Position numbers and translations under genes: made by a program
Notes under the pieces: model-generated
Seen by the model: the letters and a program-made list of their open reading frames with translations, nothing else
Databases searched by the model: none
Told to the model about the DNA's origin: nothing
NCBI GenBank assembly: GCA_963752285.1
Contig: CAVVXN010000005.1
Span: 192,001-256,000 of the forward strand
Reading direction: 5' to 3'
Source of the DNA: an uncultured Planctomycetota bacterium
Lineage (GTDB): Bacteria; Planctomycetota; PLA2; JAEUHO01
Length of the DNA: 64,000 bases
In this document: piece by piece, positions 1 through 64,000 of the stretch
Layout of the letters: the number at the start of each line of letters is the position of its first letter
Position numbering within the stretch: the first letter of the stretch is position 1

Positions 1-351
1 GGCATCCCCTCGGGGACGGGACGCGGGACCAACAAGACCAGCATCGTGGTGGAGCTCCAGGGCTGCCCGTTGCTGCCGGACGGCACGGCGGACACGTCCA
101 GCAAGACGGGATGGCGGACGGCCGGCTACTTCCTGACGACCGCCGCGGGCGTCCAGTGGGTCCCGGACCTCAACCCGCCGGGAGGCGACGTCACGCTCTC
201 GCCCGACAACACGGGCGCGGGGCTCTCCGCCCTGAACGGATCGGGCTACGTCCAGGTCCGGATCTCGTTCTTCCTGCCGTCCACGGTCACGGCGGTCCAG
301 CCGGGTCCGTACGTGGACAACTACACGATCCGGTTCTCGTTCGACCAGTAG
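1..351 (+). CDS. 3' end of a hypothetical protein (partial), possibly a large exported beta-rich protein
   Basis: Frame 1 is open from the window edge to TAG at 349-351 with GC3-biased codons; ends ...YVQVRISFFLP...PYVDNYTIRFSFDQ. Confidence 0.6.
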   Translation, partial: GIPSGTGRGTNKTSIVVELQGCPLLPDGTADTSSKTGWRTAGYFLTTAAGVQWVPDLNPPGGDVTLSPDNTGAGLSALNGSGYVQVRISFFLPSTVTAVQPGPYVDNYTIRFSFDQ

Positions 352-558
352 CCCTCGCCGGGCTTCTCCTCGAGCTTGCTCTCCGGGTGCGCCCGGGGCC
401 CGTCGGGTCCCGGGCGCACTTCCTTGGGTGGTGCCGGCCTCGGGCGGGTCGGCCCTCGCGATGGGGGCGCGTCCGCCGCGGGCCCGGCGCGCCGTCGCGC
501 GACCGGCGTACCTCCTGCGGAGCCGCCCGGGAGCCCCGGAGCCGCCCTCCCGGTTCGC

Positions 559-1431
559 TCAGCGCGAGGCGTCGCGCGTCGTCGGGCCCCGGCCCAGGGA
601 CTCGTTCAGGCTGCCGCTCCGGTAGCCCTCCGCGTCGAAGGACACGTAGTCGAACCCCGCGGCCCGGACGCCCTCCACGATCCGCTCGCGGACCCCGGCC
701 GAGAGCGCCGCGGCGAGGTCGGTCAGGGGGACCTCGATCCGCGCCACCGTCCCGTGCACCCGAACGCGGACCACCGAGAACCCCTCCCGTCGGATCGCCC
801 GTTCGGCCGCGGCGACGCGCTGAAGGCCCTCCCGCGTGACCTCGGTGCCGTAGGGGAAGCGGCTCGAGAGGCAGGCTTCCGGCGGCTTGTCCCACGTCGG
901 GAGCCCCATCTCGCGCGAGAGCGCCCGGACCCAGCTCTTCGTGAGGCCGGCCTCCAGGAGTGGCGAGCGTACACCATGTCGCCGCGCCGCGGCCATCCCG
1001 GGACGGTGGTCTCCCACGTCGTCGGCGTTCGAGCCGTCGAGGACGTTCGAGAGACCGCGCTCCCGGGCCACCTCGCGGAGTTGCCCGTAGAGGTGGTCCT
1101 TGCAGTGGAAGCAGCGGTCGGGGGCGTTCCTGCGGAACGCCTCGATGTCGAGCTCCGAGGACCGCACGACGACGTGCTCGACGCCCGCCCGCCGTGCGAC
1201 GTCGCACGCGGTCTCGAGCTCCTCCGCCGCCAGGCTCTCCGAACGGCTCGTCACCGCGACGACGTGCGCGCGGCCCCAGGCCCGGGCCGCCGCGTGGACG
1301 AGGAGAGCGCTGTCCGCGCCCCCGGACAGGGCCACGACCGCGCCGGGCGCGAGGTCCCGGAGCGTGTCGAGGAGGCGGCGCCTCGCCTCGTCGATGTCCC
1401 CGGGCGGCGGCGGGACGGGGGGACCGTGCAT
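559..1431 (-). CDS. larE: LarE-family ATP-dependent sulfur transferase (PP-loop)
   Basis: VVALSGGADS PP-loop, RCFHCK, DGSNADD..DHRPG, PLLEAGLTK, ACLSSRFPYG, YRSGSLN; start MHGPP at 1431. Confidence 0.9.
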   Translation of the reverse strand: MHGPPVPPPPGDIDEARRRLLDTLRDLAPGAVVALSGGADSALLVHAAARAWGRAHVVAVTSRSESLAAEELETACDVARRAGVEHVVVRSSELDIEAFRRNAPDRCFHCKDHLYGQLREVARERGLSNVLDGSNADDVGDHRPGMAAARRHGVRSPLLEAGLTKSWVRALSREMGLPTWDKPPEACLSSRFPYGTEVTREGLQRVAAAERAIRREGFSVVRVRVHGTVARIEVPLTDLAAALSAGVRERIVEGVRAAGFDYVSFDAEGYRSGSLNESLGRGPTTRDASR

Positions 1432-1496
1432 GCGCTGAGCATACGCGGTCCTCGGCGGGCGACGAGCGGGGGACCCGTACACACGGGACGCGTGGG

Positions 1497-2630
1497 TCAC
1501 CGCTGGAAGAGCGGGATCCCCTCGTCCGGGACGGCGAGCGTGAGGGTCGCGAACGCGGTCGGGAGCAGCGGGCCGAACTCGAACTGGTCGTGGTCGTCCC
1601 ACCACCCCTCGATCGACTGGCGGGACAGGATGTGCGGGTACATCTCCATCTGCCAGCGGGCCCAGTAGCCCGACGAGTGGGGGTCCCAGTCGTCCCCGTC
1701 CCGCTGCCAGCAGGCCCACGCCGCGTAGAAGTTGCCGTAGTAGTACCAGCGCTGCTGCTGCTTCACGGTGACGAGCTGGTCCATCATGAAGTCGAGGCCG
1801 CGGCGGATCCGGTCCTCGTTCCTGGCGTCGGCGTACCGACCGTAGAGGAGGAAGGACGAGAGGGCGGCGGCGGTCAGCGCGTAGGACGAGCGCTCGACGT
1901 AGACGCTGTACCGAAACGAGCCGTTCGGGTTCTGGCTCCGTACGAGGTAGTAGAGCCCCCGCTTCACCACCTCCTCGTGCACGGGCACGCCGGCGTCGCT
2001 CGCGGCGCGAAGGCCCTGCGCCACCGTGACCGTCACGCTGCCCTCGTGGTCCGAGCTCGGGTTCGGCTCGTAGCCGAACCCGCCCGTCGCCGTCTGCGAC
2101 TGTTCGATGCACTGCACCGCCTTGACGACCACCCCCCGCATGCGCTCGTAGCGAGCGTCGGTCGTCGTGCCCATCGCGGTAGCGAGTGCCAGCGTCGCGA
2201 AGCCCTGACCGTGCATTCGCGAGGACGGATCCTTGGGGTGATAGAAGTACCCCTCGGGGAACTGGCCGCCGTGCGAGGGGTTCTCGACGAGCCCGAGGAG
2301 GAAGTCGATCCCCCGCTGGACCTGCCGGCCGTACGGACCGCGACCGTCGGACGATCCCGTGGCCATCAACGCGAGCACGGAGAGCGCGCTCAGCGCCACG
2401 ATGCCGTTGTTCTGACCGAAGTAGCCCGCCCCGTGCTCGGGCTGCTGCCCGGCGATCCAGTGGCAGCCCTTCGCCACGGCCTCCCGACGCTGCCGGCGCG
2501 CGGACGCCGTCTCGGCGCGGGCGGTGGCGTCGGTGCCCCGCGCGGACGCGGACAACGGGAAGCCGAGTCCACCGAGCGCCCAGCACGCGCCGGCGCCGAG
2601 CGCCGAGCCGAGGACCTGTCGGCGGTCCAT
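1497..2630 (-). CDS. Prenyltransferase/squalene-oxidase-repeat protein with Tat-type signal peptide
   Basis: MDRRQVLG twin-arginine leader; QW-like repeats (SQTATGGFGY, SQNPNGSFRY, RQSIEGWW); MHGQGFATLALA; YYYGNFYAA. Confidence 0.8.
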   Translation of the reverse strand: MDRRQVLGSALGAGACWALGGLGFPLSASARGTDATARAETASARRQRREAVAKGCHWIAGQQPEHGAGYFGQNNGIVALSALSVLALMATGSSDGRGPYGRQVQRGIDFLLGLVENPSHGGQFPEGYFYHPKDPSSRMHGQGFATLALATAMGTTTDARYERMRGVVVKAVQCIEQSQTATGGFGYEPNPSSDHEGSVTVTVAQGLRAASDAGVPVHEEVVKRGLYYLVRSQNPNGSFRYSVYVERSSYALTAAALSSFLLYGRYADARNEDRIRRGLDFMMDQLVTVKQQQRWYYYGNFYAAWACWQRDGDDWDPHSSGYWARWQMEMYPHILSRQSIEGWWDDHDQFEFGPLLPTAFATLTLAVPDEGIPLFQR

Positions 2631-2670
2631 CGGCCCCTGGTGGACGGCGCGACGCCCGTCGTTCACCCCC

Positions 2671-3615
2671 TCACCTCCCGTGCGACTCCGAAGCCGCGCG
2701 TCCGAGCCACTGGAGGTATTCCTTGATCAGCTCCTGGTATTCGGGCGGGATCTTCTCCATGGCCCCCCGGACGTAGGCGTCGCGGATCTGCGGCGGGAGC
2801 TTCGGGTCCCACACCGGGCGGTCGTCCTTCGGCGGGGGCTCGCCGGAGCCCGGCGGCTTGGGCTGTGCCGGGTCGCGGTCCTTCGGGTCGCGCGGGTGGT
2901 CGGGGCGTCCGTCCTCCGGCTTCTTCTCGCCGCCCGCGTCGGGCTTGTCGTCCATCGACTTGCGGATGTCGCGCGGGTCGGGTTTCGGCTCGGCGGACGG
3001 GTCCTGCGGGTCCGGCGAGCTGCCGGACCGGGAGTACGGCACCATGCGGACGAGCTGCTCCATCTCGCGCGGGATCTCTCCGGAGGTCTTCCGGGACTCG
3101 CGGATCAGGTCTTCCATGGAGCGGGCGGCGTCGGCGCCGCCCTCCGGGGCCTGGCCGCCGGAGGGGCCCGGTCCGGCGCCCGGGTGCGTCTCTCCACCCC
3201 CCGACGGGCTCGGACCGGCCCCGGGGGCGCCCGCCCCAGACGGCGACGTGCCAGAGGGCGGCGTGCCGGAGGGGGCGGTGCCGGAAGGCGAGGTGCCCGT
3301 CCCTCCGCCGGGATGGCTCGGGTCCGTGCCCTCCGTGCCCTCCGTGCCCGAGTCCGTGCTGCCGCCCGGCCGCGGGGGAACCTCGGGGGGCTTCACGTCC
3401 ACGGGCTCGGGCTTCTTCGCCTGCTTGCCCGTGCTGATGCGGAGCAGCGCCTCTTCGTTCTCGTGCATCAGACGGATGATCTTCTCCATCTGCGCCTTCA
3501 CCTTGGCGCTCACCTCGTCCATCCCCTCCTCGCCCTCGCCTCGTGCGGACGCGAGGGCGCCGAAGGTGACGGCCGTCACCCCGAGTCCCAGGGCGATCGA
3601 TCTCATGAGCTTCAT
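2671..3615 (-). CDS. Exported Pro/Gly-rich hypothetical protein
   Basis: Signal peptide MKLMRSIALGLGVTAVTFGALASA; low-complexity middle; C-terminal WDPKLPPQIR...IPPEYQELIKEYLQWL helix. Confidence 0.75.
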   Translation of the reverse strand: MKLMRSIALGLGVTAVTFGALASARGEGEEGMDEVSAKVKAQMEKIIRLMHENEEALLRISTGKQAKKPEPVDVKPPEVPPRPGGSTDSGTEGTEGTDPSHPGGGTGTSPSGTAPSGTPPSGTSPSGAGAPGAGPSPSGGGETHPGAGPGPSGGQAPEGGADAARSMEDLIRESRKTSGEIPREMEQLVRMVPYSRSGSSPDPQDPSAEPKPDPRDIRKSMDDKPDAGGEKKPEDGRPDHPRDPKDRDPAQPKPPGSGEPPPKDDRPVWDPKLPPQIRDAYVRGAMEKIPPEYQELIKEYLQWLGRAASESHGR

Positions 3616-3664
3616 GGCATGGCTCCGTCCGATGCAGTATCTCACGTGCGCGGCGCCCGGTTCG

Positions 3665-6600
3665 TCATGACCCGAAAACCGCCTTCTTCAGCTCGTCCAG
3701 CATTCTCGTGAGGCGGCTCTGCTGGTGATAGAGGCGCTCGAGTACGCGCCGCTGATCGTCGTTCACGTCGCCCTCGTGAATCGAGGGGTTCCGTCGCCAG
3801 AAGGTCTCGATCTTGAGGTTCAAGTCCTGCTGGCGCCGCCGGAGGAGCTTGATCTCGGCGATCGGCGGCACGAGCTGCGGGCGCGGTTGACCGCCCCCCT
3901 GCTGCTGCTGACCCCCCTGCTGTTGCTGACGACGGCGGTCGATCTCGTCCTCGAAGCCGCCGATCAGGTCGTCGAGGCGCTGGACCACCTCGTCTTCGAT
4001 CGTCACCACGAGGGGCCCGACGTCGCGCTGATCGAGCTGGTCCACGATCTCGCCCATGTCGAGGTACGCCTCCTCCATCACCGCGGCGAAGGCGACCGAC
4101 CCCTCCTTCTGCACGGCCTCGAGGCGCTCCTGGAACCGTGCCGCGAGGTCCTTCTCGTCGTGGGACAGGTCCTCGATCTGGCGCTTCACCACGCGGCGGG
4201 GGACCTGCCCGCCCGCGAGGTCCTGCGACAGGGTCGCGGTGCGGTCGCGGATCGCCTTCTGCTCGTCGCGGAAGCCCTTGAGGTCCTGGGAGAGACGGAA
4301 CAGCAGCTCGTCCTGCTGAAGGCTCTGGTAGTGCCGCCGCTCCTGGTCGAGCTCCTGCCGCACCTGCTCCAGGTACTGCCGCGCCTCCTCGGCCTTTTTC
4401 GAGGCCTGCTGGCCCTGGCCGCTCGACAGGTCGTCCTCGGTCTCCTCCATCGCGCGCTTCGCGGCGTTGGCGTTCTTCTGGGCCTCCTTCGACTGGGCCT
4501 GGTCGAGCAGCTCCTGGAGGCGCTTCAGTCGCTCCCGGATCCGTTTCTGCTCGTCCTGGAGGCGGGCGAGGGTCTCGCGGCGGTCCTCGGACGATCCCGA
4601 CTCGCTCCCGGCCTTCGAGAGGTCCTTCTGCGCCTGCTCCAGGTGCGACTCCGCGCTCTGCTGCGAGGTCTGGGCGGCACCCGACTGGCCGGCCTCGCCG
4701 CTCTGCGCCGCCTTCGTCATCTCCTCGGCCGCCTGGTCCACGTGCGCGGCCGCCCGCTCGGCGCCCGCCTTCGCCTCTTGGGACGCGGGGTCGAGCTCCC
4801 GGATCTTCCGGCCGAGCTCCTCGGCCTCCGCCTCGAGATCGCGCTGGCGCTGGCCGAGCTCGCGGCGCTTCGCCGCGCCCTGGGCCGTCTGCTCGGCGGC
4901 CTCCTTCTCGAGGGCGGCCTTGGCGGCCTCGAGCTCCTCGACCGCCTTCTGCTGCGCGGCGCCCGCCTCGCCCTTGGCACCGCCCTTCGCGAGCGCGCCC
5001 GCGGCCTGGCCCATGGCCTGGCTCGCTGCCGCGGCGTGCTCGGCGGCCGACTGGCTGGCCGGGCCCGCCTGGGGAGAGCTCGCGTCGGAGCGCATGCCCG
5101 CCGCCAGCTTCTCCGCCTCGGCGGCCAGGGCGGCCTGCTGCCCCGCGGTCTTCGGGCCCGCCCCCGCTTCGAGGGACTCCGCGGCGCGCTCGAGCGCCGC
5201 GCTCGCCTCCCGTTGCGCCTCGCCCGCGCCGGCGTCCTCGCCTCGGCCAGCCGCGTCCGCCGCCTGGGCCATCCGGGCCGCCGCCTCGAGCGCTGCCTCC
5301 CGCGCCTGGGCCGTGCTCCCCGCCGGGGCCTCGTCCCCGGTCGTCGCGGGCGTCTTCTCGCTGCCGGGAGGGGAGGACGGCGAGGATCCGCTCGGCGAGG
5401 ACCCGCTCGGCGAGGACCCGCTCGGCGGCGACGTGCCGGGCGGCGTACCCGACGGAGGCGTCCCCGCGGGGCTCGTCCCGGCGGGTGGCGCACCGCCCGG
5501 CGACGGCGGGCTCGGAGGCGTGGCGCCCGACGGGGCGCCTCCGGGCGTGGGACCCTGCCCCTCCGTCGGGGTCTCGGCGCCGGCCGCCGGCGAGGAGGCC
5601 CCGGAGGACGCGCCCGGGGTGCGGTCCCGTCCCTCGGGCGCCCGCCCGCCTGCGGACGCGTCGCCCGCGAGTCGCGAGGCGAGGTCCTCGGCCTCTCCCT
5701 GGCGCGCGGCCTCGGCCGCGCGGGTCGCCTCCGCGTCGGCTCCGGCCTTCGCGCCGCCGAGCGCCGCGATCGCGCGCTCGACGTCCTTGCGGGCCCGTCC
5801 CGCGGCCGCCGAGCCCGCGGACGGCTTGTCGCTCCGGAGGCCCGCCGAGGCCTCGTCGAGGCCGCCCGCGGCGGCGCGGAGGGCGTCCGCGGCGTCACCC
5901 GCGGCGTCCGGCTCGAGGGCCGGGCCCGCGAGCCCGTTCACGGTGCGGGCGAGGGCCACGGCCTCGGCACCGGCCGTGTCCGCGAGCTTGGCCGTCCTCT
6001 CGGGGTCCGCGTCGAGCGCCGCGGCCTTCGCCTCGACGTCCTTAGCCGCGTCGGCCAGCTCCGGGCCGTTCGCCGCCGGGTCCTCCTCGCCCGACGCCGC
6101 GGCCCGTTCGGCGCGCGCCAGGCGGTCGAGGGCCTCGGCCAGGGCCGCTTCCTCGGCCGAGCCCGTCGTGGACGGGGCCGGCGGGGCGCCAGCGCCTCCG
6201 CTCGCCTGGGGCCCCGGCCCGTGAAGCGTTCGGGCCGTCGCCGCGGCGTCCTCTGCGGCCTTCTCGAGCGCCTTCGCGCGGTCGTCCCCGGTCGCGCTCG
6301 CGGCCTCGCGTGCGGCCTTCGCCGCCGCGGCGGCTTCGGCGGCCGTCGCGTCCCGGCCGGCGGCCAACTCGACGGCCCGCGCCCGCTCGAGGAGGCCCTG
6401 GAGCGCGCGCTTCGCCTCACCGACCGCCGCGCGCGCCTCGCTCGCCTGGGCCGCTTCGGCCTCGCGCCGGGCGAGGTCGCGTGCCGTCTTGGCGGCGTCC
6501 GCCAGGTCCGCCGACGACGTCCGGCCCGGCTCCGTCGTCTGGGCCATCGCCTCCTTCTGGCGCCGCTCGAGGTCGGTCAGCGCGGCGATCCGCTGGGCGG

Positions 6601-7231
6601 TCGCGTCCTGCTCCGCGGCCTTCTGGGCGGCCGCCTGGGCCGCCAGCGCGTGCTGCTCCGCCTGGAGCTTCCCGAGCTGCTGGCGGATCTCCTCGGCCCG
6701 GCGCGCCGCCTCCGAGCGGGCGTCCGCCTCGGCCTGGTCGATCTTCTTCTGGAGATCGCTCTCCTGGTCCTTCAGTCGGGAGGCCTCCGCGGCGGCCTGC
6801 TCCGCGGCCTCGAGGCGCTGTCGGATCTCGTCCCGCGTGAACTCGCGGTTGCGGTCCTCGAGGATCAGCAGGAGGCGGTTCAGCGCTTCCAGCACGGCGT
6901 GGCTTGCGCCTCCCGCCTCGTTCACGTGGCCCTGCTCGAGCGCGGCGAGGACCTCGAGCAGCTTTCCGGCCACGTTCGCGTCCTCGATGTGCTTCAGCCC
7001 CGCGGCGACGAGGTCGGCCTCGTACCCGTGCCCCGTGCGTCTCAAGTCGTCCGCGACCGCCTTGAGGTCGCTGCGCAGGCTCCGGAGGTCACCGTCCACC
7101 TTCTTCTCGGCGGCCTTCGCCTCCGAGATCCGCTGCGCGTCCGACTCGTCGTCGGCCCGCAGGGCACGCGCTCCCACGAGGGCGAGGGTCGCCAGGAGGA
7201 GGGCCACGAGAGTCGGGCGGGGCGTGCGCAT
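3665..7231 (-). CDS. Large exported coiled-coil protein (DUF4175-like)
   Basis: Signal peptide MRTPRPTLVALLLATLALVGARALRA; long Ala/Gln/Glu heptad regions; C-terminal QQQQGGG-LVPPIAEIKLLR; start overlaps upstream stop (TGATG). Confidence 0.75.
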   Translation of the reverse strand: MRTPRPTLVALLLATLALVGARALRADDESDAQRISEAKAAEKKVDGDLRSLRSDLKAVADDLRRTGHGYEADLVAAGLKHIEDANVAGKLLEVLAALEQGHVNEAGGASHAVLEALNRLLLILEDRNREFTRDEIRQRLEAAEQAAAEASRLKDQESDLQKKIDQAEADARSEAARRAEEIRQQLGKLQAEQHALAAQAAAQKAAEQDATAQRIAALTDLERRQKEAMAQTTEPGRTSSADLADAAKTARDLARREAEAAQASEARAAVGEAKRALQGLLERARAVELAAGRDATAAEAAAAAKAAREAASATGDDRAKALEKAAEDAAATARTLHGPGPQASGGAGAPPAPSTTGSAEEAALAEALDRLARAERAAASGEEDPAANGPELADAAKDVEAKAAALDADPERTAKLADTAGAEAVALARTVNGLAGPALEPDAAGDAADALRAAAGGLDEASAGLRSDKPSAGSAAAGRARKDVERAIAALGGAKAGADAEATRAAEAARQGEAEDLASRLAGDASAGGRAPEGRDRTPGASSGASSPAAGAETPTEGQGPTPGGAPSGATPPSPPSPGGAPPAGTSPAGTPPSGTPPGTSPPSGSSPSGSSPSGSSPSSPPGSEKTPATTGDEAPAGSTAQAREAALEAAARMAQAADAAGRGEDAGAGEAQREASAALERAAESLEAGAGPKTAGQQAALAAEAEKLAAGMRSDASSPQAGPASQSAAEHAAAASQAMGQAAGALAKGGAKGEAGAAQQKAVEELEAAKAALEKEAAEQTAQGAAKRRELGQRQRDLEAEAEELGRKIRELDPASQEAKAGAERAAAHVDQAAEEMTKAAQSGEAGQSGAAQTSQQSAESHLEQAQKDLSKAGSESGSSEDRRETLARLQDEQKRIRERLKRLQELLDQAQSKEAQKNANAAKRAMEETEDDLSSGQGQQASKKAEEARQYLEQVRQELDQERRHYQSLQQDELLFRLSQDLKGFRDEQKAIRDRTATLSQDLAGGQVPRRVVKRQIEDLSHDEKDLAARFQERLEAVQKEGSVAFAAVMEEAYLDMGEIVDQLDQRDVGPLVVTIEDEVVQRLDDLIGGFEDEIDRRRQQQQGGQQQQGGGQPRPQLVPPIAEIKLLRRRQQDLNLKIETFWRRNPSIHEGDVNDDQRRVLERLYHQQSRLTRMLDELKKAVFGS
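5381..5427. repeat. Intragenic 15-bp tandem repeat (3 copies) encoding PSGSS repeats
   Basis: cgaggatccgctcgg cgaggacccgctcgg cgaggacccgctcgg. Confidence 0.8.
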
Positions 7232-9864
7232 CAGGGCCTCCGGGTTTCGCCGGGTGCGGCAGGGGCCGTGCCGGACAGGCGCTCGTCGAGCGCCTCCTGC
7301 TCCTCGATCAGGCGGCGGAGATCGAGGACGAGCTGATGGAGGTTCTGCCACGTGCGCATGCGCTCCAGGGTCTCCTGGAGCGCACGGCCGAGCGCGTCCT
7401 CGGCGGCGAGCAGGTCGGCCGGCGTCGCGTCGCCCGCCACCGCGCGCGTCGCGGTCTCGTGCGCCGCGGGCGCGGCGCGCGCCGCGGCCTCGACCGCCGG
7501 TTCGAGGACCCCGAGCAGGCCGTCGAGCACGCCCGTGTCCACGAAGGCCTTCTGCCTCCACTGTCGAACGATCGTGTCGTAGAGCGCGTACGGGAAGGCG
7601 GGGTCGCCCGCGGACGGTACGTCCGAGCCGGGAGCGCCCGGGCTCGCCGCCGCGTCCCCTCCCGGGCCGGGCGGGGCGCCGTACGTGCGGCGGTGGTACG
7701 CGTCGAGGGTGGCGAGGACGTGCTCGGTGGGGATCTCGGCGCCGAGTCGGTCGTAGATCCAGGCGTCGAACAGGTCGAGGACGCCCGCGGTCGCCTGCTC
7801 CACGTCCTGGGCCAGCTTCGCGTGCGCGAACTGCACGCTCTTCAGGAGGTCCTTCCCCTCCGCGCCGACGGACCCCCCTGCGAGCTCGGCGACCTGGGCC
7901 CGCCGCGCCTGCAGGTCGCTGGCGGCCACGCCGAAGGCCGTGCGCACGCTGTTGCGGCGCCCGGCAAGCCCGCGTTCCAGGTCGGTGGCGGCGAACACGT
8001 CGATCGCGGTCCAGGGCCCCTCGTGCACCTGCCCCTTGCTGTCGGTCGCGACGAGGCGGGCCGAGAGCCGGGCCGGGGGCGCGAGGCCCTCGGCATCGCT
8101 CGCCGCGAGTCGCGCGATCTCGAGCGGGGCGTACGTGCGCACCAAGGCGCGTCCGTAGGGCCCGTCGTTCGCCGCCCAGTCGGGGGGCGGCCCCGCCGTG
8201 GGGGGCGCGGTCCCCTCCGCCGGCTGCGGCCCGTCCGGGCCGGCGCCTCGGGGCGGGGCGGGCGCGGGCCCGGGCTCGGTGGGCTCGGTCGCGGTGGACG
8301 CGAGCGACGGCCTCTCGGGCATCCCGGGCGCGTCCTCGGTGTAGGGCGTCAGGGCGTAGGTGGCCAGCACGTCGTGGGGCAGCCGGACCTCGAGGCGGAG
8401 CGCGGCCACGGCATGGTCGTCCTCCGTCACGGCGAGGAGCGGGATGCGGCCCTTCGGCGTCACCTCGAGGGGGCCGTGCGGGTACACCCATCGCACGTTC
8501 GGGGGGCGGTCGGGCTCCACCTGGATCTCGTACGTGTCGGACGCGGAGTCGCTCTCGCGACCGCCGGAGGTGGTGAGGCGGACGTGGTAGCGCATCGGGC
8601 CGGTGGCCTCGAGCGGGAACGTGAAGACCCGGCCGTCCGCGCCCGTCCGCGTTCCCTCGACGACCCGGTCGGTCAACACGGCGCTGGCCGAGGCGACTGG
8701 CACGTCCGCCTCGACCTCCACGTCCACGTGCGTGCCCTCGGGGACCGTGAGGTCGCCGCCGGCCACCGTCTCCTGGGGCCGGCCGAGGTACGCGGGGAAG
8801 GAGAGGCGCGACCGGACCGAGAGGACGCGCGGAGGCACCACGATCTCGACCTGGTAGACGGGTGCGAGGTCCACGTCGTCGCCGCCCTCGAGCGTGAACG
8901 AGAAGGGCCGGCGCACGTCGCGGATCTCGATGCGGAACAGTCCCGGATGCTCGGCCAGCGCGAAGAGGCGGCGCGTGAGCGAGCGTCCCTCCGCGACCTG
9001 GTCGCGCATGATCACCTCGTCGGGGACGCTGCCCTCGGCCACCGCGTTCAGGACGAAGGGGCGCCCGACGACGACCTCGAAGGGACGTTCGGGGGGATGG
9101 GTGGCGAGTGCGCCCTCCGCGTCGAGGTCCACGGCGAGCACGGTGGTCCTGCGCGGCCACGCGACGTCTTCCAGTCCGAGGCTGCGGCGCGCCCACAGCG
9201 CGACCGTGTCGCCCCAGGCCAGCGTGACGACGACCGCGACGAGCACGGAGAGGGCCGCGGCGCCCGACCAGGCGGCCGCGCGTCGGGCCGAGACCGCCCG
9301 GCCGAAGGCGAGCGGTCCCGCCGTGCGCGCGGCGTCGTCGAGCACCGCACGCATCATGCTCTCGCTCTCGCCCCGGGTGGGACTTCGGAGCTCCGTCTCG
9401 AAGTCCAGGGCCGCGGCGAGGCGGTCCCCCAGGCCCTGGTAGCGGTGCTCGACCGCGAGCGCGAGGCGCTCGTCCGGGAGGGGGCCGAGCGCGGGCAGGA
9501 CCAGTCGGAAGCCGAGCCACAGCCCCACGCCGACGAGGCCCCCCGTGAGGAACGCGAAGAGGGGCGCGGCGCCGAGGCGCTGCCGCCCGGACCACAGCGC
9601 GAGCGTGAGGCTGCCCAGGAAGAGGGCCAGCCACGGCGCGGTGGCGAGGCCCGCCGGCTGGTCGAGGAGCCCGAGTCGGATCATCCGGCGGACGCCGATC
9701 GGCAGATCGAGCAGCCAGTCCGCGAGGAACCACGCGAGGAGGAGCACGACGCCGCTCGTCACGATGCGCGCGACCCCCTGCACGGCGGAGAGGGTCCGGA
9801 TCCGGTGCCGCAAGCCCGCCAGTCGGCGGCGCAGCGCGCGGACGGGAGATGCGGAGTCGGGCAT
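7231..9864 (-). CDS. Membrane-anchored DUF4175-like protein (N-terminal TM helices, Ig-like middle, helical C-terminus)
   Basis: Several hydrophobic segments; LALAVEHRYQGLGDRLAAALDF; WPRRT; FPAYLG; DRPPNV; EDDHAV. Confidence 0.75.
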   Translation of the reverse strand: MPDSASPVRALRRRLAGLRHRIRTLSAVQGVARIVTSGVVLLLAWFLADWLLDLPIGVRRMIRLGLLDQPAGLATAPWLALFLGSLTLALWSGRQRLGAAPLFAFLTGGLVGVGLWLGFRLVLPALGPLPDERLALAVEHRYQGLGDRLAAALDFETELRSPTRGESESMMRAVLDDAARTAGPLAFGRAVSARRAAAWSGAAALSVLVAVVVTLAWGDTVALWARRSLGLEDVAWPRRTTVLAVDLDAEGALATHPPERPFEVVVGRPFVLNAVAEGSVPDEVIMRDQVAEGRSLTRRLFALAEHPGLFRIEIRDVRRPFSFTLEGGDDVDLAPVYQVEIVVPPRVLSVRSRLSFPAYLGRPQETVAGGDLTVPEGTHVDVEVEADVPVASASAVLTDRVVEGTRTGADGRVFTFPLEATGPMRYHVRLTTSGGRESDSASDTYEIQVEPDRPPNVRWVYPHGPLEVTPKGRIPLLAVTEDDHAVAALRLEVRLPHDVLATYALTPYTEDAPGMPERPSLASTATEPTEPGPAPAPPRGAGPDGPQPAEGTAPPTAGPPPDWAANDGPYGRALVRTYAPLEIARLAASDAEGLAPPARLSARLVATDSKGQVHEGPWTAIDVFAATDLERGLAGRRNSVRTAFGVAASDLQARRAQVAELAGGSVGAEGKDLLKSVQFAHAKLAQDVEQATAGVLDLFDAWIYDRLGAEIPTEHVLATLDAYHRRTYGAPPGPGGDAAASPGAPGSDVPSAGDPAFPYALYDTIVRQWRQKAFVDTGVLDGLLGVLEPAVEAAARAAPAAHETATRAVAGDATPADLLAAEDALGRALQETLERMRTWQNLHQLVLDLRRLIEEQEALDERLSGTAPAAPGETRRP

Positions 9865-10103
9865 CCAGCGACCTCGGGCGAGGGGAGGGACGACGCGGGA
9901 CGGGGCCGCAACCGTGACGGTACTCCGGGCGGGAGCGTTCGGCCCGTACGCACTACACGGACACCCCCTTCGGGGGCCGGTTCCCGGCATTTCCGCGGTC
10001 CCCCGTCCGCGGCGTGTCGGGCGCGGCGCGTCGTGCGCCCGGGGACCAGAGCCCGCGGACCGGTCGCCAACGCGGGCGCCGGCGGGCCCGCCGCGCGGCC
10101 GGG

Positions 10104-11291
10104 TCAGCGACGGTGGATCGGGAGCTGGTCGAGGGGGAACTGCAGGATCAGGAGCGCCGACGCGGTCGCGTACGCGTTCGTGGTGTCCACGTTGCTCGTC
10201 CACCACGCCTCGCGCGCGTCCGAGGTGGGGGAGGGGCCCCACCGGACGACCGCTAGGAGGTCGTCACGGATCTGCCGGTACCACGACGACCACACGTCCG
10301 GCCGCCGCAGACCGATCTGGTACATCGCCTGCGTGGCGTAGTATCCGCCGTAGTAGAAGAAGTAGTGCGGCTGCCGCGCGACGCGCAGGTACATCTGCTG
10401 CATGTAGCTCACGAAGTCGTCGATCCGCATCTCCGACTTCTCGATCCGGTGCGCGTGGATGTACGCCGCGATGCTCTGGTCGTCGTACAGGCCGGCCTGG
10501 AAGAGCGTCGTCAGACCGGCCGCGCAGAGCGAAAAGCTGTCCCGGTTGAACTGCTGCGTCTGCGGCTGGTAGAGGAACGAGCCCACCTCATACTGGTTCT
10601 GGCCCGTGTTCGCGCTCTCGATCACGTACCGGAGCGCCCGGTCGATGGTGCTGCGCGGGACCTTGATGCCGACGTTTCGCGCGGCCCGGAGTGCCACCAC
10701 CTGGCACACCGTGACGCTCATGTCCGAGTCCTTCGTGAACGGCACGTAGCGCCATCCGCCCGTCTCGTTCTGGCAGCGGACGGTGAACTCGGCCGCGTAC
10801 TCGAGCGGTTTCCTCACCGACTCGGCCCGCGTGACCCCGTACACCTCGGCCAGGGCCAGCGTCGCGAAGGCGTGGCTGTACATGCGGGTGTGGTTGGCGG
10901 AGATGAAGCCCGAGGAGGTCACCTGCTTGGTGACGAAGTCCACGGCGCGGTGGAGCGTCTCGCCGTACGGCCCCCGGTCCGGCAGGTGGCCGCCCGCGAG
11001 GAAGGCGAGGATCCCGAGCGACGTGATCCCGACGTGCGGGATGTCCTCTCCGCCGTCGAACGGGCGATAGGACTCGTTGATCTTCTTTCCGGCGTTGCTG
11101 GACCACGACCCGTCCTCGGACTGTGTTCGGGCGAGGAAGCGGAGTCCCGCGTCGATCGCCTCCTTGGTCCGGGCGTCCACGAGGCCGCCCCGTTCGAGGC
11201 CCTCGTCCGCGCGGAGGGCCGCGGGAGACAGCGCGGCGGCGACGAGGGCCAGCGCGAGGAAGGGGAACAGCCAGGGCGCGAGGCGTCGCAC
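10104..11291 (-). CDS. Exported prenyltransferase/squalene-oxidase-repeat protein
   Basis: GTG start with signal peptide; AIDAGLRFLARTQSEDGSW, MYSHAFATLALAEVYG, CQNETGGWRY, DSDMSVTVCQVVALRAARN. Confidence 0.85.
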   Translation of the reverse strand: MRRLAPWLFPFLALALVAAALSPAALRADEGLERGGLVDARTKEAIDAGLRFLARTQSEDGSWSSNAGKKINESYRPFDGGEDIPHVGITSLGILAFLAGGHLPDRGPYGETLHRAVDFVTKQVTSSGFISANHTRMYSHAFATLALAEVYGVTRAESVRKPLEYAAEFTVRCQNETGGWRYVPFTKDSDMSVTVCQVVALRAARNVGIKVPRSTIDRALRYVIESANTGQNQYEVGSFLYQPQTQQFNRDSFSLCAAGLTTLFQAGLYDDQSIAAYIHAHRIEKSEMRIDDFVSYMQQMYLRVARQPHYFFYYGGYYATQAMYQIGLRRPDVWSSWYRQIRDDLLAVVRWGPSPTSDAREAWWTSNVDTTNAYATASALLILQFPLDQLPIHRR

Positions 11292-11359
11292 GAGAGGAGC
11301 GTAATCGGGCGCCCAGGATCCGACGAACGCGCTCCCGTCCGCCGACCTCGGGGACCGGG

Positions 11360-14300
11360 TCAGTCTCGACGGGGCGCGTAGACGACCGCGCCCGAACGAC
11401 CGAACACGACGACGGTTCCGCGACCCGAGGCGAGCGTGAGGAACCCCTCCTCGGCGGAGAGGCCGAGCGGCTCGATCTCCTGGAGGATCTCGCCGGTGTC
11501 GAGCGCGATGCGTCGGAGCAGGACCCGCGCGGGACGTCCGGGTTCGGGGTTCCAGGAGACGATCGCGAGGACCACGTCCCCGCGCACCTCGACCTCCGCG
11601 CGGGAGGGACGCTGCCGCACCTCGTCGAAGGCGTGGTCCCACAGGATCTTCCCGGTGGTCCGGCTCCAGGCACCGAGGTGGTATGGCGCCTCGCGGACGA
11701 AGGGCATCAGGACGAGCGCGTCGCCCGCGACACGCGCCTCGGTGTACTCGTAGGGCCGCGCGCGGGCGCCGGCCTGTCCCACCAGGATCTTGGTCTCGTC
11801 CACGCCCTGGCCGTCCCGGCCGCGGTACGAGGCGAGGAAGCCGTCTTCCTGCAGAACGACGACGTCCTCGCCCGCCGCGGTCAGCACGCCCGCGTGGGTG
11901 TCGCTCCGGAGCGCGTGCGACCACGGCGGCGCGACGCCGTCGAGGTCCATGCCGGTCAGGCGGTACCCGCTCCGGTCGTCACGCGCCACGAAGATCGCGC
12001 GTCGGCCGACGACGACGGGGCCCTGGTCGATGTGACCGGGCGGGAGGTTCACCACGTTGCGTACGGCCCCGGTGAGCCCGTCGAACACCAGGAGCTTCGG
12101 CCACGCGCTCCGCTCGTGCCAGCGTGTCTCCCGGAGCACGAGATCGGTGCCCACCACCTCGAGGTTCCGCATGTCGCTCGGGTCGAGCACGCGTCGCCAG
12201 AGCTCTCGGCCCGTCTCCTTGTCGTACGCGAGGAGGGTCCGCATGCGGTTGGTGGTGTCCTGCAGCAGCGTGAACACCTGTCCGGCGGCCGTCTCGAGTT
12301 CGGTGATCGTGCCGTCCACCTCGACGTTCCAGCGGGGCGTGCCGTCGCCCGCGTCCACCGCCTGGAGGCCGCTCTGGAACGCGAGGAAGAGCGTGCCCTC
12401 GTCGTAGGCGGCTCTCCAGCACGGCCCCTCCTCGAGCTCGAACGCGACCGAGGCCGTCGCCAGGTCGAACGCGACGAGGCGGTCGGTGTCCCGGAGCAAC
12501 GCGACCGGGGGATCCACGCCCGGGGGCGCGTGGAGGTCCACTTGCTGGCCGAACGAGCCCTCCGCGACCGGCTCGAAGTGCGTCTGCTCGAGCGGCGCCG
12601 CGCGCGAGGCGGCCGGCGGGGTCGGCGACGCCGGCTTCGGCAGATGGGGGAGGGCCGCCTCTCTGCCCGTCCGGGTCTCTCCCCCCACGTCTACGGGGTC
12701 GTCGCCGTGCCGCGCAGCGAGCCACGTCCACGTGAAGCGCGACGCGCCCGCCATGCCGAGCGTGTCGTAGGCACCGGCCAGGAGCGCGGAACCGCGCGCC
12801 GCCCACTCGCTCTCGTCGTGCTCGGAGAGGAGCTGCAACAGAGGTGCGAGCGCGGCCTCGGGACGACCCGTGTCTGCACGCTCCTTCCCGAGCCGGTACA
12901 GCGCCTCGGGCATGACCGTGGCGTTCGGGAAGCGGCGAAGGACCTGCGTGAGCGCCTGGTCGTCGTCGCGGGCGGTCGCGAGGAGACGTCTTGCTTCCGC
13001 CTCGTACGGAGCGTACGCGTCGGCTCCGTAGGTCTGGATCACCTCCGAGATCCGGTCGCGGACGACGTGGAGGAGAGGCACGCCCCCGACCGAGAGGTCC
13101 GCGTCCGCCTCGAGCACCCGCTGGAGGGCCTCGACGGCCCGAGAGGGATGGTTCTGCTCGAGCTCGACCTTCGCCAGGGCGAGGAGCGCGGCCGGCCGCA
13201 CGGGGACCTCCTCCTCGAACCCGGGGAAGGACCCGCTGGTGTCGCCGGCCTCGTCCACGAGGCGCGAGAGGTTCTCGGCCCGCGCCGCGAGGTCGGCCCC
13301 GAGCGCACGATCGAGCGCAAGGCGCGCCCGAACGCGCTCCTCGGCCGCGCGTGCCCACGAGAGCGCGCGCGCCAGCGCGGCCCGCGCCTCCGCCGGCCGC
13401 GTCGCCATCGCCACGTCCGCCTCCGCGAGCGCCGTGCGGAAGAGCCCGTGCTCCGCGCGCCGAAGCGCGACGGCGTCCTTCGTCTTCTCCGCGAGGGTCC
13501 GCGCCTCCTGGAACGTGCGTTCGGCGCGGTCCAGGGCTCCGCCCGTCCGGTAGATGTCGCCGGCCTCGAGAAGGACGGTGGGATCGTTCGGTCGCTCCGC
13601 GCGTCGCGCGGCCACGTCCTTCGCGATCTCCTGCCAGGAGTAGAACGCCTGCACGACGTCGCGGGAGAGGACGACGAGCACCTGGGGCAGGGGGAGCACG
13701 TTGCCCGCCTCGACGCCGGACGGCCACGGGTCGAGCCCGAGGAACGCGCCCTCGCGCGCGAGGTCGAAGTGCGCGAGGCCACGCTCGGTCGGGACCAGGA
13801 CCTCTCGTCCCGCGACCGCGCCGTCCCCGATCGGGACGTCCGGCTCGCCGTAGCCCTGCTCGAGGCGGCCGAACCAGACGCGCTTGCCGTCCGCGAGCGA
13901 GAACGCCTCGAGGTCGTTCCCGGTCATCAGGGCGACGTCGCGACGACCGTCGTTCGCCGTGCCCAGGAAGTGGCCGACCACGCCCAGCATGGAGGTGCGT
14001 GGGTAGGGGTCGTGCCAGCGGAGCGCCCCCGTCTGCCGGTCGAACGCGTGCAGCCCCGTGCCGTCCGTGGGGGCCACGAGGACGAGGTCGCCGGCGACGA
14101 CCGGGGGCGAGGGTGCGACCATCGGCCACCGGAGCGGCGCCTTGAACCAGAACTGGACCGGTCGGATCTCCTCGATCTCGTAGGAGGCGACCCACACGGG
14201 ACGTCCCGTGCGGAGCGAGAGCGCGCTCAGGAACCCGAGGCCGCTCGTCGCGTACACCACCCCGTCCGCGACCGCCGGCGCGGACGACCCGAGCTCCTTC

Positions 14301-15745
14301 ACGGGCGATCCGAACAGGTTGAGCTCCTGGTTCCCGACGCCGAGCACGCTCCGCCAGACGAGGCGTCCCGTGGTCGCGTCGAGCGCGACGAGCCCGACCT
14401 CGTAGGTCGTGCCGTCGTGACGACACGTGGTCGCCACCACGAGTCCGTCCGCGACCACGCACGGGGAGGAGATGGTCGTGCCGGACAGCGCCGCGGCGTC
14501 GTCGGGGTCCCGGCCCATCCACCAGCGGACCTCGCCGGTTCGGCGGTCCAGGGCCACGACCGTTCGCCAGGGCATGTACGTCGAGATCTCGGCGAAGTGC
14601 AGGTACTCGGGACGGTACGTGTGCTCGACCTCGACCGTGGCGATCACGAGGTCGCCCGAGAGGACGGGGGCGAACGCGCGCTCGAAGCTCGTGCGACCCT
14701 GCCCCTGGACCTCCGGGGGCACGAGATGCAGCGGGAGGTTGGCGCCCCGCTGGTACTGGAAGCTCCAGAGCCGCTGGTCGGAATAGATGTCCATCGCGTA
14801 CACGGCGCGGCCGTTCGCGACGTACATGGTGCGGTCGCCGACCGCGGCGTGGAGCGGCCGGAACGTCGCCCACCACTGGTCCCACTGCGAGTCGTCGTTG
14901 GGGACCCAGGCGTCCGTCTGGTCGTGGTCGAGTCGTGACGGCGGGAACGAGACGCGGGTGCTCCATCGGAGCGTCTCCGGTCGAGGTCCCGCGGTGGGCG
15001 CAGCCCGGTCGCGGTCGGCCGCACCCCGCCACATCGGCCAGCGGTCGGCGGCGGGCTCGGGGTGGGCCTCCGCGAGCCAGGCCGCGATGCGCTTCGAGAG
15101 CGCGTCGTCACCCTGCATCTCGTTCCGGGTCCTCTCGAGCGCTTTGGTCTCGCCCGCGAGGCCCAACGCGTCCACCAGCCGGGACAGGAGGACGGGGTCC
15201 TTCGGCCAGGCGCGGAGGCCCTGACGCGCCCACCACACCGCGTCGCGAAGACGGCCGGACTCGATGTCCGTGCTCGCGAGGAGACGCGCCGCCTCGCGGC
15301 CCGCCGTGCTCGCTCCGTAGCGCTCGACCACCTCGACCAGGAAGTCGCGCCGGCGACGCGCGACGGCGCGCGCGAGCATCGGGTCGGCCGATGGGGCCGT
15401 GAAACGCTCGTACGCCTCGCGCTGGTCGGGCGCGATCTTGAACAGGCGGTCGCGCACCTCCTCCGCCGCGAGGCGCCACCGGCTCGTGACCGGCGACCCC
15501 TCGACCAGGTAGAGGTCCTCCGGCATCTCGTCGAGGAGTTGCTGCGCGGCCCGCGCCGCCGCGTCCATGCGGCCGGCGGCGAGGAGCCGGTCCACCTCCC
15601 CGACGGCGAGCCGGGCGGCGTGTCGGTCACGCAGCTTGAAGGGCTGCGTGCGCCAGACGTCCTCCTCCTCGTCCCCGCGCCCGCGCCCCGCGAGTCCCAG
15701 GAGCAGCGCGAACAGGGCGACGCCCGCGAGAACGCTCGATCGCAT
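11360..15745 (-). CDS. Exported PQQ-like beta-propeller repeat protein with TPR-like segments
   Basis: Signal peptide; WPMWRGAADR; repeated ALDxxTGxxxW blades; helical repeat segment between propellers. Confidence 0.85.
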   Translation of the reverse strand: MRSSVLAGVALFALLLGLAGRGRGDEEEDVWRTQPFKLRDRHAARLAVGEVDRLLAAGRMDAAARAAQQLLDEMPEDLYLVEGSPVTSRWRLAAEEVRDRLFKIAPDQREAYERFTAPSADPMLARAVARRRRDFLVEVVERYGASTAGREAARLLASTDIESGRLRDAVWWARQGLRAWPKDPVLLSRLVDALGLAGETKALERTRNEMQGDDALSKRIAAWLAEAHPEPAADRWPMWRGAADRDRAAPTAGPRPETLRWSTRVSFPPSRLDHDQTDAWVPNDDSQWDQWWATFRPLHAAVGDRTMYVANGRAVYAMDIYSDQRLWSFQYQRGANLPLHLVPPEVQGQGRTSFERAFAPVLSGDLVIATVEVEHTYRPEYLHFAEISTYMPWRTVVALDRRTGEVRWWMGRDPDDAAALSGTTISSPCVVADGLVVATTCRHDGTTYEVGLVALDATTGRLVWRSVLGVGNQELNLFGSPVKELGSSAPAVADGVVYATSGLGFLSALSLRTGRPVWVASYEIEEIRPVQFWFKAPLRWPMVAPSPPVVAGDLVLVAPTDGTGLHAFDRQTGALRWHDPYPRTSMLGVVGHFLGTANDGRRDVALMTGNDLEAFSLADGKRVWFGRLEQGYGEPDVPIGDGAVAGREVLVPTERGLAHFDLAREGAFLGLDPWPSGVEAGNVLPLPQVLVVLSRDVVQAFYSWQEIAKDVAARRAERPNDPTVLLEAGDIYRTGGALDRAERTFQEARTLAEKTKDAVALRRAEHGLFRTALAEADVAMATRPAEARAALARALSWARAAEERVRARLALDRALGADLAARAENLSRLVDEAGDTSGSFPGFEEEVPVRPAALLALAKVELEQNHPSRAVEALQRVLEADADLSVGGVPLLHVVRDRISEVIQTYGADAYAPYEAEARRLLATARDDDQALTQVLRRFPNATVMPEALYRLGKERADTGRPEAALAPLLQLLSEHDESEWAARGSALLAGAYDTLGMAGASRFTWTWLAARHGDDPVDVGGETRTGREAALPHLPKPASPTPPAASRAAPLEQTHFEPVAEGSFGQQVDLHAPPGVDPPVALLRDTDRLVAFDLATASVAFELEEGPCWRAAYDEGTLFLAFQSGLQAVDAGDGTPRWNVEVDGTITELETAAGQVFTLLQDTTNRMRTLLAYDKETGRELWRRVLDPSDMRNLEVVGTDLVLRETRWHERSAWPKLLVFDGLTGAVRNVVNLPPGHIDQGPVVVGRRAIFVARDDRSGYRLTGMDLDGVAPPWSHALRSDTHAGVLTAAGEDVVVLQEDGFLASYRGRDGQGVDETKILVGQAGARARPYEYTEARVAGDALVLMPFVREAPYHLGAWSRTTGKILWDHAFDEVRQRPSRAEVEVRGDVVLAIVSWNPEPGRPARVLLRRIALDTGEILQEIEPLGLSAEEGFLTLASGRGTVVVFGRSGAVVYAPRRD

Positions 15746-15822
15746 GGCGGCCAGGGTACCCCGGGGCGCGGCCGGCCCGGCGCGGCGCGTGGCGCGTGGC
15801 ACAGCGCCCGCGCCGGGTTCTC

Positions 15823-18534
15823 TCAGATCATCTGGCCGCGCTTCCTGAGCGCCCATTCGACGCCCAGGAGGCCGATCAGGAGGAGGAGGACCCACGCCTT
15901 GTCCCACTGGGGCCGCTCCGCGCGGTCGATGACGCGCCGCGCCGTGAGGGACGGGAGCTCGTCGGCGACGCGGGGCAGCTCGTCGATCCGGGCGGGCCGG
16001 CCCTCGACGAGACGTCCGCCCGTCTCGCGCGCGATGCGCCCGAGGAGCAGGTGGTCGGGGATCGTGAGCCGCTTCTCGGGCACCTCGTACTCGGCCTCGA
16101 ACCGGCGCTCCGCCCGGCTCTGCGTTCCGCCGTCGGTGCCGCGCGCCGTGTCGGCGATCCAGATGCGCCACGTCCCCTCGCGACGGATGGGCAGGTGCAT
16201 GCGGAACGTCCCGGGCGCCGCGCCCTCGGGCGACGCGTTCCGGGGACGCTGGTCCCCCTCGAGCACCAGGTCCTGCCGTCGCGGGTCCTCCACGTGCACC
16301 CCGTCGAGGAACGCGTCAGCCACGGGCTCGTAGTCCCGGTCGAGCGCGGTGATCGTCACCGTGGCCGTGTCGCCCACGAAGTACGTGTCCTTGTCGGTGG
16401 TGATCTTGAAGCGCACGTTGCCGCCCAGCAGTCGGTACGTGGCGAGGTAGCGGATCACCTGGTCCCAGAAGGGGCCGTAGTAGCGGTCGCCGTTCCCGTA
16501 CCGGAGTCGCCAGATGCCGTCGATGGCCGAGAAGAACACGCGGCCCTTCCCGTACGGCATCGTCGCGAAGACGACCAGCGGCCGGCCGTTCTCGTCGAGG
16601 AGCTCCTGGTCGTCGGGGCCCGTCGGCTTCGCGAGCGCGAGGGCCGTGGCGCCCGGCCGGAGCCCGCCGAGCGCGCGGTACAGCCACCACCACTCCCACT
16701 CGCTGCTGTAGGAGCGATCTCCCAGCCACGCCCGCTCGACCTCGTCGGCGGTGGCGATGCCGCCCTTCGGCCCCGGGACGATCCCGAAGATGGGGTGGTT
16801 CCTGCCGATCTGCGTCAGCTCCAGGCGGAACGGCTGCTCGCGGGGACGGTCGTTCGACGCGTGCGCGTCGCGGTCCCGCGGGATGACCGGGAGCAGGTCC
16901 TCGATCGGGAGGCCCCGGTACTCCAGCGGGTCGTGCATGTCCTGGCCGGCGATCAAGCCGAGGCCGCCGCCCTCCCGGACGAAGTCGCGCAGGAGCACCA
17001 GGATGTCGTGCCGGTCGCTCGCCGAGTCCGCGAGCCTGAGGTCCCCGAAGTCCACGTCGCCGAGGAGGATCACGTCGTAGCCGAAGAGCTCGCGGCGCGT
17101 GCGGGGGAACGCGCGCAACGGACGCAGGCCGGGGCTCGCCGCCTGGTCCACCGTGGGGTCGGCGCTCTGCTGGAAGAGCTGGGCTTCGTAGCGCCGCCGC
17201 ACGTCGCCTCCGAGGGACGCGTCGTCCGGCTCGCGCGTCAGCCAGTTGCCGAGGAACTGGAAGTCCCGCCGGGGGAGGTTGTCCACCAGAAGAACCTTGA
17301 TGCGCTGGTCCATCACGCGGATCTCGTGCTCGGCGACGTCGTCGGTCGAGATCGCGTCCTCGGCGGCGGCCTTCGGAGGAAGGACCGCCCGGATCCGAAC
17401 GCGGAACGTGCCGGGCTGGCTCATCCGCACCTGGAGCCGCACCGGTGTGGACCCGTCCTCGGCCGGCAGCGGGTCGAACGGTCCGGCCTCGGTGACCTGG
17501 TCGCGGCCGGGGTCGTAGGGCGTCGGCGGGATCGGCCGGCCGTCCGCCTCGGCGACCTTGTCGATCGAGATGCGCGCGCGTACGCCGGCGAGGCCCGTGA
17601 ACCCGCGCTGGTGGATCGCGGTCTCGTACACGACGTCGTCACCCACCAGGACCACGTCGAGCGCGCGGATGCGCTCCATCCGCACGTTCTTGCCCGAGGC
17701 CGCGTTGCCGAGCGCGATGGGCGTCACGTGAAGATCGGACCGCGCGGCGCCGAGCGACGACAGCACCTCCATCGGGCTCTCGTCGGTGCCGGTGTCGCGC
17801 CCGTCCGTGAGGAGGAGCACGCCCGCGAGCCGGCGGTCCTCGCGCCCGAGGTACTCGCCCGCCACGTTCCGCAGCAGGGTCCCCAGGTTCGTGCCGCCCT
17901 GGCCGTGGCCTCCGGACTCGAGCGAGCGGACGGCGCGGCCGATCTCCGCGACGGGATCGGCCTCCGGCGCGCCGGGTGCGCGGCTCTGCGCGCCCCGGTC
18001 GTCTTTCGTCGAGCCGAGGCTCCACCAGTCGGACGCGAAGCCGAACACGTGGAGCACGAACCGCCGGTCGAGCTCGCGAAGGAGCTGTTCGCCCTCCGGG
18101 GCCAGGATCCGCCGGACCAGGTCGAGACGCGTGCCCGCGTTCCCGTCCGTCGGCGCGGCGGGGTCGTTGCCCCACGCCGCGGCGCGCAGGCGCTCGGCCT
18201 CGTCGGGAGGGTACCGGTCCTGCGTGTCCATGCTGCCGCTCGCGTCCACGAGCACGACCAGGTGCGCGCGCTCCTCCGCGACCTTCACCTCCTCGCGGTA
18301 CGGGCCGGCGAGCGCGAGAAGGACGAGCAGCAACACCACGGTGCGGACGCCTGCGAGGAGCAGGCGCATCGGGAGACCGGCGCCCCCGCGCTCGGCACGG
18401 TACAGGGCGCGCAGCCCGAAGAAGATCGCGATCGCCGCGAGGGTGAGCAACCACGCCGGCGGGAGGCCCAGCCACCGCCATCCGCCGACCTCCGTAGACG
18501 CTTCGGCGAGCAGAGGGAGGAGCACGCCCATCAC
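15823..18534 (-). CDS. Membrane-anchored vWA-domain protein with glutamine-amidotransferase-like domain
   Basis: MIDAS LVDASGSM, LLTDGRD; YDVILLGDV...FVREGGGLGLIAG; GKGRVFF...WRLRY; C-terminal TM + EWALRK. Confidence 0.85.
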   Translation of the reverse strand: MMGVLLPLLAEASTEVGGWRWLGLPPAWLLTLAAIAIFFGLRALYRAERGGAGLPMRLLLAGVRTVVLLLVLLALAGPYREEVKVAEERAHLVVLVDASGSMDTQDRYPPDEAERLRAAAWGNDPAAPTDGNAGTRLDLVRRILAPEGEQLLRELDRRFVLHVFGFASDWWSLGSTKDDRGAQSRAPGAPEADPVAEIGRAVRSLESGGHGQGGTNLGTLLRNVAGEYLGREDRRLAGVLLLTDGRDTGTDESPMEVLSSLGAARSDLHVTPIALGNAASGKNVRMERIRALDVVLVGDDVVYETAIHQRGFTGLAGVRARISIDKVAEADGRPIPPTPYDPGRDQVTEAGPFDPLPAEDGSTPVRLQVRMSQPGTFRVRIRAVLPPKAAAEDAISTDDVAEHEIRVMDQRIKVLLVDNLPRRDFQFLGNWLTREPDDASLGGDVRRRYEAQLFQQSADPTVDQAASPGLRPLRAFPRTRRELFGYDVILLGDVDFGDLRLADSASDRHDILVLLRDFVREGGGLGLIAGQDMHDPLEYRGLPIEDLLPVIPRDRDAHASNDRPREQPFRLELTQIGRNHPIFGIVPGPKGGIATADEVERAWLGDRSYSSEWEWWWLYRALGGLRPGATALALAKPTGPDDQELLDENGRPLVVFATMPYGKGRVFFSAIDGIWRLRYGNGDRYYGPFWDQVIRYLATYRLLGGNVRFKITTDKDTYFVGDTATVTITALDRDYEPVADAFLDGVHVEDPRRQDLVLEGDQRPRNASPEGAAPGTFRMHLPIRREGTWRIWIADTARGTDGGTQSRAERRFEAEYEVPEKRLTIPDHLLLGRIARETGGRLVEGRPARIDELPRVADELPSLTARRVIDRAERPQWDKAWVLLLLIGLLGVEWALRKRGQMI

Positions 18535-18546
18535 CGCGGCACCATC

Positions 18547-20955
18547 CTATCCGTTCGCCGGGGACGCCGCCGTCGCGCGCTGTTCCCCCGACCGGCCGAA
18601 GAGCCACGAGAGGAGAGACTCCACGACGAGCAGTCCGAAGAGGACCCAGAGGAGGATCGACGAGATCTCGCCCTGCTCGACGCTCTGCGTGGTCGCGGTG
18701 GCCTCGCCCCACGTCGTGAGCACGCGAACGTCCGACTCCGCGGGCAGCGCGCCGAGCACGGAGGCGTCGCTCGCGCGCGCGAGCCGGCCCTCGGACGGGT
18801 CGGGGTTCACCGCGAAGTGCTCGACGACCTCGCGCACCTGGCCGCGACGACCCTCCGCCTGGTACACGAGGTTCCACACGCCGACCGTCCCCACGCGGTC
18901 CTCGACCCACGTCGGTCGGTCGAGGGGCCCGGCCGCGTCGTACCGCGTCGGCGTGGTCTCGGAGCCGCCGGCGGGCATCACGTGCACGCCCTGCGCGTCG
19001 CGCGGGAGCCACGTGACGACCATGCGACGGCCGACCTCGAGGTTCCGGCGCTCGTCGTCCGGTCGCGTGAGCTCCTTCGCGGCGCGGTCGAGGAGCACGG
19101 GGAGGAAGAAGGGAAGGGCGTTCTTCGTCCAGCGGCCCTCGCCGTCGAGGCACGTGGAAACCCAGAGCGTCTTTCCGGCGCCGAACGCGCCCTCGACCGC
19201 GAACGGGCTCCCGTCGGCGTACCGGAGTACGACGGTCTCGGGGGCGTTCGGCGCGGCGGGCCCGCCCCCGTCGGGCGAGGCACCCGGCGCCGGCTCGCGG
19301 AACGGCATCCGGCCCCACACGATCAGCGGGTACAGGCCGATCCACATCTCCGCCTTGGGGTCGGTGAACGGCGCGGCGAGCGGGTTCCCCGTGGTCTTCG
19401 CGAAGTCGAGCTGGTACCCGTCGTGCTCGTTGGCGTCCAGGACCTCGGGCGGGCCGTACGGGAGCGGCAGGAGGCGCCGGCTCGCGTCCGCCCAGAAGAG
19501 GTCGTTCAGGGCGGACGGGTCGCTGAGCCGCGCGTTGTCGCCGACGAACACGAGGAGCGCGCCGCCGCCGCGCACGAACGCCTCGAGCGCCGTCGCCGTC
19601 TCACGGCGCGGCACCTCGTTCGCGAGCACGACGAGATCCGGCGTCTCACCCCGGCCCCGGAGCGCCTCGAGCAGGTCCTCGTCGGACGGGACCGTGCGCA
19701 GGTCGTAGAGGTTGTTGCGCTCCACGCGCTGGCCCTGGTCGTTCGTCGCGTAGCGCTCGAACAGCCCGCGGAGGTACGTCTCGGCGGTCACGCGCGCGCC
19801 GCGGGACGCCTCGGTCCACGCGAGGACGCGGATGCGGTCGCGGAACCCGAGCGCGAGCGAGCGACGGCTGTCGAGCCCGAGCGCGTCCGCGCCCGCGTCG
19901 TCCGGCGGCGGCGAGATCTCGACGGTGAGCACGTGCGAGCCCGGCGTCTTCAGCTCCGAGCCGGGCAGGTCGAACACCACGGTCTCCGTACCCGGCTTCC
20001 CGGTCTCGGCGTCGAACGCGGGGAGCGAGTCCACCTTGGCCGTGGCGAGGGTCGTCGCGCTGTTGTCGAGCGCTACGCTCACGCGCGCCTGGCGCACCTC
20101 CGTCGGCCCCTGGTTCTCGACGACGGCGGCGAGCCGCAGGGGATGGCCCACGAAGGCGTCGCGGCGCATCGGCACGGTCAGGCGCGCGACCGTCAGGTTC
20201 CGGCGCTCGGGGCCGCCCACCTCGACGACGCGGATCGCCGCGGGGAGCCGGAGCAGGTTCGCGAGCTGCTGCGTCGAGGCTTCGCGCCAGTCCTTCGCCT
20301 GGAGGTCCGTGACGAGGACGACGAGCCGGTTCGTGTCCTCGTCGGTCGTCTGGCGCGCGAGGAGCGACAACGTCGCCGGCCAGTCCGCGGGCGCATGCCG
20401 GCGCGAGAGGGAGGCCACCGCCTCCTTCGCACGCGCGACGCCGTCGCGCCCCACGACGCGCGGCACGAGGACGAACGGCGCAGTACCGTCCGACGACTGC
20501 GTGCGCGGGTCGTTCGTGACGACGACCGAGATGGTGTCCTCCGGCCCCAGGCTCGAGAGGACGGCCTCGGCCTCGGACTTCGCGAGCTCCTCGAACGTCC
20601 GGCCGCTCCGCGCCGTGCCCATGCTGTACGACGAGTCCACGACCAGGTAGACGCTCTTCTTGCTGCCGATCAGGCCCGCGAGCGCGGGCTCCGTGAGCAC
20701 GGGCCGGGCGAGCGCGAGCCCCAGCACGAGGACCGCGGCGATGCGCAGCGCGAGGATCAGCCAGTTCTCGAGGCGCAGGCGTCGCTGGTGGCGACGGGCG
20801 GCCGCGAGGAGCCACTGCATCGCGGCCCACCGCTGGTGCCGCACGCGACGGCGGTTCAGGAGGTGGATCACGATCGGGACCGCGACGAGCGCCGCGCCGA
20901 GACCCAGGAGGCCCGGGTGGATGAAGAACGCCGCGGGGGCGAGGGCGGGGATCAT
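18547..20955 (-). CDS. BatA-domain / vWA protein
   Basis: BatA N-terminus (PIVIHLLNRRR..WAAMQWL...LILALR..LALARP); VVDSSYSM; VTDLQ; FAVNPDPSEG; C-terminal TM. Confidence 0.9.
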   Translation of the reverse strand: MIPALAPAAFFIHPGLLGLGAALVAVPIVIHLLNRRRVRHQRWAAMQWLLAAARRHQRRLRLENWLILALRIAAVLVLGLALARPVLTEPALAGLIGSKKSVYLVVDSSYSMGTARSGRTFEELAKSEAEAVLSSLGPEDTISVVVTNDPRTQSSDGTAPFVLVPRVVGRDGVARAKEAVASLSRRHAPADWPATLSLLARQTTDEDTNRLVVLVTDLQAKDWREASTQQLANLLRLPAAIRVVEVGGPERRNLTVARLTVPMRRDAFVGHPLRLAAVVENQGPTEVRQARVSVALDNSATTLATAKVDSLPAFDAETGKPGTETVVFDLPGSELKTPGSHVLTVEISPPPDDAGADALGLDSRRSLALGFRDRIRVLAWTEASRGARVTAETYLRGLFERYATNDQGQRVERNNLYDLRTVPSDEDLLEALRGRGETPDLVVLANEVPRRETATALEAFVRGGGALLVFVGDNARLSDPSALNDLFWADASRRLLPLPYGPPEVLDANEHDGYQLDFAKTTGNPLAAPFTDPKAEMWIGLYPLIVWGRMPFREPAPGASPDGGGPAAPNAPETVVLRYADGSPFAVEGAFGAGKTLWVSTCLDGEGRWTKNALPFFLPVLLDRAAKELTRPDDERRNLEVGRRMVVTWLPRDAQGVHVMPAGGSETTPTRYDAAGPLDRPTWVEDRVGTVGVWNLVYQAEGRRGQVREVVEHFAVNPDPSEGRLARASDASVLGALPAESDVRVLTTWGEATATTQSVEQGEISSILLWVLFGLLVVESLLSWLFGRSGEQRATAASPANG

Positions 20956-21831
20956 CGGGCCCGTCTCCGCGCCTCGCGCTTCGCGAGGTACGCGGTCAAG
21001 ACGACGGCGAGCGTGTCGGCCGTGTCGATTTCGACCAGGTCGATCCGGTTCTGGAGACAGACCCGTCGGAGCGTCTTCTTGAACCCTTCGACCTGGTCGA
21101 GGTAGGCCTGGCGCAGGGCCAGCGGGTCGGCGGTCAGGCGGGCGAGATCCTCCAGTCCCTCGAAACGCGTCATCCGCTCGAAGGGAAACGTGACCTCGTC
21201 GCGCGCGAGCACGTGGAACAGGATCACGTCGTGCCCCCGCTGCCGAAGGCGCTTGAGACCGCGGACCACCTCGCGGGTGTCGTCGAGCAGATCCGAGAAG
21301 AGCACGACGATGCCCTTCCGCCGCAGCGTCTCGGCGACCTCGGACAAGGCGCGCCCCGTGTCGGTCGGCGCGGCGGGCACCGCCTCCTCGAGGAGGCGGA
21401 AGATCGTCTTGAGGTGCGTCGTGCTGCTCTGCGCGGGGAGCGCGTAGCGCACCTTCTGGTCGTAGACGACCAGGCCCACGGCGTCCTGCTGGTTCGTGAC
21501 GAGGTACGCCAGCGCCGCCGCGGCCCAGCGGGCGTAGTCGAGCTTGCTCGGCCCGCGGTCCTCGATCGACGTGTATGCCATCGACGCGCTCGCGTCCACC
21601 ACGAGGTGCGCCTCGAGATTCGTCTCTTCCTCGTAGCGCTTGATGTAGAGGCGGTCGGTGCGGCCGTAGACCTTCCAGTCGAGGAACCGGAGGTCGTCTC
21701 CCGGGACGTATTCGCGGTGCTCGGCGAACTCCACGGAGAAGCCGTGGAACGGGCTCCGGTGCAGGCCCGAGACGTAGCCCTCGACGATGCGCTTCGCCTT
21801 GAGCTCGAGTCCCGCGACCTGGTCGAGGATC

Positions 21832-22893
<1,062 letters not shown>

Positions 22894-23005
22894 GGTGAGG
22901 ATCTCCGGCCGGCGCGGCGGCGCCGGTTCATCGCGCATTGAACCACCCCGCGCGGGGCCGTCGCCGCGCGTTCGGGCGCGAGACCCGGCCGCGCGAGGCC
23001 GCCGG

Positions 23006-25255
23006 TCACCGCGCCGCCCAACCGGTCACGAGCCGGCTCCCGACCGCGAGGATCCCGACGCCCGGAATCGGGACCAGGTTGCCGAAGGGCTTCGCGCCCG
23101 AGGACAGGATGTCGGCCCAGGACTCCGGTGTGCGGCTCGCGTCCACGGTCGCGAGGTCGTGACCCGTCGCCGCGTCGAGCACGACCAGGCCGTCCGCGGT
23201 GGAGACCACGAGCTCCTTCGAGGTGAGGAGCGCGCGGCCCCACGGCTCCGCGCCGTGCCCCGTCGTCGAGACCGCGCGCCACACGGGGGGGCGCCGTGGG
23301 GAGAGGGCGTCGAGACCGACCGCGATCGGCGGGGGCGGCTCGCCCTCCGCGGCGGCGCCCTTCCCCACGAGGACGAGCAGCGGGGGACGGTCGTCGGCCG
23401 CCGGCAGGATCCCTACGACCTGCTCCGCCGCGAAGTCCACGAGGTCGAAGCGGCGGTGCACGCGCCACGAAACGAGGGAACGCTCTCGCCCCCGGGGCCG
23501 GTCGAAGAGGACGAGCACGTAGGGTCCGTCCGTCGGCGCGGCGTAGACGCGGTCCAGCGCGAGCACCGGCGGCTCGTCCTGGAACGAGCTCTGTCGCGGG
23601 CTCCCGTCCCGCAGCGCACCGAGGCGCCGCGCGCGGTTCGTCGCCGCGACGCCTCGGTCGTAGCGCAGCAGCCATTCGACGGTGCCGTCCACCACGTCCA
23701 CGGCCGCGAGCACGCCGAGACCGGTCGAGACGACGACGCGCCCGCGCGCGCCGGAGGGCGCGCTGGGGAGGGCCTCGTCGGGACGCTGGCTGCGCACGGG
23801 GCTGCCCGAGCAGAGGAACGTGCGCACCTGGACCACGCCGGTCTCGGGATCGAGCCCGAAGAGCCACGCCTCGCCCTGGTCGCTCGAGCTCGCGCCGCCG
23901 CGGATGCCCGCCATCCAGAGCCGGCCCGCGTACAGGAGCGGCGCGCCGTAGAGCCGGGTGTGCTCGGGCATGCCGTCGCGCGGGGAGAGCCCGCCGTTTC
24001 GCCACGCCGACTCCAGGCGTGCGCCGTCCCAGCGCACGGCCTCGAGGCGGTCGTCCCGGTCCTGGTCGTAGCCCCACGCCGACGGGTCGCTCTCGGGATC
24101 CGGAGCCGCGAGGTAGATCAGCCTCCCGCCCGGGCCCGCCGGGCCGAGGGTGAGCGCGTGGCCCTCGGCGAGGCCGAACGCCTCCCGTGCGTCCTCGTCC
24201 AATGCGTACGTCAGCGAACGTCCCGCCGCGTCCATGACGGCGAACGGCGGCGGCTCGGCGGCGATGCGTCCCGTCTCGGCTTCGAGCGCGTAGAGGACCC
24301 GGCCGTCGAAGACGAACGCGAGCCCGCCGTCCACGACGGCGCGGGGGGGGACCCACGGGCTCGGACGGTCCGCCGGGCTGTGGCCAGGGACCTCCGGGAG
24401 CGGGTCCTCCTCCTCCAGGGCGTCCGTCCACGCCCCCGTGAACGCCGCGCCGAGCGGAGGGGCCAGCGCCGCCCGGTCGGCCGACCCGCCCGTCGTGGGC
24501 CACGAGGTGGCCGGCTCTCGCCCGCGCGCGATCGCCGCCGCGAGCGGGACCACGCGGCGGGAGAGCGGCGCGTCGGGCGCCTCGGCCGCACGGAGCGACG
24601 CGAGCGCGTCCGCCTCGCGGCCCGGCCGCGCGCGGAGCACCGCCTCGAACCGGAGTCGCCGCTCGTGCCAGGGGAGGAGCGTCGCCGGGTCCTCGGCGCT
24701 CGTCTCCTCGACGTCCTGCAGGCGCTCGAGCCAGCCGAGCGCGCGGTCCGTGTCTCCCCGCTCGCTGGCCAGGGCCGCCAGGAGGAGGCAGGCGCTCCGG
24801 CCCTCGTCGATCGGCAGGAACCGCTCGGCGACCTCCGCCAGGAGGTCCTCGCGGCGCTCCGCACGCGCGCGTTCGAGCAGCGCGCGGGCCGTGGGTCCGT
24901 ACTGCGCCTCGGCGGCCGCGAGCGCGGGCGCGCCCGCCGCGAGGAGGCGGCCCTGGGCCGCGCGGGCCGCGCCCACGTAGACCTCGGTCCCGCGCACGGG
25001 GACGACGTACGGCGAAGCGGCGCCGGACTCCTCGGCGTCCGTGCGTCGGTCCACGATCGCCTGGACCGCGCGCGCGAACGCGGGCCAGTCCTCGTTCGTC
25101 GCCGCCTGGTCCACGGAGGTGAACGCCTCGGCGATCGCCGACACGTCGCTGCGGACGTAAGAGCTGTTCTCCTCGGGGGCGACGGCCTTCTCGTCCGCCG
25201 CGCGCGTCGCGAGCGGGAGGAGGAGCACGAGGAGGAGGGCCCGGAGGGGGCGCAC
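23006..25255 (-). CDS. Exported PQQ-like beta-propeller repeat protein
   Basis: Signal peptide; SWPTTGGSADR; blades LYALEAETG, FGLDPETG, AVDVVDGTVEW, VLDAATG. Confidence 0.8.
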   Translation of the reverse strand: MRPLRALLLVLLLPLATRAADEKAVAPEENSSYVRSDVSAIAEAFTSVDQAATNEDWPAFARAVQAIVDRRTDAEESGAASPYVVPVRGTEVYVGAARAAQGRLLAAGAPALAAAEAQYGPTARALLERARAERREDLLAEVAERFLPIDEGRSACLLLAALASERGDTDRALGWLERLQDVEETSAEDPATLLPWHERRLRFEAVLRARPGREADALASLRAAEAPDAPLSRRVVPLAAAIARGREPATSWPTTGGSADRAALAPPLGAAFTGAWTDALEEEDPLPEVPGHSPADRPSPWVPPRAVVDGGLAFVFDGRVLYALEAETGRIAAEPPPFAVMDAAGRSLTYALDEDAREAFGLAEGHALTLGPAGPGGRLIYLAAPDPESDPSAWGYDQDRDDRLEAVRWDGARLESAWRNGGLSPRDGMPEHTRLYGAPLLYAGRLWMAGIRGGASSSDQGEAWLFGLDPETGVVQVRTFLCSGSPVRSQRPDEALPSAPSGARGRVVVSTGLGVLAAVDVVDGTVEWLLRYDRGVAATNRARRLGALRDGSPRQSSFQDEPPVLALDRVYAAPTDGPYVLVLFDRPRGRERSLVSWRVHRRFDLVDFAAEQVVGILPAADDRPPLLVLVGKGAAAEGEPPPPIAVGLDALSPRRPPVWRAVSTTGHGAEPWGRALLTSKELVVSTADGLVVLDAATGHDLATVDASRTPESWADILSSGAKPFGNLVPIPGVGILAVGSRLVTGWAAR

Positions 25256-25303
25256 GGGGCGGGCATCATCCCACACGACCGGCCGTCGGCGTCCCGTCGT
25301 CGG

Positions 25304-25654
25304 TCAGCGGGGCGGGGCCGAGCGACCGTCCCGCGTCCCGGGCGGCAGCAGGAGGGCCCGGAGCGCGCGCTCCCGCGCGAACGTGTCGAGCCGGGCCGCG
25401 CGCACCTCCTGGTCGAGCTCCCGGAGGCGCGCTTCCTGCCCTCGGTTCTCGCAGCAGAGCCGCGCGTGGTTTGCGGCGAGCCGCATCCGCCTGAGGGCGG
25501 CCGGGATCGTCGAGACGCCCAGCACGAGGAGGCCGGCGAGCGCGACCCAGGCCACCCAGGACGGGAGCGGACGCGGCTGGTCCTCCCCCGGCGGCAGGAG
25601 CACCACCTCGCGCAACGACGCCTCCCCGGCCCCGTGGCCGTCCCCTCCATCCAT
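25304..25654 (-). CDS. Small bitopic membrane protein with coiled coil (FtsB/septum-formation-initiator-like architecture)
   Basis: One TM (WVAWVALAGLLVLGVSTI) followed by heptads ENRGQEARLRELDQEVRAARLDTFARERALR. Confidence 0.45.
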   Translation of the reverse strand: MDGGDGHGAGEASLREVVLLPPGEDQPRPLPSWVAWVALAGLLVLGVSTIPAALRRMRLAANHARLCCENRGQEARLRELDQEVRAARLDTFARERALRALLLPPGTRDGRSAPPR

Positions 25655-25801
25655 CGGGCGCGAACGGCGGGGGCTTTCGCACAACCGGCGCCCGGGCCCC
25701 GACGCGCCGGCTCCGCCGGGGGCCCCGCCCCGGGGGCCGCCCCCGGGGCGGGCTCGAGCGCCGCCGGCCGGGCCGGTCCCGACCGTCTACCATTCACCTC
25801 C

Positions 25802-26704
25802 ATGCGACCGAGGTCTCCCCGCCCGCGCCGCCGCCCGATCCGAAACCTGCTGGTCCTGCCCACGATGATCACGACGGGGAACCTCCTCGCGGGGATCCTC
25901 GCCCTCGCCTACCTGAACGACGCGGCCTCGGCGGGGGGGTCCGCCCAGGAGGCGGAGCTCTGGGTCAAGGCGGCCTGGATGGTCTTCCTCGGGATGCTCT
26001 GCGACGGCCTCGACGGCCGTGTGGCGCGCTGGACCCGGAGCAGCAGCGCGTTCGGCGCCCAGCTCGACAGCCTGGCCGACGTGGTGACGTTCGGGGTCGT
26101 CCCCGCCCTGCTCGCGCGGTCGATCCTGATCGCCAGCTTCCCGAACGTGGGGAAGCGGCTCCTCACCGGTTTCGTCGTCGTGTACCTCGTGGGGGCGGCG
26201 CTGCGCCTCGCGCGGTACAACGTCGAGTCCGCGCGCGTGAGCTCCGAGGGCGCGCGGCACGTCACCCGGACGTTCCGCGGCCTCCCGACGCCGGCCGCCG
26301 CGGGCACCGTCGCGAGCCTGGTCCTCCTCACGCAGGCGTACAGCATCCCGCACTTCGACTGGGCGATCCTCCTCCTCACGCCCGTGCTGGGGCTGCTGAT
26401 GATCAGCCGCCTCCCCTACAGCCATGTCGCGAACCGCGTGCTCGAGGGCCATCGTGCGCTGCCCACGATCGTCCTCCTCGCGTTCGTGGTGTTCCTCGGC
26501 GTGATCCACTTCGAGGAGACGATCGGCGCGGTGTTCTTGCTCTACACCTCCTCGGGCGCCGTCATCTACGGGTTGGCGCGTCTGACGGGCCGGCCGGCCT
26601 GGGTCTTCGAGGAGGAGGACGACGAGACCCTGGCCGCGGAGGACGCGCCGGCCGACGGCGACGGCCGGACGGCCGACACGCCCGCGCCGTTCGGTCGAGG
26701 TTGA
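25802..26704 (+). CDS. pssA: CDP-diacylglycerol--serine O-phosphatidyltransferase
   Basis: LPTMITTGN; CDP-alcohol phosphotransferase motif DGLDGRVAR...FGAQLDSLADVVTFGVVPA; LRLARYN; FRGLPTPAAA. Confidence 0.9.
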   Translation: MRPRSPRPRRRPIRNLLVLPTMITTGNLLAGILALAYLNDAASAGGSAQEAELWVKAAWMVFLGMLCDGLDGRVARWTRSSSAFGAQLDSLADVVTFGVVPALLARSILIASFPNVGKRLLTGFVVVYLVGAALRLARYNVESARVSSEGARHVTRTFRGLPTPAAAGTVASLVLLTQAYSIPHFDWAILLLTPVLGLLMISRLPYSHVANRVLEGHRALPTIVLLAFVVFLGVIHFEETIGAVFLLYTSSGAVIYGLARLTGRPAWVFEEEDDETLAAEDAPADGDGRTADTPAPFGRG

Positions 26705-26728
26705 CCCGGCGCGGGCCGGGAATCGAAG

Positions 26729-28168
26729 ATGGTCCGCCCGCGGCCGCCGCGGCGGGGGAGGCTCGACATCGCGGACCACGCGCCCACGCAGGCCTTCGTC
26801 GCGCTCGGGGCGAGTCTCCCCGGGGCGGAGGCGCGCCTCGAGCGCGGCCTGGTCGCCCTCGCCGACGGGGGCGAGCGGGTGGCGGCGGTCTCGCCCGTGG
26901 TGGTCGGGCCGTACGAGTCCGCGCCCGGCCGTCCCGACGCGAGCGGCGGGGAGGTCGCGAACGCGGTGGTCGAGATCCGGACGGCCCTCGCGGCGGACGA
27001 CCTGCTCGCCCGCCTCCACGCGATCGAGGACGACGCGGGCCGCGTGCGCGACGGCCGGCCCGAGCGCGCGCTCGACCTCGACCTGCTCGACCACGGCGGG
27101 GCGGTCCGCGCGGACGCGCCGACGCTGCCGCACCCCCGGGCGCTCGAGCGCGCCTTCGTCCTCGAGCCGTGGGAGGCGATCGCGCCCCTCCACCGCGTCG
27201 CCGGGACCGACCGGACCGTGGTGGAGCACGCCGCGCGGCTGCGCGCGGCGCGGCCCGAGGCGTTCCAGCGTCTCGCGCGCCGTCCCGCGCCGGTCCTCGA
27301 CCGGCCGCGCTCCCGGCCCGCCGTGCTCGCGGACCGCGCGTCCCTCTCCCGGTGGCGTGACGCGTGCGCGGGGACGGTCGGCGTCGTGCCCACGATGGGG
27401 GCGCTCCACGCGGGCCACGCGTCGCTCTTCCGTCGCGCGCGGGCCGAGTGCGACCACGTCCTCGCGACCGTGTTCGTGAACCCGCTCCAGTTCGGCCCGT
27501 CGGAGGACCTCGCGCGCTACCCCCGTGCGCTCGACCTCGACCTGGACGTCGTGGCCCGGGCGGGCGCGGACGCCGTGTACGCCCCGGCGCCCGAGGACGT
27601 GTACGCCGAGGGCTTCGCGACGGCCGTCGAGGTCGAGGGCCCGGCCCACGGCTACGAGGGGGCGCGCCGCCCCGGTCACTTCCGGGGCGTCGCGACGGTG
27701 GTGCTGAAGCTGTGGCAGCGCACGCGCCCCGACCGTGCGTACTTCGGACGCAAGGACGCGCAGCAGCTCGCCGTGATCCGGAGGATGGTCGCGGACCTCG
27801 ACCTCGCCGGCGAGGTGGTCGCCTGTCCCATCGTGCGCGACCCGGACGGCCTGGCCGTCTCGTCGCGGAACCGATACCTCGACGCGGAGACGCGCGCGCG
27901 CGCGCTGGCACTCTCCCGCGCGCTCGAGGAGCTCGCGTTCGCGGCGGCGCGCGGCGTGCCTCGCGCCGACGCGCTCGCGTCCGCTCGGCGACGGCTGGCG
28001 GGCGGCGGTCTCGAGATCGACTACGTGGACGTCGTGGACGCGGACGCGATGACCCCCGCTCGCTTCGGGACCGGCCCCGCGCTCGCGATGGCCACGGTGC
28101 GCGCCGGCTCGACCTGGCTCCTCGACAACCGATGGGTCGCGTGCGCCGGGAACGGGGTTTCGGCGTGA
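26729..28168 (+). CDS. panC: Fused FolK (HPPK) + pantoate--beta-alanine ligase
   Basis: N-half FVALG, IEDDAGRVR, RALDLDLL, LPHPRALERAFVLEP; C-half VPTMGALHAGH, FVNPLQF, RPGHFRGVATVV, YFGRKDAQQ, GLAVSSRN, LLDN. Confidence 0.9.
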   Translation: MVRPRPPRRGRLDIADHAPTQAFVALGASLPGAEARLERGLVALADGGERVAAVSPVVVGPYESAPGRPDASGGEVANAVVEIRTALAADDLLARLHAIEDDAGRVRDGRPERALDLDLLDHGGAVRADAPTLPHPRALERAFVLEPWEAIAPLHRVAGTDRTVVEHAARLRAARPEAFQRLARRPAPVLDRPRSRPAVLADRASLSRWRDACAGTVGVVPTMGALHAGHASLFRRARAECDHVLATVFVNPLQFGPSEDLARYPRALDLDLDVVARAGADAVYAPAPEDVYAEGFATAVEVEGPAHGYEGARRPGHFRGVATVVLKLWQRTRPDRAYFGRKDAQQLAVIRRMVADLDLAGEVVACPIVRDPDGLAVSSRNRYLDAETRARALALSRALEELAFAAARGVPRADALASARRRLAGGGLEIDYVDVVDADAMTPARFGTGPALAMATVRAGSTWLLDNRWVACAGNGVSA

Positions 28169-30831
28169 GCCGTCCGACCGCCCTGTACCGGGTCGGCGCC
28201 CTCGCCCTCCTCGCGGCCGTGACGCTCCTCTCGGGGCCGGCCGCGCGGGCGGCGCCCGACGCCGACCTCGAGAACGCCCGTCGCGCGTTCCTCGGCGTCC
28301 GGGACGCGACGCGGCTCGCCGACGCGTTGACGCGTTCCCCGCCGGACGGGCCCTCGGCCGTGGTGGACGCGGTTCTCGCCGAGCTCGCGACCACGCCCGA
28401 GGCGCGGCCGGAGGGGCTCGCGGGCGACGGCTACGCCGCGCTGCCCTCCCTGGTGGGCGCGTTGCGCGCGCTCGACCTCGCCTCGGCGGACCGCGCGCTC
28501 GAACGACTTGCGCGCGGTCCCGCGCCCGCGGGGCTCGTGCCGTGGTCGCGCGCGCTCCTCGCCGCCCGCCACGGCGAGGACCAGGAAGCTGCGGACCTGG
28601 TCGCGGGCGACGTGGACCCCGTTCTGCTGGACCTCGAGTCGTCGTTCCGGTTCGCCCTCTTCGGCGCGTCGCTCCCCGTGGACGACCGTCTCCTCCTCGG
28701 CGCCGTCGCGCGCGAGGCGCTCGAAGGGCTGGCCGCGAAGGACGACCTCGCGGGCGTCCGGCGGGTCGCGGGCCGGGTCGCCGCCTTCGACCGGGACGTG
28801 GGCGCCCGGGCGCTCTCCGAGGCGGCCTCCGCGTTCCGCCGGGCGGGTCGTCCCGCCGACGCGCTCGCCCTCCTCTCGGGTCCCGAGTCGGCCTGCGTCG
28901 ATCCCGCCGGCACCTCTGTCGAGCGTGCGGTCTCGGCGTGGCGCGCCGGACGTCTGGCCGAGGCGCGCGCGGCGTCGTCCGCGGTCTCGGCGCGGCCCGA
29001 GGGCGTGTGGCTCTCGGACGCGCTCGGCGCGCTCGCCGACGGTCAGCGGCCGCCCTCGATCGTCCCCGCGCCGGTCTCCGCCGACCCGCGGCGCCGGAGC
29101 GCGATCCTCCTCGCGCGGCTCGCGAGCACGCTCGGGGTCGCGACGCGCGCCGAGGAGGTCGAGGCCCGCGCGCTCGCGCTGTCGGCGCGCGCGGACGACC
29201 CCGGCTTCTCGGTCCGGTTCCTCCAGGAGCGCGGGCTCGACGCGTCGCTCGCGGCGGGCGGCGAGGCCGCGGTCCGCGCCGCCGCGCACGGGCTGCCGTG
29301 CCTCCTCTGGCGGATCGTCCTCTCCGGAGACCGGCTCGTCGAGGCGCCCGTGCTGGTGCGCGCCGAGGACCGCGCCCTCGCGGGCTGGTGGGTCGAGCCG
29401 CTCGACCTCCGACAGCCCGACCTCCTCCCGCTCGCGGCGACGACGAGGGGTCGGGTGCTCGTGGCGGTTCCCCACGCGTCCGGTATCCCGATCGCGTCGC
29501 TCGTGCCGGACGACGAAGCGGCCCTCGGCCGGCGGCTCGAGGAGGCGGTCGAGCTCGCGCGGAGCGACAGCCCGCGCGCGGGCGCCGAACGCCTGCTCGC
29601 GCGTTCCAGCGCCCCGCTCGAGCCGGTCGCAGCGCTCTACGCGGGGTGGATGTTCTACGAGGCCTTCCACGCCACGGAGGACGGGGAGCCGATCCGCCGG
29701 GACGCGGAGGCCCTGTACGAGGCGGGGCGCCTGCTCGAGCCGATCCGCACGCTGCCGCCGCCGGACGCGTTCGTGGAGCTGGCGGTCGCGCGGTCCCGGC
29801 TCGCGGACGGAGACGTGAAGCAGGCCGCTCTCGGGCTCGACCGCGCGCAGGCCGCGGCGCCCGAGTCCGCGTGGATCGCGCTCTGGCGCTTCAAGGTGCT
29901 GTACGACGCGCTCTCCGAGCCCGGTCCCGCCCTGGAGGCCATCGACCTCGCGCGGCGCCTCGACCCGCTGGACGTGACGGTCCTCTACCTCCGTGGCCGC
30001 ACGCAGCACGAGCGCGGAGAGCTCGACCTCGCAAGGCGGGACCTGCTCCGCGCGTTCGACCGGCGCCCGGAGTGGGTGGGGGTCGCGCTCGAGCTCGTGG
30101 GGATCGAGATCCACGCGGGGCGCCCGCGCCAGGCGCTGGCGGACCTCGAGACCCTCGCGCGCCACGCCCCGTCGGCGGCGGCCGAGGAGGCCGTGGGCGA
30201 GGCGCGTCGGGAGGCGGAGTCGATGCTCGTCCAACGCGCGTCCACCCCCGCGGAGCTCGCGGCCCTGCGCCAGAGCCCCGAGCCCGAGACGCGACGGCGC
30301 GTCGCGTTCGCGCTCGCGCGGTTCGAGAACGACGCGGCGGAGTCGGCGCTCCGCGCCCTGCTCGCGGACCCCGCCGAGGCCGTGCGCGTCACGGCGCTCC
30401 GCGTGTACATGCGGCCGTGGCTCCGCGAACGCGTCGAGGCCGACCCCGCACTCGCGAAGGAGGTGCGCGACCTGCTGCACGGCGACGCGTCCGAGGCGGT
30501 GCGCGGCGCGGCGGCCGGGCTGGTGAGCCTGCTCCGCGTGCCCTGGGCCGCGAAGGAGCTCGCGAGCGCGCTCGCGGGCGACGCGCGCGACGCCGCGCCC
30601 TACCCGCGCTCGGAGGCCGCGAGCGCCCTCGTGCGTCTGGACGGGCCCGAGGCGCGCGGCGCGCTGGTCGAGGCGCTCGACGACGACGCCCTCACCGTTC
30701 GTCGCGCCGCCATCGAGGCGTTGTTCCGCCTCGCCTCGACGTATCGCGGCTACGACCCCGAGGCCCCGGCCGAGGACCGCGCGCCGGCCGTCGCCCGCTG
30801 GCGGGCCTGGGCCCGGGACGGCCGGGGCTAG
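28165..30831 (+). CDS. Exported TPR + HEAT repeat protein
   Basis: GTG start overlapping panC stop (GTGA); signal peptide; TPR-like helices; HEAT motifs (RRRVAFALARF, VRGAAAGL, VRRAAIEALFRL). Confidence 0.75.
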   Translation: MSRPTALYRVGALALLAAVTLLSGPAARAAPDADLENARRAFLGVRDATRLADALTRSPPDGPSAVVDAVLAELATTPEARPEGLAGDGYAALPSLVGALRALDLASADRALERLARGPAPAGLVPWSRALLAARHGEDQEAADLVAGDVDPVLLDLESSFRFALFGASLPVDDRLLLGAVAREALEGLAAKDDLAGVRRVAGRVAAFDRDVGARALSEAASAFRRAGRPADALALLSGPESACVDPAGTSVERAVSAWRAGRLAEARAASSAVSARPEGVWLSDALGALADGQRPPSIVPAPVSADPRRRSAILLARLASTLGVATRAEEVEARALALSARADDPGFSVRFLQERGLDASLAAGGEAAVRAAAHGLPCLLWRIVLSGDRLVEAPVLVRAEDRALAGWWVEPLDLRQPDLLPLAATTRGRVLVAVPHASGIPIASLVPDDEAALGRRLEEAVELARSDSPRAGAERLLARSSAPLEPVAALYAGWMFYEAFHATEDGEPIRRDAEALYEAGRLLEPIRTLPPPDAFVELAVARSRLADGDVKQAALGLDRAQAAAPESAWIALWRFKVLYDALSEPGPALEAIDLARRLDPLDVTVLYLRGRTQHERGELDLARRDLLRAFDRRPEWVGVALELVGIEIHAGRPRQALADLETLARHAPSAAAEEAVGEARREAESMLVQRASTPAELAALRQSPEPETRRRVAFALARFENDAAESALRALLADPAEAVRVTALRVYMRPWLRERVEADPALAKEVRDLLHGDASEAVRGAAAGLVSLLRVPWAAKELASALAGDARDAAPYPRSEAASALVRLDGPEARGALVEALDDDALTVRRAAIEALFRLASTYRGYDPEAPAEDRAPAVARWRAWARDGRG

Positions 30832-30834
30832 GGC

Positions 30835-30846
30835 GTGGACCGCGCG
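30835..30846 (+). repeat. Intergenic 12-mer GTGGACCGCGCG (first of 8 perfect copies seen)
   Basis: Also at 39787-39798(-), 41469-41480(+), 43562-43573(-), 52551-52562(+), 53863-53874(-), 53891-53902(+), 59369-59380(-). Confidence 0.7.
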
Positions 30847-30903
30847 GGGCGGTGCGTCCCCGACTGGGTCCCCGCCCGGGCGGGGCCGTACCATGTCGGG
30901 CTC

Positions 30904-31275
30904 ATGCAACGCTTCCTGCTCCGTTCCAAGATCCATGGCGCCCGCGTCACGCACGCCGACCTCCACTACGTGGGCAGCGTGACGATCGACAAGGACCTCC
31001 TCGACGCGGCCGACATGGTCCCCGACGAGAAGGTGCTCGTCGTGGACGTGGACAACGGCGCTCGTTTCGAGACGTACGTGTTCGAAGGGGCGCCCGGCAG
31101 CGGTGTGATCGGGGTCAACGGAGGCGCCGCACGCCAGTGCCAGGTCGGCGACCGGGTGCTGATCATGGCGTTCGCGGCCTTCGACTCCGACGAGGTCGCG
31201 GGTCACGTGCCGCGCATCGTGTTCGTGGACGAGCACAACGCCGTGGCGCGAAGCCCCGCCTCCCACGCGCGCTGA
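30904..31275 (+). CDS. panD: Aspartate 1-decarboxylase proenzyme
   Basis: MQRFLLRSKIHGARVTHADLHYVG/SVTID (G24-S25 self-cleavage site); NGARFETY; NGGAAR. Confidence 0.97.
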   Translation: MQRFLLRSKIHGARVTHADLHYVGSVTIDKDLLDAADMVPDEKVLVVDVDNGARFETYVFEGAPGSGVIGVNGGAARQCQVGDRVLIMAFAAFDSDEVAGHVPRIVFVDEHNAVARSPASHAR

Positions 31276-31391
31276 GCGCCCGTCCGAAGACCGATCCCGA
31301 TCTCGGCCGTCTCGCTTCCGGTGCGCGCCTGGAGCCCGGTCGTGCGGAAGGGGACCTTCGCTTCGCGTGGTCGCCGGGGGAGGATGGGCGG

Positions 31392-33332
31392 GTGCGCTAC
31401 GTCGTCGTCGCCGCGCCGCCGGCCGTCCGGACCGTCGAGGATCTCGAACACCTCCCTGCCGTCGCGGACCTGGTCGAGCTTCGCCTCGACCTGCTTCCGG
31501 ACGGACTCGACGAGGAGGGCGTGCGGCGGTGGGTCCGCGCGTGCCCCCGTCCCGTGCTCGCGACCGTGCGCAGCCGCGGCGAGGGGGGCCGCTTCGGCGG
31601 GACGCCCGAGGCGGCGGCCCGTCTCCTCGCCGTGGCCGCGGGCGCGGGGGCCGCGGTCGTGGACGTGGAGGTCCCGGTCGTTCCCTTCCTCCGCTCGCTC
31701 CCGCCCACGACCGACACGGTCGTGTCGCGTCACGGAGAGGGGGCCTTCGAGACGGCGCTCCCCGACGAGGTCGCCGGTCGCCCCGCGGGTCACCTGAAGG
31801 CGGCCGCCTGGGTGGCGACGCCCGCCGACCTCGAACGCCTCCGGGGTGCCCGTCGCGCCCCTTCGTCCGTCCCTCGGACGCTCGTCCCCTATGGTCCGCT
31901 GGGCGCGCTCCGCGGGGCGTTCGCCGGGCCTGGTGACCTGCTCTACGGGAACGCGGACGGCGTCGGCACCGTGCCGGGTCAGCCTCCCCTCCTGGCGCTG
32001 CTGGACGAGCTCCGCGCGGGCGAGGTGGGGGCCGAGGCGCGCCTCTTCGGCCTGCTCGGGCGCCCGCCGTCCCGCTCGCCGTCACCCGCGATGCACAACG
32101 CCGTGTTCCGGTACCTCGACCGGGACGCGGTCTATGTCCCGGTCGAGGACCTGGATCCCGCCGCGGCCCTCGCCCTGCCCTTCGACGGGTTCAGCGTGAC
32201 GACGCCCTACAAGGACGAGGCGCTCGGTCTCGCGGACTCGGCCGACGACCGCGCCCGCCGGATCGGCGCCGCGAACACGCTGCTCCGGGGGCCGGCCGGG
32301 GGGTGGCACGCTGCGAACACCGACGCGGACGCCGTTGCGGACCTCGTGCCCTCCGCGCCCCCGGGCGCCGGGGCGTTCGTCTACGGAGCGGGCGGCTTCG
32401 CGCGCGCCGCGGCGCTCGTGCTCGTCGAGAAGGGCTACGACGTGCGCGTCGGTGGACGCGACACGGAGCGCGCGCTCGCCGTCGCCGAGGCGGTGGGGGC
32501 GCGCGCGGCCGGCGACCGGTACGCCCGCGTCGAGTCCGACCGCGTGCTGGTGAACGCGACGCCCGCCGGCGTGCGGGGCGAGGCGCCCTCACCGCTCCTC
32601 GCGTCGCCGCTCGCGGGCCTCCTGGTGCTCGACGCCCCGTACGCGGCCGCGGGTCGGCCCACCGGGCTCGCCGTCGCCGCGCGCGCCGCGGGGGCCGAGC
32701 TCGTGGACGGAAGGAGCCTTCTCGTGGCGCAGGCGCGCGGCCAGGCGGAGCGCTTCGCCGGCGTCCGCGCGGACGACGGGGTGCTCCGTCTCGCGTGCGA
32801 TCCGCCAGAGGCGCTCGTCCTCCTCGGTCTTCGGGGCGCGGGCAAGTCTACGGTCGGGCGCGCGGTCGCCCGACGCCTCGGGCGTCCGTGCCTCGACCTC
32901 GACGAGGAGGTGCGTCGCGCTACGGGACGATCGCCCGCCGACTGGATCCGTGACGAAGGCGAGGGTGCGTTCCGCGAGGTCGAGGCCGCCGCGCTGGCGC
33001 GCCACGCCGCGCGGCGTGGACTCGTGATCGCCGCGGGCGGCGGGGTCACGGAGCGCCCGTCCTCGGTTCGCCTGCTCCGGTCCGAGACGTGGCCCGTGTG
33101 GCTCGATCTGCCGGCCGAGGCAGCGGCGGCGCGCGTCCGCGCCTCGGGGGAGGTGCGCCCCCGGCTCGCGGGCACGGCGTCGGAGGAGGAGGAGGCACGG
33201 CTCCTGCTCGCGCGCCGCGCGCCGGCGTGGACGACCCTCGCTCGCGCGCGCGTGGACGCGACCCGGCCCGTCCCCGACGTGGCCCGGCGGATCGCGTCTC
33301 TCTGGGCTTCGAGCCGCGTCCGGTCGCCTTGA
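31392..33332 (+). CDS. aroE: Trifunctional type I 3-dehydroquinate dehydratase / shikimate dehydrogenase / shikimate kinase (AroD-AroE-AroK fusion)
   Basis: ADLVELRLDLL, ATVRSRGEGG, VDVE, SRH, LKAA (AroD); SPSPAMHN, SVTTPYK, IGAANT, NTD, GAGGFAR, NATPAG (AroE); GLRGAGKST, DLD, GEGAFREVE, AGGG (AroK). Confidence 0.88.
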   Translation: MRYVVVAAPPAVRTVEDLEHLPAVADLVELRLDLLPDGLDEEGVRRWVRACPRPVLATVRSRGEGGRFGGTPEAAARLLAVAAGAGAAVVDVEVPVVPFLRSLPPTTDTVVSRHGEGAFETALPDEVAGRPAGHLKAAAWVATPADLERLRGARRAPSSVPRTLVPYGPLGALRGAFAGPGDLLYGNADGVGTVPGQPPLLALLDELRAGEVGAEARLFGLLGRPPSRSPSPAMHNAVFRYLDRDAVYVPVEDLDPAAALALPFDGFSVTTPYKDEALGLADSADDRARRIGAANTLLRGPAGGWHAANTDADAVADLVPSAPPGAGAFVYGAGGFARAAALVLVEKGYDVRVGGRDTERALAVAEAVGARAAGDRYARVESDRVLVNATPAGVRGEAPSPLLASPLAGLLVLDAPYAAAGRPTGLAVAARAAGAELVDGRSLLVAQARGQAERFAGVRADDGVLRLACDPPEALVLLGLRGAGKSTVGRAVARRLGRPCLDLDEEVRRATGRSPADWIRDEGEGAFREVEAAALARHAARRGLVIAAGGGVTERPSSVRLLRSETWPVWLDLPAEAAAARVRASGEVRPRLAGTASEEEEARLLLARRAPAWTTLARARVDATRPVPDVARRIASLWASSRVRSP

Positions 33333-33356
33333 CGCTGGCAGGGGGCGGCGTAGACT
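33329..33356 (+). promoter_or_regulatory. Putative sigma70-type promoter
   Basis: TTGACG-N16-TAGACT upstream of the 33471 gene. Confidence 0.5.
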
Positions 33357-33470
33357 CCGACTGGTTCGCGCCCCGGGCCCGCGCGCACCGCGGGGGACGA
33401 TCGGTCGGCCGGTGCGAGTCGCGCCCTCGAACCGGTTCCACGGCGAACCACGGCGGCTCTGGAATCTCGC

Positions 33471-35963
33471 GTGGACTGCGAACGCCGACAGTCTCCTCTT
33501 CTCGTGGCGATCGCCGGTGCGGGTCTCGTGCTGGGGGTCTCGCTGGGCCCGAGGTGGGTTTCGTCCGCCGTCGCCGCGCCCGAAGGCGCCGACGTGCCGG
33601 TCGCACCCCCGCCCGGCCCCGCCGCGCCGCCCGCGGCCGAGGAAGACCTCTTCCAGAAGCTCCTCGCGGCGCAGGGCGACGGCGAGTGGCGCGGCATCCT
33701 GAAGCGCATCCTGAAGGAGAAGGACGGCGTCTGGCTCGGCCAAGTCCTCGGCGGGCTCTTCCGAGATCGAGCGCTCTACGCCGACAAGGCGGCGCTGGTC
33801 GCGTACACCGCCGCCTACCTCTGCGACGACCACGACCACGCCAAGGTCCTGCTCGGCGAGGACATCGTGCGTCGTGCGTTCCGCGATCCCACGTTCCTCG
33901 CGGCGCTGCGGCGCCATCTCACGGCGGGGGAGGGCGGCTGGTCCCGCCTGCTCGACATCGCGCGCGGGATGCTCTCGTCCACCGATCCCCGCGCGCGCGC
34001 GGTCGCGGCGTGGTTCCTGAGCTGCGAGGACGGCGACCTCCGCGAAGCGCTGCGCAAGGACCTCGTCGGCCAGGCCAAGGCCGACCTGCCGTTCCTGGCG
34101 ACCGCCGACCCGAACGCGTCCGAGCTCGCGTCGGCGTACCTGGACGCGTTCCAGCAGCTCTTCGCGTACCGGTTCGCGTCCGTCGAGGAGGCCGTCACGA
34201 CGCTCGAGAGCCTGGCGGGCCTCGATCTCGCGAGCGTGAACGCAGAGCTCTCGCGACGGAAGGACGCGCCCACGTCGCAGATGGGCAGGAAGCTCCTCGA
34301 GTACGGCAAGCGTCTCGTGGACGCCGCGGTCCAGTCGGGCAACCTCGACGACTTCGAGGAGTTCCTCGACCCGGCCCGGACGCAGATGCGGGAGCTCCGG
34401 CGCTACGCGGTCCAGAAGGTCGCCGCGCTGAGCCCCCGTGCGGATCCCGCCTGGACGAGGATCCTGGCGCTCATCCTGAGGGGTGAGGACGACGCGCAGA
34501 CCCTGAAACGCGCGCTCGACATCCTGGACGGCGTGGCCTTCGCGGAGGTCCCGGACGAGGCGCGGAAGCTCTCGTCGGCCATCGCGAGGCGCCTGCTGGA
34601 GCGCGGCCCGGACGGGCTCCGGGAGCGCGACGCCATCGACGACCGCGTGAAGATGGCCAAGGACCTGGGCGTCCTGCGCCAGCGAACGCCCGAGATCGAC
34701 CAGATCCTCGCGCAGTCGGGCTCCATGTCGCAGCCCGTGCTCGTCGAGGTGGTGCGCTCCCTCGGCAGCCTCGCGGGCGCGAACGCGAAGGAGCTCGGCT
34801 CGATCTACGCCGAGGCGAAGGGCGGCGACGACCGCGCGCAGGCGGTCCGCGCGGCGGTGATGGACGCGCTCGGTCGCCCCGGGCTCCGGACGAGCCCCGA
34901 CGAGACCGTCGCCGCGGCCGCCCTCCTGCGCGAGGTGTTGACCGGAGAGGGTGCGGAGGGGGTCGGACGCGCCGCCTCGACCACGGTGCGCAAGGCGGCG
35001 CTGCGGAGCCTCGGCTCGTATCCCGGCGCGCAGACCGCGGAGGTGCTCCGTCGCTACGCGCTGGGCGACGACGCCGACGAGGCGAAGGTCGCGATCGTCG
35101 TCCTCGGCAAGGCGGCGTTCCAGGACGACGCGGCGGTCGGCGCGCTGGCCGACATCGCGCGGAGCGACACCACGCCCGTGGACCGGAGGACGCAGGCGCT
35201 CCAGTCCCTCGCCGCGCTCGGGCACGGGGCGCCGGCGGGCCGTCTCTCCGTCGCGCACGACGTGGTGACGGCGCTCCTCGCCTCGAAGACCGCGCAGCCG
35301 GAGGTCCGGTTCGAGGCGGCCAAGACCGCCGCGTCGCTCGGCGACGCCGCGGCGCTCGGCGACGTGGCCGACTTCTGGCTCGAGGACCCGTCGCGGCCCG
35401 TCGGAACCGGAGCGCTCGCGGACCTGATCGAGGACGCGGCGCGCGCCGACGACACGCACGACGACCAGATCGCCGAGGTGCTCCTCGACAAGGTCTTGAA
35501 GAAGGCGCCGTGGTCGGGTGTGGACGAACTGTCCGCGAGGCTCGTCCAGCAGCACGCGCGAAACGGGCTCCGTCTCGCGCGCGCGAAGCTGCTGTTCGAG
35601 CGCGCCACGACCGCCGACCTGTCGTCGGCGGAGGCGCAGGCGTCGCTCGAGCCGGCGGACCAGTTGCTCGTGGCCGTGCTCGGGGCCGACCCGAAGGACG
35701 ACGCGACCGGGGCGCTCCCGCTCCGCGTGAAGGTGCAGATCGCGCTCGGCTCGCTCGCGCCCGACGACGCGACGCGCAAGGGGCACCTCCTCCTCGCGGT
35801 GCAGCTCGCGGCGAAGAGCGGACAGGCCGAGACGGCCAAGCTCGGTCGGGGCGCCGCCGACACGCTCGCTCAGCCGCCGCTCCTCGCCCTCCTGACGCCC
35901 GAGGAGAAGAGCCGCCTCGACCAGGACCACGCGGCGATCGACCGGGTGCTCAAGGGCTCCTGA
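33471..35963 (+). CDS. Exported HEAT/ARM-like repeat protein
   Basis: N-terminal hydrophobic signal; all-helical composition; VRAAVMDALG, VRKAALRSLG, VRFEAAKT. Confidence 0.75.
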   Translation: MDCERRQSPLLVAIAGAGLVLGVSLGPRWVSSAVAAPEGADVPVAPPPGPAAPPAAEEDLFQKLLAAQGDGEWRGILKRILKEKDGVWLGQVLGGLFRDRALYADKAALVAYTAAYLCDDHDHAKVLLGEDIVRRAFRDPTFLAALRRHLTAGEGGWSRLLDIARGMLSSTDPRARAVAAWFLSCEDGDLREALRKDLVGQAKADLPFLATADPNASELASAYLDAFQQLFAYRFASVEEAVTTLESLAGLDLASVNAELSRRKDAPTSQMGRKLLEYGKRLVDAAVQSGNLDDFEEFLDPARTQMRELRRYAVQKVAALSPRADPAWTRILALILRGEDDAQTLKRALDILDGVAFAEVPDEARKLSSAIARRLLERGPDGLRERDAIDDRVKMAKDLGVLRQRTPEIDQILAQSGSMSQPVLVEVVRSLGSLAGANAKELGSIYAEAKGGDDRAQAVRAAVMDALGRPGLRTSPDETVAAAALLREVLTGEGAEGVGRAASTTVRKAALRSLGSYPGAQTAEVLRRYALGDDADEAKVAIVVLGKAAFQDDAAVGALADIARSDTTPVDRRTQALQSLAALGHGAPAGRLSVAHDVVTALLASKTAQPEVRFEAAKTAASLGDAAALGDVADFWLEDPSRPVGTGALADLIEDAARADDTHDDQIAEVLLDKVLKKAPWSGVDELSARLVQQHARNGLRLARAKLLFERATTADLSSAEAQASLEPADQLLVAVLGADPKDDATGALPLRVKVQIALGSLAPDDATRKGHLLLAVQLAAKSGQAETAKLGRGAADTLAQPPLLALLTPEEKSRLDQDHAAIDRVLKGS

Positions 35964-36145
35964 GCCGGGCTCCCGAGCTCGGCCCCCCCGGGGGGGAACG
36001 GCGGCCGCGGTCGGCGCTCCGCCGCGCGAAGCCGGGCCGCACACCGAGCCCATCGACGAGAGGCAGCCCATCGAGAGGGAGTCCGTCGCCGGGTTGCGGG
36101 GGGCGGTGGGCCGGCGCTGGACTCCGGAGCGGTGTCCGTCGGGAC

Positions 36146-37549
36146 CTACCGGTTGTCGGTCGGGGGCTCCTCGTCGCTGCCGCCCGTGATCGACGGGAAC
36201 CGGATCTGGCCGTGCGTCGCCCGCTTCAGGAAGAGGAGCGCGAAGCACGTGTCGAGGACGGCCCGCGGCTCGAGCGTGGTCTTCGTGTCCCACGAGCCGT
36301 CTTCGTTCTGGTGGTTCAGGAGCTGCTGCCCCATCTCGCTGTACCAGAGGTGATTTCCGATCTTCTCGCCACCGATGAGGTCCATCGCACGCTCGACCGA
36401 GTACAGCCAGTAGAGGTGGTAGATGTTCGAGTGGTTCTTCTTGGGGTTCTGGAAGGGGCTCCAGTTCTCCTCGAGCCACGCCATGCCGTCCTCGACCGAC
36501 TGCTGGACCTTCTGGGCGTCCGCGCGAGCGTCCCACACGTCCCGCTTCTTGCCGCCCTCCATGAGGGCGTGGCGCGCCATCATCACGTTCGCGATGCCGC
36601 ACGCGGTCATGCTGCCCACCGCCTGACCCTCCTCGGGGTCGGGCTGTCCCTTGATGTACGCGAACCCCCGCGCCTTGCGGTGGATCTCCTTCCCCGACAG
36701 GGGGTCCTTCGTGACGACCTCGGCGCCGTCGTCGTCCTGCTGGGCCAACGAGAACTTGAGGATGTCCTCCCACACCTCGGGTTTGGTCGAGATGTGCAGG
36801 CGGTCCGCCGCGAACAGCGCCAGCGTCGAGAGCTGCGTGCTGGACAGGTCCTGGTCGCCGCCGGGCGTCGCGCCCGAATTTCCCGTCACGTTGTAGCGCC
36901 AGCCCAGACCCTTCCGCTTCTCGATCAGGTAGTCGTGGAGCTTCTGGGCCCAGCGCCTCTCGGCGCCTCCGAGCTTCAGCTTCTCCTCGTTCTTCTGCGC
37001 CGCCCGGCTCGTCTTGTACGGATCCGCGGTGGCGAGCACGGCGAGGAGGAGGATGCTCGTCTCGTAGGAGCCGGCGGGCTTCTCGTAGTGCTTCTTCAGG
37101 TACTCGAAGCCCTTGCGGACGTGCGGCTCCCGGTCGGACTCCTTGCACTTCAGCATCGTGTAGACGGCGAGCGCCGTGGGACCGGCCGGATGGGGATACA
37201 TGCTCCCCTGCTGTTCCTTCCCGCCGTACGGCTTGCCGCCCGAGATGTTCCCCCAGGACCCGTCGTCCTTCTGGGCCTTCTTCAACCAGTCGAGGCCCTT
37301 GCGGATGGCGTGATCGACCTGCTCCGCGGTGAAGCTCGTCGGCGAGTCGAAGAAGTCGCCTCCGTCGTCGTCGCCGCCGTCCTTTCCGTTGTCGCCGCCG
37401 TCGGGCTTCCCGGGAGGGCCACCTCCGTTCCCGCCGTCGTCACCGGCGACCGCGGAACGCATCGGACCCCCGGGCAGGACGATGCCGCCGAGCCCGACGA
37501 AGAGGAGGAGGGGAAGGAGCCAGACGAGGCCGTGGGCGGAGCGCTTCAT
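36146..37549 (-). CDS. Exported prenyltransferase/squalene-oxidase-repeat protein
   Basis: Signal peptide; AIRKGLDWLKKAQKDDGSW; DLSSTQLSTLAL; GSMTACG; YWLYSVER; HQNEDGSW; TCFALLFL. Confidence 0.85.
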   Translation of the reverse strand: MKRSAHGLVWLLPLLLFVGLGGIVLPGGPMRSAVAGDDGGNGGGPPGKPDGGDNGKDGGDDDGGDFFDSPTSFTAEQVDHAIRKGLDWLKKAQKDDGSWGNISGGKPYGGKEQQGSMYPHPAGPTALAVYTMLKCKESDREPHVRKGFEYLKKHYEKPAGSYETSILLLAVLATADPYKTSRAAQKNEEKLKLGGAERRWAQKLHDYLIEKRKGLGWRYNVTGNSGATPGGDQDLSSTQLSTLALFAADRLHISTKPEVWEDILKFSLAQQDDDGAEVVTKDPLSGKEIHRKARGFAYIKGQPDPEEGQAVGSMTACGIANVMMARHALMEGGKKRDVWDARADAQKVQQSVEDGMAWLEENWSPFQNPKKNHSNIYHLYWLYSVERAMDLIGGEKIGNHLWYSEMGQQLLNHQNEDGSWDTKTTLEPRAVLDTCFALLFLKRATHGQIRFPSITGGSDEEPPTDNR

Positions 37550-37618
37550 GCCAGGAGGATAGCACGGGAGACCCCGTCCAGACCCCCGGCCGGGCACGCG
37601 CCCGGGCGCGCGGAGCGG

Positions 37619-38647
37619 CTACCCGGGCCCCCCCCGGGAGCCGTAGTTCCGCTCCAGGAACGCACGGAGTCCGGGCCCGGCCACGGCCCGGCACCACGCC
37701 GCGTTCTCGCGGTACCAGAGGAGGGTCTGGTCGAGCCCCGGTTCCGGCGCCACGACCGGGCGCCAGTCGAGCGCGCGCCGCGTGGCGCCGTCGTCGAGAC
37801 CGTACCGGCGGTCGTGGGCCGGACGGTCCGCCACGTGTTCGGTCCGCGCCCCCGGCGCGCCGACGCGATCGAGGATCCGGCGGGCCACGTCGAGGTTCGT
37901 CCGGGGCGAACGGCCCGCAAAATGGTGCACGCTCCCGGCCTCGGCGCGCTCGAGCGCGGCGAGGAGGCCGGCGGCGTGGTCGTCCACGTGGATCCAGTCG
38001 CGAACCTGGGCCCCGTCCCCGTAGACCGGCAGCGCTTCCCCCGCGAGGGCGCGCAGCGCGAAGAGCGGGATGAGCTTCTCGGGCAGCTGGCGGGGCCCGT
38101 AGTTGTTCGTGCACCGCGTGATGACGACGTCCTGACCGTGGGAAAGGAACGCCGCGCGCACGAGGAGGTCGGCGGCGGCCTTGCTCGCGCTGTACGGAGA
38201 CGAGGGGGCGAGAGGCGCGTCGGGGGTCGCGTCCGCCCGGCCGTCGCGGTCGCCGTAGACCTCGTCGGTCGAGACCTGCACGAGTCGGATCCCCGCCTCG
38301 CGGCACGCGTCGAGGAGCACCTGCGCCCCCAGCACGTTCGTCCTCACGAACCGCGCCGCCTCGAAGAGGCTCTGGTCCACGTGACTCTCCGCCGCGAGGT
38401 TCACCACGGCGGTGGGGGAGAGCTCCCGGAACACCCGCGCGACGGCGGCCGCGTCGGCGACGTCCCCCTCGACGAACGCGTGCCGGGAGGGATCGGGAAG
38501 CCCCTCCAGGTTCTCGAGGTGCCCGGCGTACGTCAGGAGGTCGAACGTCAGCACACGCCCCGGCGGGCTCGCCTCGAGCGCGCGCCGCACGAAGGCGCTC
38601 CCCACGAACCCGGCGCCGCCGCAGACGAGGAGCCGATCCCGGAACAC
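37619..38647 (-). CDS. rfbB: dTDP-glucose 4,6-dehydratase
   Basis: GGAGFVGS; DLLTYAG; AAESHVD; VSTDEVYG; YSASK; NNYGPRQLPEKLIP; RDWIHVDDH; DRPAHDRRY. Confidence 0.95.
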   Translation of the reverse strand: MFRDRLLVCGGAGFVGSAFVRRALEASPPGRVLTFDLLTYAGHLENLEGLPDPSRHAFVEGDVADAAAVARVFRELSPTAVVNLAAESHVDQSLFEAARFVRTNVLGAQVLLDACREAGIRLVQVSTDEVYGDRDGRADATPDAPLAPSSPYSASKAAADLLVRAAFLSHGQDVVITRCTNNYGPRQLPEKLIPLFALRALAGEALPVYGDGAQVRDWIHVDDHAAGLLAALERAEAGSVHHFAGRSPRTNLDVARRILDRVGAPGARTEHVADRPAHDRRYGLDDGATRRALDWRPVVAPEPGLDQTLLWYRENAAWCRAVAGPGLRAFLERNYGSRGGPG

Positions 38648-38706
38648 GCGGCGAGTCTACCCGTGCGGGGCTCCCGGGCCGTCGGCGCGGTGGGCGCCGG
38701 CCCCCC

Positions 38707-39300
38707 TCAGTGGACCGGACAGGGGTAGCGGCCGTGCGCCTTCAGCCACGCCGCGACCTCGCGCATGCGGGCGCGGTACCGGTACGGCTCCTCGAACGCG
38801 ACGGGCCCGGCGCGCTTCGCGGCCGCGAGGACCGCGGCGGCCTCGTCGGGGAAGCCGTTGTCGCCGAAGTGGCTCACGGTCTCGACCGCGAGTCGCGCCT
38901 CCACGACGAGCACGGAGTAGGAGCGGCCGTCCAGCGCCAGCCACGCGAGGGTACGTCCGTACGGGTCCTTCTGCCGCGCCCGTCGGATCTCGACCTTGCG
39001 CGCCACGGCCAGCGCGCCCTCGAGGAAGCCGGTCGCCTCCTCGCCGAAGGGCTGTCCGTAGGGGATGTCGTGCTGCGGGTGGAAGGTCTCGGGCGTGTCG
39101 ATCCCGAGGAGGCGCACGACCTCCACGCCCTCGGGCCATCGGATGTCGATGGAGTCACCGTCGTCCACCGTGACGAGGTCTTTCGGCACGTTCACGGCGG
39201 GCGGCGGCTTCTCGTCGCCCGCGTCGGCACGAGACCCCGTGCCGGCGAGCAGGAACGACCCGATCGACCCGAGCAGCAACGCGAGAACGACGAGGCGCAT
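38707..39300 (-). CDS. Exported thermonuclease (SNase) family protein
   Basis: Signal peptide; DDGDSI, VRLLGIDTPE, QPFGEEA, DPYGRTLAW. Confidence 0.85.
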   Translation of the reverse strand: MRLVVLALLLGSIGSFLLAGTGSRADAGDEKPPPAVNVPKDLVTVDDGDSIDIRWPEGVEVVRLLGIDTPETFHPQHDIPYGQPFGEEATGFLEGALAVARKVEIRRARQKDPYGRTLAWLALDGRSYSVLVVEARLAVETVSHFGDNGFPDEAAAVLAAAKRAGPVAFEEPYRYRARMREVAAWLKAHGRYPCPVH

Positions 39301-39435
39301 GATCCCTCCGGCAACGGGTCCGCCGCCGAGTCTACGGACGACCTCCGTCACTCCGGCCCGCGACGCGCTCGCCGCGCCGTTCCTGGCCCCGGCCTCCGCC
39401 CCGGCGTACGCTCCGCCCCTCCCCAGGAGGCCGGC

Positions 39436-39708
39436 GTGGCATCCGAGAAGGTCTACGAGGTCGAGGTCCCGGAGTCGCTCTCGCTCGAGGAGGGGCTCCA
39501 CGAGGCGCGCGCACGCGCACGCGGCGTGGGCATCCGCCTCGAGGGCGACGTCACCGGCGGGACCTTCTCCGGTCCGGCCGAGGGCCGATACACGGTCTCC
39601 GGCCGCCGGCTCCGCCTCGAGGTCTCCAAGAAGCCGGCCTTCGTGCCCTGGGCGCTCGTCGAGTCGGGCCTGCGGAAGGTGTTCGGGAACGCCACGCCCG
39701 CCTCGTGA
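39436..39708 (+). CDS. Small hypothetical protein (possibly polyhydroxyalkanoate-system-protein-like)
   Basis: AGGAGG RBS at 39425-39430, GTG start, 90 aa with good codon usage (GRYTVSGRRLRLEVSKKPAFVPWALVE). Confidence 0.6.
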   Translation: MASEKVYEVEVPESLSLEEGLHEARARARGVGIRLEGDVTGGTFSGPAEGRYTVSGRRLRLEVSKKPAFVPWALVESGLRKVFGNATPAS

Positions 39709-39857
39709 GGCCCGTGAGGCCGTGGGACCCGTGCGCCTCGTGAGGTCCCTGGCGCAGGACTCCGCTCCGGCGGCCCGGTTCGGCCCCGCGCGGTCCACCG
39801 CGTAGAATCCGGCGGGAGCCCGCCCTGCGCCGCGCCGTCGCGATCCTCCGTCTCCTC

Positions 39858-41456
39858 GTGCTGGGGCTCGCCCTCTCCCTGGCCGGGGGCGGCCTCGCCC
39901 CCGGCGTCGCGCGCGCCGGCGACGACGCCTCGGCCGCGCCCGCGCCGGACGACTTCCAGCCCGCACCCGACCCGAAGACGCGGCCCGGGCCGGACGCGAC
40001 GCTGTTCGGGGAGGCGGCGGACCTCCAGGGGAAGGGTCGCTACGTGGAGGCGCGTCGGCGCTTCTGGCGCCTCCTCGACGAGTACCCGGACTCGCCGTAC
40101 GCCCCGGAGGCGCGCGACCGGTCCGATCCGAATGCCTTCCTCGGCGTCACGCGGATGACCCCGGCCGCGCCCGCGTCGAACCGCATCGACGTCGCGCTGA
40201 TGGGGGACGGGTACCTCCTGTCGCGACAGGATCGATTCGACAAGGCCGCGGTGGCACACCTGAAGGTCCTCTTGCACGAGCCGGTGTTCGCGGAATACGC
40301 GTCCTACTTCGCGTTTTGGCGCTTCAACCTCGCGAGCCAGGAGACGGGCGTGGACGAGGTCGAGGCGCCCCCGGCGGACGAGGAGGAGGCGGCGCGTCTC
40401 CAGAAGCACCCACGTCGCGTGCGCACGTTCTCCACCGCCCTCGACTGCAAGGCCGCGGGACCGCAGGGGCAGGTGATGGCGAGCCCGGAGCGGGTCGCGC
40501 ACTACCTCTCGTACCTCCCCGAGAACGACGGTCTCGCGCTGGTCTTCGCGCGGCTCGGCCAGCTCGGCATGGGCGGGATGGGCATCGCCACGACCGCGCC
40601 GCGCGGGGTCGTCGTGCACGAGTTCGGGCACGCGTTCGCAGGTCTGCTCGACGAGTACGCGATCTACCCGGGGGAGCCCTCGGGACAGGTGGACTCGGCC
40701 AACACGACGACGCGGCCCGACCGCCCGCCCTGGCAGCACTTCCTCGACCACAAGGTGCCGGGCGTGGGCGTGTACGAGGGCGGCGCCACGTTCCAGAAGG
40801 GCGTGTGGCGGCCCGCCGTCACCTGCGCCATGAACACGGGGGGCGGCGCGTACTGTCCCGTCTGCCGCGAGGCGACGCTCCTCACGATCTACACGTACGT
40901 GAGCCCGATCGACCAGGTGACTCCCGACGCGAAGGAGGTCGTGCGCGGCCCGGACGGGTGGCCTCCGATCGAGGTCGTGCCCATGCAGCCCGCGACGCAC
41001 GACCTCGAGGTGGAGTTCCGCCTCGGTCCCGCGCCGGAGGTCACGCCGAAGACCGACCCGGGCGACACGCCCGAGGACCGGTTCGGCGACGAGCTCCTGA
41101 CGCCGGCCGAGCGCGAGATGTGGAAGCGCATCCAGGAGCGCCGGAAGGCGGAGGGGCGGAGCGCGGCGCTGCCCGAGCTCCTCCCCTCGACGCAAAGACG
41201 CCGCGCCGAGGGCACCGCCGGGGACCCCCCGCCGCCCGGGGACGCCCTCCGGTCGCGGCGGCGGCACGACCGCGAACGCGGCGTGGACGTCGTGACGCCG
41301 GTGCTCCCCGACCTCGCGCCGGGGCGTTGGCTCCTGACCGTCCGCGTCCAAGACGACGCCAGGCCGCGCGGCGCGAAGTTCCCCTGGGTGCTCAGGGACC
41401 CGCGCGGCCTCCTCGAGGCGCGGCACGCCTGGATCCTCGTGGTCCCCGCGCCGTAG
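39858..41456 (+). CDS. M64 (IgA peptidase-like) family exported metallopeptidase
   Basis: NRIDVALMGDGY; HEFGHAFAGLLDEY zinc motif; GVYEGG...GVWRP..CAM....YCPVC. Confidence 0.88.
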   Translation: MLGLALSLAGGGLAPGVARAGDDASAAPAPDDFQPAPDPKTRPGPDATLFGEAADLQGKGRYVEARRRFWRLLDEYPDSPYAPEARDRSDPNAFLGVTRMTPAAPASNRIDVALMGDGYLLSRQDRFDKAAVAHLKVLLHEPVFAEYASYFAFWRFNLASQETGVDEVEAPPADEEEAARLQKHPRRVRTFSTALDCKAAGPQGQVMASPERVAHYLSYLPENDGLALVFARLGQLGMGGMGIATTAPRGVVVHEFGHAFAGLLDEYAIYPGEPSGQVDSANTTTRPDRPPWQHFLDHKVPGVGVYEGGATFQKGVWRPAVTCAMNTGGGAYCPVCREATLLTIYTYVSPIDQVTPDAKEVVRGPDGWPPIEVVPMQPATHDLEVEFRLGPAPEVTPKTDPGDTPEDRFGDELLTPAEREMWKRIQERRKAEGRSAALPELLPSTQRRRAEGTAGDPPPPGDALRSRRRHDRERGVDVVTPVLPDLAPGRWLLTVRVQDDARPRGAKFPWVLRDPRGLLEARHAWILVVPAP

Positions 41457-41605
41457 CCCCGTGCGCTCGTGGACCGCGCGGCGCCCGGCCGGGGGGCGCC
41501 CGGGGGCGGCCGGCCGGACGGAGGGCGCCCCGCGCCGCGTGGACCGTGAGCGGGACATCCGGGCTACCCTGTGGTTCAATTCGGGTTGGAGTCGGAGACC
41601 CGACC

Positions 41606-41881
41606 ATGCGCAAGACGATCCTCGGCCTCGCGATCGCGTTGACGCTGGTCCTCGTGCCGGCCGACGCGGCCTCCGCGCGCGGCGGTGGCGCACGGGGCGG
41701 CCGCGGCGGCGGAGGCCGCGGCACGGGTCCCGCACCGCGCAACGGCGGGTCGAGCAATGCGGGTTCCACGCAGCGTCCCTCCAACGGCCGCACGAAGAAG
41801 GATCAGGCCCGGCTCCGCGAGCGTGCGCAGATGGAGCTCCGCGAAGTGATCCTCGTCGACGCGGAAGCCGACCATCGCTGA
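41606..41881 (+). CDS. Small exported Gly/Arg-rich protein
   Basis: GGAG RBS; signal peptide MRKTILGLAIALTLVLVPADAASA; RGGG repeats. Confidence 0.6.
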   Translation: MRKTILGLAIALTLVLVPADAASARGGGARGGRGGGGRGTGPAPRNGGSSNAGSTQRPSNGRTKKDQARLRERAQMELREVILVDAEADHR

Positions 41882-41884
41882 GCC

Positions 41885-43549
41885 ATGGGAGCAGGCCGTC
41901 GCGTTCCGAGGCCCGCCCGCGTGCCCCTCGGGATCGTCGGGGCCGTAGGAGCCACGGCGCTCTGGCTCGTGTCCTCCTTCGCCGGCGCCGACGAGGATCC
42001 CGGGGGGGAGATCCGGCGTCTGGCGTTCGCCGGCGAGTGCGGGAACGCGATCACCGCCGCCGAAGCCGCCCTGAAGCAGGACCCGTCGTGCTACGCCGCG
42101 GCGCGTCTCCTCCAGGACCTGCTCTACGAGGCACACGACGAGGCGGGGCTCCGGGCGCTGCTCGCGGGGAAGGGCGTCTCGCCGGCCGTCTCGGCGTACC
42201 TCGCGGTGCGCGCGAAGCCGCCCGAGGACCGGTTCGCGTCGCTCTCCGCCCCGGGGCCCGGGGCCGGGCTCCCCGACGTGGCGGTGCTGGACCGCGCGTG
42301 GGCCGCCCTGGAGATCGGGAAGGCGCGTTCGGCGATCCCCGACGTCCGCGCGTACCTGAAGGCCCACCCCGACGACCCCGAGGGCTGGGAGGTCCTCGGA
42401 CGCATGGAGGCCGTCGAGACGAGCCCGCGCGCGGGCCGCCCCTCGCTCGAGAAGGCCCTCGCGCTCGATCCCGGCCGCCCCGGGGCCTCGCGCGCCCTGT
42501 CCGACGTGCTCCAGCAGCTCGGCGAGCGCGCGGCGGCGCGGGCCACGCTCGAGGCGGCGCTCCAGCAGTACCCGAAGAACTACTTCCTCCGCTTCGCCCT
42601 CGCCGTGGACCACCTGCGGGCCGACGAATTGGACCGCGCCCTGGTCATCCTGCAGGAGCTCGAGAAGGAACGCGCCAAGGACGACCGCGTGCTGGACCGC
42701 CTCGCGTTCACGTACCGTCGGCTGGGCCGCCTGGACGACGCCGCGACGGCGGCCGGCCGCGCGCTCGAGCTCGATCCGAAGAACGCCCGCGCGCTCGAGA
42801 CGCTGGGATTCGTCCAGGAGAAGAAGGGGGCGCTCGACGAGGCGCTGCGACGCGATCTCGAGGCGGTCCGCGCGGCGCCCGAGTGGATCGACGCGTACGT
42901 GGCCGTCGCCTTCGTGCAGGTCCTCATGGGCGAGCTCGAGTACGCGAAGGCGACGCTCGACAAGGCGTTCGACATCGAGAAGGACCATCCCGGAGCGAAC
43001 CGCGTCGCCGGGCTCGTCGCGTTCCTCCAGGAGGACGACCGGGCGGCGAAGCGGTACCTCTCGATCGTCCTCGCGTCGAAGCCGAACGACATCCCGGCGC
43101 ACCGGTTCCTCGGCTACCTCTATCTCGACGAGGGCAAGGCGAACGACGCGCTGGATCACTTTCAGAAGATCGCGGAGCTCGACGTCGAGGACAGCGCGTG
43201 CCACCGCATGATCGGGCGCGCCAACCTGTTCCTCGGCAAGGTCGACGTCGCGATCGCGGAGATCGAGAAGGCGATCGCGCTGGCCCCGAAGGACGCCTGG
43301 GCCGAGCTCGAGCTCGGCAAGGCGCTCGAGACGAAGGGCGACTTCGACGGCGCGAAGGCCGCGTACCAGAAGTCCATCGCGCTCGACCCGAAGCTCACCT
43401 GGCCCCACCTCTACCTCGCGGAGCTCTTCGACGACACCGACGGGGACGTGGACAGCGCGCTCCCGCACTACCAGCGCTACCTGGAGCTCGGCGGGCCCGA
43501 CGCCGACAACGTGGTGGCGTCCCGCATCGCCCAGATCCGCAAGTCGTGA
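41885..43549 (+). CDS. Exported tetratricopeptide repeat protein
   Basis: Many TPR units (ALALDP, ALELDPKNARA, AIALAPKDAWA, SIALDPK). Confidence 0.9.
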   Translation: MGAGRRVPRPARVPLGIVGAVGATALWLVSSFAGADEDPGGEIRRLAFAGECGNAITAAEAALKQDPSCYAAARLLQDLLYEAHDEAGLRALLAGKGVSPAVSAYLAVRAKPPEDRFASLSAPGPGAGLPDVAVLDRAWAALEIGKARSAIPDVRAYLKAHPDDPEGWEVLGRMEAVETSPRAGRPSLEKALALDPGRPGASRALSDVLQQLGERAAARATLEAALQQYPKNYFLRFALAVDHLRADELDRALVILQELEKERAKDDRVLDRLAFTYRRLGRLDDAATAAGRALELDPKNARALETLGFVQEKKGALDEALRRDLEAVRAAPEWIDAYVAVAFVQVLMGELEYAKATLDKAFDIEKDHPGANRVAGLVAFLQEDDRAAKRYLSIVLASKPNDIPAHRFLGYLYLDEGKANDALDHFQKIAELDVEDSACHRMIGRANLFLGKVDVAIAEIEKAIALAPKDAWAELELGKALETKGDFDGAKAAYQKSIALDPKLTWPHLYLAELFDDTDGDVDSALPHYQRYLELGGPDADNVVASRIAQIRKS

Positions 43550-43591
43550 CCGGACGCGCGACGCGCGGTCCACGACGGGCGTCGAGCGCGT

Positions 43592-43825
43592 TCAGTCGTC
43601 GAAGCAGCAGGGGCCGCCACCCGCGCGGGGCGCACCCTCGCCGCACGGGCCTCCGGCCGCGCACGCCGCGGGGGGCGTCGCCGCGGCGTGGCCGACGGCG
43701 AACGCGGACCCGTGCTTCTCGAGCTCCGTCCCCCGGCACGAGAGGCACGCCGGCCGCTCGTCCCCGTAGCCCAGCGCCTCGAAGTCGTGGGAGCAGGTCC
43801 GGCAGCGGTACTCGTAGATCGGCAT
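43592..43825 (-). CDS. FmdB-family zinc-ribbon protein
   Basis: MPIYEYRCRTCSHDFE...ACLSC...SAF and Cys-rich tail. Confidence 0.9.
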   Translation of the reverse strand: MPIYEYRCRTCSHDFEALGYGDERPACLSCRGTELEKHGSAFAVGHAAATPPAACAAGGPCGEGAPRAGGGPCCFDD

Positions 43826-44042
43826 CGTGGCGCTCCGAAGCCGCCGAAGCTAGCCCTCTCGGGCGTGCCACCCCCCGGCGCACCGGCGTCACGTCGCGGG
43901 TCTTTCGTCCCAATCTCGCCACGGCGGAGGTCGCTCCCCCTGAACGGTGCCTTCATCCCCCCCGGCGCCCCGGCCGATAGGAAGACACCCGAGATTCGGG
44001 TCCCACGAGAGGGGCGCGAAGACCGGCGTCGAGGGGCAGCCC

Positions 44043-44489
44043 ATGGTGAAACGAGAGAAGCGCCGGGCGATCCGGGTGGCATGCAGCCTCCCGTTGCGCA
44101 TCCGCACGCGCACGGGATGGCTCGACGTCCGCGTGACGGACCTGAGTCGTCGCGGCCTCAAGCTGACGATCGCCGACGAGAAGGTCGGCGTGCGGGAGAA
44201 CGCGACGGTCCTCGACGTCGCCCGACGGCTGGGCGGCATCCTCCCGGAGAGCATCGAGGCCCACTTCGACCCCGAGGGCACCATCCGCCGGCGGCTGCGC
44301 GTGGTGCGCGTCGGACGCCACGTGGACGACCGCTCCGTCGAGCTGGGTTGCCTGCTCGACGAGGCCCTCGAAGACACGGACGCGGTGCGGCTCGACGTGA
44401 TCCTGCCTCGGGAGGGCGAGACCTGGCAGCAGGCCGAGCGGAGACTCGACTCGGAATCCTCTCCCACCTCCGACCAACCGGCGCGCTGA
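44043..44489 (+). CDS. PilZ-domain protein (putative c-di-GMP receptor)
   Basis: RxxxR (EKRRAIR) and DxSxxG (DLSRRG) motifs; GC at strand end. Confidence 0.8.
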   Translation: MVKREKRRAIRVACSLPLRIRTRTGWLDVRVTDLSRRGLKLTIADEKVGVRENATVLDVARRLGGILPESIEAHFDPEGTIRRRLRVVRVGRHVDDRSVELGCLLDEALEDTDAVRLDVILPREGETWQQAERRLDSESSPTSDQPAR

Positions 44490-44596
44490 GAGGCCAGTTC
44501 GCGGCCCTTCCTCCTCCTTGCGTGCATTCGCACGCGGCGTCGTCGTCATGGCCACTCCTTTGGCCTCTCAGCGCGCCGGTTGCGTGCGGACGTTTG

Positions 44597-45372
44597 GGCG
44601 GCGTGGGCTCGCGGGGCCGCCTTTGGCGGCGCCGCATCGCGCGGAGGGGGCGTGCGCTCGCGGCGTCGGCCTTCGGCCTCGCCGCGTTGCGGGGGCGGCG
44701 TGGGCTCGCGGGGCCGCCTTTGGCGGCGCCGCATCGCGCGGAGGGGGCGTGCGCTCGCGGCGTCGGCCTTCGGCCTCGCCGCGTTGCGGGGGCGGCGTGG
44801 GCTCGCGGGGCCGCCTTTGGCGGCGCCGCGTCGCGCGGAGGGGGCGTGCGCTTGCGGCGTCGGCCTTCGGCCTCGCCGCGTTGCGGGGGCGGCGTGGGCT
44901 CGCGGGGCCGCCTTTGGCGGCGCCGCGTCGCGCGGAGGGGGCGTGCGCTTGCGGCGTCGGCCTTCGGCCTCGCCGCGTTGCGGGGGCGGCGTGGGCTCGC
45001 GGGGCCGCCTTTGGCGGCGCCGCATCGCGGGGAGGGGGTCTGCGCTTGCGGCGTCGGCCTTCGGCCTCGCCGCGTTGCGGGGGCGGCGTGGGCTCGCGGG
45101 GCCGCCTTTGGCGGCGCCGCGTCGCTCGGAGGGGACGTGCGCTTGCGGCGTCGGCCTTCGGCCTCGCCGCGTTGCGGGGGCGGCGTGGGCTCGCGGGGCC
45201 GCCTATGGCGGCGCCGCATCGCGCGGGGGGGCGTGCGCTTGCGGCGTCGGCCTTCGGCCTCGCCGCGTTGCGGGGGCGGTGTGGGCTCGCGGGGCCGCCT
45301 TTGGCGGCGCCGCATCGCGCGGGGGGGCGTGCGCTCGCGGCGTCGGCCTTCGGCCTCGCCGCGTTGCGGGGG
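44597..45372. repeat. Tandem array of 8 near-identical 96-97-bp palindrome-rich units (REP/BIME-like)
   Basis: gtgggctc recurs at 44603, 44700, 44797, 44894, 44991, 45088, 45185, 45281; hairpins gccgcc-ttt-ggcggc and gcggcg-tc-ggcc-ttc-ggcc-t-cgccgc. Confidence 0.95.
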
Positions 45373-45381
45373 GGTGGGGGA

Positions 45382-46773
45382 TCAGCGGGCGGGGGTGGGG
45401 GTCCAGTCGTAGGTGGGAAGGGTGCGGCCGTTCTTGAGGTGGAGGCCGTCGGGGGACGTCAGGACGCCGTTCGCGGCGCGTGTGCCGCGGGTCGAGATCG
45501 CCTCTGCGCCGTACGCGGCGAGCGGACGGACTTCGCCCGGTTCCGAGCGGCCGTTGCCGTTCGCGTCCTGCCAGAGCGCGAGACCCTCGATCTCGTGGCC
45601 GCGGAGCCACCCGTCGGCGTCGTCGTCGAGGGCCGCGAGCGCCTCGTAGCCGTCACGGAAGAAGAGCCACCACGTGACCGAGCCGAAGAGCTGCTGCCCC
45701 GAGGTGATCTCGCCCGTCCCGCTCGGGTCCCAGACGAGGAACGCGGCGTCCGCCGAGGGCCACGGCCATGGCTCCGCCGTGCCGTCGCCGTCGAGGTCGA
45801 AGGTCGCCGTCCGGCCCGGCGGGAGGAGCGCGGCGAGCGAGGTGGTCAGGCCGAGGGGAACGAGGATCGGCGTGATCGCCCCGCGGGGCTTCGACTCGAG
45901 CTTTCTCACCGCGTCCTCGACCGCCCTCACCTCCGGCGTGTTCGCTTCCGGGCCGCCGCGCGCCTGCACGAGTCGGACCCACGCCCGGCCGGCCTCGTGG
46001 GCGACGAGCTCCCTCAACCCGAGGACCGGTAGAGACGGCATCGCGAGGTCCTCGGCGATCGCCAGGTCGTAGGCCCGCCGGTACGCCCCGATCGCGACGT
46101 CCTGCCACCACCAGGCGATCACGCTCGCGAGCCGGGCGCGCGCCTCCGGCGACGCCTTCCCGATCGCCGCGTCGAGCCGCGGCCACGCGCGCGGTCCGAG
46201 GGCGGTCAGCGCCTTCGTCGCCTCCTCGCGTGTCGCCGCCGCCTCCGCGTCCAGGCGGTCGATCAGCGCGTCGATCTTCTGGACCTCCTCGCCCGAGAGC
46301 GCTGCCGGCGCCTCGGGCGTCGGAGGACGTACGTCGGGGAAGACCGCGCCCGCTTCCGCCGCGTAGGCGCGGGCCAGGTGGTATGCGGCGTCGTCGGGCG
46401 CGAGCGCGATCGCGCGCGCCGTCTCGCCCATCGCGTGCTCGAGGTGCGAGACGAGCTCCGAGCGCGGGGGCGCCTTGCCGGGGCTGGTCTCCTGGTACGG
46501 CACGTCCACGTCAGGGAGCTTCTGCGGGTCCTCCGCGTCGAGATAGGCGCGGATCTTCGTGCTCTTGTGGACGAGCGCGAGCGTGTGGATCCGCGCGAGG
46601 ACGTAGTGGCCGCGCGCGTCCTCCGGATGCGCCGCGACGAAGCGTCCGACGTTCTCCACGAGCCGGTCCACCGGGACCTCGTCGGGCAGGCGGAACATCG
46701 CGCGGGCTCCGGGCGCGGGAACTACGAGGAAGGCGATCGAGGACACGAGAACGAACCCGGCGCCGTGTCGCAT
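45382..46773 (-). CDS. Exported protein with helical repeats and C-terminal Ca2+-binding-like DxDxDG domain
   Basis: Signal peptide; FDLDGDG, DPSGTGEITSGQQLFG, DGYEALAALDDDADG, LWQDANGNGRSEPGE. Confidence 0.75.
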   Translation of the reverse strand: MRHGAGFVLVSSIAFLVVPAPGARAMFRLPDEVPVDRLVENVGRFVAAHPEDARGHYVLARIHTLALVHKSTKIRAYLDAEDPQKLPDVDVPYQETSPGKAPPRSELVSHLEHAMGETARAIALAPDDAAYHLARAYAAEAGAVFPDVRPPTPEAPAALSGEEVQKIDALIDRLDAEAAATREEATKALTALGPRAWPRLDAAIGKASPEARARLASVIAWWWQDVAIGAYRRAYDLAIAEDLAMPSLPVLGLRELVAHEAGRAWVRLVQARGGPEANTPEVRAVEDAVRKLESKPRGAITPILVPLGLTTSLAALLPPGRTATFDLDGDGTAEPWPWPSADAAFLVWDPSGTGEITSGQQLFGSVTWWLFFRDGYEALAALDDDADGWLRGHEIEGLALWQDANGNGRSEPGEVRPLAAYGAEAISTRGTRAANGVLTSPDGLHLKNGRTLPTYDWTPTPAR

Positions 46774-46916
46774 GAGGCCTCCGCGGCGGCCACGGTACCC
46801 CGGGGCGAGCCCCTTCGCGTCGTGCCCCCCCCCAGGAAGGTCGCTCCGGAGCCTCGGGTGGACCTGGCGGCGAAACGGGCGTCCTTCGGGACGCCGTCCG
46901 TTCGCCGGGCCGGACC

Positions 46917-47981
46917 TCAGTTCCCGCCGCCCTCGCCCGCTCCGTCGGACTTCTTCGCCCCGTCGGCGAAGAGCGCTTCCCATCGGGGGTCCTGGCGCAG
47001 GCTCGCGAGGTCCTCGTCGGCCTTCGCGTTCGCGACGATGTCGTCACGGTCCTCCGCGGGCCACCCGTCGAGCGCGAGCTTCAACACCTTGAACGCGTCG
47101 TCGGTCCGCTTGGCCAGCGCGTACGCACATGCGAGGTTGTAGCGCGCGTTCGGGAGCAGGCGCTCGGGACTCTTGCTCTTCGGCGCGAGTTCCACCGCCT
47201 TCTCCCAGTTCGCGATGCCCTCGTCGAGCCGACGGAGCTTCAGCTCGGCCATGCCGGTCGCGTACGCGAGCTGGAACTTCTGGGCATCGTCGAACCCGTT
47301 CTCTCCCGCGGCCGCCTCGGCGGCCGCGAGGACGCGAAGCGCCGTCTTCGGGTCGGACTCGTCTTGCTCCACGTATCCGTCGCCCGCGGCCAGGAGGACT
47401 TCGGGGTCGGTAAGGGGCTTCTGCAGCTGCCTCGAGGCGACGGTCACGAGCCAGAATCCCTGCTCCTTCGGCTCGACCTGCAGGGCCAGGACGGCGTCCT
47501 TCAGGATCGAGGCCGACGACTCGGTCTTCTCGCCGAGAAACGCGTGGCAGAGGAAGCACTGCCTTCCCCTCGGGTAGACGGCGATGGCGTGGTGCCGCTG
47601 ATCGCCGGACCAGCTCTCCTTCACGTAGAGCATCCACGGGTGGGGGTCCTGGCCTTCCTGCACGTCGGTGGGCTTCTCGTCCCCTTCCCCCACGAGCTTC
47701 TTCACGTGGGCGAACCACTCCGCCGGCGATTTCGCGTCCGCGGATTCCTGGATCAGGATCGCCACCTCGAGACCCTGCGACGTCTTGCCGCCGAACAGCA
47801 GCATGGGTTTCTCGAGCGACGGCTCGTCCACCAGGCCCGGGATCGTGTAGGAGATTCCGAAGTACTGATCGACGTACTTGCCGTTGGAGAAGCCCCGCTC
47901 GATGGAGGGCGCGTCGTCTCCCGCTCGGGCGAGCGTCAGGGGCGCAAGGGCGACGAGCGTGAGCAGGGCGGCGGTTCGCAT
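46917..47981 (-). CDS. Exported protein with C-terminal TPR (end-of-group) repeats
   Basis: GGAGG RBS; signal peptide; ARYNLACAYAL...AFKVLKLAL...DEDLASLRQDPRW. Confidence 0.8.
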   Translation of the reverse strand: MRTAALLTLVALAPLTLARAGDDAPSIERGFSNGKYVDQYFGISYTIPGLVDEPSLEKPMLLFGGKTSQGLEVAILIQESADAKSPAEWFAHVKKLVGEGDEKPTDVQEGQDPHPWMLYVKESWSGDQRHHAIAVYPRGRQCFLCHAFLGEKTESSASILKDAVLALQVEPKEQGFWLVTVASRQLQKPLTDPEVLLAAGDGYVEQDESDPKTALRVLAAAEAAAGENGFDDAQKFQLAYATGMAELKLRRLDEGIANWEKAVELAPKSKSPERLLPNARYNLACAYALAKRTDDAFKVLKLALDGWPAEDRDDIVANAKADEDLASLRQDPRWEALFADGAKKSDGAGEGGGN

Positions 47982-48104
47982 GGCGACCTCCAGGTGCGAC
48001 TCCGAACCTCGCAGTCTGCCACTGGGCCTCCGGCGCGGGAAGGGAAGCACGCGCGCTCACTCCCGTCCCCCCGCCGTCGAGGCCGGCCAGCCCCCCGCCC
48101 CCGC

Positions 48105-48142
48105 AGGGGGCTCCGCCCCCTCCGCGCCGGCTTCGCCGTCGC
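48105..48142. repeat. Free-standing copy of the 38-bp hairpin core of the tRNA-linked repeat
   Basis: agggggctccgccccctccgcgccggcttcgccgtcgc, identical to the internal part of the 180-bp units. Confidence 0.85.
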
Positions 48143-48644
48143 ACCGCCTTCCCGAAGAAGGGTCTGAACCTCCTCGGGATCGGGGTCGAGCTCACCGTGG
48201 TGGAGGGGGGCTACCGCGCTGCTCGCCCACCAGGACCTCCCGGCGAGCGAGGACTGGTGCACGAGCCACGCGCCGCCCGTCGAGCGGTTCCTCGAGATGC
48301 TCGTCACGAAGTCCCGCTCGGAGACGCTCGCGGTCACGGCGTCGTGGGACCTCGACCGAACCCCGGCGTCGATGAGTACGGCGAGATGGGCTGCAGGGAC
48401 GACTGGGACGTGGATCTGAAACCATAGCTTCCGTTGGATCGGACGACAGGGTTCACACGACGGCTCTCGCGGCGCTCGATCCATCGCGCCAACTGGATGA
48501 CGACAGCCCCTGGAATCGCGAACACCGCCCCATGCACGGCGAGGGCCGACACGATCTGGCGTGGCCGCGGAGCGGATCGTCCCGACCCGACGCGGGCGCC
48601 CTGTCGCCGCCCCGATCCCGCCCGGGGCGCCCGAGGCGCTCGAC

Positions 48645-49097
48645 CTACTGGGGCGCCTGCCCGTCTGCGCCGTACGCGCTCGCGACCTCCTTGCGAACGG
48701 CCTGCGTATCAACACCCGCGCCACGGAGGATCTGGCTGGCGACCCGATCGTCTGCCAGCACGCCCAGAAAGAGGTGTCCTGCGCGGATCTCCGCGTGGTG
48801 CATCCCTTCCGCGGCTTCCATCGACGCCTCCAGGGCGCGCTTCGCGGAAGGTGTGAACGGGAGCTGCCCGTCCGGGATGGGGTCGCCGCCTCGCGGCACG
48901 CGTGCGAGTACGCGCTCGCGCAACGCCGCGCGATCGACACCAAGGCGATCCAGCACCTTCCCAAGGACGGCCCCAGGCTGGCCCAGGCACGCGAGCAGGA
49001 TGTGCTCGGTCCCGATGTAGTCGGTGCGCAGCTCCTGGGCCTCAGCACGTGCGAGACGCATGATCCGCCTGCCCTCGTGGTCCTGATCTCCGACCAT
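48645..49097 (-). CDS. Stand-alone Clp N-terminal (double Clp repeat) domain protein
   Basis: LARAEAQELRTDYIGTEHILL; LPFTPSAKRALE...EIRAGHLFLGVL; no AAA domain follows. Confidence 0.8.
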   Translation of the reverse strand: MVGDQDHEGRRIMRLARAEAQELRTDYIGTEHILLACLGQPGAVLGKVLDRLGVDRAALRERVLARVPRGGDPIPDGQLPFTPSAKRALEASMEAAEGMHHAEIRAGHLFLGVLADDRVASQILRGAGVDTQAVRKEVASAYGADGQAPQ

Positions 49098-49220
49098 GGA
49101 GCCCATCCTAAGGCGACGGCGTCGTGGGGAGCGAACGCGACGGAGGCGGCCCGTACTCAAGCCCGGCTCCGCCACGACCCCGACGAAGAGGCTCGCGCGC
49201 CGCGGGAGCTGGCGCGCGAC

Positions 49221-49354
49221 GAGCGACGCGAGAAGTGTGGTAGCGGCGGTTGGACTTGAACCAACGACCGGTGCCTTCGGCCCCGGTCGAACGACGGGGT
49301 CATGTGAGGGGGCTCCGCCCCCTCCGCGCCGGCTTCGCCGTCGCTACCCCAGGC
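49221..49354 (-). repeat. Displaced copy of the tRNA-Met-linked repeat (att-like tRNA 3' fragment at 49238-49269)
   Basis: Identical to the units at 50715-51254 over about 134 bp. Confidence 0.9.
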
Positions 49355-49628
49355 TCATGAATCGGCCCCCCGGTGTTCGCCACGAAGGCGATGAAATGGC
49401 CCCGGGCGGGCGATCGGGCGGACGCAGGCTGGAGGCCAGACGCCCCGGATCATCCCACGAGCGTCCCCCCATTCCGGACGGCGTGCTGGGACGAGTGCTG
49501 GGACGGGCCAGACCTGCTCTCTGTGAGGTGCCCCCCGCGCCCGGATGCGCGCCGGGACGGGCATCCTCGCGCCCGCGCCTCGACCCCGGAGGGGTACGCT
49601 GGTCGCGACGCCCGGGAGCGACGAGCCG

Positions 49629-50069
49629 GTGTGCTACATGCTCTACCTCTGGACCGATAGCCCCGAGGATCTGGGCGCAGTCTCCCTGCCGGGGGTCCGC
49701 TTCGAACGGGTGACCGGCGACGGAGCCGTCCCCGCCTTGCTCGGGCTCGAGCGCGCGGAGACGTGGTTCGTCGCCTCTGCCAGCGGGTGCTCCTGCACGC
49801 TCCGGCACGTGTGCGAGGAGTCCCTCGATCTCGGCTTCGGCGCGCCCGAGGCCTGGTATCCCGAGGATCGGGACGAGATCTCGGCCACGAAGGCCCTCTA
49901 TGACGTCCTCGAGCGACTCGTCGCCGGCGGCTTCGCGGTCACACTCCACGACGGTTGGTGCGACGACGCGGTGGCGCCACCCGCGAGGACGCTCCAGGTC
50001 TCCCTCTCCGAGGTGAGTCGGGACCGTTTTCGCCTCTTCGAGAACACCGCGTTCCGGCTCCGACCGTGA
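49629..50069 (+). CDS. Hypothetical protein (CxC motif)
   Basis: MCYMLYLWTD...SGCSCTLRH...FRLFENTAFRL; coding-like codon usage. Confidence 0.65.
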   Translation: MCYMLYLWTDSPEDLGAVSLPGVRFERVTGDGAVPALLGLERAETWFVASASGCSCTLRHVCEESLDLGFGAPEAWYPEDRDEISATKALYDVLERLVAGGFAVTLHDGWCDDAVAPPARTLQVSLSEVSRDRFRLFENTAFRLRP

Positions 50070-50190
50070 CCTTCGCTGTCGAGGGCCGTGCGCCCGTAGG
50101 GCGCAGAGGGACACGGCGCCCGCGTGCCGCCACCGGGCGCGGTCCGTCCGTGCCGGGGTCCGGGGCGCCGCGGGGCGCGAGCCTCGTGCG

Positions 50191-50736
50191 TTGCGGAGAG
50201 GCGCCCTGCGGATCGCGCAGCTTTCAGACACCCACGTTGTCATGGACGGGCTCGTCTCTGGGGCCGACAGCGCCCGGGGACTCTCCGTGGCGGTCGCGTA
50301 CCTCGCCGCATGCGCGCCCGCCCCCAACGTCGCGCTCGTCACCGGCGATCTCGTGCACGACGGTCCCGCCGAGGCGTACCGGCGGCCCGCCGACCTGCTC
50401 GGCGGACTCCCGTGTCCGTGGCACGTGATCCCGGGAAACCACGACGATCGTGCGTCGCTGCGCGCCGCACTCCCGGAGCACGCGTACCTGGGATCGTCCG
50501 GGCCGTGCCACTACGCGGTGGGGGACACGGGGCCCCTGCGCCTCGTGGGGCTCGACACGCGGAACGGTGGCGGGTGGCTCGGCCCCGCGCAGCTGTCGTG
50601 GCTCGACGCGCGCCTGGCGGAAAGGGCCAGGCGACCCACCGTCGTCTTCCTCCATCACCATCCCGTGCCGTCGGGGATCGCCGAGATTGACCGGATGGGG
50701 CTGCTCGAAGCCGATGGTAGCGGCGGTTGGACTTGA
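50191..50736 (+). pseudogene. 3'-truncated CpdA/GpdQ-like metallophosphoesterase
   Basis: SDTH, TGDL, PGNHD, LDT and HHHP motifs present, but the ORF runs into the repeat at 50715 and lacks the final GHxH motif. Confidence 0.75.
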
Positions 50737-51254
50737 ACCAACGACCGGTGCCTTCGGCCCCGGTCGAACGACGGGGTCATGTGAGGGGGCTCCGCCCCCT
50801 CCGCGCCGGCTTCGCCGTCGCTACCCCAGGCGTGGGGTCGTTGGCGGCGCGACGGGATCCGGACGACGCGCTCGTCCGAGCGACGCGAGAAGTGTGGTAG
50901 CGGCGGTTGGACTTGAACCAACGACCGGTGCCTTCGGCCCCGGTCGAACGACGGGGTCATGTGAGGGGGCTCCGCCCCCTCCGCGCCGGCTTCGCCGTCG
51001 CTACCCCAGGCGTGGGGTCGTTGGCGGCGCGACGGGATCCGGACGACGCGCTCGTCCGAGCGACGCGAGAAGTGTGGTAGCGGCGGTTGGACTTGAACCA
51101 ACGACCGGTGCCTTCGGCCCCGGTCGAACGACGGGGTCATGTGAGGGGGCTCCGCCCCCTCCGCGCCGGCTTCGCCGTCGCTACCCCAGGCGTGGGGTCG
51201 TTGGGGACGCGATCGGTACGGGCGGGGCCGGCACGACGAATGAAGCGAGAGGGA
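50715..51254 (-). repeat. Three tandem 180-bp tRNA-linked repeats, each ending in the 3' 32 nt (T arm, acceptor strand, CCA) of tRNA-Met
   Basis: tggtagcggcggttggacttgaaccaacgacc starts at 50715, 50895, 51075 and (true tRNA) 51255; exact 180-bp period. Confidence 0.95.
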
Positions 51255-51331
51255 TGGTAGCGGCGGTTGGACTTGAACCAACGACCCCACGCTTATGAAG
51301 CGTGTGCTCTAACCGGCTGAGCTACGCCGCC
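51255..51331 (-). tRNA. tRNA-Met(CAT), elongator type
   Basis: GGCGGCG TA GCTC AGCCGGTTA GAGC A CACGC TTCATAA GCGTG GGGTC GTTGG TTCAAGT CCAAC CGCCGCT A CCA; 77-nt cloverleaf with encoded CCA; G2-C71/C3-G70/G4-C69. Confidence 0.93.
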
Positions 51332-51348
51332 GTTCGGTCGGGCGGGTG

Positions 51349-51377
51349 ACGGTAGCCCCTCCTTCGCGGGCGGTCAA
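51349..51377 (-). promoter_or_regulatory. Sigma70-type promoter of tRNA-Met
   Basis: TTGACC-N17-TACCGT on minus strand, -10 box 17 nt upstream of the tRNA. Confidence 0.65.
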
Positions 51378-51450
51378 GGCGAGCGGGCGGCGTCGGGAGG
51401 TGGGCCGCGCGGGGGGGGGCGGGCCGCGCGCTGGTCGATCCGGCGCGTGC

Positions 51451-52482
51451 TCAGGCCTTCGGGGCTCTCGCGCCGACAGCGGGGGCGTCGGGTGTGGGGG
51501 CGGGGACCTTCGGGTGGGGACGCACGTGGGGGTTCGGGCCCGCGGTCGCCGGCATCTCCGGCGGCCGGACGACGAGCACGGCGTCGCCCGCGCCCCGGTC
51601 CTCCTCGGTGAACGGCAGCGCGGGGTCGTCCTCCATCTGCATCACGAGCAGGGCGGTCCGGTCGTTCGGGCGACGCTCCCGGAACTTCGTGAGGGTCCCG
51701 AGGTCGCCCTCGACGTGGAAGGCGCCGACGACGAGCAGCACCCGCGTGTCGGGATGGGTGTCGCGGTACGCGGCGATGCGACCTCCCATCGCGTCGTCCC
51801 ACAGCGACTGCGCACGGAAGTACGGTTCGCCCCGTTCTTTCCCCATGAGCTTCAGGAACCGATCGTGGTACGCGTCCTTCGGCGTCGACGTGTGGTCGGG
51901 CAGCCACGCACGCTCCTGGGGCGCGAGCGAGGCGAGGTACTCGTCGTACGTGCCCTCGAACTTCCGGTATTCGCTGACGAGGCGACGCGGGGCGTTGGCC
52001 GACAGCACGGGGATGCCGTGCGCCTTCGCGAACTCGACGAGTGGGCCGTGCGTCTTCGGATAGGTCTTCGAACGCTGCGTCTTCTTCCGGAACGTCGGCT
52101 CGTCGAGCTTCCCGGCCAGATAGAGGTCGAGGTCGGACTGCTGGTCCGCCTCGAAGAACTCCATCGCGAGCGCCAGGGGGCGACCCGAACGCGCGAGACC
52201 CTCGAGCACCTGGAGCTCGTAGCGGGCGCCCACGGGATGGTCGTGGAGCTCGCCGAACGCCACGAAGTCGGCCCCGGCGGCGCGGCCGAGGAACGTGGCG
52301 AGCGAGATCGGGCGTCCCGTGCGGCCGTCGTAGAGCGCGGCCTCCTCGGGATGCGTGGGGGTGGGCCGAGGGGTGACCATGGCGGTCGGCGGGCAGGGGG
52401 GGCAGCAGCGCCGCGGGGGACACGCGCAGGCCGTGAGGAGGGACGCGAGGACCAGGACGCCGAGCTCGACGGGGATGCGCAT
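51451..52482 (-). CDS. ChaN-family (heme-uptake-like) lipoprotein
   Basis: Lipobox-like LTAC; FVAFGELHDHP; LAMEFF; AQSLWDDAMG; VGAFHVE. Confidence 0.85.
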   Translation of the reverse strand: MRIPVELGVLVLASLLTACACPPRRCCPPCPPTAMVTPRPTPTHPEEAALYDGRTGRPISLATFLGRAAGADFVAFGELHDHPVGARYELQVLEGLARSGRPLALAMEFFEADQQSDLDLYLAGKLDEPTFRKKTQRSKTYPKTHGPLVEFAKAHGIPVLSANAPRRLVSEYRKFEGTYDEYLASLAPQERAWLPDHTSTPKDAYHDRFLKLMGKERGEPYFRAQSLWDDAMGGRIAAYRDTHPDTRVLLVVGAFHVEGDLGTLTKFRERRPNDRTALLVMQMEDDPALPFTEEDRGAGDAVLVVRPPEMPATAGPNPHVRPHPKVPAPTPDAPAVGARAPKA

Positions 52483-52595
52483 GGCCGGGAGCATCCCAGA
52501 GACCCTCCCCAGGGTCCACCCTGGGACCGGACACCGGGTCGGACCCGCCCGTGGACCGCGCGCCGCGCGTCGGGCCGCGAGGGTACGCTTGGCCG

Positions 52596-53114
52596 ATGGC
52601 CCGGCTCCTCCTCGTCGATGCGTACAACGCCATGTTCCGGCTGTGGCCCGATGCCCCGGCCGACCGTGACCAGGCGCGCCGCATGCTCGTCACGGCGGCC
52701 GAGGAGGCGCTGCGCGTGTCGGAGGTGGCGCGCGGCGACGATCGCGTGCTCCTGGTCTTCGACGCGCATCCGGGAGCGGAGCGTGCGGGCCTCCAGGGGC
52801 GGGGAGGCCGCGTGTCCTGGCGGTACGCCCGCGGTTCCGCCGACGACGAGATCCTCGAGCACCTGCGACGTGGCGAGGGGAGCGCCGGGAACGTCGTCGT
52901 CGTGACCGACGACCGCGAGCTCAAGGGACGTGCCCGCCAGCTCGGCGCCTCGACGGCGAGCGTGGGGGACCTCTTCCGGGGGCCGCGGCGTCTCGCGACG
53001 CCCGACGCCCCGCCGCGCGGGGCGCCCGTCGGCCCGCCCCTCGGGCCGACCGACTTCGACCTGCCCGCCGGAGAGATCGACCTCACCGATCCGGACCTGG
53101 AGGACCTCGCGTAG
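52596..53114 (+). CDS. NYN-domain (YacP/Rae1-like) protein
   Basis: LLVDAYN, LVFDA, SADDEI, VVTDDREL. Confidence 0.8.
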   Translation: MARLLLVDAYNAMFRLWPDAPADRDQARRMLVTAAEEALRVSEVARGDDRVLLVFDAHPGAERAGLQGRGGRVSWRYARGSADDEILEHLRRGEGSAGNVVVVTDDRELKGRARQLGASTASVGDLFRGPRRLATPDAPPRGAPVGPPLGPTDFDLPAGEIDLTDPDLEDLA

Positions 53115-53330
53115 CGGCGGGGCGCCTTCGGCCCACGGCGGGCGGGCGGAGCGTCGGCGGGCCCGCGGCGCGGCCTCCGGGCGGCGGCGAGGCGCCGACG
53201 CCCCGGCCCCTCGCTCCCGGCGGCGGGGGACCCCCGCGGTATAGGACTCGGGCCGCGACGCGTCGGGCCCGCGGGGACCGCACGGCTCCCCGGCCGACCC
53301 CGCCGGCCGGACGATGGAGGAAACATCCCC

Positions 53331-53846
53331 ATGAGCACGAAGAGCAGGATCGTGCACACGCTGATCGACCGCGGCTTCCTCGAGGAACACACGGTCCGCG
53401 AAATCCTCGAGCCGGCCTTCTGGTCGGTGAACGTCCACGACGGGCCCGAGGCCTACGAGAGGACCCTGCGCCGCTTCACCCGGCACCAGCGGCTCCTCCT
53501 CGCCGTCCAGTGGTACCGCTCCGAGGTGAACAACGGCGGCCACTGGCAATTCTACGTGAACCACACCTGCGTGGTCGTGCGGGACGCGCAGGACGGCCTC
53601 GACCTCCTGGCGCTCCCGGAGCACGTGTTGATCCTCCGCGAGTCGATCGCGCGCCTCGGCCAGGCGGTGCCGCTCGGCGGCGACCTCGTGTCGCGTGCGC
53701 AGTCCGTTCCCGACTTCGACGACCTGGACGAACGCTACTACGCGCTCGATCGGCGCTACGACGTGGAGGCACGGATGCTCCGCTTCATCCGCCTCCATCC
53801 CGACGAGTTCACGTTCGAGGGGCTCGTCGAGCACTTCCTGCCGTAG
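53331..53846 (+). CDS. DUF4375 / DMP19-like protein
   Basis: GGAGG RBS; EVNNGGHWQFYVN; FDDLDERYY...FIRLHPDEF. Confidence 0.75.
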   Translation: MSTKSRIVHTLIDRGFLEEHTVREILEPAFWSVNVHDGPEAYERTLRRFTRHQRLLLAVQWYRSEVNNGGHWQFYVNHTCVVVRDAQDGLDLLALPEHVLILRESIARLGQAVPLGGDLVSRAQSVPDFDDLDERYYALDRRYDVEARMLRFIRLHPDEFTFEGLVEHFLP

Positions 53847-53862
53847 CCCTTCGGACGGGGAA

Positions 53863-53902
53863 CGCGCGGTCCACGGTCGCGTGCGCGGGGGTGGACCGCG
53901 CG
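53863..53902. terminator. Inverted pair of the 12-mer forming a hairpin between convergent genes (possible bidirectional terminator)
   Basis: cgcgcggtccac-N16-gtggaccgcgcg between the DUF4375 and tnaA stop codons; no U-tract. Confidence 0.45.
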
Positions 53903-53906
53903 CGGC

Positions 53907-55280
53907 TCAGTCGATGGGCGCGAGGCGCGCCGTGAAGTGGCGCAGGTGGGGCGGCTCTTCGACGATGCGGAGGCCGCGGATCTCGGCCCTGCGGCGCACG
54001 ACCTCGTCGGCGACGTCGAGCACGTAGTCCACGTGGCTCTGCGTGTACACGCGACGCGGGATGGCGAGACGCAAGAGCTCCAGCGCGGCGAAGCGCTCCT
54101 GACCCGTCTTGGGGTCGCGGCCCCCGAACATCAACGACCCGATCTCGACCCCGCGAACGCCGCCCTCGACGTAGAACGCCGCGGCGAGCGCCTGCCCCGG
54201 GAAGGCCGCAGCGGGGATCTCGGGCAGGAACGCGCCGGCGTCGATGTAGATCGCGTGGCCGCCCGGCGGCTGGACGATGGGGATGCCGCGCTGGAGAAGG
54301 CCCTCGCCCAGGTAGCGCGTGGAAGCGAGGCGGTAGCGCAGGTAGTCCTCGTCCACGACCTCGCGCAGGCCGACGGCGATCGCCTCGAGGTCGCGTCCCG
54401 CCAGACCGCCGTACGTCGGGAAGCCCTCCGTCAGGATCAGGAGGTCTTCTTCCTGCTGGGCGAGGCGGTCGTCGTTCGTGCCGAGGAACCCGCCGATGTT
54501 GGCGAGCCCGTCCTTCTTGGCACTGAAGGTGGCCCCGTCGGCGAGCGCGAACATCTCGCGCGCGATCTCCTCCACGCTCTTGTCCTGGTACCCGTCCTCG
54601 CGGAGCTTCACCAAGTACGCGTTCTCGGCGAAGCGACAGGCGTCGAGGTAGAAGGGCACGCCGTGCCGGCGCGCGAGGGCGCTCGCGGCGCGGACGTTCG
54701 CCATCGACACGGGCTGGCCGCCGCCGGAGTTGTTCGTGATCGTGACGATCACGCAGGCGACTTCCTGGCCCCTCTCCGCGAGCAGGGCCTCCAGCCGCCG
54801 GACGTCGATGTTGCCCTTGAACGGATGCACCTCGGAGGGCCGAAGCGCCTCGGGACACGGGATGTCGATGGCCGTTCCGCCCAGGTACTCGACGTTCGCG
54901 CGCGTGGTGTCGAAGTGCGTGTTGCTCACCACGACCCGGTCCTTCACCTGGAGGCAGGTGAAGAGGATCCGCTCGGCGGCGCGGCCCTGGTGGGTGGGGA
55001 TCACGTGCCGGAAGCCCGTGAGCTCCTGGGCCCGGTCGCGAAAGCGGAACCACGACCGGGCGCCCGCGTAGGACTCGTCGCCGCGCATCACGGCCGCCCA
55101 CTGCTCGGAGCTCATCGCGCCCGTGCCCGAGTCGGTCAAGAGATCGATCAGGATGTCCTCGGCCCGGATCTTGAACAGGTTGTGATCGGCGGCCGCGAGG
55201 ATCGCCTGCCGCTCCTCGCGGGTCGTCATGCGGATCGGCTCCACGACCTTGATCCGGAACGGCTCGATGATCGTGCCCAC
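53907..55280 (-). CDS. tnaA: Tryptophanase (PLP-dependent beta-eliminating lyase)
   Basis: EPFRIKVVEPI; IDLLTDSGT; GDESYAG; THQGRAAE; SAKKDG PLP lysine; EGFPTYGG; RLAIPRRVYTQSH; LRHFTA (His, tryptophanase-type). Confidence 0.9.
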   Translation of the reverse strand: MGTIIEPFRIKVVEPIRMTTREERQAILAAADHNLFKIRAEDILIDLLTDSGTGAMSSEQWAAVMRGDESYAGARSWFRFRDRAQELTGFRHVIPTHQGRAAERILFTCLQVKDRVVVSNTHFDTTRANVEYLGGTAIDIPCPEALRPSEVHPFKGNIDVRRLEALLAERGQEVACVIVTITNNSGGGQPVSMANVRAASALARRHGVPFYLDACRFAENAYLVKLREDGYQDKSVEEIAREMFALADGATFSAKKDGLANIGGFLGTNDDRLAQQEEDLLILTEGFPTYGGLAGRDLEAIAVGLREVVDEDYLRYRLASTRYLGEGLLQRGIPIVQPPGGHAIYIDAGAFLPEIPAAAFPGQALAAAFYVEGGVRGVEIGSLMFGGRDPKTGQERFAALELLRLAIPRRVYTQSHVDYVLDVADEVVRRRAEIRGLRIVEEPPHLRHFTARLAPID

Positions 55281-55381
55281 GAGGCCTCCTCCGCCGCGCC
55301 CGCCGCGGCGCGCCCATGATCGGCCCACGCCGCGTCGTTTCCATCCAGGGTCGGAGACCCTCTCCCCGCTACCCTCTCCGG

Positions 55382-55978
55382 GTGCCGCTCCTCGACTGCC
55401 GTGGCCTGGCGCGAAGCCCCTTCTTCGCCGCACGTGACCTGACGCTCGCCGAGGGCGAGATCGTGTTCCTCTCGGGACCGAGCGGCTCCGGCAAGTCCCT
55501 CTTCCTGCGCACCATCGCGGACCTCGACCCCGCGGACGCGGGCCGCGTGACGCTCCGCGGCGAGCCGCGCGCGTCGATCGCGCCGGCCGCGTGGCGTGCC
55601 CGCGTCCTCTACGTCCATCAGGGCGGCGTGCGGTTTCCCGGCACGGTGCGCGAGAACCTGGACCGCGTCGCGGCGCTCGAGGGATCCGGCGCGCGACGAC
55701 GCGGCCGGTTTCCCGCGGTGCCGGACGTGGAGGACGAGAAGGACGTCGAGCGCCTGTCGGGTGGCGAGGCGCAAGCGCTCGCGCTGCACCGCGCCCTCTG
55801 CCTCGAGCCCGAGGTCCTCCTCCTCGACGAGGCGACGTCGGCCATGGACCCCGAGCGGGCCGCCTTCTGGGAGGGGCGCGTGCGCGACTGGGTGGGGGCG
55901 GCGCGCGCGGCGCTCTGGGTGGCGCACGACGTCGCGATCGCCGCACGGCTCGGGGCGCGGCGGGAGCGCTTCCCGTGA
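55382..55978 (+). CDS. ABC transporter ATP-binding protein (FetA-like)
   Basis: GPSGSGKS; LSGGE; LLLDEATSAMD; WVAHD. Confidence 0.85.
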   Translation: MPLLDCRGLARSPFFAARDLTLAEGEIVFLSGPSGSGKSLFLRTIADLDPADAGRVTLRGEPRASIAPAAWRARVLYVHQGGVRFPGTVRENLDRVAALEGSGARRRGRFPAVPDVEDEKDVERLSGGEAQALALHRALCLEPEVLLLDEATSAMDPERAAFWEGRVRDWVGAARAALWVAHDVAIAARLGARRERFP

Positions 55979-56775
55979 CCGCGGTCATCACCCTCACATG
56001 GGACCGCCTCGCCCTCGTGGCGGCGCTGATCCTCCTGAACGCCGGGATCAGCCTCCGCCTGGGGCTGGGGCTCGGGCAGCGTCTCCTCCTCGCCGCCGTT
56101 CGAACCGTGGTCCAGCTCCTGCTCCTCGGGCTCGTCCTCGCGTGGGTCTTCTCGGTCGAGGGCCCGCTCGCCGTGCTCGCCATGATGACGTTCATGATCG
56201 TGATGGCGGGCTACGAGGCCGTCCGGCGCACCACGCTCCGGATCCCCGGGGGGTACGGCGCCGGGCTCGGCGTGATGCTCTTCTCGTCGATGACCGTGAC
56301 CCTGTACGGGATCGTCGCGGTCTTGCGCGTGGACCCGTGGTACCGGCCGCAGTACATCGTTCCGATCCTCGGCATGGTGCTCGGCAACACGCTGAACGGG
56401 ATCTCGCTCGGTCTCGAGACCGTCCTCGACGGCTTCGCGCGCGACCGGGAGCGGGTCGAGGTGCTCCTCGCGCACGGGGCCTCGCCGGCGGAGGCGTCCC
56501 GCGACGTCGTGCGCCGCGCGGTTCGAACCGGCATGGTCCCGATCCTCAACTCCATGGTCGCGGCGGGCGTGGTGAGCATCCCGGGGATGATGACCGGCCA
56601 GATCCTCGCGGGGCAGGATCCCGGCGGCGCCGCTCGCTACCAGATCTTCATCCTGTTCCTGATCGCGGCCGGCGTTGCGCTGGGCACGGTGCTCGTGGTC
56701 CTCGCCGCGCGCCGGCTGGTGTTCGACGGCCGGGCTCGGCTCCGCTCCGAACGCATCGTGCGAAGGGCCCGGTAG
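55975..56775 (+). CDS. fetB: FetB/UPF0014 ABC transporter permease
   Basis: RTVVQLLLLG; PQYIVPILGMVLGNTLNG; GVVSIPGMMTGQILAG; YQIFI; GTGA overlap with ATPase. Confidence 0.9.
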   Translation: MTAVITLTWDRLALVAALILLNAGISLRLGLGLGQRLLLAAVRTVVQLLLLGLVLAWVFSVEGPLAVLAMMTFMIVMAGYEAVRRTTLRIPGGYGAGLGVMLFSSMTVTLYGIVAVLRVDPWYRPQYIVPILGMVLGNTLNGISLGLETVLDGFARDRERVEVLLAHGASPAEASRDVVRRAVRTGMVPILNSMVAAGVVSIPGMMTGQILAGQDPGGAARYQIFILFLIAAGVALGTVLVVLAARRLVFDGRARLRSERIVRRAR

Positions 56776-56819
56776 GCCCGCGGGCGCGGTGGTTCAATGA
56801 GGCGACCCGGGAGCGCGCC

Positions 56820-58529
56820 ATGGCCGTCACGAAGGAAGAACTGGAGCGTCGGATCGACCAGGCGGCGGGTCGCGTCCCCGCCGACCTGGTGGTGAAGGAC
56901 ACGCGCTTCCTCGACGTCGCGACGGGGGAGATCGCCCAGGGCGACGTCGCGATCGGCGGCGACAGGATCGTCGGCACGTACGAGCGCTACGAGGGCGAGG
57001 ACGAGATCGACGGTCGTGACCTCGTGGTGGTCCCGGGGTTCGTGGATGCGCACGTCCACGTGGAGAGCTCGCTCGTGACGCCCGGCGAGTTCGACCGGCT
57101 GGTCCTGCCACGCGGCACGACGACCGCCATCGCCGACCCGCACGAGATCGCGAACGTCCTCGGCGTCGAGGGCCTCTCGTACTTCCTCGAGGCCGCGCGG
57201 GACCTCGTCATGGACCTGAGGATCCAGCTCTCCTCGTGCGTACCCGCCACCGCCCTCGAGACGTCCGGCGCGCGGCTCCGGGCGGAGGACCTGGTCCGTC
57301 TGCGCGGCCACCCGTCCGTGCTCGGCCTGGCCGAGATGATGAACTTCCCCGGTGTGCTTCACCACGACCCGGAGGTGATCGAGAAGCTCGTCGCCTTCGA
57401 CGGGTGGCACGTGGACGGGCACTGCCCGCTCGTCTCCGGCTACGACCTGAACGCCTACGCGGCGTGCGGCATCCGAAACTGCCACGAGAGCACGAGCCTC
57501 GGCGAGGCCCGGGAGAAGCTCAGGAAGGGCATGCAGGTCCTGATCCGCGACGGGAGCGTCTCGAAGGACGTGGACGCGCTCGCCCCGCTCCTCGACGAGG
57601 CCACCTGGCCGTTCCTCGCCTTCTGCACCGACGACCGGAATCCCCTCGACATCGCCGACGAGGGGCACGTGGACCATCTGATCCGGCGCGCCATCCTGCG
57701 CGGCGCGCCCGTCGGGGCGGCGTACCGCGCCGCGACCTGGGCCGCGGCGCGTCACTTCGGCCTCACCGACAGGGGCGCCGTGGCGCCCGGTCAGCGCGCG
57801 GACCTGGTCTTGCTCGACGACCTCGAGACGTGCGCGGTCCACGCGGTCGTGAAGAACGGGCGCCTCGTCGGCGATTGGAGCTTCGAGGGGCGTCGCCTCC
57901 CGGCGCCGGTGGGGCGGCGCTCGATCCGGCTCGACCCGGTCGATCCCTCGGTGTTTTGCGTCCCGGGCGACCGCGGCGTCGTGTCGGTCATCGGCGTCAT
58001 CCCGGGCCGCATCCTGACCGACCACCTCCGGGAGGAGGTCCCCGCCCGGGGCGGGTTCCGTCACGCCGACCCCGCGCGCGACCTCCTCCAGGTCGCGGTC
58101 CTCGCCCGCCACGGCTCGAACCGCAACGTCGGTCGCGGCTTCGTGAAGGGCTTCGGCCTCCGGATCGGCGCGCTCGCATCGAGCGTCGGGCACGACAGCC
58201 ACAACGTGATCGTCGTCGGCGCCGACCCCCGCGAGATGGCCCTCGCGGTGAACCGGCTGATCGACCTCGAGGGCGGGTTCGTCGCCGTGATGGGCGACCG
58301 CGTGCTCGCCGAGCTCCCGCTGCCGATCGCCGGCCTCATGTCGGAGCGGTCCTCGGCCGAGGTCCGCGAGCGCCTGGTCGCGCTCCGGCGCGCGGTGAAG
58401 GATCTCGGCTGTCCCCTCGCGGAGGCGTTCCTGCAGCTCGCGTTCCTGCCCCTGCCGGTGATCCCGCACCTCAAGATCACCGACCACGGCCTCGTGGACG
58501 TGGACCGCTTTCAGGTCATCGCGGCCTGA
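56820..58529 (+). CDS. ade: Adenine deaminase
   Basis: PGFVDAHVHVESS; DPHEIANVLG; LAEMMNFPGV; DGHCP; CHES; CTDDR; SSVGHDSHN; LPVIPHLKITD. Confidence 0.95.
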   Translation: MAVTKEELERRIDQAAGRVPADLVVKDTRFLDVATGEIAQGDVAIGGDRIVGTYERYEGEDEIDGRDLVVVPGFVDAHVHVESSLVTPGEFDRLVLPRGTTTAIADPHEIANVLGVEGLSYFLEAARDLVMDLRIQLSSCVPATALETSGARLRAEDLVRLRGHPSVLGLAEMMNFPGVLHHDPEVIEKLVAFDGWHVDGHCPLVSGYDLNAYAACGIRNCHESTSLGEAREKLRKGMQVLIRDGSVSKDVDALAPLLDEATWPFLAFCTDDRNPLDIADEGHVDHLIRRAILRGAPVGAAYRAATWAAARHFGLTDRGAVAPGQRADLVLLDDLETCAVHAVVKNGRLVGDWSFEGRRLPAPVGRRSIRLDPVDPSVFCVPGDRGVVSVIGVIPGRILTDHLREEVPARGGFRHADPARDLLQVAVLARHGSNRNVGRGFVKGFGLRIGALASSVGHDSHNVIVVGADPREMALAVNRLIDLEGGFVAVMGDRVLAELPLPIAGLMSERSSAEVRERLVALRRAVKDLGCPLAEAFLQLAFLPLPVIPHLKITDHGLVDVDRFQVIAA

Positions 58530-58547
58530 GCGTTCGAGGCCCGGCGC

Positions 58548-59087
58548 TCAGCCCTCCTCGACGACGCCCACGTATGGCAGGTGGCGGTAGCGTTCGGCCC
58601 AGTCGATGCCGTAGCCGACCAGGAACCCAGTCCCGACCTCGAAGCCGACGAAGTCCGCCGCGAAGGGGACGGCCCTCCGGCCCGGCTTGTCGAGGAGGAC
58701 GCACGTGCCGACGCTCGCCGCGCCGCGCGCGAGGAGGTGGGCCGCGACGTGCGCGAGCGACCGCCCGGTGTCGAGGATGTCGTCTACGAGGAGCACGTCG
58801 CGCCCGCGCGGGTCGGCGCTCGCGTCCACGCGGAGGGTCACGACGCCGCGGCTCTCGGTGCCGTCGCCGTAGCTGCTCGCCACCAGGAAGTCCACCTCGG
58901 GCCGCACCCCCTCGGCGTCCAGCGCGCGGACGAGGTCGGCGGCGAACACGAAGGCACCCTTCAGGCACACCACCATCAAGAAGGTCGCCTCCGGGGCGGG
59001 CGGCCACCGGCGTGCGATCTCCGTGGCGAGCTCGCGGACGCGCTCGGCGATCCGCTCGGCGCTGATGACCTCTACGATGCGCGACAC
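58548..59087 (-). CDS. hpt: Hypoxanthine phosphoribosyltransferase
   Basis: LKGAFVFAADL; ASSYG; LLVDDILDTGRSL; LLDKP; FLVGYGID..ERYRHLP. Confidence 0.93.
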   Translation of the reverse strand: MSRIVEVISAERIAERVRELATEIARRWPPAPEATFLMVVCLKGAFVFAADLVRALDAEGVRPEVDFLVASSYGDGTESRGVVTLRVDASADPRGRDVLLVDDILDTGRSLAHVAAHLLARGAASVGTCVLLDKPGRRAVPFAADFVGFEVGTGFLVGYGIDWAERYRHLPYVGVVEEG

Positions 59088-59402
59088 GGAACGGCCTCCG
59101 GCGCCCATCCTACGGTCGCCCGTTCCGGATGGACCGCGCGTCGCCGATCGGGCCGGCCCGCAGGAACCCCGATGCGCGCGGCGCGTTCGCCGCCAGGTGC
59201 CGCGGTACGCGACTCGTCGCCCGAAAGACCACGCTCACCCCCGACGGGCTGTCGTGGGTGCGCCCGGGCCCGACCCCACCGCGAGGAGGGCACGACCCCT
59301 TCCCCTCCGGGCGATGGGGGGGCGGACGACGAGCAACGCCGGAACCGGGGTCCCGGCGTCCGCAGGGCCGCGCGGTCCACGGCGGTTCCGGCGTCGAGCG
59401 CG

Positions 59403-60413
59403 CTACGCCTTGGCGGCTTCCTGTTCGAGCTCCTTCTCGACCTCGGCCGCCTTCTTGCCCGCCGTCGTGTCCTCGTACTTCTTCGAGAGCATCGGCTGGA
59501 GCTTCTTCAGCGCCTTCTTCGGGGCCATGTCGCGGATCTCGTCCAGGATCTTGGCGAGCTTCTCTCCCGCCTTCACCTCGCGCTTCCGAGCCTCGTCGGA
59601 GAGGAGGTCCGTGAGCGCCGCGTCCGCCTTCGAGGCCAGGTCGTGGTGCTTGTACAGATCGGCGACCCGGGCGAGCTCCACGGAGGCGTCGTAGTACTTG
59701 CCGGCGTCCACCGCCTTCTGGGCGCTCTCGAGCGTGGAGGTACCGTACCAGACCAGCCAGTCGCGCACGCCCTCGGCGGCCGTCTTGTCGTCGCCCTCGA
59801 GCTTGCCGCCCTCGAGGTGCTTCTCGACCTTGGCGATCGCCTCGGCGTAGTGCTCCTTGAGGAAGACCTTCTTCACGTCGTCGAGGGCGTCCGGCCACCT
59901 CGGGAGGATCTTCGCGCTCGAGAGCTCCTCCTCGAGCTTGCTCTCGGGGAACTCGCCGGGATGGCCGACCCAGAGGACCCGCCCGCCCGTGTCGATGAGG
60001 ACGGCCGAGGGGTACGACGTACGGCCGTACGCCTTCATGCTGTCCGACCTCTCGCTGACGGTCGGGTACTTGACGGAGAAGTCCGCGACGAACTTCTCGA
60101 CGTCGCTCTTGGCGGACTTGCTGATGCCGATGACCTCGACGCCCTTGGACCCGTACTTCTCGAAGAGCTCGTTCAGGTGGACCACCTGCTTCTGGCAAGG
60201 CACTCAGGTGACGCTGAACAGCTCGAGGAACACGACGTGCCCGCGCTGCTCCTTCAAGGTCGTCGGCTCGGTGTTGAAGTAGTCCCGACCCTCGAAGTCG
60301 GGCGCGCTCTCACCGGGCGCGATCTCCGCGTGCGCCGACGGGAGCGGGGCGCCGAGGAGGAAGAGCAACGCGAGGAGGAGCCCGAGGGGGAAGCTTCGGC
60401 GAACGGACGTCAT
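59403..60413 (-). CDS. Exported TlpA/redoxin-family thioredoxin-fold protein with in-frame UGA (probable selenocysteine, UxxC) and helical C-terminal domain
   Basis: Signal peptide, APDFEG, VVFLELFSVT-[TGA 60204-60206]-VPC, VIGIS, YPSAVLIDTGG; the two predicted ORFs are contiguous and in frame. Confidence 0.8.
60174..60188 (-). promoter_or_regulatory. Putative bacterial SECIS hairpin
   Basis: CAGGTG-GTC-CACCTG stem-loop beginning 16 nt 3' of the in-frame UGA, G at first loop position. Confidence 0.6.
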
Positions 60414-60475
60414 GAGAGAGTCTCCAGGGCGGCGGCGCCCGTTCCAGTACGCACCGGAATTGTAGCCTCGGTCCG

Positions 60476-63004
60476 TCAGCCGCCGAGAACCTCGGGCGGA
60501 TCCCGCCACGGCCGGCGGCCCCGGAAGGCCTCGAGGTGGGTCTCGATCTCGGCGCGTCGCGCCGAGTCGGAGGTCCCGACCCTCTCCAGGGCCCGCTCGG
60601 CCGCGGGTACGGCGTCGGTGAAGCGCCCCGCCTCCGCGTAGGCCGCGGCGAGCGTGTCGAGCTGGGTCGCCGTGGGGCTCTCCGTCCCGCCGACCAGACG
60701 CTCGGCCAGGACGACCGCTTCGGTGCCGTCGCGGACGGCCGCCTCGGGAGCCGTGGCCAGGAGCCACGCGAGGCTGGTCAGGACCTGGGGGTCCTTCGGA
60801 GCCGTCTCGAGGGCGGCCCGCAGGTGCTTCACCGCCTCGCCGCGGCGTCCGAGCCGGATCAGGATCGTGCTCGCCGCGCCGTGGGCCTCGAGGCTCGACG
60901 GCTCGCGAAGGAGCCAGTCGTCGTAGGCGTGGAGCGCGCCCTTCAGGTCCCCGGCCTGGTAGAGGGCGAAGGCGAGCCGGCGAAGGCTCCGCGTGAGGCT
61001 CCGGTCGAGGTCGAGCGCCTTCTCCAGGTGGTCGATCGCGCCCTGGAGGTCCTGGTCCTCGCCCTCGAGCAGCTCGTAGCCGAGCCCGTCGTGCGCGGCG
61101 GCGCAGGTCGGATCGACCTTCACGGCCGCCGCGAAGGCCTCCCGCGCCTCCTTCTTCTTCCCGAGACGGTCGAGGGCCCAGCCGAGCTGGACGCGCGCCG
61201 GCGCGTACTCGGCGTTCACCGACACGGCCTTCTCGAACTTCTCTACCGCGTCCTCCAGCCGACCCGACTTCACGAGCTCGAGGCCCTGGTCCATCGCGCG
61301 GCGGTGTTCGACGCCGGGGACCTCGATCGTCTGGAACTGGCTGTACGGCACGTTCACGAACTCGGGCAGGTTCACGGCCCGGTTCGCGGCCGTGGAGTGC
61401 GGAATCAGAACCGCCGGCGTGTCGTTACCCTCTCCGTCGAGGTGGGTGAGGAACATCTGCGTGTAGGGCGTGTTCGACTTGGACGTGAACACCAACCAGT
61501 GGCCGTTCGGCGAGAAGGAGTGCCACGAGTTCATGCGCCACGTGTTGCAGCGCATCTCGTGCGCTTTCCCCCCCGCGAGCGGGACGATCCACAGGCGGCC
61601 GTCCGGGCGGAGGAGCTGGGCGTTGTGGCACTTGACGTACACGAGCCAGCGCCCGTCGGGCGAGACCTTGGGGAAGGTGTTGCTCATCCCGTTCTTGGAG
61701 GCGCCCTCGATCGCGACCGGCGTCCCGCCCTTCCCGCCGTTGAACGGGATCCGGTAGAGGTCGTACTGGATGCGGGGCTCGTTGGGGTCGCCCGGGTACG
61801 CGGCGAGCGGCTTGTCCTCGCCGTAGGGGTCGAACGCCGGGGCGCGCGCGAAGACGAGGTCCTTGCCGTCGGGGGTCCAGACCGCGCTGCAATGCACGTA
61901 GTCCGTGTCGTCCGCACCGGGAAGCGCCTTCATCTCCTTCGTCTCGCGGTCGTACCAGGCCAGGATGCCGCGGGTGGGGAAGAAGACCTGGAGGATCTCG
62001 TAGTTCGTGAAGTTCGCGACGTAGAGCTTCTCGTTGACGGTCGAGACGGCGTAGCGCCCGGTGGGTGACATGCGCGAGAGGAACCCGAGGGTGTTGAGTC
62101 CCGGGGTCTTCCCCGGGAAGGCGTTCCACGTGATGATGTCGTCGTACCCGATCACGACGTCCTTCTTCACGGGCACGATCGCGTACGTCCCCTTGTCGCC
62201 GTCCGGACCGTCCACGTCCATTCCCAGGGTCGAGCCGTCCTGCGAGAAGGAGTGACAGTTGGCGCACGTGGGCATGTGGGAGAGGACCACGCGGCTCTCG
62301 GGCCGGGAGACGTCGCGGAGCCGCCAGTTGATCAGCTTCACCGTGCCCTTGGCGAGCGGCTGGATGACGCCCTTCTCCGTCTTGCCGGGCGCGAGGGGCA
62401 CGTCGCGGTAGAAGATGGGCGCGCCGACCGGGTCCTTCGAGGTCTCGAAGCGGAGGTGGCCGCGCGACAGGGCCTTCCCCGGCGACGCGGACGCGACACC
62501 CGTGATCGTGAGGCGGGCCCACCGCTCGGTCGTCTTCTTCACGACGGCCCGCCAGAGGTCCTCGCTCGGCGTCCACGCGTGGGCGAAGGCGCCGGGGCGG
62601 TCCGGGAGACGGTTCGTCGGGGCTTCGCAGTCGATGTCGATCGGGCCGTACTCCGGCGGCGACCCCGGGACGAGGGCGCGGAGCGGGGGCCCTCCGTCCT
62701 CCGGCGCGATCTCGACCACCCAGCCGTCCACGCCGTCGGTGTCGTCGGTCCAGCGGACCGTCGGCGGCACGAGGTCGGGGGGGTAGACCGTCTCGTCGAG
62801 CGGGTAGTCGATCGCGAGGGCGGCGCCGGCCTTGGCCGTCGCGGCCTCCCCGAGCGAGGGAACGCGGTCCGAGGCGGTCGCGGCCGGGAGCCCCCACCCC
62901 GGGGCCTCGATGGCCAGGGCGCCCGGGGACGAGGGCGGCGCCTCCTTACCGCATCCGGCGAAGATCGTGGCCAGGACCGCGAGGAACGCGTACGTACGTC
63001 GCAC
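60476..63004 (-). CDS. Lipoprotein with CxxCH motif, TolB/PD40-like beta-propeller and C-terminal TPRs
   Basis: Lipobox FAGC; TCANCHSF; WTPDGK, FPKVSPDGRW, SWHSFSPNGHWLVF; TPR helices; LAWLLAT...LDTLAAAYAEAG. Confidence 0.85.
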   Translation of the reverse strand: MRRTYAFLAVLATIFAGCGKEAPPSSPGALAIEAPGWGLPAATASDRVPSLGEAATAKAGAALAIDYPLDETVYPPDLVPPTVRWTDDTDGVDGWVVEIAPEDGGPPLRALVPGSPPEYGPIDIDCEAPTNRLPDRPGAFAHAWTPSEDLWRAVVKKTTERWARLTITGVASASPGKALSRGHLRFETSKDPVGAPIFYRDVPLAPGKTEKGVIQPLAKGTVKLINWRLRDVSRPESRVVLSHMPTCANCHSFSQDGSTLGMDVDGPDGDKGTYAIVPVKKDVVIGYDDIITWNAFPGKTPGLNTLGFLSRMSPTGRYAVSTVNEKLYVANFTNYEILQVFFPTRGILAWYDRETKEMKALPGADDTDYVHCSAVWTPDGKDLVFARAPAFDPYGEDKPLAAYPGDPNEPRIQYDLYRIPFNGGKGGTPVAIEGASKNGMSNTFPKVSPDGRWLVYVKCHNAQLLRPDGRLWIVPLAGGKAHEMRCNTWRMNSWHSFSPNGHWLVFTSKSNTPYTQMFLTHLDGEGNDTPAVLIPHSTAANRAVNLPEFVNVPYSQFQTIEVPGVEHRRAMDQGLELVKSGRLEDAVEKFEKAVSVNAEYAPARVQLGWALDRLGKKKEAREAFAAAVKVDPTCAAAHDGLGYELLEGEDQDLQGAIDHLEKALDLDRSLTRSLRRLAFALYQAGDLKGALHAYDDWLLREPSSLEAHGAASTILIRLGRRGEAVKHLRAALETAPKDPQVLTSLAWLLATAPEAAVRDGTEAVVLAERLVGGTESPTATQLDTLAAAYAEAGRFTDAVPAAERALERVGTSDSARRAEIETHLEAFRGRRPWRDPPEVLGG

Positions 63005-63133
63005 CGATCTCTCCGTTGCCGTCGCCGAAAGCTCGGGCTCATCGTACCGGCCGCCGGACGGCGGCGCGGTCGCGCGGGTCCATCGGAGGTGGGCGGCGAC
63101 GTGCGGCGGGCGTCTCGCGGGCGGGTCGCGCGC

Positions 63134-63352
63134 CTACGACTCGGCGATCGGGATCCGCGTCCATCGCGTGGGCCGTCGGCACTCCGGGCACGGTGGATAG
63201 CGCGCGGGGGGAACCACCATCGCGAGCTCCATGCGATGGCAGTCGCTCCGGAAGATCCCCGGCGACGCGCAGGCGCTCCCCGTCGAGCCGAGGGCTTCCG
63301 TCGCGTGGTCGGAGGCGGGCTGCGTGGGGATGGCGGGCTCCCGGGCCGGCAC
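63134..63352 (-). CDS. Possible small zinc-ribbon (YjzC-like) protein
   Basis: STGSACASPGIFRSDCH..E...YPPCPEC....W pattern; start codon uncertain. Confidence 0.4.
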   Translation of the reverse strand: MPAREPAIPTQPASDHATEALGSTGSACASPGIFRSDCHRMELAMVVPPARYPPCPECRRPTRWTRIPIAES

Positions 63353-63476
63353 CCTGGAAACCTGGTGACCGGTCCGGGTGGCCCGATCGGCCGAATGGCG
63401 CCTCGGACTTGAGGGTCCGAAATCGAGAGATGGGACGGCGGGCCCGCGGCCCGGCCGTCGTGCGGCCCGCCGCGCG

Positions 63477-64000
63477 CTACTGGAAGAGCATCTGGTGGTA
63501 CGTGGGGAAGGGCCAGAGCGAGGCGTCGCTCCGGCGTTCCACGGCGTCCGCGGCCGCACGGAGCTCGGCCATCGCGGGCACGAGGTGGTCGGTCAGGTGG
63601 CGCGCCTCCCGGTCGGGGTCGTCCTCGGGCGCCTCCCGGAGCGCGCGGCGAACCGCGTTCAGCCCGCGGAAGACCTGGTTCAGCGCGTCGGTGAAGTGCG
63701 CGAGCTCCGCGCGCTGCTCGTCGGTGGGGAGGCCCAGCTCGGACGCGGCGCGGATCGACTCCGCCGCCATCCGCTGGTGTGCGAGCCCGGCGGGGAGCAC
63801 GCCCGTCTTGACCATCCGGAGCATCTGGACGCCCTCGATGACGAGGTGGCGACCGTACGCCTCGAGCGAGACGCGATGGCGCGCGCGGATCTCGTGCGGA
63901 CGGAAGACGCCGTAGCGTTCCAAGAGCTCCACGTTCGACGGCTCGAGAAGCGACTCGAGCGCCGCGGGGGTGTCCTTCGCGTTGGGCAGGCCGCGGCGTT
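63477..64000 (-). CDS. glnA: Type III glutamine synthetase, C-terminal part (partial)
   Basis: RRGLPNAKDTPAAL...YGVF...EIRAR...IEG...M...VLPA...MAELRAAADAVE...LWPFPTYHQMLF. Confidence 0.85.
   Translation of the reverse strand, partial: RRGLPNAKDTPAALESLLEPSNVELLERYGVFRPHEIRARHRVSLEAYGRHLVIEGVQMLRMVKTGVLPAGLAHQRMAAESIRAASELGLPTDEQRAELAHFTDALNQVFRGLNAVRRALREAPEDDPDREARHLTDHLVPAMAELRAAADAVERRSDASLWPFPTYHQMLFQ

Follow-up and report, generated by a model that had tools for sequence, protein, structure and literature searches.

The array that trails a tRNA-Met gene in the window analysed here, a stretch of 64,000 nucleotides on contig C5 of an uncultured planctomycete (genome G000), is best explained as a tRNA-anchored cluster of GTAG-tagged REP-type hairpins. 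It would belong to an order-wide family that is the counterpart, in these bacteria, of the tRNA-linked repeats (TLRs) and RtT RNA of E. coli, and we give this reading a probability of roughly 60%. The evidence comes from the anatomy of the units, from their recurrence behind the tRNA genes of related genomes, and from helices that are preserved while the sequences that form them change.

The anchor is a tRNA-Met(CAT) gene with an encoded CCA (51255–51331, minus strand; found by ARAGORN and scoring 70 bits with the Rfam tRNA model), and TRF describes positions 50715–51286 as a 180-bp repeat present 3.2 times with 94% matches. A sequence-only reading of this DNA had already proposed an exact 180-bp array in which each unit closes with the last 32 nucleotides of the tRNA, and both statements were borne out. 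Unit 2 (50895–51074) and unit 3 (50715–50894), on the same strand as the tRNA, are identical at 180 of 180 positions, and the tRNA tail occupies unit positions 149–180 with a 100% match in all three units. Unit 1 (51075–51254, minus strand), as delimited by TRF and by comparison with unit 3, has the same core and shows 24 mismatches, all of them in positions 1–50. These positions correspond to the 50-nt linker next to the tRNA (51205–51254), which, just as the earlier reading had it, has diverged with the 180-bp spacing kept.

Read 5′ to 3′ in the direction of the tRNA, each unit consists of a linker, an inverted tRNA copy, the motif GGGGTAG, hairpin H1, hairpin H2 with a CT, hairpins H3 and H4, and the direct tRNA copy, and its 180 bp hold no ORF of note. 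With unit 3 as the reference for coordinates (minus strand throughout), the linker contains a predicted hairpin, CGGACGA-GCGCG-TCGTCCG, at 50860–50878. The inverted copy, CCAACGACCCCACGC, at 50830–50844, is an exact 15-nt reverse-complement match to the tRNA, covering the 3′ end of the anticodon stem, the variable loop and the 5′ strand of the T stem, and it supplies the 5′ strand of a closing helix, P1. The REP-type module at 50784–50827, recognised by pattern matches, folds and the definition in the literature, joins GGGGTAG and H1 (with a GGCGAAGCC core) to a GGAG tag, H2 (GGGGGC-GGA-GCCCCC) and CT. It is followed at 50750–50776 by H3 (CCCCG...CGGGG) and H4 (GCC-GAA-GGC) and, after a spacer of 3 nt (CAC), by the direct copy at 50715–50746. 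This copy comprises the last 32 nt of the tRNA (GGTC, the T arm, the acceptor 3′ strand and ACCA; 100% match to 51255–51286) and provides, at 50738–50746, the 3′ strand of P1. The GC hairpins named in the sequence-only reading are all present, their folding being predicted.

That reading had overlooked the inverted copy of each unit as well as two further occurrences of the repeat, both on the minus strand. A solitary fourth copy, 1.36 kb past the array at 49220–49354, matches the module, H3/H4 and the tRNA tail (117 nt) together with the first 18 nt of the linker, and has no inverted copy. An isolated 38-nt fragment of the module at 48105–48142, with H1 and H2 and without GGGGTA, is a 100% match to unit positions 74–111. 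At the far edge of the array, a metallophosphoesterase gene on the plus strand (50191–50736; Pfam Metallophos, profile positions 1–161 of 191) is truncated at its 3′ end, at the junction with the last tRNA-tail copy. On the other side, a candidate promoter, TTGACC - 17 nt - TACCGT (51349–51377, minus strand), can be read directly from the sequence 5′ of tRNA-Met; the same motif precedes tRNA-Met in the congener G001 and is absent inside the units, and a scan for consensus promoters and terminators over 49000–51700 called none, this motif included.

REPs are abundant, and their spread and function are debated. The hairpins of the module are GTAG-tagged palindromes of this type and not tRNA arms. 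In the available text of two papers (PMC3733652; PMC8266576), a GTAG REP is defined by GTAG or a degenerate tetranucleotide 5′ of a GC-rich palindrome with CT on its 3′ side; the stems contain G·T pairs, clusters are tandemly reiterated with flanking DNA, and such REPs are reported from Planctomycetes and Verrucomicrobia. The array shares with GTAG REPs, BIMEs and REPINs the tag 5′ of a GC palindrome, the CT 3′ of it and the tandem reiteration. Its first tag is a fixed GTAG inside the GGGGTAG motif, and the second, in 55 variants, reads GTAG in 35, GGAG in 9, GAAG in 9 and GCAG in 2, with both hairpins folding. A T stands directly after the C run of H2 in 17 of 17 aligned units and, by reading, in 61 listed modules. 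Unlike usual GTAG REPs, however, the modules are head-to-tail heterodimers, an arrangement called rare in the available parts of the same literature (PMC3733652/PMC8266576), and there are about ten copies per genome, almost all of them behind tRNA genes and clamped by tRNA-derived arms. The approximately ten copies of G000, all at tRNA-Met and tRNA-Pro loci, fall short of the hundreds of dispersed copies that are usual for REPs. The double hairpin is also found in MAGs from other phyla, the pattern matches, with overlapping ones counted, numbering 95 in G418, 84 in G419 and 48 in G420, and the high-copy MAGs are spirochaetotal, myxococcotal and proteobacterial (Spirochaetota, Myxococcota, proteobacteria). 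In Rfam, neither the units and their relatives nor the high-copy elements from other phyla are covered by a family, only chance-level matches (Pab19, tRNA-Sec) being returned, and a literature search for REPs tied to tRNA genes found nothing relevant.

A search for the unit in related genomes, as suggested along with the sequence-only reading, showed that the design recurs across the order and that hairpin pairing is kept while sequences change. The module pattern has matches in 31 of the 40 genomes of the order, and a reversed control pattern has about 10 matches. We inspected 52 loci and judged 49 to be genuine; 28 of these have a co-oriented tRNA upstream, five have a convergent tRNA just 3′, and nine lie at contig ends. 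The distance from tRNA to module is 38–145 nt in the 26 distinct units measured. The design trails genes for tRNA-Met, Pro, Val, Asp, Ile, Ala, Arg and Gly. For instance, G001 carries a 183-bp array of 2.8 units behind tRNA-Met and a 184-bp array of 3.0 units behind tRNA-Ala, and in G000 the design is also found behind tRNA-Pro(CGG) (units of 211 and 444 bp), tRNA-Pro(GGG) and tRNA-Val(GAC).

The tie to the tRNA is specific to the neighbouring gene. When 26 distinct first units were compared with their cognate tRNAs and in 564 non-cognate pairings, the inverted copy was exact over at least 9 nt in 23 units (median 13, range 6–21) against 53 of the non-cognate pairings, and the direct tail copy was exact over at least 18 nt in 22 units against 13 of those pairings. 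The module is always bracketed by mutually complementary arms, one of which is tRNA sequence, in either orientation to the tRNA, and the foot of the T-arm hairpin is always the unit boundary. Independent genomes of 20 genera have the design, with diverged sequences, and orthologous single units are found at the same tRNAs in different genera. Orthologous modules are 95–98% identical and their flanks 76–89%, an excess that gene conversion, instead of selection, could account for. The array in the window marks a break in synteny, as the genes upstream are common to G001 and those downstream are not.

The structure of the units has been preserved as they diverged. In 17 aligned units, 94.5% of cells are paired, compared with 83.6% after shuffling, a level that none of 500 shuffles reached, and a control in which the pairing partner was slid along the units gave 45–63%. 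The closing helix P1, formed by the inverted and the direct copy, covaries, three of its pairs having changed on both sides, and RNAalifold, applied to the same 17 units, predicts P1 together with H2 and the basal part of H1. H1 folds as a hairpin in 55 distinct sequences (median z of −2.5, with z below −2 in 36 of them). The sense strand is more stable than the antisense strand in 53 cases, less stable in 10 and tied in 6, and H1 has 16 G·U pairs in the sense strand versus 10 in the antisense strand; this bias arises mainly from purine-rich loops and cannot tell RNA from single-stranded DNA.

The tRNA-linked repeats of E. coli have been known since 1978 and, to our knowledge, are still without an explanation. 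The likeness of the array to those of tyrT, which the sequence-only reading had pointed out, holds on closer comparison. As described in the available text of PMC8144298, the E. coli examples include RrA, RrB and RrF as well as the 178-bp tyrT/tyrV repeats, present 3.1 times and associated with rttR (RtT in Rfam, RF00391); they lie directly 3′ of a tRNA or rRNA gene and in its direction, with one to five units per locus, and every unit closes with a sequence that exactly repeats the 3′ end of the RNA gene preceding it. The same text places some TLRs between two terminators, where they are produced by read-through, and calls their function mostly unknown (PMC8144298). Like TLRs, the array begins at the tRNA 3′ end and runs in the same direction, as do the co-oriented loci of the family (28 of 49), and each unit ends in a copy of the tRNA tail, with 32 nt exact in the three units and in the solitary copy. 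Unlike TLRs, the copied tail is 26–32 nt long here and 18–19 nt in E. coli, and the units add an inverted tRNA copy and a GTAG-REP dimer. The RtT model (RF00391) has no match at E ≤ 10 in the window and none at E ≤ 1 in five related loci.

As a tRNA-anchored cluster of REP-type hairpins, the array probably grew by unequal recombination, and its transcription probably depends on read-through from the tRNA promoter. Tandem copies would arise, and stay identical, when the 32-nt direct copies and whole units recombine unequally or slip against each other, and the units, having no promoter of their own, would be transcribed only when the polymerase reads through from the promoter of the tRNA. The sense strand could then fold into a multi-hairpin closed by P1. 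The copied tRNA 3′ end might act as a 3′-processing or stabilising signal, by analogy with what has been proposed for E. coli TLRs, and the GC hairpins as a second terminator or a block to exonucleases. Such read-through may be rare, given that a terminator-like hairpin and a T run, which in relatives often take the position of the linker hairpin, stand between tRNA and module in several of them, and a search of RNA runs for positions 48600–52600 gave no match. In five loci the module is opposite to the neighbouring tRNA, an orientation that suits an element acting at the DNA level no less than an RNA transcribed along with the tRNA.

One alternative is indeed set at the DNA level. The GTAG double hairpin would be the REP-type substrate of a Y1 enzyme (RAYT or IS200-like) and thus a mobile or recombination-prone single-stranded DNA element, whose tRNA-derived inverted arm pairs with the T arm of a target and steers insertion or strand transfer to tRNA genes, the tail being copied; the arrays would be by-products of repeated strand transfer. 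We consider this unlikely, although GTAG, palindrome and CT form the layout recognised and cleaved by TnpA-REP in the available text of PMC8266576, and the dispersed module with its 48–95 pattern matches per genome in other phyla, the complementary arms around it in either orientation, the constant unit boundary at the foot of the T-arm hairpin and the synteny break with G001 all agree with it. The distribution of candidate enzymes is less favourable. Y1_Tnp (PF01797) gave no match in the element carriers G001, G013, G418, G419 and G422; it matched in two of five high-copy genomes and in 28 of 41 relatives, all of these genomes being incomplete, and the search for a RAYT link showed no consistent association with the module. 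In contrast to REP/RAYT systems, no cognate RAYT was identified for the array, and the sole Y1-transposase-like gene of G000, which lies on C1 around 103535–103858, is flanked by repeats unrelated to the module. The orthologous single units at the same tRNAs across genera point to old, vertically kept copies, and guides of 9–21 nt would be without known precedent in this enzyme family, for which the available text of PMC8266576 gives guides of 4 nt.

It is quite improbable that the units are miniature attL/attR remnants of a T-loop-specific tyrosine integrase that were amplified later. The idea is suggested by the direct repeat itself, and it gains from the general likeness of the locus to att duplications, with variable downstream DNA that is not syntenic with G001 and a neighbouring gene truncated at the array edge. 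A direct repeat that spans the tRNA T stem and everything 3′ of it was, reportedly by R. Williams in 2002, described as the classical att core of elements with a T-loop crossover, and in G000 many tRNA tails are duplicated at kb spacing, with integrases alongside. However, the kb-scale islands of G000 are free of the module and have another type of core, 45–50 nt long with its start in the anticodon arm, whereas the array has neither integrase nor cargo and its structured content is conserved. The Met, Pro and Val arrays have none of the 12 Phage_integrase matches of G000 nearby; several of these matches adjoin kb-scale islands, and the window and the nearest one on C5 are about 0.85 Mb apart. 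Moreover, one module behind at least eight tRNA types would require a matching attP for each, and such an origin would account neither for the inverted tRNA copy nor for hairpins that covary.

The sequence-only reading had also proposed that GGTAGCGACGG pairs with the terminal CCGCCGCTACC and so rebuilds an acceptor stem; the pairing stands, at 10 of 11 positions in the window, but as a rebuilt acceptor stem it shows no covariation in relatives. The corresponding model, in which processed, CCA-ending tRNA-like RNAs with a 5′ GGUAGCG... serve as decoys or regulators of tRNA enzymes, is in our view very unlikely. The stem does occur in the MFE folds of the Met units of G000 and G001, all CCA-encoding units (16 of the 17 aligned) allow the motif's GGU to pair with ACC, and there is a weak tRNA-Sec-like Rfam match (18 bits, E = 3.9). 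Nevertheless, in a test covering 8 anticodon classes and 6 amino-acid types with 17 units, the six pairs that could be aligned were formed in 77% of cells versus 75.8% after shuffling, with 234 of 500 shuffles at least equal to the observed value, and over 24 units the 11-nt pairing averaged 6.58 pairs versus 6.44 with non-cognate tRNA tails. A good fit is limited to tRNAs ending in GCUACCA because the motif GGUAGC, constant irrespective of the tRNA, happens to match them. By inspection, the tRNA-Asn-derived unit L034 has no acceptor-type pairing; in addition, C74 and C75 would be buried in the stem, and the T-stem strand is taken by the competing helix P1. The array unit is not a tRNA mimic with an acceptor stem.

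Other readings of the unit were tried and rejected. Acceptor pairing in the canonical register, with GGGGG as positions 1–5, fits Asp, Ile and Pro when aligned by hand, owing to their C-rich tRNA 3′ strands, and fails for Met, Ala and Asn. For a retron-like reading (a1/a2 stem and UAGC) and a guide-RNA-like one, the stem does not abut the UAG, and we noticed no gene for an RT or a nuclease in the ORFs around the array.

That the array is an assembly artefact or a neutral recent duplication free of constraint is hardly credible, for despite the identity of units 2 and 3, the metagenomic origin of the assembly and the breaks at such arrays in the short-read assemblies of relatives, the design is shared by independent genomes of 20 genera with its structure kept despite divergence, and the unit-to-unit joint (51254 to 51075) recurs in one public wetland short-read contig (a weak and possibly non-independent observation, four DNA runs having given low-depth contigs only).

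The arms of the unit suggest a further idea that is speculative and on balance doubtful, namely that of a “tRNA clamp”, in which a REP-derived multi-hairpin is held between a 9–21-nt antisense copy of the variable loop and T arm and a sense copy of the 3′ end. In a transcript, the clamp could base-pair with the body of the tRNA or with the copied tail and thereby gate the folding, 3′ processing or decay of read-through precursors; alternatively, as single-stranded DNA, its pairing with the T arm would aim a REP-type element at tRNA genes. If true, the clamp in a transcript would be a cis-acting control of tRNA maturation of a kind not described in bacteria, while the clamp in DNA would represent targeting by a long guide, for which HUH/Y1 systems offer no known example.

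In several phyla that are represented mostly by MAGs, the GTAG double hairpin occurs as an unannotated repeat of high copy number. The family described here brings tRNA-linked repeats and REPs together in a design that is conserved throughout an order of Planctomycetota, and a single unit together with its tRNA offers a defined, testable system in which it may be asked whether tail copies are processing signals, whether the antisense arm pairs with the tRNA, and whether REP enzymes act at tRNA genes.

The tRNA-Met(CAT) gene at 51255-51331 on the minus strand is the only tRNA that ARAGORN finds in the window (70 bits in Rfam), and behind it Tandem Repeats Finder delimits an array of 3.2 copies of 180 bp (50715-51286). 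The last 32 nt of the tRNA form the 3′ end of each unit; units 2 and 3 (50895-51074 and 50715-50894) are identical, and unit 1 (51075-51254) differs at 24 positions, all within its first 50 nt. These programs, together with direct sequence matching, bear out the sequence-only reading of 180-bp units that end in the tail of tRNA-Met, and the GC hairpins it named are present and predicted to fold. Overlooked at that stage were a fourth copy of the unit core, 1.36 kb past the array (49220-49354), and a 38-nt fragment (48105-48142). Two plus-strand ORFs separate the array from this fourth copy, one of them a metallophosphoesterase gene truncated on meeting the last copy of the tRNA tail (its Pfam match covers profile positions 1-161 of 191). 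The window also holds, 5 kb from the tRNA array, a second tandem array (44596-45372; 97 bp x 8.0, 97% matches), which is GC-rich, with small hairpins and without a tRNA tail.

Read 5′ to 3′ after the tRNA, a unit begins with a linker, inside which several relatives have a terminator-like hairpin and a T run. There follows an exact inverted copy of the end of the anticodon stem, the variable loop and the 5′ strand of the T stem, 15 nt long in the window (50830-50844) and 6 to 21 nt (median 13) over 26 distinct units. Next comes what we call the module: a constant GGGGTAG motif; a hairpin (H1) whose sequence is free and whose pairing is kept, commonly with a C(GNA)G triloop at its tip; a second tag, which among 55 variants is GTAG in 35, GGAG in 9, GAAG in 9 and GCAG in 2; and a hairpin (H2) that has a G5-6/C5-6 stem and a T 3′ of it. 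Past H2 lie one to three additional hairpins, and the unit closes with a direct copy of the tRNA from the T stem onwards. Inverted copies of at least 9 nt occur in 23 of the 26 units vs 53 of 564 non-cognate tRNA pairings, and exact direct copies of at least 18 nt in 22 of 26 vs 13 of 564.

When the unit was sought in related genomes, its design recurred, so the array is no one-off. For instance, a congener carries arrays behind two tRNAs: one of 183 bp x 2.8 behind tRNA-Met, with a core 85% identical, and one of 184 bp x 3.0 behind tRNA-Ala(GGC), ending in the tail of tRNA-Ala. Among 401 genomes sampled across the phylum, 20 matched a shared-motif pattern and were grouped in a few families, and a looser pattern matched in 31 of the 40 genomes of the order, vs about 10 matches for a reversed control pattern. 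We inspected the surrounding DNA of 52 loci and judged 49 to be genuine: at 28, a tRNA in the same orientation lies upstream (Met, Pro with three anticodons, Val, Asp, Ile, Ala, Arg or Gly), and at 5 a convergent tRNA follows shortly downstream; another 9 are at contig ends with the upstream DNA missing, and 7 show no tRNA. The distance from tRNA to module is 38-145 nt in the 26 distinct units measured. Many loci are single units; thus, a single unit is a common state, and the array its amplified form. In a related genome (G013:C7, L032 1386-1862), two 150-bp units lie between tRNA-Ile(GAT) and tRNA-Ala(TGC), an interval that is normally a short co-transcribed spacer, and these units are therefore very likely transcribed. 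In another genome (G003:C286, L081 1098-1360), the tRNA-Met gene is without an encoded CCA, and the tail copy past the module does end in CCA.

Judged by sequence, the unit hairpins match the definition of GTAG-tagged REPs, namely GTAG plus a GC palindrome with CT beside it. Such REPs are described from more than 80 species in eight phyla, Planctomycetes among them (PMC3733652), and TnpA-REP is described as binding single-stranded REP, with GTAG required, and cutting at CT 5′ or 3′ of the hairpin (PMC8266576). The GTAG double hairpin occurs in at least 124 stretches among 185,579 species genomes scanned, and the stretches listed include Spirochaetaceae/Treponema, Myxococcota/Polyangiaceae, Pseudomonadota, Verrucomicrobiota, Acidimicrobiaceae and Streptomyces. 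Three MAGs of other phyla (G418, G419 and G420) have 95, 84 and 48 pattern matches, overlapping ones counted. In Spirochaetaceae, Myxococcota and proteobacterial MAGs, the double hairpin (GGGGTAGSG...CGTAGGGGG...CCCCCT) is a compact dispersed repeat; its H1 tip is hypervariable in some of them, and a co-oriented tRNA lies upstream at 1 of 80 loci scanned there (L098-L177). Rfam 15 has no family for it, and a search for a Y1-transposase partner in the window's own genome, relatives and high-copy genomes, all incomplete, pinned none down. The window's genome does contain a Y1_Tnp-like (RAYT-like) gene (G000:C1:101500-105500), flanked by direct and inverted repeats of its own (…CCCGACCCAGATTTTCG…) that are unrelated to the GTAG module.

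For 17 units of eight anticodon classes and six amino-acid types, RNAalifold pairs the inverted copy with the start of the direct copy in a predicted long-range helix (P1), and it also predicts H2 and the base of H1. In this alignment, 94.5% of cells are paired, vs 83.6% in 500 shuffles, none of which was as high, and 45-63% with partners slid, and both sides have changed in three P1 pairs. H1 folding across 55 distinct sequences has a median z of -2.5, with z < -2 in 36. The sense strand is the more stable in 53 of 69 strings and the antisense in 10, with 6 ties (about ten strings were later judged false); this bias, due mainly to purine-rich loops (with 16 G.U pairs sense vs 10 antisense), identifies the folding strand and fits RNA and single-stranded DNA alike. 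Between orthologues, modules share 95-98% identity and their flanks 76-89%, and gene conversion could contribute to the higher module identity. At the five loci whose module is turned towards the tRNA, tRNA-derived matches of 9-11 nt lie upstream of the module in two (L033, L074), and the 6-7 nt matches of the remaining three are at background level.

It had also been proposed that a GGUAGCG-type segment of the unit rebuilds an acceptor stem, giving CCA-ending tRNA-like decoys or regulators. This stem failed the covariation test: its six alignable pairs have 77% of cells paired vs 75.8% in shuffles, 234 of 500 of which reach the observed value, and an 11-nt pairing over 24 units averages 6.58 pairs with the cognate tail vs 6.44 with other tails. 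The constant motif fits tRNA-Met because this tRNA ends in GCUACCA, and only GGU opposite ACC can pair in every unit that has an encoded CCA end. Decoy tRNAs are an unlikely reading.

Scanning all tRNA tails within the window's genome (G000, where the window is C5:192001-256000; 73% G+C, 4.6 Mb, 5 contigs) separated two classes of tail repeats. In the first, tails of tRNA-Gly, Asn, Arg and a second Met recur at kb spacing, with cores of 45-50 nt that start in the anticodon arm and adjoining integrase genes; these are ordinary integrated islands. For example, the tRNA-Gly(CCC) tail is found at 7 places, spaced by kilobases and close to integrase genes (C1 509-64613, C2:8995, C3:15165), which indicates tandem or dispersed integrated islands, and the copies near C1:509, C2:8995 and C3:15165 may explain the assembly breaks at contig starts. 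The second class comprises short tandem units behind tRNA-Pro(CGG) (211 + 444 + 444 bp; G000:C5:2005903-2007300, L020), tRNA-Pro(GGG) (444 bp; G000:C4:53400-54124, L021) and tRNA-Val(GAC) (149 bp x 5.1; G000:C5:1142952-1143755, L022). The Pro units share the layout of the Met unit, and those of 444 bp carry inside the H2 loop a structured insert of about 260 nt with no match in Rfam. The Val units resemble the Met unit in simpler form: each has one G6/C6 hairpin and an inverted copy of the T arm, without GGGGTAG. ARAGORN also calls a 200-nt tmRNA in this genome (G000:C5:851971-852170), with an atypical tag ending in LGLRA, which may be false.

The closest known system is the tRNA-linked repeats (TLRs) of E. 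coli, reported as 22 repeats at 10 loci, with 1-5 per locus, ending in 18-19 bp of the 3′ end of the upstream tRNA or rRNA; RrA/B/F are described there as lying between two terminators and made by read-through, and the other TLRs as without known function (PMC8144298). The suggested likeness to the tyrT type holds in layout, with 3′ tail copies behind a tRNA. Unlike E. coli TLRs, the window array is without RtT homology in an Rfam search of the window and five related loci.

Beyond the established anatomy, tie to tRNA genes and structural constraint, a likely way of working can be proposed. The array would be amplified and homogenised as tail copies and whole units recombine unequally, as suggested by the identity of units 2 and 3, the copy number differing between congeners and the partial units in which arrays end. 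Transcription would come only by read-through from a conserved promoter-like TTGACC-17-TACCGT site, the RNA may adopt a multi-hairpin fold closed by P1, and the tail copy may serve as a signal for processing or stability. The array could equally well be read as a recombination hotspot, since it marks a break in synteny with the congener: the genes upstream of tRNA-Met (ChaN-like, YacP-like) are syntenic (window 48600-51350 vs L019, G001:C4), and everything downstream of the array is non-syntenic, namely the truncated metallophosphoesterase along with, among others, a 174-aa ORF that matches nothing in Pfam and the genes of a Clp_N and a TPR protein. The array is a genuine, conserved feature made of TLR-like repeats, which are built from REP dimers.
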